Shown here: piece after piece, positions 1 to 39,708 of the stretch | Numbering within the stretch: the first letter of the stretch is position 1 | How the letters are laid out: each line of letters opens with the position of its first letter | From: a virus | Lineage: Duplodnaviria > Caudoviricetes | Length of the DNA: 39,708 nt | Virus record (IMG/VR): IMGVR_UViG_3300037692_000626 | Location: 1-39,708 of that record | Strand: one strand, 5' to 3' | The notes under the pieces: generated by a model | What the model saw: only the letters and a program-made list of their open reading frames with translations | The model's database searches: none | Told to the model about the DNA's origin: nothing | Position numbers and translations under genes: made by a program

Positions 1-76
1 CAACCGGGGTTGGCTCTTCGAACTGATCAAGTCCGAGCACTTCGGCCAGATCTTCGTCTCCAAGACCCTCCCCGGC
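1..76 (+). other. Host flank: fragment of an interrupted host coding sequence
   Basis: Frame 2 reads NRGWLFELIKSEHFGQIFVSKTLPG with mostly G/C third positions, then switches abruptly to AT-rich codons (TAT CCT TTA TCA) at 77. Confidence 0.65.
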
Positions 77-240
77 TATCCTTTATCAGGTAGATTGAGA
101 CTTTTGCGGGCGCGCGGCGAATCGCGTATTGCGTTGATATATCAAGGCTAAAGGCCATTTTGGACCCATCTTTCCAGTTTGAGACTTTTTCCCGGAAATA
201 CGTCATTTTTACCGGATTCGACAGCCAGTTTGAGATTTAT
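77..240 (+). repeat. Left end (attL): three transposase-binding sites L1 (91-105), L2 (174-190), L3 (220-240)
   Basis: TAGATTGAGACTTTT, CCAGTTTGAGACTTTTT and GACAGCCAGTTTGAGATTT. L3 (220-238) is a perfect 19-bp inverted match to 39645-39663. Long L1-L2 spacer as in Mu attL. Confidence 0.85.
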
Positions 241-319
241 CGGTGGGCGAGTGCGGCCACATATCGTGGGTATATATGTGAAAATATATGGGAATATACC
301 AACGGAAGAGAACACAAAA

Positions 320-362
320 TGTCCCCCACCTCCGGGTGGGTGGGGGACAAGGTGGGGGACAA
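320..362. repeat. GGTGGGGGACA(A) repeats: one inverted copy (320-330) and two tandem copies (339-350, 351-362); a fourth copy at 39633-39644
   Basis: Read directly from the sequence. Confidence 0.85.
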
Positions 363-528
363 AGTATATGCATGCAACAAGACTGATAAATAAGGAGTTT
401 TAGGGTGTGTCCGCTTGGCTGGTTGTTATTGCGGGTTCCTTCCTATTAAGAATAATCAGGGTGCAAATCGCCCTTTCCGGGGCCTTAAAGGGAATTCTCT
501 ACCTATTTAATGGGGAATTGAAGACCAT

Positions 529-861
529 TTAGACAGGAACGGGATGCTCCATCAAGATTCCGCTCTCCATCAGTGGGCGGGATATTTTCCGTCGGGCACT
601 CCGTTGCTTCCGAAGCACGTTGTAAATGTACCTCTTGGATACCCCGTACCTGGAGGACAGCCTTCGCACGTTGCACCCGTCGAACTCCTCGACGATCTTC
701 CGGTCGATCAGCCTCTTGAAGCCGAACCGCGGCACGCCAAGCTTCTCACCGCGGCACGCCTTCAGCAGCTTGACCGCCACCGTGAGGCCGCACGTCTCCG
801 CGACCAGGCGCATGTCCTCGTTGGGCATGTCATCGATCGTGATGTCCTTTAGCCAGTCCAT
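529..861 (-). CDS. mor: Mor/C-family transcription activator
   Basis: Mor-type pattern: VAETCGLTVAVKLLKACRGEKLGVP ... RKIVEEFDGCNVRRLSSRYGVSKRYIYNVL (C-terminal HTH). SD AAGGGGGA. Confidence 0.88.
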   Translation of the reverse strand: MDWLKDITIDDMPNEDMRLVAETCGLTVAVKLLKACRGEKLGVPRFGFKRLIDRKIVEEFDGCNVRRLSSRYGVSKRYIYNVLRKQRSARRKISRPLMESGILMEHPVPV

Positions 862-870
862 CGTCCCCCT

Positions 871-1083
871 TCAGTTGAGCCAGGGCGCGTACTTCTTCAT
901 CAGCCGGTTCTTCTCGTCCCGGATCGGATCGCCGGGAGGTACCTCGTTCGGTTTCACATTGATCCGGCGGAGGCACCGCTGGCAGAAGAGGTCCAGACAC
1001 TCCCTCGAACTGAACGCCATGATGAGCTCGAATCGGCAACCGAAGAGGACACAGACCATGTTGCGGAAGCCGCCGCGCCTCAC
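871..1083 (-). CDS. Small Cys-rich hypothetical protein (start GTG 1083 or ATG 1059)
   Basis: GTGA overlap with the upstream stop; CVLFGC...CQRC motif; stop abuts the mor SD. Confidence 0.55.
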   Translation of the reverse strand: MRRGGFRNMVCVLFGCRFELIMAFSSRECLDLFCQRCLRRINVKPNEVPPGDPIRDEKNRLMKKYAPWLN

Positions 1084-1331
1084 TCCGCCGCCACCGTGCT
1101 CGTGGTGGGAGGATCCTTCCGGATGTACCGCCATTCTTCCGCGTTGGCGACGCCCCGCCTCCGGAGCGCCCGCCAGACGCACGCGCAGATCCGATGGACG
1201 TTGGTCCCGCGGACGACGCCGGTGATGCCGGTGCCGAGGCAGGTGTTGTGAGAGGGCTTGGCCAGCGCCCGGATCTTCTCCAGGTCGATCTCCACCATGC
1301 CGTCTTTCCTGGGCGGGGAATCACCTGTCAT
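1080..1331 (-). CDS. Hypothetical protein, possible Zn-binding (HNTC...CAC)
   Basis: SD AGGAG, starts 1 nt after the upstream stop; tight operon packing. Confidence 0.6.
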   Translation of the reverse strand: MTGDSPPRKDGMVEIDLEKIRALAKPSHNTCLGTGITGVVRGTNVHRICACVWRALRRRGVANAEEWRYIRKDPPTTSTVAAE

Positions 1332-1332
1332 T

Positions 1333-1557
1333 TCATCTCCTCTCGATTGCTCCGGCCGCGATGGCCTTCTTCCGCCAGGAGGCGGTCAAATCGTAGTGCT
1401 CTTTCGATCCGCTGTGCCGCCACCGATGCGGGATCCCGAGCTTCCGGGCGAACGCCTCCAGCTCCTCGAACGAATCCGCCAGGAGGTGACACGTCGCGTG
1501 CTTCTTACTCCACATCGTGCATCCCCACTGCCGGAGGCGATCGACATAGACAGCCAT
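1333..1557 (-). CDS. DUF4031-family protein
   Basis: MAVYVD...CHLLADSFEELEAFARKLGI...HYDLTASWRKKAIAAGA matches the DUF4031 pattern. Confidence 0.85.
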   Translation of the reverse strand: MAVYVDRLRQWGCTMWSKKHATCHLLADSFEELEAFARKLGIPHRWRHSGSKEHYDLTASWRKKAIAAGAIERR

Positions 1558-2343
1558 CTATCGGCCTCCCTCCCAGTTCCGAACGATCAGCTCGCGGGCC
1601 GCGGATCCGACGCCAGAGCGATTGTTGACGGAGTAGGTGATCCCCAGGCTCTTCATCCGGAAATGGGAAAAGAGCCTGCGCATCTCCGGGTGATCGTTGA
1701 TGGACAGGATCACCTTCCCCTGGACACGGCTTATGACATCGGCCAGCGACTTGTATTGATCCAGACCGAACGGCACGCCGTAGCCCTCGGTCAGCCAGTA
1801 CGGCGGATCGAGATAGAAGAGGGTGTGCGGGCGGTCGTACTTCTCGATGCACTCCCGCCAGGGCAGGTGCTCCACCGTGCAGCGCGCCAGGCGCAAGTGC
1901 ACCGCGGAGAGTTCCTCCTCGATTCGAAGGAGGTTCAGCCGCGGCCCGCTCGTGGTCGCGGTGCCGAACGTGCGGCCCTTCGCCTTGCCGCCGAAGCAGA
2001 GCCGCTGCAGGTAGTAGAATCGCGCGGCACGCTGGACGTCCGTGAGCGTTGCCGGCGGCGTCTCCTTCGCCCACTCGAACATCTGCCGCGAATTGAGCGC
2101 CCACTTGAATTGCCGGACGAACTCTTCGAGGTGGTGCTGCAGCACGCGGTAGAGGGTCACCAGGTCGAGGTTGATGTCGTTCAGGACCTCCGCCCTGGCG
2201 GGCTCCTCGCGAAGGAAGAAAAGCGCCGCGGCGCCGCAGAAGGGTTCCACATAGCAGGTGTGCTCCGGGAACATCGGAAGGATCTGTTTCGCCAACCGCC
2301 GCTTGCCTCCCAACCAGGGGATGAATGGTTGAACCGTCGTCAT
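1558..2343 (-). CDS. D12-class (Dam-like) N6-adenine DNA methyltransferase; specificity unknown
   Basis: PWLGGKRRLA, YVEPFCGAAALF (motif I), LNDIN, FYLDPPY (motif IV). SD GGAGG. Confidence 0.95.
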   Translation of the reverse strand: MTTVQPFIPWLGGKRRLAKQILPMFPEHTCYVEPFCGAAALFFLREEPARAEVLNDINLDLVTLYRVLQHHLEEFVRQFKWALNSRQMFEWAKETPPATLTDVQRAARFYYLQRLCFGGKAKGRTFGTATTSGPRLNLLRIEEELSAVHLRLARCTVEHLPWRECIEKYDRPHTLFYLDPPYWLTEGYGVPFGLDQYKSLADVISRVQGKVILSINDHPEMRRLFSHFRMKSLGITYSVNNRSGVGSAARELIVRNWEGGR

Positions 2344-2372
2344 TGTGAGCCTCCGCGTTGTCGTGGTAGGCT
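2343..2372 (+). promoter_or_regulatory. Putative sigma70 promoter for an antisense RNA opposite the methyltransferase leader
   Basis: TTGTGA (2343-2348), 18-bp spacer, extended -10 TGgTAGGCT (2364-2372). Confidence 0.5.
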
Positions 2373-2377
2373 CTCCG

Positions 2378-2478
2378 CGCCGCGTACGTGGCGGGGGAGC
2401 CTCCGGCCTGGCTCACAGGTCTACTCTGTGTGTCGGGCGGCCGGGCCGTGTTTCAGCACGGTCCGGTCGCTCCCTCTG
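2378..2478 (+). ncRNA. Putative cis-antisense sRNA to the methyltransferase 5' leader
   Basis: Hairpins 2378-2393 and 2435-2472 (16 bp) pair fully only on the + strand (four G-U pairs that would be A-C mismatches on the mRNA). Lies just downstream of the predicted promoter. Confidence 0.5.
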
Positions 2479-2537
2479 TCGGCCTCCTCAGCGCCGGCGC
2501 AACCGGCGGACGGGGGTGAATGCCCCCGTTTCGGCCT

Positions 2538-2948
2538 TCAGGCGTAGTGCCTGCCCGGCTGCGGGGGGAGATCGTCCCGGTCTTCGCGAGGGCGTGTTGG
2601 ATGCGGCTGTTCAGGGCTCTTGCACATACCGAAGCACCCACAAGCGAGCTGGAGTTTATAGCGCTGCTCGAAGAACCACGGCTCCGGATCTGCCGAGACC
2701 TGGATCCGTATCGGCTGAAGGGGGTCGCCGAACGTACTGAGTTCGAGGAAAATGTCCGCGCCTTCCGCGACCATCTTCCGTTGCTCCGGTGTGAGGGTCC
2801 AGCGTGACAGCACCTCCCGCATCGCGGTGTTGGCCCGCAAGCATCGGAGCGGGATGTACTCCGGCTGGTTCTTCGCGTAGACGACCTCGTGCTTCTCCAG
2901 TCCGTCCACGACCGGCCGGTCGGCGGGCTGCAGGTATTCCCATTTCAT
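2538..2948 (-). CDS. Hypothetical phage protein (YAKNQPEYIPL motif)
   Basis: ATGA overlap with the upstream gene, SD GGAGG, typical codon usage. Confidence 0.75.
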   Translation of the reverse strand: MKWEYLQPADRPVVDGLEKHEVVYAKNQPEYIPLRCLRANTAMREVLSRWTLTPEQRKMVAEGADIFLELSTFGDPLQPIRIQVSADPEPWFFEQRYKLQLACGCFGMCKSPEQPHPTRPREDRDDLPPQPGRHYA

Positions 2949-3295
2949 GGCTGGCCTCCCATGAACTCGCTCCCGCGCGGCAGCTCGAGCTGCTGATTCT
3001 CCTCGCGCAGGTCCTTCAGGCGCGCGTTCAGGTCCGCCAGCTTCCGCTCGACGTCGTACATCTCCTGCTTGGCCATCGAGAGATGATGGAGCTCGCGCAG
3101 CGTCTGGAGCATGTTCTGCTTGTGGTCCTCGACCAACTTCTCCGCCTTGCCCTGCAGCTCCTTCGCCGCGGCGTGCGGGTCGTCTCCCTCGTCCAGGGTG
3201 GCCTTGAGCGTGACCTGTGGGCGCAGGTTGGAGAAGTTCTCGTAGGGATGGTTGAACGTACGGCCCGCGGAGACGACGATTTCGGTGATCTTCAT
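2945..3295 (-). CDS. Hypothetical coiled-coil protein (MKITEIVVSAGRTFNHPYENFSNLRP...)
   Basis: Strong SD AAGGAGG before ATG 3295; the ORF-track start at 3583 overlaps thyX and is rejected. Confidence 0.8.
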   Translation of the reverse strand: MKITEIVVSAGRTFNHPYENFSNLRPQVTLKATLDEGDDPHAAAKELQGKAEKLVEDHKQNMLQTLRELHHLSMAKQEMYDVERKLADLNARLKDLREENQQLELPRGSEFMGGQP

Positions 3296-3297
3296 TG

Positions 3298-3978
3298 TCA
3301 ATCCTCCTTCCTTGTTGTGGGTTCGAGCTTTATGTCGTCGAAGACCACCGGGATCCGCCGCTGGAACTCCTCGAGGAGGGGACAGGCGATCTCCCGCATC
3401 TGGGGGTGCGCCGCAGGCGCAGTGCGGAGCCTGAAGAAGTGCCGCCACTCCCGGAGGTTCATCGTGACGACGATCTCGGTCTTGAGGCTGTTTGGCAGAA
3501 CCGAGCGGGCTTCTTGAGGTGTGGCACCCATCATGAGCAGGACACGATAGCCCCACTCGCAGGTCTGCATCACCATGGCCCATACGAGGGCTTTGTTCAG
3601 CGGCAAGAGCGACGTTTCGTCTGGGCCGGGAAGGAGCCTGGTTGGTTCCAAGCCCGTGAAGAAAGACGGCTGGATTACCTGGACCTCTTTGCCGTAGTTG
3701 CAGTACCGGGTGCTCTCCTGGCTGTAGCTGGCGATCCGATGGCGGACGAGCTCATGGGTTACGCCGCGATCGCAGACGATGCGTACTGTGACTTTCTCGT
3801 GCTCGAGCACCGACTCGTGCCCGCGCTTGATGAGCATCGCCACGAAGGCCCTGGCCGACTCGGCGGTCATCTTGTCCTCCGACTTGTAGCAGGTCCGCCC
3901 CGCCCGCTCGATCCTTCGGAGGATCTCCTCCCCGTCAATTCGGTCCTCGATCCTGAAGTTTGGCGTAACGATCTTCAT
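3298..3978 (-). CDS. thyX: FAD-dependent thymidylate synthase ThyX
   Basis: AGRTCYKS, GHESVLEH, signature RHRIASYSQESTRY, ARSVLPN, NLREWRHFFRLR, AHPQMR. Start MKIV at 3978 (ATGA overlap). Confidence 0.96.
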   Translation of the reverse strand: MKIVTPNFRIEDRIDGEEILRRIERAGRTCYKSEDKMTAESARAFVAMLIKRGHESVLEHEKVTVRIVCDRGVTHELVRHRIASYSQESTRYCNYGKEVQVIQPSFFTGLEPTRLLPGPDETSLLPLNKALVWAMVMQTCEWGYRVLLMMGATPQEARSVLPNSLKTEIVVTMNLREWRHFFRLRTAPAAHPQMREIACPLLEEFQRRIPVVFDDIKLEPTTRKED

Positions 3979-4196
3979 GTCGTCACCCTCGCTTCCGGGA
4001 ACGGCCGCCCCTTGCGCTTTGGCGGGCGGGGGACCTCCGTCACGCGCATCAGATCGAGCATTTCCTTCCGTGAAATGAACAGGGGCGGAGCCTCCTTCGT
4101 CCCGTACGCGTACGTGAGCCGGATGGCGAGCCGGCCGGTGTACTCGACCCGTGCGGAGATCCCGCGCTCGGCGTCGGAGGCGATGATCTGTCTCAT
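3975..4196 (-). CDS. Hypothetical protein
   Basis: ATGA overlaps on both sides; SD GGAGG. Confidence 0.7.
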   Translation of the reverse strand: MRQIIASDAERGISARVEYTGRLAIRLTYAYGTKEAPPLFISRKEMLDLMRVTEVPRPPKRKGRPFPEARVTT

Positions 4197-5080
4197 GCCG
4201 TCGCCCTCCGCTCACGCAGCCAGTCGAGGGAGACGTAGGCCAGCTCGTGCAAGCAGTCGTCGACGTCCGGATCTTTCCCGGCGAGTAAAGCCTCGGTGAG
4301 TGCGCCGAGCGCGACGTGCAACTGGCCCATGGAGGACGCGTCCATCGGGTGTCTGCGCCCCCCCCCCCCATTATTTGGCGGGACCATGACGGTGGCCTGG
4401 GCGGGGCTGGGATTCCGTGGGATGGCCTGGGACTTCCTGGGCGCGGCCGGTTTTCGGTTGACACGCGGGGCTTTTTTCGACGGTACGGTTGCATCGTTCG
4501 ACGCGCTCGCTCGGGCGGGCTTCTTGCCGTCGATCTCTTCCAGGGGGTTGGAAAGGTCCGGAGTCGTGTAGACCATGCTGTCGCTGCGCTTGCCGGGCCA
4601 CACCTTGATCTTCCCTTCCGCCTCGAGGGCCTTGGCGATGGGTTCAACCTCATCTCTTTTGAGGCGGATCATGCCGGCCAGGGCGCCCCGTGTGATGGCC
4701 TTGTGCTCCTGGATCTTGCGCAGGACCAGGTCCTTCTTCGTCGCATCCATCCTGTTCTCCTCCTTTTTGTTGTGGTCATCCTTTTTGTTGTGGTCATCCT
4801 TTTCGTTGGGTCGCGCCTGGTGCTCCTTGATACCGTTCGTAGTCGTTTGTATGACATTGTTTAACTTGCGGCGCGCCTCCCCCTCTTTCCTCCCGAGCGA
4901 TCTCCATGCGGACAACCCCAGGCCCGCCGCCTTGGCCGGTTCGACGCAACCGACCTCCCGGGCTTTCTCCTCGTTCGTCCGGCCGGCCTTGCAGTTCATG
5001 CACCGCGCGGGGGGCCCGGTGCGCCGCACCGCGATGCAGTTCTTCACGTCGTTCTCGTGTGGGCAGTCGCGGGGCGTCAT
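4193..5080 (-). CDS. Hypothetical protein: Cys-rich N-terminus, central winged-helix-like domain; probable internal start at 4750; contains a G12 tract
   Basis: ATG 5080 overlaps the upstream stop (ATGA). Internal AAAGGAGGAG-ATG before MDATKKDLVLRKIQEHKAITRGALAGMIRLKRDEVEPIAKALEAEGKI (wHTH-like). Confidence 0.65.
   Translation of the reverse strand: MTPRDCPHENDVKNCIAVRRTGPPARCMNCKAGRTNEEKAREVGCVEPAKAAGLGLSAWRSLGRKEGEARRKLNNVIQTTTNGIKEHQARPNEKDDHNKKDDHNKKEENRMDATKKDLVLRKIQEHKAITRGALAGMIRLKRDEVEPIAKALEAEGKIKVWPGKRSDSMVYTTPDLSNPLEEIDGKKPARASASNDATVPSKKAPRVNRKPAAPRKSQAIPRNPSPAQATVMVPPNNGGGGRRHPMDASSMGQLHVALGALTEALLAGKDPDVDDCLHELAYVSLDWLRERRATA
4761..4808. repeat. 18-bp tandem repeat TCCTTTTTGTTGTGGTCA x~2.7 (encodes KDDHNK repeats)
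   Basis: Copies at 4761-4778, 4779-4796 and a partial copy at 4797-4808. Confidence 0.9.
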
Positions 5081-5202
5081 GGCGCCGCCATCCGGTACAG
5101 GACAAAGAGCAGGGCAAAGAGGACGTGGAAGGCGATCGCCGCCAGTAAGCAGACGACGACCTTCCCCGTATCGGTCAGCGCGTTCCACGCTCTACGAAAC
5201 AT
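5077..5202 (-). CDS. 41-aa single-TM membrane peptide (not in the ORF track)
   Basis: MFRRAWNALTDTGKVVVCLLAAIAFHVLFALLFVLYRMAAP*. SD AAGGGAG; its TGA overlaps the next ATG. Confidence 0.7.
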   Translation of the reverse strand: MFRRAWNALTDTGKVVVCLLAAIAFHVLFALLFVLYRMAAP

Positions 5203-5410
5203 TTAAGACGTCTCCCTTCCAGCCGGAAATCCTCACCGTCTGCCGGTCGATGATGCCGCGCCACGCGCGGAACAACGTGATCCAGACCGTGCAGAACGCC
5301 GTCCCCGCCGAAACGATGAGCAGCGCGAAGGAGAGAAGCAGCAGGAGAACGTTGCTCCCGAGGTTCTTCGCGCGCGAAACGAGTTCGGCATACTCGGTGC
5401 GTGGGGTCAC
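5192..5410 (-). CDS. Small membrane protein
   Basis: Hydrophobic stretch VLLLLLSFALLIVSAGTAFCTVWITLF; GTGA overlap; SD AGGAGG. Confidence 0.7.
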   Translation of the reverse strand: MTPRTEYAELVSRAKNLGSNVLLLLLSFALLIVSAGTAFCTVWITLFRAWRGIIDRQTVRISGWKGDVLNVS

Positions 5411-5895
5411 TGGCGGGCCTCCTGCTCGATGGAGACATTGTCAACGATGGTTACCACCGGCGCCTTCCGGCGGATCGAAAGGTGCCTCCGGATCTCATAT
5501 CCCCGATCGCCGTCGCACGCCATGGCGATGAGCTCCGCCGTTGGCCGTACAATGACCTCACGTTCGACCAGGTCGTCGAGGCGATCGCCCAGCAACTCTT
5601 GCAGGGAGGATGCGTTCTCCGGCGGGATCTCCCAGGAGTACTCGACGCGCACGCGGGCGCGCATCCCGTTCAGGGTGTCGAAGACGACCTCCCCGTCGTC
5701 TTCGAGGCGCTCGGCCGCCGACGCCGCGATGGCGTCCTCGACGGCTTTCAGGGCCGGCTCGAACGAGCGGATCTTCTCCTGGACGATCGCTCCGACGTGG
5801 ATCAATTCCTGAAGCGTTTTGTCGGCGACGGCGACCAATAACCCCGGACGCCCTTTTTCCGAAGGCTGGTTGTAAACGGTCGTGGTCTGTTTCAT
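5407..5895 (-). CDS. Hypothetical early protein (MKQTTTVYNQ...)
   Basis: SD AAAGGAGGAG before ATG 5895; the longer ORF-track start overlaps gemA. Confidence 0.75.
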   Translation of the reverse strand: MKQTTTVYNQPSEKGRPGLLVAVADKTLQELIHVGAIVQEKIRSFEPALKAVEDAIAASAAERLEDDGEVVFDTLNGMRARVRVEYSWEIPPENASSLQELLGDRLDDLVEREVIVRPTAELIAMACDGDRGYEIRRHLSIRRKAPVVTIVDNVSIEQEARQ

Positions 5896-5912
5896 GGCTG
5901 CTGCTCCTCCTT

Positions 5913-6356
5913 TCATGCGGCCTTGGCCGCCTTCATGGTTTTCAGTGCGTTGACCACCTTGCGGACGTGCTCGGGCTCGAGGAACCGCAGGTCCTCCACG
6001 CCGACGATCCGCAGCAGGAAGTGCCGCAGCGCCGTCGCGCGGTCCTCGGCCGTCGTGGCGCGGGAGACGTCCTTCCACATCCCCTCGATCATCCGGAGCT
6101 GCTTCGGCGAGGCGAATCCCGGGCGGCCGCCGTACCGGTCGTACTTCTTCTCCTTGCGCCGCCACACGCCCTGGGAAACGGCGTGCGCCTCCATCTCCCG
6201 GATGAGATCGGCCGCCTCGGAGTGGGTGAGGTCCTTCGACGTCCTCTTCCGGAAGCGGGCGGCGAGCATCTCCCGGTACGTGGCGTCGTCCAGGCGCAGC
6301 GCGCCCTTCAAGACGTGGATCAGCTTGATCTGCGTCCCGTCGATCGCGGCCATCAC
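5913..6356 (-). CDS. gemA: GemA/Mu gp16 (DUF1018)-family protein
   Basis: QIKLIHVLKGALRLDDATYREML...TSKDLT...EA..LI and ASPKQLRMIEGMW...KVVNALK; typical Mu early-region context. Confidence 0.88.
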   Translation of the reverse strand: MMAAIDGTQIKLIHVLKGALRLDDATYREMLAARFRKRTSKDLTHSEAADLIREMEAHAVSQGVWRRKEKKYDRYGGRPGFASPKQLRMIEGMWKDVSRATTAEDRATALRHFLLRIVGVEDLRFLEPEHVRKVVNALKTMKAAKAA

Positions 6357-6607
6357 CTACCCTCCGCCTTCTTGACGGCCTGCGTGAGCAAGTCGAATGC
6401 CCGCTCGTCCTGGGGAAACTTCCGTACGAAGGCGTGTGCGAGGGCGAATCGTGCAGCCGCCAGCAGGTCCCGTGCGACCTCTTCCTCATGCGAAAGCGCC
6501 TGCATGGCCAGCAGGAACTCGTCTTCCTTCCGAACCTGTTTGTCGAACGACAGGATTTCGTTAACGCGCTGATCAAGCCGTGCGCGCTGTTCAGGTGTGA
6601 TCCGCAT
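6353..6607 (-). CDS. Hypothetical protein
   Basis: SD AAGGAGG before ATG 6607; GTGA overlap with gemA. Confidence 0.7.
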   Translation of the reverse strand: MRITPEQRARLDQRVNEILSFDKQVRKEDEFLLAMQALSHEEEVARDLLAAARFALAHAFVRKFPQDERAFDLLTQAVKKAEGR

Positions 6608-6619
6608 GGCCACCTCCTT

Positions 6620-7156
6620 TCAGGCGATCTCCTCGAGGGAGGTCTCGAACGGAACGATCACGAAGTCCTCGTCCTGGACGATCCGGATCCCACGGACGTT
6701 TTTGACGGCCTCCGGCTCGGCCAGGATGGCGGTCTTGTCGACCTCCTCCTTGGTCCGGATGAACCGTGCCAGCCCGAACGCCCGCAGCGCCTCGATGATC
6801 TTGTCGATCCCCTTGAGGACGACGGAGGGCGGGCGCAAGCGCCAACGGATCTCGCCGGAGGAGAGGTTCGCGGTCTTGGTCTTTCCGCCCTGGGTCAAGC
6901 TCTCCCGATGCGCCTCGCAGTAGAGGTGGACGCCCTCGGAGAGAGAGCGGATCGCGTCGGCGTGGGGCTTCCCCTCCTCCTCGAACCGCTCCTTGATCCG
7001 CGCGAGCTCGTCGTTCATGTCCGCCTGGATCCGGTCCCGCTCCCGCTGCCTACGGCCGATCTCCGCGATCGCTTCCACCACCTGGTCGTGCGTCTGCGGC
7101 ACCGGGAACTTCACCGCGTCCTGCTTGATCTTCCTTGTCGCTGTCGCCATCGCCAT
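6620..7156 (-). CDS. gam: Mu Gam-family host-nuclease inhibitor (DNA-end binding)
   Basis: VPQT..QVVEAIAEIG...YCEAHRESLTQGGKTKTANLSSGEIRWRLRPPSV...FIRTKEEVDKTAIL...EDFVIVPFE. Confidence 0.93.
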   Translation of the reverse strand: MAMATATRKIKQDAVKFPVPQTHDQVVEAIAEIGRRQRERDRIQADMNDELARIKERFEEEGKPHADAIRSLSEGVHLYCEAHRESLTQGGKTKTANLSSGEIRWRLRPPSVVLKGIDKIIEALRAFGLARFIRTKEEVDKTAILAEPEAVKNVRGIRIVQDEDFVIVPFETSLEEIA

Positions 7157-7182
7157 CGATTCCCTCCTTTCGCTTGGTTGAG

Positions 7183-7404
7183 TTATCCCAGGGCCACGAG
7201 CAGATCCGCGCTATCCTGCAGCCGGCCGGCTGCCTCACTGACCGCGTCGGGGGCCGTCGCGCGGTAGATCGCCAGGGGGGACTTGCATACGCAGTCGAAC
7301 AGGACCAGCGCCACGCCGCCGACCCCGTACTGGATTCCCACCAGGTGGGACAGGACGTGGGCCTCGTCGAGAGCCGCCCCGCACGCGCAGGTCTTCAGGA
7401 TCAC
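7183..7404 (-). CDS. Small hypothetical protein with two CxC motifs
   Basis: SD AAGGGGA; fills the gap between the ATPase and gam. Confidence 0.6.
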   Translation of the reverse strand: MILKTCACGAALDEAHVLSHLVGIQYGVGGVALVLFDCVCKSPLAIYRATAPDAVSEAAGRLQDSADLLVALG

Positions 7405-7417
7405 CGGCAGTCCCCTT

Positions 7418-8305
7418 TCAGATGATCAGCATCTTCGCCGCGAGGTGGATGATCTCGGGCGTGATCGTGGTGTCATTGACCTCGGCCAGCCGGACGGACC
7501 GGACGATCAGGAGGTTCATCCGGCGGTTGTTCCCGCCGCTCTCCCGCAGGAAGTCCTTCCAGAGGCCGTTACTCTGCGGCAGGGCGGTTTTTACGATCGC
7601 CTCGGCGTCGCCCTCCTGGAGCCGCTGGAGGTTCGCCGCGATCCCAACGCGCGAATAGAGCTGGGCGTATTCGCCCTTCTTTCCCCGGAGGTTGTGGACC
7701 AGGCGCGGCATGCCCACCAGGAGGATCCCGATCCCCGCCTTGTCGTAGACCCTTCGCAGGAGCTCCAGCGCGCGGTACGGAAGGTGCTCGGCCTCGTCGA
7801 CGATGATGAGGCGGCCGGATCCGGAGAGCTTGGCCACCACGTCCTCGAACATGTTGTGGACCGTGCCGGTGCCGTCCAGGCCGATGCGGTGATGGAGATC
7901 CGTGAACAGGGACCGGGCCGTGTATCCAAGGTCCGCCTCGACGAGGATCACGTCGGAGTTGCGGGACGCGTACGCCTTGGCCGCCAGGGTCTTGCCGATC
8001 CCCGCCTCCCCGTAGGCCACGCCGATCTCGCCGTCCAGGTGGCAGGTCCGCGCCACCTCGAAGAGCCGGGTCGCCGTGGAAGTCATGACGAACTCGACCA
8101 CCTTTTTACGGCTCTTCGAACGCTCTTTCTGGCGCTGTAGAAACCCCTTTACCGCCTCGTTGAACTTCGGGACATCGCCCTTGTAGGTGCTGGAGAGCCA
8201 TTGGGAGAGCGCGGAGCCCGAGCACCCCAGCGCGCGTGCCACCACGGCCTGGGAAAGCGCCAGCTCCTCCATCAGGTTCTTCAGTTCCTGCTGCAGGTCG
8301 CGCAT
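7418..8305 (-). CDS. MuB-like AAA+ transposition ATPase with N-terminal HTH
   Basis: HTH LSQAVVARALGCSGSALSQWL, Walker A GEAGIGKT, Walker B LIIVDEAEHL, QLYSRVG arginine-finger region. Confidence 0.95.
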   Translation of the reverse strand: MRDLQQELKNLMEELALSQAVVARALGCSGSALSQWLSSTYKGDVPKFNEAVKGFLQRQKERSKSRKKVVEFVMTSTATRLFEVARTCHLDGEIGVAYGEAGIGKTLAAKAYASRNSDVILVEADLGYTARSLFTDLHHRIGLDGTGTVHNMFEDVVAKLSGSGRLIIVDEAEHLPYRALELLRRVYDKAGIGILLVGMPRLVHNLRGKKGEYAQLYSRVGIAANLQRLQEGDAEAIVKTALPQSNGLWKDFLRESGGNNRRMNLLIVRSVRLAEVNDTTITPEIIHLAAKMLII

Positions 8306-8348
8306 GCTTTACTCCTTTCCGGGCCGCCGGAGGCGGCCCCTTGCGTTG

Positions 8349-10406
8349 TCAGGACTGCCCTTCCGCCGCCAGCTTGTCCGACTCGAACATGTAGAGGGTC
8401 TTCTTGAGCCTGGCCGTCGGCACGATCGCGGAGATGTCCATCGTCCCCGCCCGCTCCATCTCGCGGCGTTGGGCGATCACCTCGTCCATGGCCGTCCTGG
8501 CCGGCTCGATCACGGCGCTCTGCTGCGTCCCGGGGACGTACCCGCGCCGCTCGTTCACCGCCTGGATCCCCATGGCGAAATCCTCCATGGCGACCTGGGG
8601 CGCGGGCGCTGAATCCGGATCCGGGAGGAAGGAGCGGACCATCTTCTCGCGGTGGCGGTTGCGGGCCTGCGCCTCCTTCAAGGCGGCCTTGGCCTGGGGC
8701 GTCCTGGCCAGGGCGTCGACCTGCTCGGCGATCACGGCCTGGCCGAGGTACTCGTCGTCCTCCGCCCGGAAGGCCCACGCGTCCTCGTAGCTTTCCGGAT
8801 CGCGGCGCAGGTAGACCTTGGACCCCTTCATCGCGGTCATCCACTCGCCCCAGTAGGTCTTGCCGATCTCGGAGTCCCGCACGCCATTGCGTCCGATGGT
8901 GATGGGGCGGGACGTTCTCATGCAGAAGAGCTTCAAGGCCTCGGCGCCCACCATCCGCGGGACCGGGGCTTCCTTCTCCCACGCCTCGTCGGCGCACATG
9001 CCGCAGAGAACTTTTCCGTCGGAGGGCATCCGGTTGAGGATCCGCTCCACGGCGAAGGAAAGGAGGGAGACGAACTGGTCCCACTCGAGGACCTTCCCGG
9101 TGCGGATCTCCTCGGCGAGCTTCTCCGGCTTCTCCACCGTGTTGCCGCCCCGGTAGCCGGGCAGCCCCTTGGAGACCCATTCCTTGAACTTGAGGAAGGT
9201 CCGCTCGATCGTCTTGGACTGCGCGCGATACGGGAGCGAGAAGTGCGGCTGGATGCCGAGCTGGGCGACCATGGCGGTGGATTTGCCCTGATCCGCAGCG
9301 ATCCGGTGGAGATAGGTGCGTCCGCCCGCGAAGTCCTTGGCCCGGTAATCCTTGCCGTTGTCGATGTAGAGGTCGGTGGGAAGGCCGAACCGCCGGGCCG
9401 CCCGGTAGAAGGACTGAAAGATGTGGTCGGAGTTGGGCGCTTCCGGGTGGGGGAAAAGGTTTAAGATCTTCGTCGTCTTAAAGTCGATCCAGCCGGTCAG
9501 CCAGGGGAAGACGACCTTGCCGCCCGGCAGCCGGACGGCGATGTCGGCCTGGTGGTGATCTCCTACCCAGCATCCGTTCGCCGGAAGGGCGCTTAAGTCC
9601 CTCTCTATATAGGAAGCGTACTTTCGGTTCCAGGCGCCCCGGCCGTGCCGCGCCAGGTAGATCGTCTCCTCGGGGATCTCGCTCTCCAGCCGGCGGAGGA
9701 AGGTGATCGCCGACGGGAAGGTGTCCATGGCGAAGGAGGGATCGGTGCGGCGGGCAAACCCCGCGGTCTTCAACCAGCAGGATTTTACGGAGGGGCCGCC
9801 CTCGATGAGGAAGGCCGTCTTGAAATAGGCGAACCATTCGTCGTGGATTGCGGGGGCGGTTCCCTTGCGGTTCGCCAGACGTCCCCACTTGCCCGCCAGG
9901 CCGATGACGCCCTTCTCCCGGTAGATCTTCCGGGCGGCGACGACGCGCTGGTAGGAGGTGCGGTTGCCTGGATTCTTCGCGTTCCACTCGCCGACGAAGG
10001 CGCGCAGCGCCACGCCCTTCATGCCGGCTCCGGCGGAAATCAAGGAGAGGTATTTGTCAACCGTCCTCCTCGCCCAGGCGGGCAAGGAGGCGTAGACATT
10101 CGATTCGATGTCGATGGCGGCCAGGTCCTCGGCCGGGGTCGGAGGAGCGCCCTCCCGGCGCGCCACCTCTCCGAAGTAGGCCGCGCGGGCTCCCGCGGGG
10201 ATGGCGGGGTCGGTGATGTGGACGAGACATTTCCGCCCGCTGTTGCCGCCACCCTTCGAGGAATCGATGGAATGGATCCGGGTGAACTTCCCCCGGAGCT
10301 TCTTTTTCTTGATGGACGTAAAGTTCCAGCCGGTAAGAGCACTCAAGGTTTGAAAATCAACGTAATCGCGTTCGCAGAGTTGCGCGTCAGGCTGATTTAC
10401 GGGCAC
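8349..10406 (-). CDS. MuA-like DDE transposase
   Basis: WVGDHH (D), LYIDNGKDY (D), AQSKTIERTF (E), followed by a Mu-transposase C-terminal-like region (VYLRRDP...AWAF); adjacent to the MuB-like gene. Confidence 0.95.
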   Translation of the reverse strand: MPVNQPDAQLCERDYVDFQTLSALTGWNFTSIKKKKLRGKFTRIHSIDSSKGGGNSGRKCLVHITDPAIPAGARAAYFGEVARREGAPPTPAEDLAAIDIESNVYASLPAWARRTVDKYLSLISAGAGMKGVALRAFVGEWNAKNPGNRTSYQRVVAARKIYREKGVIGLAGKWGRLANRKGTAPAIHDEWFAYFKTAFLIEGGPSVKSCWLKTAGFARRTDPSFAMDTFPSAITFLRRLESEIPEETIYLARHGRGAWNRKYASYIERDLSALPANGCWVGDHHQADIAVRLPGGKVVFPWLTGWIDFKTTKILNLFPHPEAPNSDHIFQSFYRAARRFGLPTDLYIDNGKDYRAKDFAGGRTYLHRIAADQGKSTAMVAQLGIQPHFSLPYRAQSKTIERTFLKFKEWVSKGLPGYRGGNTVEKPEKLAEEIRTGKVLEWDQFVSLLSFAVERILNRMPSDGKVLCGMCADEAWEKEAPVPRMVGAEALKLFCMRTSRPITIGRNGVRDSEIGKTYWGEWMTAMKGSKVYLRRDPESYEDAWAFRAEDDEYLGQAVIAEQVDALARTPQAKAALKEAQARNRHREKMVRSFLPDPDSAPAPQVAMEDFAMGIQAVNERRGYVPGTQQSAVIEPARTAMDEVIAQRREMERAGTMDISAIVPTARLKKTLYMFESDKLAAEGQS

Positions 10407-10629
10407 GCGTCCCCTCCGACGGATCGGTTTTCTTGAGAAGCCCTTCCTTCTCTAGGTCCCAGAGGATTGCTTTCGCGGTGGGGCCGGGGTTGCCGAAAAT
10501 CCCGTAGAGAATCTTGAAGACGGAGTCCGGCTTGTAGCCGTGCATCCGGGCCCAACCGGAAACGGTCATGCCGCGCTTCCGGAGAATCTTGATCACGTCC
10601 CTGTGTCCCGGTTTCTTCACTGCTTGCAT
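10387..10629 (-). CDS. Ner/Cro-like DNA-binding protein (BcepMu gp16-like)
   Basis: LRKRGMTVSGWARMHGYKPDSVFKILYG HTH; first gene after the early promoter, divergent from the repressor; SD AAGGGGA. Confidence 0.8.
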   Translation of the reverse strand: MQAVKKPGHRDVIKILRKRGMTVSGWARMHGYKPDSVFKILYGIFGNPGPTAKAILWDLEKEGLLKKTDPSEGTRARKSA

Positions 10630-10676
10630 TCCCCTTCGATATGCGTTAAACCTTTTCCCAAACATCTATGAATGGC

Positions 10677-10705
10677 ATAGTATGCGCCTGCGAATAATAT
10701 GTCAA
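10677..10705 (-). promoter_or_regulatory. Early lytic promoter (Pe)
   Basis: Minus strand TTGACA (10705-10700), 17-bp spacer, TACTAT (10682-10677). Confidence 0.85.
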
Positions 10706-10726
10706 GGGAAAATGCGTTAGCGAATA
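10682..10726. promoter_or_regulatory. Two putative repressor operators ATGCG-N3-GCGAATA (10682-10696, 10712-10726)
   Basis: Near-palindromic direct repeats 30 bp apart; the first lies in the Pe spacer. Confidence 0.65.
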
Positions 10727-11373
10727 TGGAGACATACAAAAATCCCTCTTTCGGCGATCGAATTCGTAAATTAAGGGGAGACCTTAACCAGTCTCAATAT
10801 GCCGTAAAGATTGGTGTTACACAGCCAACCGTGACAAAATATGAACGTGGCATGGTTCCGAACGCTGACATTCTCCTGCGAATTGGACGATTGCACAATA
10901 AATCGGTGAAATGGCTGCTCGAAGGCGATGTGTCTTTGGAACGTACGGCAGACATTTCCAGTTACACCCTGATCCCCCTCTACAACGTGGAGGCCTCCGC
11001 CGGTGGAGGAGAGATTCCAATCGACGAGAGCGTCCGGGAATATATCCCCTTGAAGATCGCCTGGCTCAAGGCGGAGCTGCGCGCCGGCGTCTCGGGAGTG
11101 CTCGCGGTCCCGGTCAGCGGCGATTCCATGAAACCAACGATGGCCGACGGGGATCTCGTCCTCATCGAAAAGACCTCCGAGATCCGGGACGACGCCATCT
11201 ACGTTTTCCGGCGGGGCGATCACGTCTACGTCAAGCGGCTCCAAGCCTTGCCCGGCGGGCGTTTCGAGGTGATCAGCGACAACGTCATGTACAAGCCCTA
11301 CACGGTCGATCCCGAGCAGTTCCCGGAATACTCCGTCATCGGCCGCGTGATATGGCACGGACGGAATCTTTAA
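10699..11373 (+). CDS. CI/LexA-like repressor (XRE HTH plus S24 peptidase); start may be 10726
   Basis: FGDRIRKLRGDLNQSQYAVKIGVTQPTVTKYERG HTH; ASAGGG cleavage region; VSGDSMKPT (Ser) and YVKRLQ (Lys). Confidence 0.95.
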   Translation: MSRENALANMETYKNPSFGDRIRKLRGDLNQSQYAVKIGVTQPTVTKYERGMVPNADILLRIGRLHNKSVKWLLEGDVSLERTADISSYTLIPLYNVEASAGGGEIPIDESVREYIPLKIAWLKAELRAGVSGVLAVPVSGDSMKPTMADGDLVLIEKTSEIRDDAIYVFRRGDHVYVKRLQALPGGRFEVISDNVMYKPYTVDPEQFPEYSVIGRVIWHGRNL

Positions 11374-11388
11374 CGATGGAGGTGACGC

Positions 11389-12099
11389 ATGAACAGAAAG
11401 GCAACGTTCCCGATATTCTTGGTCTGTGTTTTTGTGCTGCTCGCCGGTTGCGGCGCCGCGCCTCAAATCGTGCGGCCCGAATTCAAGAGCTCCGACACCT
11501 TCGTTGTGGGCATGGAACAGAAAAAAAGCATCGGTGAGCCGATGGTCGATAAGGTGGCCTTGCATTACTATCCGGGGTTTGTCGCCAAGAACGACTACCT
11601 TCCACCAGGCATGCTCGGCACCCAATTCCCTCTTGTCAAAAGCGGTTCGGAATGGAGCTGCCAGGGCAGGTACGAGGGCGGGAACTATAGATGCAAAGCC
11701 GTGCTCGGATGGGGCCGTGCAAGGGCGCTCGGAGTCGAACAGAATTTTGAATACGACCTCGTCATCACGCCGAGCGGAAATCCATCCGGGGTTGTCGCAG
11801 GGGATATTTATGGAATCAATTCTTTTCCCGATCCTCAGCCCGTCGTCTTCAGGCCTTCCGAGATCGCCCAGCCGGGTTCCTTCCGTCAGGAGCTCCTCTA
11901 CAACGGCAAGAGCAAGGACACGATCCGGATCTCCTACCGTGAATTCAAGGACACTCTTGCTCGCCCGGCTTTTTCCCAAGACCTGTCGTACGACCTGAGC
12001 GAGTCCAGGGAGATCGGCTTCCGCGGGATGATCATCGAAGTGGTCGAAGCCACGAACTCCTACATTCGCTTCCTCGTCCGGAAGCCGATGAGCCAGTGA
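11389..12099 (+). CDS. Lipoprotein moron, probably co-transcribed with the repressor
   Basis: Signal peptide II with lipobox LAGC; SD GGAGG; 15 bp downstream of the repressor. Confidence 0.85.
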   Translation: MNRKATFPIFLVCVFVLLAGCGAAPQIVRPEFKSSDTFVVGMEQKKSIGEPMVDKVALHYYPGFVAKNDYLPPGMLGTQFPLVKSGSEWSCQGRYEGGNYRCKAVLGWGRARALGVEQNFEYDLVITPSGNPSGVVAGDIYGINSFPDPQPVVFRPSEIAQPGSFRQELLYNGKSKDTIRISYREFKDTLARPAFSQDLSYDLSESREIGFRGMIIEVVEATNSYIRFLVRKPMSQ

Positions 12100-12128
12100 C
12101 TCCTCCTGGTGAATAGCACCGGACCGGC

Positions 12129-12650
12129 TCATTTAGACACTACCTCCAGGTTCCGCTTCATCACCGCGACGATCTCCCGACGGTCGTCCTCCATCAGGGC
12201 GAGGAACGGTCTGGCGGGGATCTGCGACCCCGGGGGATTGACGCTTTTCACCGGATGTCTTCCGCCCGCCCAGGCGAGGGCTTTCTTTCCCTTGGGCCGG
12301 ATCACATGAGGGCGGGTCCGTCCGCCGAACTGGTGGATCGCCGCATAGGGCTTGTTGGTCCCGACGGTCGCGGAGGTCGCATCGTAGGATGCGGAGATCG
12401 AGGCGGCCAGGCCGCCGGCGCTTCGGACCAGGATCTGCCCCGGCCAGGTTCCCTTCCGGAGACGCTCCGCGATCGTGCCGGGGGCAAGCGGCGTCCACTT
12501 CGGCCGTCCGCCCTGCTCGAAATTCTCCTCCACGGCGTCCAGCATGATCTGGGAGATCGCCCGCATGGCCGGTTTCAGGTCGGACGCCTTCGCGGCGAGT
12601 TTCTTCAGCATCGACTGGACCTGGCGGTCGTCGACCTTGATCTCGATCAC
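12129..12650 (-). CDS. Mu gpG-like virion morphogenesis (tail completion/neck) protein
   Basis: ENFEQGGRPKWTPL, GGLAASI, VGTNKPYAAIHQFGG, IPARPFL. Start GTG 12650 (MIEIKVDD). Confidence 0.92.
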   Translation of the reverse strand: MIEIKVDDRQVQSMLKKLAAKASDLKPAMRAISQIMLDAVEENFEQGGRPKWTPLAPGTIAERLRKGTWPGQILVRSAGGLAASISASYDATSATVGTNKPYAAIHQFGGRTRPHVIRPKGKKALAWAGGRHPVKSVNPPGSQIPARPFLALMEDDRREIVAVMKRNLEVVSK

Positions 12651-12687
12651 GCTTGATTCCTCTCCCGATCGGGAACACAATGGAAAT

Positions 12688-12784
12688 AGGCCCTGGCGAC
12701 GCGGTGAATCTCCCGGCCGTGCTTCCGTGGCGAAAGCCACGTCAGAGAGCTTTCGGAGGGGTGCGGGAGTCCTCCCCAGGGCCT
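12688..12784 (-). ncRNA. Structured four-way-junction RNA element immediately downstream of the MuF stop codon
   Basis: 9-bp closing stem AGGCCCUGG/CCAGGGCCU, three internal arms, CUCCC/GGGAG loop complementarity; a G-U pair in arm 3 favours the minus strand. Confidence 0.6.
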
Positions 12785-12785
12785 G

Positions 12786-13997
12786 TTACAACTCATCCTT
12801 GATGACCTTTCCCTTCCTCCGGATCGTCGTGATGTCGGATTCCCGCGCCGGCCGGAACGACGTCAGGTAATTCCGCGCGCCGTCCCCCGTGGTCTTGATC
12901 GCCCCGAAGAAGTACTTCTCGTCCACCCGCAGGAACACGAAGGTCTGATCCCCGTCCTGGACGACGAGCTGCGCCTGCTCGAGCAGGACGGGAAGCCGCT
13001 GGTAGTCGGCAAGAGCGAACTCCGGATGAGCGGTCATGTTCTTGGAGAGCGTCTGGTCGGAGAACAGCACGACCCGGGATTTCGATCCGATGGCCTTCAT
13101 GTACGGATCGTCCAGGACCGCGACGGGGAACGTCCCCCCGATCTCGCCCTTGAAAAACCGCGTGAAGTCCGGGCCCGTCACAGCTCCCTCGAGATACTGC
13201 TTCGCCACGTCGTAGTCGTACTTCTCCAGGTCCGGCTGCCAGGCGGCTTTCCCCTGGTTGAAATTGAACCCCGGATCCGGCGCCGTAGAGGCGTCCGTCT
13301 TGGGATTGGTGTAGACCGTGACGGTCTTCATCTCCCCGGTGGCCTTGCTGACCTGCACGTCCTCGTTTATTAAGTTTCCCTCGGAGGACTGCACGGTAAG
13401 CCCCTTCGCATCGAGGCGATCTTGGGAGAGCGCCCGCACGCGGCAGCGGCAGTTGAACGCCAGGGGCGGGTAATGCGTATTCCAGAAGGGGTCGTCGGCC
13501 GTGAAGACCAGGCCGTTCAAGGCGGCGTGCGTGGGCCGGGTCCTTGCGTCCATCACCGCCACGTACATCCAGTACGGCCGCTCCTCCCGGTTCTCCCACA
13601 TGTCGTTCCAGCGCCCGCCCATGTAGGCGCTCTGCAGATTCGTCCGGTAGATCGTCTTTAAGCGCCGGGGGGATCCAAGCTGCACTTCCTTCGCGCCGCC
13701 TTCTCCGTCACCCACCAGCTTTTTCCCCCACCAGCCCTTCGCTTGCAACTTCGGGGTGAGCTCTTCGATGAACTGCCGCTCCGTGATTCCATCGGCGATC
13801 GCCTTCCGTACCCCATCTTTCAGGTCCTGTAGCACGTCCATCCGCATCGCCTTTGCGACGGTGAACGCTTTGGCGTGGGCCTGTTCCCAGGTGTCCTTCC
13901 AGTCCCAGGAGAAGCGGTGTCCCTTGGAGGCGAAGTACTCCACCGCCTTCTCCGGCGCAAGGCCGATGGCGTAGGACAGGTCAGGTTTTTGCGGCAT
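12786..13997 (-). CDS. MuF (gpF/SPP1 gp7) head morphogenesis protein with C-terminal BECR/PBECR2-like nuclease-fold extension
   Basis: HAKAFTVAK, RRLKTIYRTN, DARTRPTH, PPLAFNCRCRV, PDPGF core. Roughly 130-aa extension FPVAVL...HPEF...DYQRLP...GAIKTT...NYLTSFR. Confidence 0.9.
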   Translation of the reverse strand: MPQKPDLSYAIGLAPEKAVEYFASKGHRFSWDWKDTWEQAHAKAFTVAKAMRMDVLQDLKDGVRKAIADGITERQFIEELTPKLQAKGWWGKKLVGDGEGGAKEVQLGSPRRLKTIYRTNLQSAYMGGRWNDMWENREERPYWMYVAVMDARTRPTHAALNGLVFTADDPFWNTHYPPLAFNCRCRVRALSQDRLDAKGLTVQSSEGNLINEDVQVSKATGEMKTVTVYTNPKTDASTAPDPGFNFNQGKAAWQPDLEKYDYDVAKQYLEGAVTGPDFTRFFKGEIGGTFPVAVLDDPYMKAIGSKSRVVLFSDQTLSKNMTAHPEFALADYQRLPVLLEQAQLVVQDGDQTFVFLRVDEKYFFGAIKTTGDGARNYLTSFRPARESDITTIRRKGKVIKDEL

Positions 13998-15555
13998 TGA
14001 TCCGCCCCCAGCTTTCCGATACGAAGATCGCGCGGGTGAGCATCTGCTCGAGGGCGTCGTCCTGCATGTCCGGATACGCCTCGGAGAGGGCGGTCAGGAT
14101 CTCTTCGTGGCTGTTTCCTTTCGTGATCAGATCGAGGACCGGCTTCAAGATCCCCTCCATCTGCGCCTGGAGCTCCTCGGCAGGGATCGACTCGGTCAGA
14201 TCGTCGATCGCCGCCTGGTCCGGGAAAGGCTGCGGCGCCGTCTGTCCCGGATCTGCGAACTGTGCTCCGGAGCAACGGGAGCAGCCGCGGTGCGCGGAAA
14301 ACTTCGCCGGGGGCTGCAGCGGCGCCGGCGGGGGCGCACCGGGAACCGGTGCGGCAGGTACGGGGCCAACCGCCTCGATGTCCTCTTCCTCGAATCCGTA
14401 GGTCTTCGTGAAGTAAATCTTTGAGAACCGCACTCCCGATTCGGTGAGCGTCTTGTCGCGTTTGGACAGGTCGAGATCGACGTCCTCCTCCTGCCACATG
14501 GAAAACGTCGGAGGCTGGGAAGCCGCTCCGAAGTTGAGCTCGTGGATCCAGCCGACGAGCGTGTTCACCGTCTCGATCGCCATGTTCACGTCGGCGTCGA
14601 CGATCTCCTGTTTCACGTCGCCGGCCGTATTCTCTCCGCCGAGCTTGCCCGGCGTGGACTCCGAGGCGCCCGCGTGGCCCAGGATCGCTGTGGAGATTTC
14701 CGAGTTGCACCATTCCACCAGCGCCCGATGCAGGTCCGAGGAAGCTCCCTTGCCGGCGGCCTCGATGATCTCCACGGAGGAGTCGTCGGGGATCACCGCC
14801 ACGGCGTCGGTGACCATCGCCTCGAGCGAGTCCGCCAGGTCGTCGATCTTGGCCTTGTCCGTTCCGCGGGGGAGTTTCCCGATGACCCAGGGGGTGCCGA
14901 ACCGCTCGACGAAGTTCACCCAGAATTTCAGGCCCCCCTTCTTGAAGGTCACCGGCCAAAAAACACGCGACAGCGCGCGCTCCCCGTAGGGGTTTTCGTA
15001 GGAGCCGTTGAAGACGGAGCACAGGAACTTCTTCTCCGGCACCGGGCTGCCGTTGGGGTTGCTCTTCGTGCGCAGGAGCAGCTCGTTCTCGTTTCCGAAG
15101 GCGAACCACTCCCGGGGCTTCGCGACCACGTCTCTGGGCAGGATCAGGCCGCCGACGTTCTCCCAGAGGACCTCGAGCGGCTGATACCCGAAGTAGGCGG
15201 CGTCCAATACTTGCGAGAGAATCCGGTTGACTTTCAGCCGGGCGAAGAGCTCGGCGATCGCCTTGGCGGGGCGGGACTTGGCCTTGCCCCGGTCGATCCC
15301 CCACTCCATCGAGAGCACCCCCGCCTTGCGGCTGGCGATGTTCGACCCCACGCGCGCGTCGGTGGTGAGTTCCCGGTAGACCTTCTGGTCCTTGCCCATC
15401 TTCCGCAGGACCGGATCCGGGTCGGGCAGGTACATCCCCAGGGAGTAGAAATCGATCGCCCCGTTCCGCGTGGCGATCTCCTGGAAGAGGGAGGTCTTCT
15501 TCGAGTCGGCGAAACTTATGAAGTCGCGATCGTTCAGCCAGATGCCTTTTGCCAT
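13981..15555 (-). CDS. Portal protein (Mu gp29/DUF935 family)
   Basis: LPDPDPVLRK, DAAYFGYQPLEVLW, NPYGERALS, FWVNFVERFGTPWVIGK, NSEISTAILG; follows terminase. Confidence 0.93.
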   Translation of the reverse strand: MAKGIWLNDRDFISFADSKKTSLFQEIATRNGAIDFYSLGMYLPDPDPVLRKMGKDQKVYRELTTDARVGSNIASRKAGVLSMEWGIDRGKAKSRPAKAIAELFARLKVNRILSQVLDAAYFGYQPLEVLWENVGGLILPRDVVAKPREWFAFGNENELLLRTKSNPNGSPVPEKKFLCSVFNGSYENPYGERALSRVFWPVTFKKGGLKFWVNFVERFGTPWVIGKLPRGTDKAKIDDLADSLEAMVTDAVAVIPDDSSVEIIEAAGKGASSDLHRALVEWCNSEISTAILGHAGASESTPGKLGGENTAGDVKQEIVDADVNMAIETVNTLVGWIHELNFGAASQPPTFSMWQEEDVDLDLSKRDKTLTESGVRFSKIYFTKTYGFEEEDIEAVGPVPAAPVPGAPPPAPLQPPAKFSAHRGCSRCSGAQFADPGQTAPQPFPDQAAIDDLTESIPAEELQAQMEGILKPVLDLITKGNSHEEILTALSEAYPDMQDDALEQMLTRAIFVSESWGRINAAKT

Positions 15556-15582
15556 GGTTTTTCGTCCCCTTTTGAAAGGGCG

Positions 15583-15614
15583 TTAATATCCGATTAATAT
15601 CCGATTAATATCCG
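15583..15614. repeat. 11-bp tandem repeat TTAATATCCGA x3 duplicating the terminase stop region
   Basis: 15583-15593, 15594-15604, 15605-15614. Confidence 0.9.
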
Positions 15615-16954
15615 CTGGAAAGCTCCCTCGACGCGCGCTTCCCGGCCGTGGCCACGACCAGGGGCCCGGACTCGCGGGTGTCCGCGTGGTTGGCGAGAGC
15701 GAGCGCCCAGAACCGGTCGGCGTGCGAGTCGGTCTTCTCCTCCGCCGCGACGTCGAACCGGATATTGCCCGCCGCGGTCGTGATCTTCTTGACCGAGTGG
15801 AGGTCCTCGCGGACCTTCGCGTCAGGCGGGATCGTGATCCCCCGATCCTCGAACTCCGTGCGCACCGCGTATGCCATGGATTCCTTCACCGGCCCGGTAA
15901 ACGTGACCTCCTCGACCAGAAACCGGCCGAACTTCTCCTGGGCCTCCTCGGCCAACTGCATGCCGATACCGGTGTTATCGATGCAGGCGCGGCGCATGTT
16001 CGGGTGCGCGAGGATGAGGTAGAGCGCCTCCCGCTGGAGGCGGAAAGGCGTCCGCTCGAGGATTACGATCTTGCGCGTGTATTTGACGCGGCCGAGTTTC
16101 TCTAGCACCCAGATGACGGTCAAGTCCTTCTTGCGGCCGATGTCCACGCCGACGAACAGATCCCCCCTCACCTCTTCCAGGTCGCAGAGGGCATCCTCCA
16201 TCTCGCATGTGCCGATCAGGTCGTAGGTCAGGAAAGCCGTCGCGGCGTCGACCGCCACGCACCGGTACTCCTGGTTCCACGCGTCCTCGTCGGCGCAGCT
16301 CTCGCACAGCTCGGAGAGCCATTCCGCGCGCTCCGCCTCGGTTGTCGGATGGCCGAGGATCTTGTCCACCAGGCCTTCCGAGACGGCCGTCTCAATCGGC
16401 GTGGTGTGGAGCGACCACTTCAGGCGCTTTTTCAGGATCCGCTGGATGAAGCGATAGAAAAGACTCGTCTTGCCGTTTTGGGTGGAGAGGATGCGAAGCG
16501 GAAATCCCCAGGTGATGCAGGGCCGGGCCGCCGCCCACATCTTGACCGGATCGTCATGATGGGCAAATTCGTCCAGGACCACCTTGCCGCCCTTGGAGCG
16601 GAATCCCTTGGGGTTGCTGGAGAGCGCGTGGAGGCGGGTGCCGTTGGCGAGCTTGATGACGAGCGCCTTGATGTCCTTGTCGTTGTCGATGACCACCAGG
16701 CCCAGCGATTCCGCGGCGACGTGGAACATGCGCGCCCACTTCTCGCAATATTCGATGTACTCCTTGGCGGCCGACTCGTCCGCGGAGGAGAACCACACGG
16801 CGGGTACCGTCTTCCGCACGCAGTCGCGCACGTCCTCGTAGCTCTGGGCGTAGGTGGCGCCGATCCGCCGGGACTTATCCCACAGCTTGATGGGGGACTC
16901 GTCGGCGAGCCAGCGCATCTGGTACGGCAGGAAATATTTAGACTCACTTGACAA
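15605..16954 (-). CDS. Terminase large subunit (Mu gp28-like)
   Basis: FLPYQMRW, KSRRIGAT (Walker A), VVLDEFA (Walker B), GVDIGRKKDLT, HADRFWALALA. Probable TTG start at 16954. Confidence 0.95.
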   Translation of the reverse strand: MSSESKYFLPYQMRWLADESPIKLWDKSRRIGATYAQSYEDVRDCVRKTVPAVWFSSADESAAKEYIEYCEKWARMFHVAAESLGLVVIDNDKDIKALVIKLANGTRLHALSSNPKGFRSKGGKVVLDEFAHHDDPVKMWAAARPCITWGFPLRILSTQNGKTSLFYRFIQRILKKRLKWSLHTTPIETAVSEGLVDKILGHPTTEAERAEWLSELCESCADEDAWNQEYRCVAVDAATAFLTYDLIGTCEMEDALCDLEEVRGDLFVGVDIGRKKDLTVIWVLEKLGRVKYTRKIVILERTPFRLQREALYLILAHPNMRRACIDNTGIGMQLAEEAQEKFGRFLVEEVTFTGPVKESMAYAVRTEFEDRGITIPPDAKVREDLHSVKKITTAAGNIRFDVAAEEKTDSHADRFWALALANHADTRESGPLVVATAGKRASRELSSGY

Positions 16955-17360
16955 TGCCCAGGACCTCGCGCTCGATGAGTGCAATCACGTCCGGAGTGAT
17001 TTCCGCCTTGCCCTCCTTGGGTTCGCCGGCCTTGATCGCGTCCTCGAAATCCTTCACCTTCACGATCAGCGGCAGGAGGCGGGTCAGCGTGTAGAGCCGG
17101 CCGGTATCGACCTTCTCCCCGGACGCCATGTCGGCGGAGATGCCGCGCAGCAGGGCGCGGGCGAAGGTGTAGAGCTCCTCGTGAAACGCCTCCTTCTGCT
17201 CGCGGTACTGACGGCGTTTCTTGTCCCACTCTCCATCTTCCTTCCAGGACCAGACGGTCTTTTCCGAGAGGTTCAGGCGGGAGGCGATCTCGGCGATCGT
17301 CATCTGGTCGACGACGTAGCGGCGCTCGGCCTCCTCGGAGTACATCGCCTTCTTAGCCAA
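16944..17360 (-). CDS. Probable terminase small subunit (HTH, DUF1804-like)
   Basis: AERRYVVDQMTIAEIASRLNLSEKTVWSWKEDGEWD HTH; directly upstream of TerL. Confidence 0.8.
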   Translation of the reverse strand: MAKKAMYSEEAERRYVVDQMTIAEIASRLNLSEKTVWSWKEDGEWDKKRRQYREQKEAFHEELYTFARALLRGISADMASGEKVDTGRLYTLTRLLPLIVKVKDFEDAIKAGEPKEGKAEITPDVIALIEREVLGIVK

Positions 17361-17598
17361 GGTCGGCCTCGATCCGCGCGATCTTCGCCTTGAGCTCGCG
17401 CATCTCGGCGACGACCGTCTTCAGGCGGTTCATCGATGCCGCGGCCTCGTCGACGCGCAGCTGCGTCACGTCGTCCTCGTACGGCGACAGGACCTGGCGG
17501 ACGATGATGCGCAGGCCCGCGGCCTCCATGTCCAGATCGCGGTACCTCTTCTTGTGCCCTGCGAGCTGGCCCTTGGCGGCCAGGATTTCCATGTTCAT
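17353..17598 (-). CDS. Small coiled-coil late protein
   Basis: SD AAGGAG; overlaps the TerS start. Confidence 0.75.
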   Translation of the reverse strand: MNMEILAAKGQLAGHKKRYRDLDMEAAGLRIIVRQVLSPYEDDVTQLRVDEAAASMNRLKTVVAEMRELKAKIARIEADLG

Positions 17599-17610
17599 GC
17601 GGCGTCTCCT

Positions 17611-17910
17611 TTAGGCGGTCTGTTTATCCTTGATCAGGGGACAGAACTGGTTGGTGTCGATCTTGTTGTCCATCCGGGCGAGGATCGCCGCCTGGTACCG
17701 GGAGATCTCCAGCATCTCTTTCAGGAGCTCGTAGTTCTGATCTTCGCGCTTGGATTGCCCAGAGCTGATCGTCTGAAAGACCTGCACCTGGAGCTTCATA
17801 TTCTCCCCGAAAGCCTTCACCTGGGCCTCGTGGTAGAGGTACCAGATCATGAACACCAGGGCGGGGAAGCCTGCGTACTTGATCAGTTCGATGAGCTGCG
17901 CCAGGGACAT
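17611..17910 (-). CDS. Membrane-anchored coiled-coil protein, first gene of the leftward late operon
   Basis: SD GGAGG before ATG 17910; N-terminal TM (YAGFPALVFMIWYLY). Confidence 0.75.
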   Translation of the reverse strand: MSLAQLIELIKYAGFPALVFMIWYLYHEAQVKAFGENMKLQVQVFQTISSGQSKREDQNYELLKEMLEISRYQAAILARMDNKIDTNQFCPLIKDKQTA

Positions 17911-17930
17911 TGAAGCCTCCGGAGGGGGAT

Positions 17931-18046
17931 GTATTACCGGCAATTGTGGCAGAGGAACTGTGCACGGTTGGTCTGACGGTGCACAAAATTTTGTGCACGG
18001 TTGGTCCAACCGTGCACAGCAACCCCCGTACAATTCCGGGTATTAC
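17931..18046. promoter_or_regulatory. Bidirectional late promoter region with nested palindromes (probable Mor/C-activator sites)
   Basis: Elements 17959-17985 and 17992-18018 (TGTGCACGGTTGG-T-CCAACCGTGCACA) flank a central AAAATTTT. -10-like TACAAT (+, 18029-18034) and CACAAT (-, 17948-17943) are symmetric; no consensus -35. Confidence 0.75.
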
Positions 18047-18094
18047 CGATCGCTTTCATCGTCACGCGCCGGAAACCACGGGAGGGAGAGACAG

Positions 18095-19042
18095 ATGACG
18101 AAACGGTTCTTCACGGTGTTCCGGGCGGGCAAATACCCGCAGGGTGAGTTTCCGCGGGCGGCCGTCGAGGCGGTCGCCAAGCACTACGACCCGGCGTTTT
18201 CCGAGGCGCCGATCACGATCGACCACGCCAAGAGCGGCCCGGCGTTCGGCTGGATCGAGGAGGCGCGGGCGGTCGGGGACGATCTGCAGGTGGCCTTCCG
18301 GGACGTGGCGCCGGAGTTCAAGGAGTCGGTGGACTCGGGCCGGTACCGGAAGGTGTCGATCGAGCTGTTCCGGCAGCTCGAGGGCCGCGAGCCGTACTTG
18401 AAGGCCGTCACCTTCCTGGGCGCGAAGCCGCCGCAGGTCAAGGACCTGCCGGCGATCGCCTTCAAGGACGGGGAGACCGACACCTACGAGTTCGAGATGG
18501 TCGACGCGCCCGAAGGCGATCCGCCCGTCGCTCCGGTGCCGGAGACGCCGCCCGCGGCCCCGCCGGCGGGGAACGACCAGGTCGCGCAGCTCTCTGCGCG
18601 CGTGTCGGAGCTCACCAACCAGGTGGCCAAGTTCGCGGAGGTGGACGCCGACCGGGTGAAGGCCGAGGGCGAGCTCGAGCGGCTGCGCTGCCAGATACGC
18701 AAGATGGAGTTCGAGCAGTTTTTGAACGAGCGCATCGCGTGGGGCAACGTTACCCCCGCGATGAAGGACACGTGTCTGAAGCTCCTGGAGGCCATGTCCG
18801 GCGTTGCGGCTTTTTCCGACGGCAGCCAGCCGGTCGACCAGTTCAAGGGTTTCCTGACCGCGCTTCCCAAGGTCGTAGAGTTTGCCGAGGTGGCGCGCAA
18901 AGACACCGCTGGCGGGACGCTCGACATGACGGACCCGACGGCGATCGCCGCCGCCGCGGTCGAGTTCCAGGACAGCGAGGCCAAGGCGGGACGGACGATC
19001 TCCGTCACGGCGGCCGTCGCCCACGTGACGGAGGGCAAATAA
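18095..19042 (+). CDS. Head maturation protease/scaffold (Mu gpI-like)
   Basis: VFRAGKY, EAPITIDH...PAFGWI, GRYRKVSIEL, YLKAVTFLGAKPPQVK; Pro-rich linker then helical scaffold. SD GGAGGGAG before ATG 18095. Confidence 0.9.
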   Translation: MTKRFFTVFRAGKYPQGEFPRAAVEAVAKHYDPAFSEAPITIDHAKSGPAFGWIEEARAVGDDLQVAFRDVAPEFKESVDSGRYRKVSIELFRQLEGREPYLKAVTFLGAKPPQVKDLPAIAFKDGETDTYEFEMVDAPEGDPPVAPVPETPPAAPPAGNDQVAQLSARVSELTNQVAKFAEVDADRVKAEGELERLRCQIRKMEFEQFLNERIAWGNVTPAMKDTCLKLLEAMSGVAAFSDGSQPVDQFKGFLTALPKVVEFAEVARKDTAGGTLDMTDPTAIAAAAVEFQDSEAKAGRTISVTAAVAHVTEGK

Positions 19043-19084
19043 CGCTTCTTCATCCCTTAAACCACGAACCAAGGAGGAGGGCAC

Positions 19085-19459
19085 ATGCACAATCCGCAGC
19101 TCACAAAAAGTTTCGTCGCGGGGGCGATCGTAGCCGCGTACCGGATCGTCGTGCAAAGCGACGGTGACACGGTCGTCCAGGGCGCCGCGGTCAGCGACAA
19201 GCTGGTCGGCATCTCCGACAATCTGGGCGCCGCTTCGGGCGCACGCTGCGAGGTGCATCTGGCCGGCGCCGTCGAGGTGGAGTTCGGCGGCAACATCACC
19301 GTCGGCGATCCGCTGACCTCCGACGCCAACGGCAAGGCCGTGGCCGCCGCGCCGGCCGCCGGCGTCAACAACCGGATCATCGGCTTCGCCGTGGTCGCGG
19401 GCGCTTCCGGCGACATCGGAAGCTGCAAGATCGCCCAGGGCGTGATGCAGGGCGCGTAA
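19085..19459 (+). CDS. Capsid cement/decoration protein (DUF2190-like)
   Basis: AGAIVAAYRIV...VEVEFGGNITVGDPLTSDANGKAV...IIGFA; lies between protease and capsid. Confidence 0.85.
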   Translation: MHNPQLTKSFVAGAIVAAYRIVVQSDGDTVVQGAAVSDKLVGISDNLGAASGARCEVHLAGAVEVEFGGNITVGDPLTSDANGKAVAAAPAAGVNNRIIGFAVVAGASGDIGSCKIAQGVMQGA

Positions 19460-19518
19460 TAGCGCCCCTGACTCACGTGATGTCATCAACCACCGAACCC
19501 CAAGGAGGATAAAAGCCC

Positions 19519-20445
19519 ATGCTCGCACCGTTCCCGATCATCCCCGAGCTCACGGCGATCGCCATCGCCTACCGGAATCCCAAGCTCATCGCCGACGACG
19601 TCCTGCCCCGCGTCCCCGTGGGGAAGGAGCAGTTCTCGTACCTCCTGCAGACCAAGGCCGAAGGGTTCACCGTCCCCGACACCAAGGTCGGCCGCAAGAG
19701 CGCGCCGACGAAGGTCGAGTTTTCCGGTGTCAAGACCGATTCGGCCACCCAGGACCACGGGCTCGACGACCCGATCCCCGACGACGACATCAAGAACGCC
19801 GCCCCGGGCTACGACCCCGTGGGGCGCGCCGTCGAGGGCCTGACCAACCTGATCGCGCTGGGCCGCGAGGTGCGTTCCGCCGCCCTGGTGTTCGCCCAGG
19901 CCACCTACGCGGCGGCCAACCGCGTCGCGCTGGCCGGCAACGACCAGTGGTCGGATTTCGTCAACTCCGATCCGATCGACGACATCATGGTCGGGCTGGA
20001 CGCCTGCATCATGCGGCCGAACATTCTGGTGATCGGCCGCGCGGCGTTCACGAAGCTCGTCATGCACCCCAAGATGATCAAGGCCGTCCGCGGCACCGCG
20101 GCAGACGCCGGGATCGTCTCCCGCCAGGCGGTGGCCGATCTGTTCGAGCTCGACCAGATCCTGGTCGGTGAGGGCTGGCTCAACACGGCCAAGAAGGGCC
20201 AGGCGGCCGTCTACGCCCGCGTGTGGGGCAAGCACGCCGCGCTCATCTATCGCGACAAGCTGGCCGACACGCAGCGCGGGACGACCTTCGGCTACACCGC
20301 GCAGTTCGGCACGCGCGTCTCCGGGTCGATCCCCGATCCCAACATCGGCCTGCGCGGCGGACAGAACGTGCGCGTCGGCGAGTCGGTGAAGGAGCTCGTC
20401 ACCGCCAACGATCTCGGCTACTTCATCGAAACCGCGGTGGCGTAA
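19519..20445 (+). CDS. Major capsid protein (HK97 fold)
   Basis: PELTAIAIAYRN..LIADDVLPRVPV, WSD..NSDPI, RPNILVIG, WGKH, TFGYTA, DLGYFIETAVA; position in the head operon. Confidence 0.9.
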   Translation: MLAPFPIIPELTAIAIAYRNPKLIADDVLPRVPVGKEQFSYLLQTKAEGFTVPDTKVGRKSAPTKVEFSGVKTDSATQDHGLDDPIPDDDIKNAAPGYDPVGRAVEGLTNLIALGREVRSAALVFAQATYAAANRVALAGNDQWSDFVNSDPIDDIMVGLDACIMRPNILVIGRAAFTKLVMHPKMIKAVRGTAADAGIVSRQAVADLFELDQILVGEGWLNTAKKGQAAVYARVWGKHAALIYRDKLADTQRGTTFGYTAQFGTRVSGSIPDPNIGLRGGQNVRVGESVKELVTANDLGYFIETAVA

Positions 20446-20465
20446 GGCGAACGAAACACCCCAGG

Positions 20466-20495
20466 GCGGCGGCTCTTCGGCCGGGGAGCCGCCGC
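20466..20495 (+). other. Strong hairpin after the capsid gene (possible mRNA stabiliser or attenuator; no U-tract)
   Basis: GCGGCGGCTCTTC-GGCC-GGGGAGCCGCCGC, 13-bp stem with two G-U pairs. Confidence 0.5.
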
Positions 20496-20521
20496 ACGAT
20501 CCCATAAAGGAGCAAAACATT

Positions 20522-20701
20522 ATGGCGAAATTCACCGTGAAGTCCCCGTTGAAATTCGACGGCAAGCGGTACGAGATCGGCAAGACCGTGGAGATCAAGG
20601 ACGAGCGGACCGAGGTGATCGAGCCGTTGCTCATGGCCGGAGTCATCGAGCCGAAGAAGGGCAAGGCCGACGATAAGGATCCCGCCGCAGGAAGCAAGTA
20701 G
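20522..20701 (+). CDS. 59-aa post-capsid protein (not in the ORF track)
   Basis: MAKFTVKSPLKFDGKRYEIGKTVEIKDE...LLMAGVIE; SD AAAGGAG; typical small gene between capsid and adaptor. Confidence 0.8.
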   Translation: MAKFTVKSPLKFDGKRYEIGKTVEIKDERTEVIEPLLMAGVIEPKKGKADDKDPAAGSK

Positions 20702-20706
20702 CTCCC

Positions 20707-21138
20707 GTGGCGTACGCGACGCAAACCGACCTCGTGGAGCGCTTCGGCGAAGCCGAGCTCGTCCGGCTTACCGATCGCAGCATCCCGCCGACGGGACAGG
20801 TCGATGCGGACGTCGTCTCACGCGCTTTATCCGACGCGGAGGCCGAAGTCAACGGATACCTGGCCTCCCGGTACACGCTGCCCCTGGGCGTGGTACCGGA
20901 GCTGCTGAAGCGCCTGACCTGCGACATCGCCCGCTACCTCCTCTACGACGACGTGGCCCCCGACCAGATCCGGGACCGGTACAAGGACACGGTGAGTCTC
21001 TTGAAAGGGATCGCGGAAGGCAAGGTGTCGCTGGCGATCGATCCGGCGTCGCAGCCCGCGCCGCAAAGCGAGACGGATACGCCTGCCGTCCGGACCGCGG
21101 AACGGACCTTCTCCAAGTCCACGCTCGACGGGTTCTGA
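20707..21138 (+). CDS. Head-tail adaptor (Mu gp36/DUF1320 family)
   Basis: MAYATQTDLVERFGEAELVRLTDR...A.AEVNGYLASRYTLPL...CDIARYLLY...RDRY...LKGIAEGKVSL. Confidence 0.92.
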   Translation: MAYATQTDLVERFGEAELVRLTDRSIPPTGQVDADVVSRALSDAEAEVNGYLASRYTLPLGVVPELLKRLTCDIARYLLYDDVAPDQIRDRYKDTVSLLKGIAEGKVSLAIDPASQPAPQSETDTPAVRTAERTFSKSTLDGF

Positions 21139-21139
21139 C

Positions 21140-21571
21140 GTGGCCGACCCCGTCCGCGAGCGGATCCTCGAGAACCTGGTGGGGGACGTCACGTCCTCGG
21201 GTGCGGTGCGCGCCGTGGACCGCATGCGCCGCACGAAGTACCAGAGCCACGAACTGCCCGCGCTCAATCTCTGGGAGGGAAAGGAGAGGAAGGAGCCCGG
21301 ACCCTCGGGGCTGACCACCTGCCACCTCCCGCTGCTTTTGGAGATCACGGTGCTGGACCCGAACAAGCACGCTACCGTCGCCAACCTGGCCATGGCCGCC
21401 GTGGTCAAGGCGGTCCTTGCCGACCGCCAGCGGGGCGGCCTGGCGGTGGATACCGAGGAGACGGGGAGCGAGCCGTTCATCGGCGAAACGAACGATCCCA
21501 CGGGAGGATTCCGCGTTGAAATCGAAATCGAGTACCGGCACAAGGAAGACGACCCCTTTGCCCAAATCTGA
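21140..21571 (+). CDS. Probable tail terminator protein
   Basis: VRERIL...ELPALNL...LADRQRGGLA...IEYR pattern; position before the tail tube gene. Confidence 0.7.
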   Translation: MADPVRERILENLVGDVTSSGAVRAVDRMRRTKYQSHELPALNLWEGKERKEPGPSGLTTCHLPLLLEITVLDPNKHATVANLAMAAVVKAVLADRQRGGLAVDTEETGSEPFIGETNDPTGGFRVEIEIEYRHKEDDPFAQI

Positions 21572-21607
21572 CCCGCCGGAAAATGCGGGACTGAACAAGG
21601 AGGAAGC

Positions 21608-22555
21608 ATGTCTCTCGAACGAAAGTCGCTGATCCTGGCAAAGACCGAAGTCGCCTACGGCGTCGATCCGGTGCCGGTGCCGGCCACGGATTCCATCCTC
21701 ACCGGAGCGGTCTCCTACGAGATCGTGGGACGGTCGCTGGAGCGGGACGTGGTGATGCCGCATTTCGGCAAGCTCGTTCCGGCCAACGTCGGCGAGGGGA
21801 TCAAGCTCTCCATCCCCGTGGAGCTCCGCGGGGCGGGCGGCGCGGTGGATGAGGTACCCCGGATCGGGCGGCTCCTGCGGGCCTGCAACATGCCCGAGAC
21901 GGTCAACGCGGCCGTCTCCGTCGTCTATTCCCTGACCAGCGAGGAGGACGGCGAGTCGGTGACGATCTACTGGTACGCCGACGGGATCCTCCACAAGGCG
22001 CTCGGCTGCACGGGGTCCTTGAAACTCTCCGGCAAGAGCGGCGAGTACGGCAAGCTCGCGCTGGAGCTCACCGGGATCTACGCCGGCGCCCACGCCTCGG
22101 ACCAGGCGACGCCGGCGCCGACGTTCGGCGATGCGGCCGTTCCGCCCAGGTTCCTCTCCGCGCTGTTCTCCATCAACGGGTACGCGGGCGCCATCGAGAA
22201 CTTCGAGGTCGACCTGGGGGCGGAGATCGGAAAGCGGGTCGACGCCAACTCGGCAAGCGGCATCCTGCGGTACTTCCACAACGACCGCAACGTCAAGGGC
22301 TCGTGCGATCCCCGGGTGGTGCCGCTTGCCACCTACAACCCGTGGACGGCGTGGGACGCCTCCACCGCCGGGGCCATCACCGCGCAGTTCGGCTCCGCCG
22401 TGGGAAACAAGGTCGTAGTCGCCATGCCCAACTGCTCCCTGACCGACTCGCCCAAGTACGGCGCCCGGGAGAAGGAGCGGATCTACCAGCTCGCCTTCGG
22501 GGCGTATCCGACGCTTGACGCCGGCAACAACGAACTGACCCTCACCTTCAGCTGA
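21608..22555 (+). CDS. Major tail tube protein (siphovirus type)
   Basis: LILAKTEVAYGVDP, VELRGAG, ESVTIYWYADG...GCTGS, GSAVGN, GNNELTLTF; no sheath gene present. Confidence 0.85.
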   Translation: MSLERKSLILAKTEVAYGVDPVPVPATDSILTGAVSYEIVGRSLERDVVMPHFGKLVPANVGEGIKLSIPVELRGAGGAVDEVPRIGRLLRACNMPETVNAAVSVVYSLTSEEDGESVTIYWYADGILHKALGCTGSLKLSGKSGEYGKLALELTGIYAGAHASDQATPAPTFGDAAVPPRFLSALFSINGYAGAIENFEVDLGAEIGKRVDANSASGILRYFHNDRNVKGSCDPRVVPLATYNPWTAWDASTAGAITAQFGSAVGNKVVVAMPNCSLTDSPKYGAREKERIYQLAFGAYPTLDAGNNELTLTFS

Positions 22556-22568
22556 CAAGGAGATTTGC

Positions 22569-23003
22569 ATGTTCGATCTTTCCTGCGATAAGAACCGCTT
22601 CCCGACGACGGCCAGAAATCAGAACGGCGAGGATGTGACCTTCTCCCTGTTCTACCGTCGTCCCACCAACGAGGAGATCGTCGCCTACAACAAGGCGCTC
22701 TTCGTGAAGAGGAACGGCAAGGTCGTAAACAGCGTCGTGCCGACCCGGATCGAGTTCGGGCTGAAGATCCTGACCGGAGTCCAGGACGGGGTCTTTTCGC
22801 TGTCCGGCAAGCCCGTCTCCTCGGACCCGTCCAGCCCGGATTACCACCCCGACTGGAAGGGGATGCTCAAAAACGCCCTTGCGGCGAACGTCATCAACTT
22901 CGCCTTCCGGGTGTTCGAGTCGGTCTCCGACGCCCAGGTCGATCCGGAAGATCTCCTCGTCGGCGAGGAGGGTGAGGAAGTGCCCCCTTTAGCGAGGAGC
23001 TAA
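22569..23003 (+). CDS. Tail assembly chaperone (gpG-like)
   Basis: Between tail tube and tape measure; ends in slippery CCCTTTA. Confidence 0.8.
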   Translation: MFDLSCDKNRFPTTARNQNGEDVTFSLFYRRPTNEEIVAYNKALFVKRNGKVVNSVVPTRIEFGLKILTGVQDGVFSLSGKPVSSDPSSPDYHPDWKGMLKNALAANVINFAFRVFESVSDAQVDPEDLLVGEEGEEVPPLARS

Positions 23004-23275
23004 GGAGGCTCCGGGAGAACTGCACACCCGCCGTCAAGGCCGAATGCGCCAAGGGGTGCGGCCCCAACGATCTCCCGGCCCTGTGCGACGCCTGCGAGCG
23101 AAGGGAGCCATATGCACCGTCCGCCTGGTTTTCCCATATCTGGTACTTCTACGCGCTGCAGCGGGGGGGATATCCGTTCGGCCCTGAGGATCTCTCGATC
23201 GAGGAATGGATCGATCTGGGGGTCCTGCGCGATGAGTTGGAGGCGCTGAGGCGTTGGCCGACAACTTGCGCATAA
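22985..23275 (+). CDS. -1 frameshift extension of the tail chaperone (gpGT-like); not in the ORF track
   Basis: X XXY YYZ heptamer C CCT TTA at 22985-22991 in the correct frame; -1 frame open for 96 codons to TAA 23273-23275 with no ATG of its own. Confidence 0.8.
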   Translation, partial: PFSEELRRLRENCTPAVKAECAKGCGPNDLPALCDACERREPYAPSAWFSHIWYFYALQRGGYPFGPEDLSIEEWIDLGVLRDELEALRRWPTTCA

Positions 23276-26200
23276 GCCTGGTCATCGGCGCCGACGGCAA
23301 GGCGGCCATCGAGGGGATCTCCAAGGTCGGCTCCTCGCTGGAGTCGATGAAGAAGCAGGCGGCCGATTCCGGAGGGGTTCTCTCCTCGATCTCCTCGCGG
23401 ATGGCGTCCTCGCTGCGGCAGCTCTCCGCCGCCGCCCTGGCGGCGGTCGGGATCTACAAGCTCACGTCCGCGGCCACGGATCTGGTCAAGGAATCGACGC
23501 TTCTCGCCGCCCGGTCGGAGACCCTGGGCGTGGTCATGTCGCAGGTCGGAGTCAACGCCGGGTACTCCTCGGACCAGATGCGCGGGTACATGGAAGCCGT
23601 CCGATCGGCCGGGATCACGACCATCCAGTCCCAGGAGGCGGTCATCCGCATGACGCAGGCGCACCTGGACCTCGCGCAGGCCTCCAAACTCGCCCGCGTG
23701 GCGCAGGACGCCGCCGTCATCGGCGCCGTCAACTCCTCCGAGGCGCTCGACCGCCTGCTGCACGGCATCACGACGCTGCAGCCAGAGATCCTTCGCACGA
23801 TCGGGATCACGGTGAACTTCGAACAGGAGTACGCCCGGGCCGCCGCGCAGATGGGCAAAAATCAGGAGGCCCTCTCCCAGCAGGAGAAGCAGCAGATCGC
23901 GTTCAATGCGGTTCTGTCCCGCGGGGCGGACATCGCAGGGTCGTACGAGGCGGCGATGGGGACCGCCGGCAAGCAGATGGGAAGCCTGTCACGGCTCTTT
24001 GAGGAGGCGAAGCTTCAGATCGGCCAGGCCTTCAATCCGGCGTTTACGATCCTGATACGGGCCGTTTCCAACGAGGTCGAAAGCCTTTCCAACTGGCTCG
24101 TCCGGATGCAGGACGAGGGGAAGATCGCACGATGGAGCGCCTCCTTCTCCTCGGCGGTGCGTTCGGCATGGAACGGCGCCCGGACGCTGGGAGAGACGCT
24201 TGCGTGGACCGCCGGGAAGATCTCGGCGTTCTGGGAGGTCGGCCAGGCGGTGGCGGCCGGCATGGGGGCGCTCTGGGTCGTCAAGTGGGCGGCGGCCTCC
24301 ACGGCGGTCTCCAATTTCCTCTTCTACGCGAAAAACGCCGGGTTCATGGTCGAGTACCTCTCCGCCGCCGTCCTGCCCGGACTCGTATCCCCCGCGGGGA
24401 TCGCGGCGGCCGCGGTCGGATTGCTGGCGTACGCGTTTATTTCCGTCGGCAAGGAGGCCCGCGACGCCGAGCGCGACGTGGAGGCGTTCAAGGTACGCGC
24501 CGCGGGCATGAACATGGACGAGGCCACGGCGAACCTCCAGGGGTTTACCGACCAGCTGCGCGAAACCCGGCGCGTCCTGCAGCAGTTCGACGGAGCTCCT
24601 CTTCCCGGCGACCTGGGGGTGGATTTCGGGCTGATCAGCGCCAGCGCGCAGGCGACCGCGTTGGAGGGAAAGATCAAGGCCGCGGAAGACAGGATCGCCC
24701 AGGTCCGGAAGATGCGGGAAGTCGAGGATCAGCAGATCGCCGCGGCCCGCGCGAAGGCCGAGCAGGACAGGAAAAGCCAGGTCAACGCACAGCTCGAGAG
24801 CCAGCTCGCCGAGGGGACGCGCAAGGCGGGGGTGAGCGCGTCGGCGGATCGCATGGCGCAGATCGACGCGGAAGCGGCGCACTACCTCGAGCAGGGGGCC
24901 AAAAAGGCGACGGTGGACCGGTGGGCCGCGGCCCAGAAGGTAAAAGCCGCGCAAGACGCGCACGACAAGGTGATGGAGTTCGTCTCATCCGAGAGCCAGT
25001 CCGACGTTGAGCAGCTCGAGCAAAAGATCAGGGATTACGAGCGGGAAGGGGCGTCGTTCGAGGACCTGGTGAGGGCCTGGGAGGCCGGGTACGACCGCAT
25101 CGAGCGCAAGCGCGGGGCCGATGCGGCCAAGGCGAACGAGGAGTGGGAACGGAAGATGACCGAGCAGGCGGCCGCGGAGGGTCTCGCACGGGCGAACGTG
25201 GAGCTTCAGGCGGCCGAGAACGTAGCCCGCCGCAAGCAGGAAATAAACCAGTTGGCGCTTGCCGCCGGAAACATCGCCGAATCGCAGGTCCTCCGGGAGC
25301 GTTACGCCGGAGAGCGCAACGTCCTGAAGGCCAAGGAAGATCAGATATTTGCCTCCCTGGTCGTTGCGAAAACGGAAGAAGAATACATCCGCCTGGCCGG
25401 CGAGTACAAGGCACTCAAGGAGGAGATCGTCTTTCTGGAGGAAAGGGAAGCCTACGAGCTCGGCGCGCGGCGCCTCCAACTGCAGACCGAGATCACCGAC
25501 CTTTCCCGGCAGCAGGCGGAGATGTTGCAACAGCAGAACAGGTCGCACGCGCAGGAGGCCCTGGGGAAGATCGGCGGCGGGGAGCTCGGAAGCTCCCTGG
25601 GCGAGTTCTCCACGCTCGCCCAGGGCGTGGAGGCCGGCGTCGCCCAGGGGAACGACCAGTATTCGCTCGAATACCAGGCCTGGGCGGCTTTCCAGGACCA
25701 GAAGGTCATGAAGCTCGAGGAACAATATGCCCTCGAACAGGAGCGGCTGCGCCTGAACGGGACCTCCGAGATTTTAATCATGGAGGCAACGCAGGCGCGG
25801 GCCTCCGAGATCCGGGACGCGTACCGGGAATACGACCAGCAGGCGGAACAGGCGACGCAGCAGCAGAAAATCGCCATGGCCGGCGCCGGGTTCGGGATGA
25901 TGGCGAACCTGGCGTCGGCGTTCTACGCGGCCTCCGGGAACCAGAGCAAGAAGGCCTTCGCCGTCATGAAGGCCATGCGGATCGGCGAGACGGTGATGAA
26001 CACCTACTCCGCCGCGGTCGCCGCGTACAACGCCATGGCGTCCATCCCGTATGTGGGCCCCGCCCTGGGGGCGGCCGCCGCCGCGGCCGCGATCGCGTTC
26101 GGAATGGCGCAGGTCAAGGCGATCGCCTCGTCTCAGCCCGGCGGATCCGGCGCGGTCGCATCCGTCGGCGGCGGGGTTCCCTCGTATGCCGGCTCTTCCG

Positions 26201-26358
26201 CCACTCCCGCCCTGTCCGCGCTCCCGGCGCAGACGGAGGAGAAGCGGCCCCTCGTCATCAACATCACGGTCCAGGGGGGCCTCTACGGCGACGCGGATGC
26301 CATCGCCCGATCGCTTGTGCCGTACTTAAACAAGGCTACCGGCGACGGGGTGAACTGA
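23254..26358 (+). CDS. Tape measure protein
   Basis: 1034 aa, Ala-rich helical protein with central hydrophobic segments and C-terminal ASIPYVGPALGAAAAAAA motif; follows the chaperones. Confidence 0.93.
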   Translation: MADNLRISLVIGADGKAAIEGISKVGSSLESMKKQAADSGGVLSSISSRMASSLRQLSAAALAAVGIYKLTSAATDLVKESTLLAARSETLGVVMSQVGVNAGYSSDQMRGYMEAVRSAGITTIQSQEAVIRMTQAHLDLAQASKLARVAQDAAVIGAVNSSEALDRLLHGITTLQPEILRTIGITVNFEQEYARAAAQMGKNQEALSQQEKQQIAFNAVLSRGADIAGSYEAAMGTAGKQMGSLSRLFEEAKLQIGQAFNPAFTILIRAVSNEVESLSNWLVRMQDEGKIARWSASFSSAVRSAWNGARTLGETLAWTAGKISAFWEVGQAVAAGMGALWVVKWAAASTAVSNFLFYAKNAGFMVEYLSAAVLPGLVSPAGIAAAAVGLLAYAFISVGKEARDAERDVEAFKVRAAGMNMDEATANLQGFTDQLRETRRVLQQFDGAPLPGDLGVDFGLISASAQATALEGKIKAAEDRIAQVRKMREVEDQQIAAARAKAEQDRKSQVNAQLESQLAEGTRKAGVSASADRMAQIDAEAAHYLEQGAKKATVDRWAAAQKVKAAQDAHDKVMEFVSSESQSDVEQLEQKIRDYEREGASFEDLVRAWEAGYDRIERKRGADAAKANEEWERKMTEQAAAEGLARANVELQAAENVARRKQEINQLALAAGNIAESQVLRERYAGERNVLKAKEDQIFASLVVAKTEEEYIRLAGEYKALKEEIVFLEEREAYELGARRLQLQTEITDLSRQQAEMLQQQNRSHAQEALGKIGGGELGSSLGEFSTLAQGVEAGVAQGNDQYSLEYQAWAAFQDQKVMKLEEQYALEQERLRLNGTSEILIMEATQARASEIRDAYREYDQQAEQATQQQKIAMAGAGFGMMANLASAFYAASGNQSKKAFAVMKAMRIGETVMNTYSAAVAAYNAMASIPYVGPALGAAAAAAAIAFGMAQVKAIASSQPGGSGAVASVGGGVPSYAGSSATPALSALPAQTEEKRPLVINITVQGGLYGDADAIARSLVPYLNKATGDGVN

Positions 26359-26360
26359 CG

Positions 26361-27128
26361 ATGCCCCCGGTCATCCTGGCGACGAACCTTCTTCCCCTGG
26401 GGACGCTCTCCGCCTCCTCCACCGCTTCGGGCTACTACGTCGAGAGCCTGTCCGACGGACTCGAGTATACGCACTGGAAGGCCGCCGCCGGCGGTGCGCA
26501 GTCGGTAACGCTTGACTTGGGGGCCGGGAATGGACAGGCCGCCTCGGCCTTGGGGCTAAAGAAGCACAACTTAAAAACCGTCTCCGCGACCGTGTCGGTT
26601 GAGAGCTCGGATAACGGCGCCGACTGGACGACGCGCCTGGCAGGGTTTGTCCCGTCCACGGACAAGGCGCTCCTCAAAACCTTCGCCGCGGCCACGGCCC
26701 GGTACTGGCGGATCAACATGGCCGGGTGCACGGCGGCGCCGCAGATGGCGGTCGCGGCGGCCGGCCCTCGGATCGACTTCCCGTATCCGCCGGATTCCCC
26801 CTTCACCCCCTCCGAGGAGGGAATCGAGGGCGAGACGAACCGGAGCAAGCTCGGGGTGCTTTTGGGGGTTACGGTTCGGTGGAAGACCTTCCGGATCCGG
26901 GCGAGGTGGACCAGGCTATTGCGGAGTTGGCTCGACGCGAACCTTGTGCCGTGGTGGGACGCGCACGCCTCCAACCTCAAACCTTTCTTCTGGGCGTGGG
27001 ACCTATCCGTCTATCCGGAGAAGGTCCATTACGGGGCGGTGCCGGACGGGTACAAGTGGCGCCCGGACGTGGCCCGGGGCCTTACCTACGAGAACTTCGA
27101 GATCGAGATCGAGGGGGCGAAGGAGTAG
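26361..27128 (+). CDS. Distal-tail-like protein with galactose-binding-like N-terminal domain
   Basis: ATG 2 nt after the TMP stop; HWKAA..QSVTLDLG...VESSDNGADWT...ARYWRI (discoidin-like), KPFFWAWD. Confidence 0.7.
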   Translation: MPPVILATNLLPLGTLSASSTASGYYVESLSDGLEYTHWKAAAGGAQSVTLDLGAGNGQAASALGLKKHNLKTVSATVSVESSDNGADWTTRLAGFVPSTDKALLKTFAAATARYWRINMAGCTAAPQMAVAAAGPRIDFPYPPDSPFTPSEEGIEGETNRSKLGVLLGVTVRWKTFRIRARWTRLLRSWLDANLVPWWDAHASNLKPFFWAWDLSVYPEKVHYGAVPDGYKWRPDVARGLTYENFEIEIEGAKE

Positions 27129-27131
27129 ACG

Positions 27132-28121
27132 ATGGGACGGATTTTCATAGACGGTTTCGAGCATGGAAACCTGGCGTTCTGGCCCGCGAAGGTGGGGGCG
27201 ACGGTCGTGTCCTCGGCCGGGCTGGACATGGACGGCAACTACTGCATGGGATGCACCGGTATATATGACTGGGTACAAAGATCACTCGCCGACGCAAACG
27301 AGCTATATTTCGCCTTCCGGTGGCGGCCGACGACGAGCGGTAATGTTGGTCTATTAGCCGTTTATAAGGGCTCCACAGCTATGGTCAATGTTGTCACCAC
27401 GTCTTCCGGTGGCTTTAAGTGTAACACCTGGTCAACCTTGTTGGCATCCTCCGCTGGGGGCTTATATTCGACCGATGTGACCCACAAGGTCGAAATCTAT
27501 ATCAAAATCGACAACACCGTCGGCCGGGTCGTCGTGAAGATAAACGGGATCCCGGTGATCGACTTCACCGGGGATACCCAATCCGGGACGGATTCCACGT
27601 TTGACTCGTTGAAGATCGGGGCGGCGTCGGGTTTCCCGGAGGGGCAATATGCCCAGGCCTATTTCGACAACGTCGTGGTCGACGACACGGAATGGCCCGG
27701 CGACACCAAGATCGCTGCCGTCGTCCCGACCGGCGCGGGGAACTCGGCCCAGTGGACGCCCTCGGCGGGAGCCAACTGGGACTGCGTCGAGGAGGTCCCC
27801 CCGTCGGACGCGGACTACATCACCACGAACACGGTCGGCCAGAAGGACACCTACGTCGCGAGCGACCTGCCTTCGGACGCCTCGGCCGTCAAATGCGTCC
27901 AGTTCGCCGCGCGCGCGCAGAAGGAGGGGGCCGCGACCCCTCAGAACCTGGCCTTCGTCATCCGGACCGGGGCGGTGGACTACGAGGGAAGTGGCGTCGT
28001 CCTGCCGACGGTGCTCTCCGAGCACGTCCGGGACCTGTGGGTGAACAACCCGGCCACCTCCCAAGCCTTCACCCCCTCGGAAGTAAACGGCATGGAAATC
28101 GGCATCAAGGCCATCGCGTAA
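27132..28121 (+). CDS. Minor tail protein with ConA/LamG-like beta-sandwich (possible receptor binding)
   Basis: IDGFE...HKVEIYIKID..VGRVVVKING...AYFDNVVV; tail operon position. Confidence 0.65.
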   Translation: MGRIFIDGFEHGNLAFWPAKVGATVVSSAGLDMDGNYCMGCTGIYDWVQRSLADANELYFAFRWRPTTSGNVGLLAVYKGSTAMVNVVTTSSGGFKCNTWSTLLASSAGGLYSTDVTHKVEIYIKIDNTVGRVVVKINGIPVIDFTGDTQSGTDSTFDSLKIGAASGFPEGQYAQAYFDNVVVDDTEWPGDTKIAAVVPTGAGNSAQWTPSAGANWDCVEEVPPSDADYITTNTVGQKDTYVASDLPSDASAVKCVQFAARAQKEGAATPQNLAFVIRTGAVDYEGSGVVLPTVLSEHVRDLWVNNPATSQAFTPSEVNGMEIGIKAIA

Positions 28122-28131
28122 GAAGGCGGCC

Positions 28132-30303
28132 ATGGCGGACCAGGTAAAGACAACCCAGGTCGGGGCTCAAGGCGAGTACGAGCCGCCCCCGCAGCAGAAG
28201 CTCTCCCAGGTCGGGGCGCAGGTCGAATATGACCCTACGATCACCCAGAAGCTCACCTCCCTGTTCGCGGCCGTGGAGTTCCAGCCGCCGCCGCTATGCC
28301 GCGTCTCCCAGTTTTTTGCCCAGGCCGAGTACGTTTCCGGCCCGGGCGCTCCCGGGAACCTCTCGGCCGTCGGCGGGATCGGACAGATCACGGTCAATTG
28401 GGACGATGTTGCCGGGGCCGACTCGTACAACCTGTATTGGAGCCGGACGCCGGGAGTGACGAAGTCCACGGGGACGAAGATCGAAGGGGTGAGCTCCCCG
28501 TACATCCATTCCGCGCTCCTTCCGGAGACGACCTACTATTATTGCCTGACGACGGTGGACGGCGGCATCGAGTCGGGGGAGTCGGCGGTCGTCAGCGCAA
28601 CGACGGTGGTGCCGGTGTCGGCCGGCCGCACGCCCCTCGCCCGCGTCATCATCACGCTCGATTTCTGCGGCCGGACCTTCGGGGTCGATCCGTGTCTGGC
28701 GACGGGCACTCCCTGCTACAACACCTGGGCGACGTGCAAGTACTTCTCGGCGTTCCTGCGCCAGGACCGGGACTACCTGTTCTCCGAGCCCCCCCAGCCG
28801 TTCGACAACGTCCGGCCGTACGTCAAGAGCCTGAAGATCCTGCCCACCGAGATAAAGAGCTCGCTAACCGTGAACTCGCGGATCAACGTCGAGTTCCACG
28901 ACGACGCTTCCGACATCGACGTGCACACCGACCCGTACTGGAGCCAGCGCTCCTCCCACCCGGGCACCTTCTGGAAGCGCCTCCTGGCGCGCAACCCGAA
29001 CTACCGGCGCAGGCGCATCCGGATCTTCGAGGGGTTCCTGGGCGATTCCGACGAATATTACAAGGAGCGGTGGAACGGGGTGCTGGAGAACATCACGCTC
29101 GGTCGGGGCGTGGTACGCGTGGAGGCGGTCGACCTTCTGCGGGACCTCTCCAAAATCGAGGTCCCACCGAAGCAGGACAGCAAGCTCGCCGCGGACATCG
29201 ATGCGGCGACCACCTTCGGAGCGACGCTCACCTCGGTCGTTGGGCTGGATCCCGCCGGCTACATACGGCTCGACGAGGAGGTGATCGGCTACGCGTCGAT
29301 CAACACCGAGGCAAGGCAGATCCTGACCCTTGCCCGGGGAGCGTTTCGCACCGTCGCCGACGGCCACGCGGTGAACGCCAAGGTCCAGAAGTGCCGCGTC
29401 TACGGCCCCGGGAACTGGTGCGACATCCTGAAGGACAAGCTCCTGAAAACCGACGGCGGCCTGGCGGACGCGGACCTGAACCTCCCGTCGTTTACGGAGT
29501 CGCGGGAATGGCCCACCGGCGAGGTCCTGTTCTTCGCCGTGGTGTCGGAACCGGTGAAGCTCTCCGAGCTGGTGATGGAGATCGTGGATCTCCTGGACGT
29601 CCGGATCTGGATCGGGGAGGACCTGAAAGTCACCGTGCGCCGCAACGTCCCCAACGCCCCGGGACGTGAGTACCACGCGATCAACGACGAGAGCGGCATT
29701 CTCTCGGGGTCCGCCGGGGTCGACTTGAACGAGAAGGCCAGGCTCACGCGCTGCGCGATCTACTGGGACAAGAACCCGATCGGGAAACTGGACGACGTCC
29801 TCTCCTACAGCCGCCTCGAGGTCGCGGTCGACGCGGGGTCGGAGAGAGCTGAAGCGTACAGCGAGGTGATGGAGAAGAAGATCTTCTGTCGGTGGCTGTC
29901 GGCCACCTACATGCAGGAGGAGCTGGCGGCCCAGGCGGTGAAAAACCTCGCCGGGCGCAAGGTCCTCCAGGCCAGGGAAGGGCAGACGCTTCTCTCCTTC
30001 GATCTGGACCTGAAAGACAGCGCGATCAAGACCGGAGACTGGGTGCTGCTGACCACCGACGAGGTCACGCTTCCGGACGGATCGCCCATTCCCGGCTTTT
30101 CCTTCCAGGTGGTGAAACGCGAGATGAAGGCCGGCCGTGTCGGGTACCAGCTGCTCAAGATGAGCGACCGGCGCTACTGCATCATCGGCCCCTCGGGTCA
30201 GCCGGATTATATGGCCGCGACCCCGGCGCAGCGCGAGTACGGATACATCGCCGGGAGCGACGGGAAGATGAGCAACGGGGATCCCGGGTACCACCCCTAT
30301 TAG
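28132..30303 (+). CDS. Tail tip/hub protein with N-terminal repeats and an FN3 domain
   Basis: Four QxxAxxEY/F repeats, FN3 (PGAPGNL..ITVNWD..ADSYNLYW..TTYYY..ESGES), Cys cluster C-x7-C-x5-C-x6-C. Confidence 0.75.
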   Translation: MADQVKTTQVGAQGEYEPPPQQKLSQVGAQVEYDPTITQKLTSLFAAVEFQPPPLCRVSQFFAQAEYVSGPGAPGNLSAVGGIGQITVNWDDVAGADSYNLYWSRTPGVTKSTGTKIEGVSSPYIHSALLPETTYYYCLTTVDGGIESGESAVVSATTVVPVSAGRTPLARVIITLDFCGRTFGVDPCLATGTPCYNTWATCKYFSAFLRQDRDYLFSEPPQPFDNVRPYVKSLKILPTEIKSSLTVNSRINVEFHDDASDIDVHTDPYWSQRSSHPGTFWKRLLARNPNYRRRRIRIFEGFLGDSDEYYKERWNGVLENITLGRGVVRVEAVDLLRDLSKIEVPPKQDSKLAADIDAATTFGATLTSVVGLDPAGYIRLDEEVIGYASINTEARQILTLARGAFRTVADGHAVNAKVQKCRVYGPGNWCDILKDKLLKTDGGLADADLNLPSFTESREWPTGEVLFFAVVSEPVKLSELVMEIVDLLDVRIWIGEDLKVTVRRNVPNAPGREYHAINDESGILSGSAGVDLNEKARLTRCAIYWDKNPIGKLDDVLSYSRLEVAVDAGSERAEAYSEVMEKKIFCRWLSATYMQEELAAQAVKNLAGRKVLQAREGQTLLSFDLDLKDSAIKTGDWVLLTTDEVTLPDGSPIPGFSFQVVKREMKAGRVGYQLLKMSDRRYCIIGPSGQPDYMAATPAQREYGYIAGSDGKMSNGDPGYHPY

Positions 30304-30322
30304 TTAGAAGGAGAGCAAAGGA

Positions 30323-31309
30323 ATGGCGTACGAAGCGCTGACACAGGCCGAATGCCAGCAGGACGAGCCGGTTACGACCGACTTGCTCCTGAAGATCAAG
30401 AACAACTTCGATTACCTGTACTCCATCATCGGCTCCGGCAGCGGCGGGGGCAGCGGGGGGGGCGGCGGCGGGTTCCCGAACGGGTCGTTCGAGATCGACG
30501 AGGACGGCGACAACATCCCGGACACCTGGACGCGGTACCTCTATCCGGGCGGGTCCGCCGCTTACGACACGGACACGCCGATGCACGGCGCGAAGGCGTA
30601 CAAGTTCACGCGGGCGGCGGGGTCGAACAACGGCGGCGGGTACCTGGAGAGCGACTACGTCGCGACGAGCGAGCTGTTCAACGGCCCGGTCTGGGTCATC
30701 TACCGATGTTCCGTGCCCGGCGTAAAAGTGATGGTCCAGTTCCGGTTTTACGATAAGGCCAAGGTCGAGATCGGCGCTCCCACGACGGTCTTCTCGTCGA
30801 CCGACAACCCGACGACTCGGAAGAAGATTATTTTGTGGTGCGATCCTCCGGCCACGGCGCGGTTTTTCAAGATGCGTCTCATCGGCGGATACACGGACAC
30901 CGATGTCGAGGGCGACACCTTCTTCGACGGTACGGGGATCTCGGATGGCTCCAACTGGAGGAATGTACCCATCACGATCGCAGAGATCAGCACGCCCACG
31001 TCCACGACCGGAAACGCGACACTTCCCTTGCCCGCCCTGTCCGCGGACGGCGTTGCGCGAATTACTTTCATGGCGGAAACCCATGGCGCGGCGGGTACTC
31101 CAGACATCCATTTCAGTATCGGATCGGAACTATCGAATTCGAGATCGGGAGTGGCCGGCGGGGCCTACGGTCCCACGGGACCGTTCAGCATTTTGTACGC
31201 CGGGGCGGGGGGAGAGGTCACGCTGACCTGCCATATCTCGACGGACTCAGGCACCATCTATGCCCGAATGGCGGCGGAACCGGTCTGCATCGAGGTTCTG
31301 GTTCCGTAG
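30323..31309 (+). CDS. Tail protein with carbohydrate-binding-like domain
   Basis: N-terminal PVTTDLLLKIKNN anchor, Gly linker, FPNGSFE..D.DNIPDTW...VQFRFYD...PPATARF...FFDG. Confidence 0.7.
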   Translation: MAYEALTQAECQQDEPVTTDLLLKIKNNFDYLYSIIGSGSGGGSGGGGGGFPNGSFEIDEDGDNIPDTWTRYLYPGGSAAYDTDTPMHGAKAYKFTRAAGSNNGGGYLESDYVATSELFNGPVWVIYRCSVPGVKVMVQFRFYDKAKVEIGAPTTVFSSTDNPTTRKKIILWCDPPATARFFKMRLIGGYTDTDVEGDTFFDGTGISDGSNWRNVPITIAEISTPTSTTGNATLPLPALSADGVARITFMAETHGAAGTPDIHFSIGSELSNSRSGVAGGAYGPTGPFSILYAGAGGEVTLTCHISTDSGTIYARMAAEPVCIEVLVP

Positions 31310-31352
31310 TTCATAGCCTTTCGAATTAAAGGAGGAGACGAGGAATTTATAA

Positions 31353-32912
31353 ATGACGGCTCCCGCCTACACGACGGACCTCGTCGACATCCGGGAAGCG
31401 GAGTCGGGCGAGTCCTGGACCGAGCCCGCCGGAGCGACGGGCGGAGGTGTCCCTTCCGCCGAAACGGACTATTACATTCAAAAAGCGGCGTGCTTTTCCA
31501 AGAGCATGGCGGTCGCCGGTGGGGGTCTTTGCGGCCAGGGAAACCAGGCTGCGGCCTCCGTGATTATCACCTCTCCCGCTGCCTTGTTCATGTGGGTGTT
31601 CTTCGGCTGCCCGAACACGCTGGATACGCTGGCAAACGGCGGCTTGCGGATCATCATGGGCCAGGACAAGGACAACTACCAGGCCTGGTACGTGAAGGGT
31701 GCCGAGACCTACATTTACGGCGGGTGGATCAACATCGCCGTCGATCCTTCCGTGGGCTATCAGGCGAGTCAGGGCTCCCCTTCCGGTGTGTGGCAGTATT
31801 TCGGGGCGGTCGCAAAGACGCTGGCGACGATCTCCAAGGGATCTCCGTTCGGGGTCGACGTTTTCCGCTACGGCAGGACGCTCCAGGTGGCCTACGGGGA
31901 GTCCGCCAATTACGGGACCTTCGTGGGAGCGGCGGCGAAGAACGACGCGAACGATGCCACCGCCGGATACAACCGGTGGGGGCTGTTCCAGGCGATCGAC
32001 GGCGGGTACCTGATGAAGGGTCTGTTCTTGATGGGAACCTCGGGGACCGCCGTGGATTTTCGGGACGCCAACCGGAACATCGCCATACAGGACACGATCC
32101 GGGTCGCGGCCGAGTTCAACACGTTCGAGGTCCGCAACATTTCGAGCCGGGTGGATTGGACGAACATTTCCATCGCCGCGCTCGGTTCCACCTCCAAGGG
32201 CCGGTTCATCGTCACCGACAATGCTGATGTCAACAAGGACGGGTGCGTGTTCACCGACATGGACGCCTTCACGTATCTGTCGAACAGCACGATCCTGGAT
32301 ACCGTCTATCGGCGGTGTGGGCTGGTCACGCAGGGCGGTGCGGTGTTTACCGGTTGCGTTTTCCAGAACGCAACCGGGGCGGTCTCGCTTAAAGTCAGCA
32401 ACCCGTCGCTCGTCACCGGATGCCTTTTCACCTCCGACGGCAGCAACCATGCAGTCGAAGCCGACACCCCGGGGGATTTCGATTGGGACAACGAACTTGT
32501 CGGCTACGCGACCGAGCACGGCTCGAGCGGCAACGAGGCGTTCTACAACAATTCCGGCGGGCATATCAACCTGACCGTCGTCGGCGGCACGGCTCCCAAA
32601 TACAGGAACGGCTCGGGAGCCTCGACCACGATCATCATTCCCGACGTGACGCTCACCATCTCCGCGCCGGTGAGCCTGGTCGGGGCCGAGATCCGGATCT
32701 ACGACATGAACGCCACGCTGCCCGACCTGGGCGACGAACTGGCGGGAACCGAATCCCACAACGCGGCGACCTATGCGTTCAGCGGAGCGGCGAGCAACGC
32801 GATCTGGATCCAGATCATGCTCGCGGGATACGAGGAGTTCGGTCAGCAGGTCACGATGCCGACGGCGAACGGTAGTTTCTACGCGCTCTTGAAGAAAGAA
32901 CTCAACGCCTAA
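31353..32912 (+). CDS. Putative virion fibre-module protein with beta-helix-like repeats
   Basis: Strong SD AAAGGAGG; repeats GCVFTD, GAVFTGCVF, VTGCLF. Confidence 0.65.
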   Translation: MTAPAYTTDLVDIREAESGESWTEPAGATGGGVPSAETDYYIQKAACFSKSMAVAGGGLCGQGNQAAASVIITSPAALFMWVFFGCPNTLDTLANGGLRIIMGQDKDNYQAWYVKGAETYIYGGWINIAVDPSVGYQASQGSPSGVWQYFGAVAKTLATISKGSPFGVDVFRYGRTLQVAYGESANYGTFVGAAAKNDANDATAGYNRWGLFQAIDGGYLMKGLFLMGTSGTAVDFRDANRNIAIQDTIRVAAEFNTFEVRNISSRVDWTNISIAALGSTSKGRFIVTDNADVNKDGCVFTDMDAFTYLSNSTILDTVYRRCGLVTQGGAVFTGCVFQNATGAVSLKVSNPSLVTGCLFTSDGSNHAVEADTPGDFDWDNELVGYATEHGSSGNEAFYNNSGGHINLTVVGGTAPKYRNGSGASTTIIIPDVTLTISAPVSLVGAEIRIYDMNATLPDLGDELAGTESHNAATYAFSGAASNAIWIQIMLAGYEEFGQQVTMPTANGSFYALLKKELNA

Positions 32913-32927
32913 CGGAGGGGCAAGACG

Positions 32928-34427
32928 ATGCTGATCGACCACACGAACTACAGCACGACCCTGAAGCAGTCCACGAATGCGCGGGGTGCCTCCCCGAACG
33001 GCAACGTCTACTTCGACGTTGCGAACAACGAGGTCCAGTTGATCGGCGTCGACGAACTCGCCACGGTGGATTTCGGCGGCGGGCCGGTGACGAACCCCTT
33101 GAACAACACCGACCGCATTACGCTGCGCGCCCTCTACAACTTCGAGAACTCCCGACGCGTGGCTGACGAGACGCTGCGTCAGTACCTCCGGGCCACGAAG
33201 GGCAACTACCGGTTCGCCGGTGCGTATGCCTTCGGCAACGGCGTGAAGCTCGATGCGAACGACCGGAACAAGATCGGCAACTCCGGCTGGATCGAGTATG
33301 CGGCCACCGGTGATGGATGGACCGACATCGACCGGATCTTCCACGGTGTCGTCTCCTTGGTCGACGTGCAGGCCGGGACGGTCTCGTACTGGGCGCTCGT
33401 CACGGCGACGGATGAAGCCAGCCTGCAAGCCGCCACATGGGCGAACTTCGTCCGCTCGGGCGACATCAACGAGGCCGTGCAGGTCTTCGGGGATACCGCC
33501 AACGGCGACACGGGCGCGGGAGACTTCGATTATACGACCCGGATCCTTGTGGTGCGTGTCCGCTCCTGGGCCTACAACCCCGGCGAGACGACCTCGGTGC
33601 TCACGCAAATCTCCGAGTTCTCCGGATTCTCCGCCGGATACGGTGTCGGCGAGTCGCAAAATACCGCGAACACCTACGCCCTGGCCGATGTGTTCGGCGG
33701 AGCTGCGATCGCGCCGTGGACCGGGATGACGCTGGAAAAACTGGCTGTGCCGCAAACGGAAACGGGGTTCAACGAAGCGGACGGCGACTTCACCTGGGTG
33801 CTGCATAACACCGGAGGCGGAACGGTCAAGGAATGCGCGGCGTATCTCGACGCGCTCACGCTCCAGGCTGCGGACATTGACTCGGGGGCGGGCAGTTATT
33901 TCGGCAACAAGGGTCGCGTCTGGTACGCCAGGAATCCGGCGGGCAAGGTCGTAACCGCCTCCATCGGCGGCGACGGGCTGTTCATCGAGGGCCTTTCCAC
34001 CGCCGAGAAGCAGAACGTCATCATGACGGACGACGCCGGTGCCCAGAAGACCTACCCGTACTTCCCCGAGATCCAGATTGCCGTAGGAGCCGCGGCGATC
34101 GCCGACGCGAACGCCTTTTATCATATGTTCTACGTGGACGGGGCGGCGGGCGCTGATTTCGACACTGCAGGTGCGGTGCCGGTCAATGACTCCGCAGGTA
34201 ATCCGATAAAGGGAAATGTCGCGGCAGACCAGGTCGCAGGGAAAATATTAGCAGCCTACGCCTATGACACGAACACGCAGGCGGGGCTGGCCGCCGGCGT
34301 GGACAAGGACGTGGTCGTGATCGTGGAAGGCGACGGCGGCGCGGCGCAGGCGATCGCGTACTTCACCATCACGCGCACGGCGGTCGTCGCGGTGTCCTGC
34401 GCTCCTCCGGCCGACACGAACGCGTAA
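32928..34427 (+). CDS. Putative virion fibre-module protein (Gly/Ala/Thr/Asp-rich)
   Basis: SD GGAGG; 499 aa with strong codon bias; in the late operon. Confidence 0.65.
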   Translation: MLIDHTNYSTTLKQSTNARGASPNGNVYFDVANNEVQLIGVDELATVDFGGGPVTNPLNNTDRITLRALYNFENSRRVADETLRQYLRATKGNYRFAGAYAFGNGVKLDANDRNKIGNSGWIEYAATGDGWTDIDRIFHGVVSLVDVQAGTVSYWALVTATDEASLQAATWANFVRSGDINEAVQVFGDTANGDTGAGDFDYTTRILVVRVRSWAYNPGETTSVLTQISEFSGFSAGYGVGESQNTANTYALADVFGGAAIAPWTGMTLEKLAVPQTETGFNEADGDFTWVLHNTGGGTVKECAAYLDALTLQAADIDSGAGSYFGNKGRVWYARNPAGKVVTASIGGDGLFIEGLSTAEKQNVIMTDDAGAQKTYPYFPEIQIAVGAAAIADANAFYHMFYVDGAAGADFDTAGAVPVNDSAGNPIKGNVAADQVAGKILAAYAYDTNTQAGLAAGVDKDVVVIVEGDGGAAQAIAYFTITRTAVVAVSCAPPADTNA

Positions 34428-34439
34428 GGGGAAACCTGA

Positions 34440-35753
34440 ATGAGCGTCGCCGTACCGGTCGTCGATTCGTGGAACGGGGAAACCCGGAGGATCTTCCTGA
34501 AGCAGGGAGTCACCGGGTTCCACTGGATCGACGACATCTACAAGGAGTACCGCAACTGGCGGCGCACGGACGAGGCGTCCCGGAAGTGGGCTGCCCTCAT
34601 GTCCGCAGCGGGCAACAACCCGAAGGGCGGCGGAAAGTTCACGCCCCGGTACATCACGCTGCTGGACGGGGCGCGGGTCGTTCCTTATGACGAAAACATC
34701 CTGATCGTCGTGACCGGCGAGGCGATCACCGACAACGCGGACGTGGATCCCGATCCGTTCGACACCACGACGCGGACGCAGGCGCTGAAACTCTACATCA
34801 CCCCGCCATCGTCCGAGCTGGTCCGTGCGGAGGCGGAGATCGCCGCCGTTCAGCGGATGTCGTTCGACGGAATGGTGACGATCGACACGGTCAACGGGGT
34901 GGCCGGAACGGATGGACTGAAGGGCAACGGAGAGTTTCCGGTCAATAATTTCGCAGACGCGCTGCTGATTTTGCAGGAACGCGGACTCATGGAAATCATG
35001 GTCATCAACGATGCCACGCTGGATTCGGGGCTGGACTACTCGAACCTGGTCATCAGGGGGATGGGGCCTCTCCTGACTCGCCTGACCGTGTCGCCCGCCG
35101 CGAACGTCTCGGGCAGCCGGTTCAAGGACGCATCCGTGATGGGGACGCTGGACACGAACGCGTGGCTTGAGGACTGCGAGCTGGGAGATTTGAGCTACCT
35201 GGAGGGAAGGCTGATCCGGTGCGCGCTGGAGGGAGTTCTCACCCTGGGCGGAGACGGCGCCTTGCTCGTCGATTGCTACTCGACGCGGCTCGACCCGAGC
35301 GAGATCGGGATCATCGATATCAACGGCGCGCACAACGTCGCGATCCACAACTTCTCCGGGCACCTGAAGATCCGCAACATGACGGGAGGGTATGCGGGCA
35401 TTTCGTTCATCGGCAGCGGGAACCTCACGATCGAGGACACATGCACGGGCGGCATGATCCACGTGATGGGAAACGTGAAGCTCACGGATAACTCTGCGGG
35501 GGCGACGGTCCTTACGAACTACGTCACGTCGCCCGACGGGATTGCCGACGCGGTATGGAACCGCGCGACGGCAGAAGGGGCAGATACCTTCTCCAATCTT
35601 CTCCGGGGCATGGCGGCGGCCCTGTTCGGCAAATCTTCCGGAGGCGGTACCGCGACGGTCACGTTCCGGGACGTGAACGACGTGAAAGATCGGGTCGTGG
35701 CGACCGTGGATGTTAACAAGAACCGCACCAACGTGGTCATGGACCTGACGTAA
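34440..35753 (+). CDS. Putative fibre protein with central beta-helix-like region and C-terminal IADAVW...TFRD...NRT domain
   Basis: 437 aa; operon context; GNGEFPVNNFADAL preceding short beta repeats. Confidence 0.6.
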   Translation: MSVAVPVVDSWNGETRRIFLKQGVTGFHWIDDIYKEYRNWRRTDEASRKWAALMSAAGNNPKGGGKFTPRYITLLDGARVVPYDENILIVVTGEAITDNADVDPDPFDTTTRTQALKLYITPPSSELVRAEAEIAAVQRMSFDGMVTIDTVNGVAGTDGLKGNGEFPVNNFADALLILQERGLMEIMVINDATLDSGLDYSNLVIRGMGPLLTRLTVSPAANVSGSRFKDASVMGTLDTNAWLEDCELGDLSYLEGRLIRCALEGVLTLGGDGALLVDCYSTRLDPSEIGIIDINGAHNVAIHNFSGHLKIRNMTGGYAGISFIGSGNLTIEDTCTGGMIHVMGNVKLTDNSAGATVLTNYVTSPDGIADAVWNRATAEGADTFSNLLRGMAAALFGKSSGGGTATVTFRDVNDVKDRVVATVDVNKNRTNVVMDLT

Positions 35754-36031
35754 TGGCGGGCTTCGGATACTTCCCGGACGGTTATTGGGCGGATGGCTAT
35801 TGGCCCGAGGGGTACTGGCCTGGCGTGGGTACTTCGGTAGTTGTTGTTCCGCGCACCTATCAGGCATCGTGGCGCCGTCGCAGATTTGAAGCGATGACAA
35901 GGGCACGCGGCTACGTGGCGGTAGCAAGAATGCGGCGGCACGAGGCAGTAGAACACAGACGCAAGCATGAAGCGGAACCGAGAATGCGGCGGCACGAGGC
36001 AACCGAACGTAAGAGGAAATTTATTGCCTAA
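35753..36031 (+). CDS. Small protein with GY[F/W] repeats and 9-aa Arg-rich repeats
   Basis: TAATG overlap with the previous gene; identical 21-bp repeats at 35927-35947 and 35981-36001. Confidence 0.7.
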   Translation: MAGFGYFPDGYWADGYWPEGYWPGVGTSVVVVPRTYQASWRRRRFEAMTRARGYVAVARMRRHEAVEHRRKHEAEPRMRRHEATERKRKFIA

Positions 36032-36039
36032 GGTGGGGT

Positions 36040-36360
36040 ATGGGGATCATCTACGCAAATGAACCCTTCCAACCCGGGGAAAGGCCGATCTATGAGATCG
36101 CTTTCGTCCCCGGCAAGTCCATCGCCCAAGGGGACTCCCTCTCCGGGTCGCCCACGGCGACGGGGGTGCGAGTATCTGACGGTTCGGATGCCACGGAGAA
36201 GATCGTGCCGGGGTCCGTTCTTCGGGTCGCGAACTCCATCTTCTTCCAGTTGCAGGACGGCGTGGATGGTGAGGCCTATAAGTTTACCTTTCTTTACGCT
36301 ACGACAGGCGGGGAATCGAATATGCAGGAAGATTTCTTCATCAGGTGCCGTCAACTTTGA
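36040..36360 (+). CDS. Putative fibre-attachment adaptor protein
   Basis: QPGE...YEIAF...GDSL...LQDGVDGEAYKFTF..TTGG...QEDFFI pattern typical of small Ig-like adaptor proteins. Confidence 0.6.
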   Translation: MGIIYANEPFQPGERPIYEIAFVPGKSIAQGDSLSGSPTATGVRVSDGSDATEKIVPGSVLRVANSIFFQLQDGVDGEAYKFTFLYATTGGESNMQEDFFIRCRQL

Positions 36361-36381
36361 TCGCGCGGGGAGGATCGTCTG

Positions 36382-36867
36382 ATGCGGCCTGACTACATCG
36401 TGGTCCACCACTCGCTGACCGAGGACGGGCAGACCGTCGATTGGGAGGCGATCCGTCGGCACCACAGGGACACCAACGGGTGGACGGACATCGGGTACCA
36501 CCACGGACTCGAGCGCGTCAACGGGGCGATCGTCGCCCAGGTCGGCCGGCCGGAATTCATGCCGGGCGCCCACTGCAAGGAGGCCGGGATGAACGGCCGG
36601 TCGATCGGGATCTGCGTCGTGGGGAACTTCGACCTGGCGCCCCCGGACCTGGAAATGCTTCGGGCCCTTCGTGACCTGTGCATCGCGGTGATGGTCAATT
36701 ACCGGATCCCGGCGGGCCACATCATCGGGCACCGGGACGCGGGGTTGATGGCGGGGTTCGACTGGCGCAAGGCGGGCCCGACGGGGATCCCGCAGTTCAA
36801 GAGCTGCCCGGGGAAGCTGTTCCCGATGTCCTCGCTTCGGGATTTGCTGGCCGGGACGATCGCATGA
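36382..36867 (+). CDS. Endolysin, N-acetylmuramoyl-L-alanine amidase (Amidase_2)
   Basis: YIVVHHS, GWTDIGYH, GAHC...NGRSIGICVVGNFD, IIGHRD, KSCPG. Confidence 0.95.
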   Translation: MRPDYIVVHHSLTEDGQTVDWEAIRRHHRDTNGWTDIGYHHGLERVNGAIVAQVGRPEFMPGAHCKEAGMNGRSIGICVVGNFDLAPPDLEMLRALRDLCIAVMVNYRIPAGHIIGHRDAGLMAGFDWRKAGPTGIPQFKSCPGKLFPMSSLRDLLAGTIA

Positions 36868-36963
36868 GCAAGAAAACGACCGTCCGCGTCGAATCCCCCG
36901 GATTCCGCGGGGACTGGGAAGAATGGAAAGAACACGTCAGAAAACTCGATAGGGAGGGTGCAC

Positions 36964-37632
36964 ATGGAGAGGTGGAAGCTCGTCCTGTTTCTCGGGATTA
37001 TTCTCACGTTCGGGATTTCAAGTGGCGTGCGAGCCGAGACGAAAACGATGTCATGGGAGCCGGTAACCACGTACAACGACAACTCGAGCATCTCCGGCGC
37101 CGCCCTGCCCGTATCCTATGACGCCTGGTGGTCGACCTCCAGCTCGTTCACTTCGCCGCACATGCTGCTCACGAACGGGACGGCTAGTTCCGTTGCCTTC
37201 GACGTGGTGACGCAAAGCATGGTGCGCGGCACCACGATCTACTTCGGCGCCCGCGCGCGCACGGCGCTCGGGGAGACAAGCGTCGACGCCCCGCCGTACT
37301 CCTGGGCCGTCCCGAACCTTGGCCTCGTGAGTCTTTCGATCACCGCCGGGCCCGCGACCGTTAACGAAAGCAGCACGGCGACCTACACGGCGAAAGCGAC
37401 GTGGAGCGACGGATCCACGTCCACGGTCAGCGCCTCCTGGAGCGTTGCTCCAACGTCAAATTGCTCCATCAACAGTAGCGGGACGCTGACCACGGGGGCG
37501 GTCACCGCGGACCAGGCTCTCGTCATCACCGCATCCTTCACCGCCGACGGCATCACGAAATCCGCGACGAAGAATGTGACGCTCCTGAACTCGAACCGTC
37601 CGACCGCGCCGCGCGGATTGGGCATTAATTAA
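36964..37632 (+). CDS. Secreted protein: signal peptide, FN3-like domain, Ig-like (Big_2-type) domain
   Basis: MERWKLVLFLGIILTFGISSGVRA signal peptide; SLSITAGPATVNE..TATYTAKATWSDGST...SINSSGTLT. Confidence 0.8.
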   Translation: MERWKLVLFLGIILTFGISSGVRAETKTMSWEPVTTYNDNSSISGAALPVSYDAWWSTSSSFTSPHMLLTNGTASSVAFDVVTQSMVRGTTIYFGARARTALGETSVDAPPYSWAVPNLGLVSLSITAGPATVNESSTATYTAKATWSDGSTSTVSASWSVAPTSNCSINSSGTLTTGAVTADQALVITASFTADGITKSATKNVTLLNSNRPTAPRGLGIN

Positions 37633-37646
37633 CGCAAGGGAAAGCA

Positions 37647-38024
37647 ATGGTCATGAAGATGCGACTGCTGCTGTTGGGGGTCCTGCTGCTCGGAGGATGT
37701 AGTGGGGGGGGCGGCTCTCCCCCTGGCTCCTTTGGCAACGAAGTCCTTCATTGGGAGCAGCCGCCTCTCTTTGCCGATAACACGCCGATGGATGTTCGTC
37801 GGGAGGTCTCCCGCTGGGACATCTACTGCACCTTCTTTCCCTTCCCCTCGGACAACGATCTTGTCGCCAGCATCGCAACCCCCGACAACCTTTCGTTTAA
37901 TCTCGCCCTGCTGAGGGCGTACGGCATCGAGCCCGGACCGGACGGGCAGTTGATCTTCCTGAAATGCGTCGGCATCGACAATGAAGCATCGGACTTCTCC
38001 GCCCCGACGGAGTGGAGGAACTGA
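37647..38024 (+). CDS. Lipoprotein with FN3-like domain
   Basis: Lipobox LLGGC, Gly linker, LHWEQP..FADNT...WDIY...EASDFS. Confidence 0.8.
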   Translation: MVMKMRLLLLGVLLLGGCSGGGGSPPGSFGNEVLHWEQPPLFADNTPMDVRREVSRWDIYCTFFPFPSDNDLVASIATPDNLSFNLALLRAYGIEPGPDGQLIFLKCVGIDNEASDFSAPTEWRN

Positions 38025-38037
38025 AGGGAGTGGCGTG

Positions 38038-38373
38038 ATGCCCGAATGGCTGAATTGGCTGGTGAATGCCGATCGCTCGATGGTGGCGGTGACGGTCGCC
38101 CTGGTACAGCTCGTGAAGCTGGTCGTCCCGAGTCCGCCTGCGGAGATCCCCGGCGGCCTGCCCGATCGGTGGCAGGTCATCCCGCAGATGAAGTGGTTCC
38201 TGCCGCTGGCCGCGTTCCTGATCGGGATCTGTCTGTCGCTCCTGTTCTCCCCCCACGAAGGGCATACGGTGATCGCGCGGGTTCGAGCCGGGATCGAGAC
38301 CGGGGCGCTCGCGATCGCGGTCTGGGAGATCTACAAGCAGTGGATCCAGCCGATTTTCGCGGCGGGGGAGTGA
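38038..38373 (+). CDS. Probable holin (three hydrophobic segments)
   Basis: SMVAVTVALVQLVKLVV, WFLPLAAFLIGICLSLLF, GIETGALAIAVWEIYK; in the lysis cassette. Confidence 0.75.
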   Translation: MPEWLNWLVNADRSMVAVTVALVQLVKLVVPSPPAEIPGGLPDRWQVIPQMKWFLPLAAFLIGICLSLLFSPHEGHTVIARVRAGIETGALAIAVWEIYKQWIQPIFAAGE

Positions 38374-38380
38374 GGTAACC

Positions 38381-39160
38381 ATGTGGCAAAGGTTGCTCGA
38401 CTGGCTCAAGGGGAAAAAGCCCGCCGCAAGGCGCGCGGCGGAGACGCTGGAGGATCTGGCCCGGAAGGTGGAGGGGGAGATCGACGAGGCGCTGCCGGAC
38501 CGTGTCCGGGGTGTACGTACGCCGCGTGCCAGGTACCTCGTGATGATCCTGGTGCTAGCGATCTGTGCCGTTACCTACTGGCGGGGATGGCACGGTGGGC
38601 TGGTGAAACAGGCCTTGTCGCTCCTGCCGGTGGCCACCCAGGACGGCGGGACGGTGTACCAGGGGGATCAGGTCCCGGCGATCGCGAAGGCGGCGCAGAA
38701 GGGCAAGGCGCGCGCCAGGACGTCCATCCGTCCGGTGATCACCATCCCCGCCGAAGAACTCCCGGCGGAGGAACGCGGGAAGATCCCCGCGGTCGCGGCC
38801 GCAGCCGGCCCGGATAACGTCGTAAGGCCCCCCGAGCTGGCCACGACGGCCGTCGTGCCGCCTTCCCGCGGCGAGACCCATGTCAGGGCTTACGTCATGC
38901 CCTCCGGCGCGGTACAGGCCACGCTGGAGCTACAGAGGGAGCATTTCTGGGGATGGGCCTGGAAGCGGGTGGAGATCGAGGGGGAGTACGGTCTGGTCGG
39001 GAACACGACGGTCAAGGGACTCGCGCGGTGGCTTCCTCTGCGTGCCGGAAATCTGCACGCCGGCGTCGAGGGGTCCGTGGCCACGGAGCAAGGCGGGGTG
39101 ATCCGCGGCGAGGGGCTGGTGGTCATCCGGTACGAGCCGTTTCGGGATTCGTACCGCTGA
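38381..39160 (+). CDS. Membrane-anchored lysis-cassette protein, possible spanin-like
   Basis: One TM (YLVMILVLAICAVTYW), Pro/Ala-rich linker, C-terminal amphipathic beta strands. Confidence 0.55.
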   Translation: MWQRLLDWLKGKKPAARRAAETLEDLARKVEGEIDEALPDRVRGVRTPRARYLVMILVLAICAVTYWRGWHGGLVKQALSLLPVATQDGGTVYQGDQVPAIAKAAQKGKARARTSIRPVITIPAEELPAEERGKIPAVAAAAGPDNVVRPPELATTAVVPPSRGETHVRAYVMPSGAVQATLELQREHFWGWAWKRVEIEGEYGLVGNTTVKGLARWLPLRAGNLHAGVEGSVATEQGGVIRGEGLVVIRYEPFRDSYR

Positions 39161-39161
39161 A

Positions 39162-39494
39162 ATGGCTGCTCGAAAGGGAGTCCTCGACAAGACCCGGGCG
39201 CTCCGGATGCACGCAAAGAGACAGGCGCTCCTGCGGTACGGCATCGAGCTCTCCGACGACGAGCTGCGCCACGTGGCCAATCTGGTCCGCCGGGGGGAGG
39301 GGCTTTTCGTCTCGAGGAAATCATTGAGAGTCAGCTGCTGGAGGGTGTTCCTCGAGGGCCGGGAGATGGTCGTGCTCTACGATAGGCAACGATCGGCGAT
39401 CGTCACGTTCCTGCCTCTGGACTGCTGGGAGATGCGGCAGGGGAACTGTCCATTTGGAAGTCATTCACGGCCGCAGGATGGGGCTGCTTTATAG
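39162..39494 (+). CDS. Hypothetical protein with BECR/RelE-like signature
   Basis: HAKRQALLRYG helix and C-terminal VVLYD...IVTFLP. Confidence 0.55.
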   Translation: MAARKGVLDKTRALRMHAKRQALLRYGIELSDDELRHVANLVRRGEGLFVSRKSLRVSCWRVFLEGREMVVLYDRQRSAIVTFLPLDCWEMRQGNCPFGSHSRPQDGAAL

Positions 39495-39642
39495 GCGTTT
39501 GACGAGCTTATAACGGCCCCTTAAATATCACGTTTCAGCCTTCCAAAGCGTACGCTATAATTGCGTCATCACATCGCGGGTGTTTTTTTCATTAATGTCG
39601 AGTGATACGGTAGGGTTTCGGTATTCACCGCTGGTGGGGGAC

Positions 39643-39693
39643 AAAAATCTCAAACTGGCTGTCCAAAAATCTCAAACTAGGTGTCGCGTTATA
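39643..39693 (-). repeat. Right end (attR): tandem transposase-binding sites R2 (39643-39663) and R1 (39665-39679); terminus at 39693
   Basis: AAAAATCTCAAACT repeated 22 bp apart, inverted relative to L1-L3. Confidence 0.85.
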
Positions 39694-39708
39694 GCCGCTC
39701 GGGGTGCT

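Follow-up and report, generated by a model that had tools for sequence, protein, structure and literature searches.

A conserved tRNA-shaped RNA behind MuF-fused PBECR-type domains of Mu-like phages is a candidate antitoxin of a predicted virion-delivered nuclease

INTRODUCTION

MuF polymorphic toxins of temperate phages consist of a MuF N-terminus plus a C-terminal domain that varies, with a protective partner (a small immunity ORF) encoded directly downstream and absent from short MuFs (PMC5576092). In the parts of it drawn on here, the same study (Jamet 2017) leaves the proteobacterial extensions (Ct_MAD and others) unexplained and mentions no RNA. MuF can also be fused to PBECR domains, which are predicted to be packaged RNases (PMC5512222; bioRxiv 10.64898/2026.08.28.747851). 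PBECRs have a His and Ser/Thr site and belong to the same fold class as the BECR enzymes (PMC5512222), and the characterized colicin-like BECR enzymes mostly cut tRNA (bioRxiv 10.64898/2026.08.28.747851). The domain of phage Mu has been described as inactive (PMC5512222). The portions of these two sources considered describe neither a partner RNA nor an immunity factor for PBECR2 or PBECR3, and the preprint uses neither of the terms ncRNA and RNA antitoxin (0 occurrences).

The window studied here (the whole stretch analyzed, i.e. all 39,708 nt of IMG/VR record IMGVR_UViG_3300037692_000626; Duplodnaviria, Caudoviricetes) contains a MuF gene with a C-terminal extension, followed by a structured element in the place where an immunity gene might be expected. 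A preliminary description of the locus proposed that an RNase-fold domain is paired with a cognate structured RNA acting as an antitoxin, a tRNA-like decoy, an autoregulatory substrate or a packaged cofactor. What, then, is this element, from which strand is it made, and is it tied to the nuclease domain?

RESULTS

An extended MuF gene is followed by a gap devoid of a conserved ORF

The window phage is a Mu-like temperate phage, with repressor, transposase, transposition protein and Gam genes in the vicinity. The terminase, portal, MuF and gpG genes all lie on the minus strand (Table 1), MuF coming after portal and terminase. The Phage_Mu_F domain covers residues 58–187 of MuF, which also matches PHROG 220 (minor head/DNA pilot protein), and the ORF (13997–12786) does end in the extension of about 130–140 aa previously described. 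As in MuF polymorphic toxins, a temperate phage here encodes a MuF N-terminus joined to a C-terminal domain of the exchangeable kind.

The gpG start lies 135 bp beyond the MuF stop, in agreement with the preliminary description, which had seen no convincing ORF in between. We searched for a conserved ORF in this 135-nt gap across relatives and found none: the gap length differs among relatives and no reading frame is kept, and a hidden immunity ORF was rejected on this ground.

Two other features of the window may be mentioned. A repressor gene, a cro-like gene and a 236-aa lipoprotein-like ORF (10387–12099, plus strand) directly follow gpG, so that the head module is broken up by an immunity region, in contrast to the gene order of Mu. 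This Mu-like phage also carries a thymidylate-synthase-like gene (3298–4653, minus strand), with a DNA methyltransferase gene nearby (1558–2343).

Table 1. Coordinates of the features of the MuF–gpG region in the window
Feature	Position	Strand	Support
gpG (virion morphogenesis / neck protein)	12129..12650	-	Pfam PF05069, E 2e-31
Predicted sigma-70-type promoter, TTGATT (12653-12658), 17 nt, CACAAT (12676-12681)	12653..12681	+	sequence
tRNA-shaped small RNA gene (class A), 97 nt	12688..12784	+	covariance model, 62.8 bits
Acceptor-like closing stem, 5' strand (pairs with 12776-12784)	12688..12696	+	7/7 modelled pairs change on both sides
D-arm-like hairpin, 4-bp stem, CUCCC in loop	12701..12720	+	invariant positions in protein-found sequences
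Variable arm at anticodon-arm position, GAAA cap (GNRA loop)	12721..12750	+	pairs covary
T-arm-like hairpin adjoining closing stem	12755..12775	+	6/6 stem pairs covary
Closing stem, 3' strand; no CCA after	12776..12784	+	sequence
MuF (gpF-like minor head protein), 403 aa	12786..13997	-	Pfam PF04233, E 1e-26
PBECR3-like BECR-fold domain, MuF residues 274-403	12789..13178	-	homologue profiles, model, conservation

The MuF tail is a predicted BECR-type nuclease domain

The MuF tail of the window itself has no Pfam match at E<=1. It has 45 close homologues and 1218 cluster representatives at E<=0.001, and all 10 homologues tested match the PBECR3 profile (PF18812; E 9e-8 to 0.075), P0022 being the only one to reach the curated cut-off. 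The structure model of the domain (pLDDT 91) contains the BECR core (a helix and four to five strands), and its top fold matches are BECR ribonuclease toxins: BrnT comes first with Z 6.5 (rmsd 2.8 over 74 aligned), followed by a CdiA tRNase with Z 5.7 and by colicin D with Z 5.3 (rmsd 3.1 over 83 aligned). Note that these Z-scores are middling (<8), a range which, according to the search tool, may reflect a common arrangement. Foldseek returned nothing at E<=0.001 with this model, the sequence search against solved structures gave chance matches only, and profile comparisons of the domain with the tails of locus L234 and of Mu were weak (probability 54 and 12, respectively; L numbers designate related loci).

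The predicted active-site residues K319, H324, S380 and R382 are conserved, the positions of the first three being set by motif and secondary structure, without coordinate superposition. Among 82 class-A loci (i.e. loci with an RNA of the window type, a set that includes loci found through the RNA), the Lys is kept in 80, the His in 74 and the Ser (or Thr) in 82. This pattern fits the His and Ser/Thr site reported for PBECRs (PMC5512222) and for colicin-like BECRs (bioRxiv 10.64898/2026.08.28.747851), as far as the parts of these sources drawn on here go. The His is replaced although the RNA is kept in 8/82 class-A and 4/14 class-B loci, so that some of these partners may just bind RNA. We infer from the homologue profiles and the model that the domain is of the BECR type, with predicted RNase activity, and nearest to PBECR3. 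The preliminary description, which expected PBECR2/BECR, was right as to the fold, the closest family being PBECR3 rather than PBECR2.

The gap encodes a conserved, covarying RNA

The 97-nt element folds better than chance on either strand (z -2.72 for the minus strand, z -2.88 for the opposite one). When 62 sequences are aligned with plain MAFFT, the fraction of cells that pair is 79.1%, compared to 68.6% after shuffling, and two-sided changes occur at 21 of the 29 pairs. The corresponding figures for a model-fitted alignment of 97 sequences, which is biased towards structure, are 92.5%, 71.6% (37–57% for slid controls) and 22/29. Among the 14 column pairs with the highest corrected mutual information, 13 are modelled pairs and one lengthens the closing stem. 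The element is a real RNA element with a conserved and covarying fold, a point on which the preliminary proposal hinged.

On the plus strand, the RNA consists of the closing stem, a 4-nt linker, a 4-bp D-like arm, a variable arm, another 4-nt linker and a 5-bp T-like arm set directly against the closing stem, an arm spacing close to that of tRNA. The GGGAG of the T-like loop pairs with the CUCCC of the D-like loop (a 5-bp kiss), so that the RNA is pseudoknotted, as type III antitoxin RNAs are. This helix is 98% paired, with two-sided changes at 3/5 kissing pairs in few sequences, a test that is underpowered because GGGAG was fixed in the pattern used for the RNA-first search. The variable arm and its linker range from 18 to 46 nt across the 97 sequences, and CCA occurs near the 3' end in only 12 of them. 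ARAGORN found 0 tRNA genes in 26 related loci. A true tRNA has canonical D and T loops, a 7-nt anticodon loop and a CCA end; given the missing CCA, the variable arm length and the ARAGORN result, a true tRNA or tmRNA was rejected. Rfam 15 gave 0 matches in the window, as well as in 40 loci at the gathering threshold and in 20 loci at E<=0.01.

As regards the details of the fold, the closing stem (12784–12776/12696–12688), the first arm, the hairpin of the second arm and the CUCCC/GGGAG complementarity between loop 1 and arm 3 all lie where the preliminary description put them. Its register for the third arm is ruled out by comparison of related sequences: the conserved stem is ACGG/CCGY, which is nearly invariant, including in 26 sequences found via the protein alone, where only the Y changes. 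L048 and L049 do not keep the earlier CGG/CCG pairing, which would also hide part of the kissing strand. Nor does the suggested kink-turn hold. A kink-turn consists of conserved tandem G.A/A.G pairs beside a 3-nt bulge; here, the window, L020, L021, L037 and L045 have GA on the bulged strand, where GG, GT, AA or AT is found in L001, L022, L036, L043, L054, L075 and L143, and the motif is absent from the strand likely to be transcribed.

Two non-helical covariations were seen as well. In alignment A7, the second kiss position and the base before ACCG change together (8 sequences), possibly as an elbow base triple, and a second pair (columns 21 and 141) may just mark a subtype.

The RNA is most likely transcribed convergently with MuF from its own promoter

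When the helices are read on the MuF strand, A.C mismatches outnumber G.U pairs 47 to 8 in the first set and 125 to 34 in a larger count, the events being non-independent as the sequences are related. Since each A.C mismatch of the MuF strand corresponds to a G.U wobble of its complement, these counts point to an opposite-strand RNA. Hairpins capped by GNRA or UNCG tetraloops are found on the opposite strand in 52/119 RNAs and on the MuF strand in 5/119. Folding energy favors the opposite strand weakly (64/107).

A candidate promoter agrees with this orientation. In the window, it adjoins the gpG start and points from the gpG side into the RNA, its -10 box ending 6 nt before the RNA; it matches the consensus at 8/12 positions and scores below the threshold of a stock promoter scan, which reported none in the window. 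Its position and motif are conserved in relatives, some of which have TTGACA and TATAAT. For 117 of 121 RNAs (4 without an anchor were left out), the promoter score exceeds that of the shuffled flank in 107 cases, with means of 11.6 versus 9.3 for shuffled and 8.8 for same-strand sequences, and the -10 box ends 5–7 nt before the stem in 70. A terminator scan of positions 12500–13100 found none. Taken from the sequence, the RNA is most likely transcribed opposite to MuF, i.e. convergently from the plus strand, with a predicted promoter of its own. The preliminary description, in which a 97-nt element begins 1 nt past the MuF TAA on the same strand, is right about the position; the wobbles, the tetraloops and the promoter speak against its strand.

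These data bear on two cis-acting explanations. The first is a same-strand structure of the late mRNA (MuF 3' UTR or gpG leader), cut or bound in cis and tuning gpF/gpG. The minus strand folds well too, and the RNA remains beside gpG in L126 and L062, although in L126 this proximity is accounted for by the promoter, which often lies within the gpG start. By contrast, three independent strand signals favor the opposite strand, and no same-strand gpG comes next in 17/87 loci (15 with none within 320 nt, 2 with an inverted gpG), which led us to reject a gpG leader. We consider a same-strand structure of any kind highly improbable.

The second is a cis-antisense regulator akin to convergent type I antitoxins, which, in the lysogen, would silence MuF mRNA or any leaky transcription of the late genes through base pairing or polymerase collision, the tRNA shape merely stabilizing the RNA. 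In keeping with such a regulator, the promoter is convergent, the RNA is fully complementary to the late mRNA, and several loci (e.g. L055, L059, L073 and L092) have the RNA overlapping the MuF stop; moreover, the regulator would be needed solely if the tail were toxic, which also accounts for the co-occurrence described below. Pairing with its own locus, however, requires neither an invariant D-like arm nor a conserved kiss, and the RNA copies that lie behind non-cognate tails, are split off by an inserted gene (L126) or stand alone have no cis target. An antisense role of this kind seems quite unlikely to us.

The RNA tracks the nuclease domain

Loci were collected starting from the domain, from the RNA or from the MuF body. 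Of 53 domain-first loci fetched, 43 were distinct, and 40 of these have an RNA: 25 of class A (the window type), 10 of class B and 5 of class C, classes being assigned by motif and class B also being weakly matched by the class A model. Two of the others have no RNA and one reaches a contig end; L041 and L047 keep K/H/S with no evident RNA at the stop. Conversely, an RNA-first pattern scan gave 120 viral loci, and where the 5' half and at least 1.2 kb of upstream DNA were available, the domain ends at the RNA in 54/59. The filter removed 22 RNA-first loci, which by eye comprise 13 chance matches, 6 real RNAs with the domain and 3 real RNAs with little upstream DNA.

As a control, 80 loci were picked on the MuF body alone (5 truncated ones were left out). 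The next gene is at most 20 nt away in 39/40 short MuFs, and the 5 strong model matches in this set all come after the domain studied here. We also used a loose detector that looks for an opposite-strand promoter followed by a stem closing near the stop and that fires on about one third of shuffled sequences. This module was found after 1/37 short MuFs and after 27/29 BECR-tailed MuFs (8–12 in shuffles), indicating, as the preliminary proposal required, that the structure follows the domain and not extension-less MuF. It was also found at 31/32 PBECR2/3 genes from genomes (7–16 in shuffles; 38 loci fetched, 6 unscored), and the pairing therefore spans PBECR families, although the RNA sequences differ. 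In the 401 genomes sampled, PBECR2 is present in 30 and PBECR3 in 11.

Some tails look degenerate. Those of Mu, D3112, JBD25 and CF53b are long, seem degenerate by eye and are not followed by a gap; in B23, K, H and S are all missing and the RNA model finds no match. Two further types of protein came up in the survey: L306, a 931-aa ORF with PBECR3, has a promoter-plus-RNA module too, which may extend the pairing beyond ordinary MuF, and L185 and L192 have MuF tails with HExxH metallopeptidase-like motifs and have no gpG-sized RNA gap such as is usually seen.

RNA classes are probably exchanged with the domain and also occur as stacked and stand-alone copies

RNA subtype agrees best with the nuclease tree: over 84 rows, it changes 13 times on the nuclease tree and 26 times on the MuF-body tree; for the 58 rows with gpG, there are 12 changes on the nuclease tree and 17 and 18 on the MuF-body and gpG trees, respectively. 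These are FastTree trees built on few columns, and physical linkage can account for part of the signal. RNA class and domain clade do not correspond one to one, A2 requiring 8 changes and B requiring 4. L046, L116, L128 and L133 have stacked RNAs, which in two instances come behind another class.

The classes differ in architecture. Class B (L003, L033, L224, L248) has an extra hairpin, and the CUCCC/GGGAG pair is kept in several members. Class C (L009, L010, L116, L179, L180) has another consensus, with domains in which Phe replaces R382. A sister class (L226, L234, L212, L267–L273, L303, L305) has a literal tRNA T-loop and a D-loop-like GG. It lies just after the stop of MuF or PBECR genes, on the opposite strand, behind MuF_C/PBECR3-like tails; its viral matches come after MuF in 7/7 cases, and it has a sub-threshold match to tRNA-Sec on the opposite strand (17.4 bits, E 0.4). 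By sequence, this class provides the clearest tRNA mimics of the set. PBECR2-tailed genes (L178, L187, L188, L190, L196, L209, L218, L275–L298) have opposite-strand, stem-closed RNAs of their own that differ from these, carry the promoter motif and comprise several more RNA families. In L126, L191 and L193, a DNA-methyltransferase-like gene is inserted directly after MuF, which in L126 puts about 1 kb between MuF and its RNA.

The covariance model, run against whole genomes, had matches in 4/151 and 10/151 of them, always a single match per genome. Of these 14 matches, 3 are MuF-linked (2 being seeds), 10 stand alone and 1 comes after a frameshifted remnant. In the genomes with stand-alone copies, whose assemblies are possibly incomplete, a search that had a positive control did not find the domain; most of these copies have promoter-like motifs. 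Their neighbors include BrnT/BrnA, HepT, HicB, DUF3800, a CRISPR-like array and housekeeping genes. The array is in L313 (1–1602), where a lone class A RNA lies beside 22 direct repeats with a 66-nt spacing. Some stand-alone copies are decaying (L265, L266, L321) and others come after prophage genes (L062, L318). With related RNAs as nucleotide queries, named phages, plasmids and E. coli genomes yielded no match, which is why no isolate phage with class A could be identified, and a single-protein scan of viral contigs gave no match. Nor was a carrier of the RNA listed among sequencing runs, a result that has no bearing on expression.

Could the RNA be a small mobile or selfish element, or the relic of an integration site, which settles at gene ends and is not a partner of the domain? 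Copies that stand alone, flanked by housekeeping genes (L266, L319), tandem copies (L321) and the tRNA-like 3' halves of one class are in keeping with this explanation, which nevertheless fits poorly with the single model match in each of the 14 matched genomes, the near absence of the RNA after short MuFs and the fact that distinct PBECR families have it as different sequences. We find this explanation very unlikely. The stacked and stand-alone copies rather resemble, by analogy, orphan immunity genes.

DISCUSSION

The explanation that we favor, to which we give an even chance on the sequence evidence, is a virion-delivered toxin of the tRNase type, carried by the MuF tail, together with a tRNA-mimic RNA antitoxin. 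The tail, a colicin-D-like PBECR domain predicted to cut tRNA, would travel in the virion and be injected; the tRNA-shaped RNA would bind it as a substrate mimic and neutralize it. This supposes that the domain is an active toxin. Thanks to the predicted sigma-70-like, host-type promoter, the RNA would be present in lysogens, in which the late operon is silent, and again soon after DNA entry. The enzyme would read the conserved D-like arm and the loop–loop elbow, leaving the arm at the anticodon position free to vary. The conservation of tertiary features implies that a protein recognizes the RNA, rather than that the RNA acts by base pairing. As no terminator was seen, the 3' end might be trimmed by host or cognate nucleases. 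Toxin tip and RNA would be swapped together as a cassette, and displaced RNAs kept as orphan immunity. Absence without an intact nuclease and retention of orphans mirror the protein immunity genes of MuF toxins, as described in the parts of PMC5576092 considered here. Against this explanation stand L041 and L047, which have no evident RNA at the stop, and the loci that keep the RNA with the His replaced; moreover, a domain that merely binds the RNA would be just as expected to show the joint loss, seen in Mu, of the RNA and the catalytic residues.

This last point leads to a reversal of roles, in which the effector would be the RNA, with the PBECR domain as its handler: the domain would bind or trim the RNA and might load it into the virion, and the RNA would serve as a decoy against tRNA-targeting defense nucleases or tRNA surveillance of the host. 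Such an arrangement would explain why the RNA is kept where the His is replaced, is compatible with the joint loss in Mu, and is in line with the literal tRNA T-loop and weak tRNA-Sec match of the sister class; something must also form the 3' end in the absence of a terminator. An anti-defense decoy is, however, of little use to a host, which makes the stand-alone copies without the domain, some of them in toxin–antitoxin surroundings, difficult to account for. Furthermore, the many unrelated RNA classes found with different PBECR subfamilies fit cognate recognition better than a single host target, and the His and Ser are kept in most members. We therefore regard the handler role as rather unlikely.

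Of the four options initially proposed, antitoxin or tRNA-like decoy is the best supported. The pairing of an RNase-fold domain with a cognate structured RNA has held up insofar as the RNA is conserved, follows the domain and matches no Rfam family; the same-strand, autoregulatory-substrate or 3'-UTR option is undermined by the prediction that the RNA is a gene in its own right, counter-transcribed from a promoter of its own.

How does this arrangement compare with known systems? In type III toxin–antitoxin systems (ToxIN, CptIN, TenpIN), a structured RNA is proposed to neutralize an RNase by binding it, and the antitoxin consists of tandem repeats upstream of the toxin, in the same operon, with a terminator in between. 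The likeness lies in a structured, pseudoknotted RNA proposed (here predicted) to neutralize an RNase and in the prophage location. The layout is different: here, a single copy lies downstream and is convergent, with no terminator found in positions 12500–13100. The same prophage location and proposed mode of action apply to AbiF and its RNA RCd22, in the parts of that report covered (bioRxiv 10.1101/2025.04.15.648962). In contrast to both, the RNA described here has a four-way tRNA shape, its partner has a BECR fold rather than a ToxN or HEPN one, and the toxin is fused to a virion protein. The RNA would work like a type III antitoxin, with neither the type III layout nor the immunity ORF of MuF toxins, which is replaced by a counter-transcribed RNA.

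With respect to shape, tRNA mimics include the bacterial Y RNA YrlA and the phage C4 and P4 CI cloverleaf RNAs. The present RNA shares with tRNA and its mimics a four-helix cloverleaf, a contact between D-like and T-like loops and a T-like arm against the closing stem; unlike tRNA, it has no CCA and no conserved anticodon arm, and a 5-bp kiss replaces the elbow. The nearest precedent in pattern, judging from the sections of Weinberg 2017 (PMC5737381) considered, is provided by the DUF3800-linked, drum and skipping-rope motifs, RNAs of unknown function that are followed by terminators and in which many dissimilar RNAs, on either strand, accompany one protein domain. The protein family is another one here, and neither Rfam matches nor terminators were found. 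Among the papers listed in our literature searches, none describes, by title or abstract, an RNA paired with MuF or PBECR, and the RNA families and their pairing with the domain appear undescribed; the motif may, however, be among the unnamed candidates of PMC10690425, which covers 10,000 viral candidate RNAs.

We tentatively extend this reading, at somewhat less than an even chance for the whole, to PBECR virion nucleases in general. They would form a polymorphic toxin system with tRNA-mimic RNA immunity genes, in which each subfamily has its own counter-transcribed cloverleaf RNA, swapped along with the toxin tip; phages would carry stacked RNAs as orphan arrays, and bacterial chromosomes would have captured RNAs as an RNA-only immunity to the tRNases that phages inject. 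The pairing is common, given the frequency of PBECR2 and PBECR3 in the sampled genomes and the presence of the module at nearly every gene examined.

Whatever their function, these are unannotated structured RNA genes that coding-strand annotation would overlook. If the favored explanation is true, the RNA would be the first RNA immunity factor known to us for a polymorphic virion-delivered toxin, and would define a new class of RNA antitoxins, one whose members imitate tRNA. The role of the MuF C-terminal extensions in Mu-like phages, and the means by which PBECR carriers without an immunity ORF escape self-poisoning, thereby become testable.
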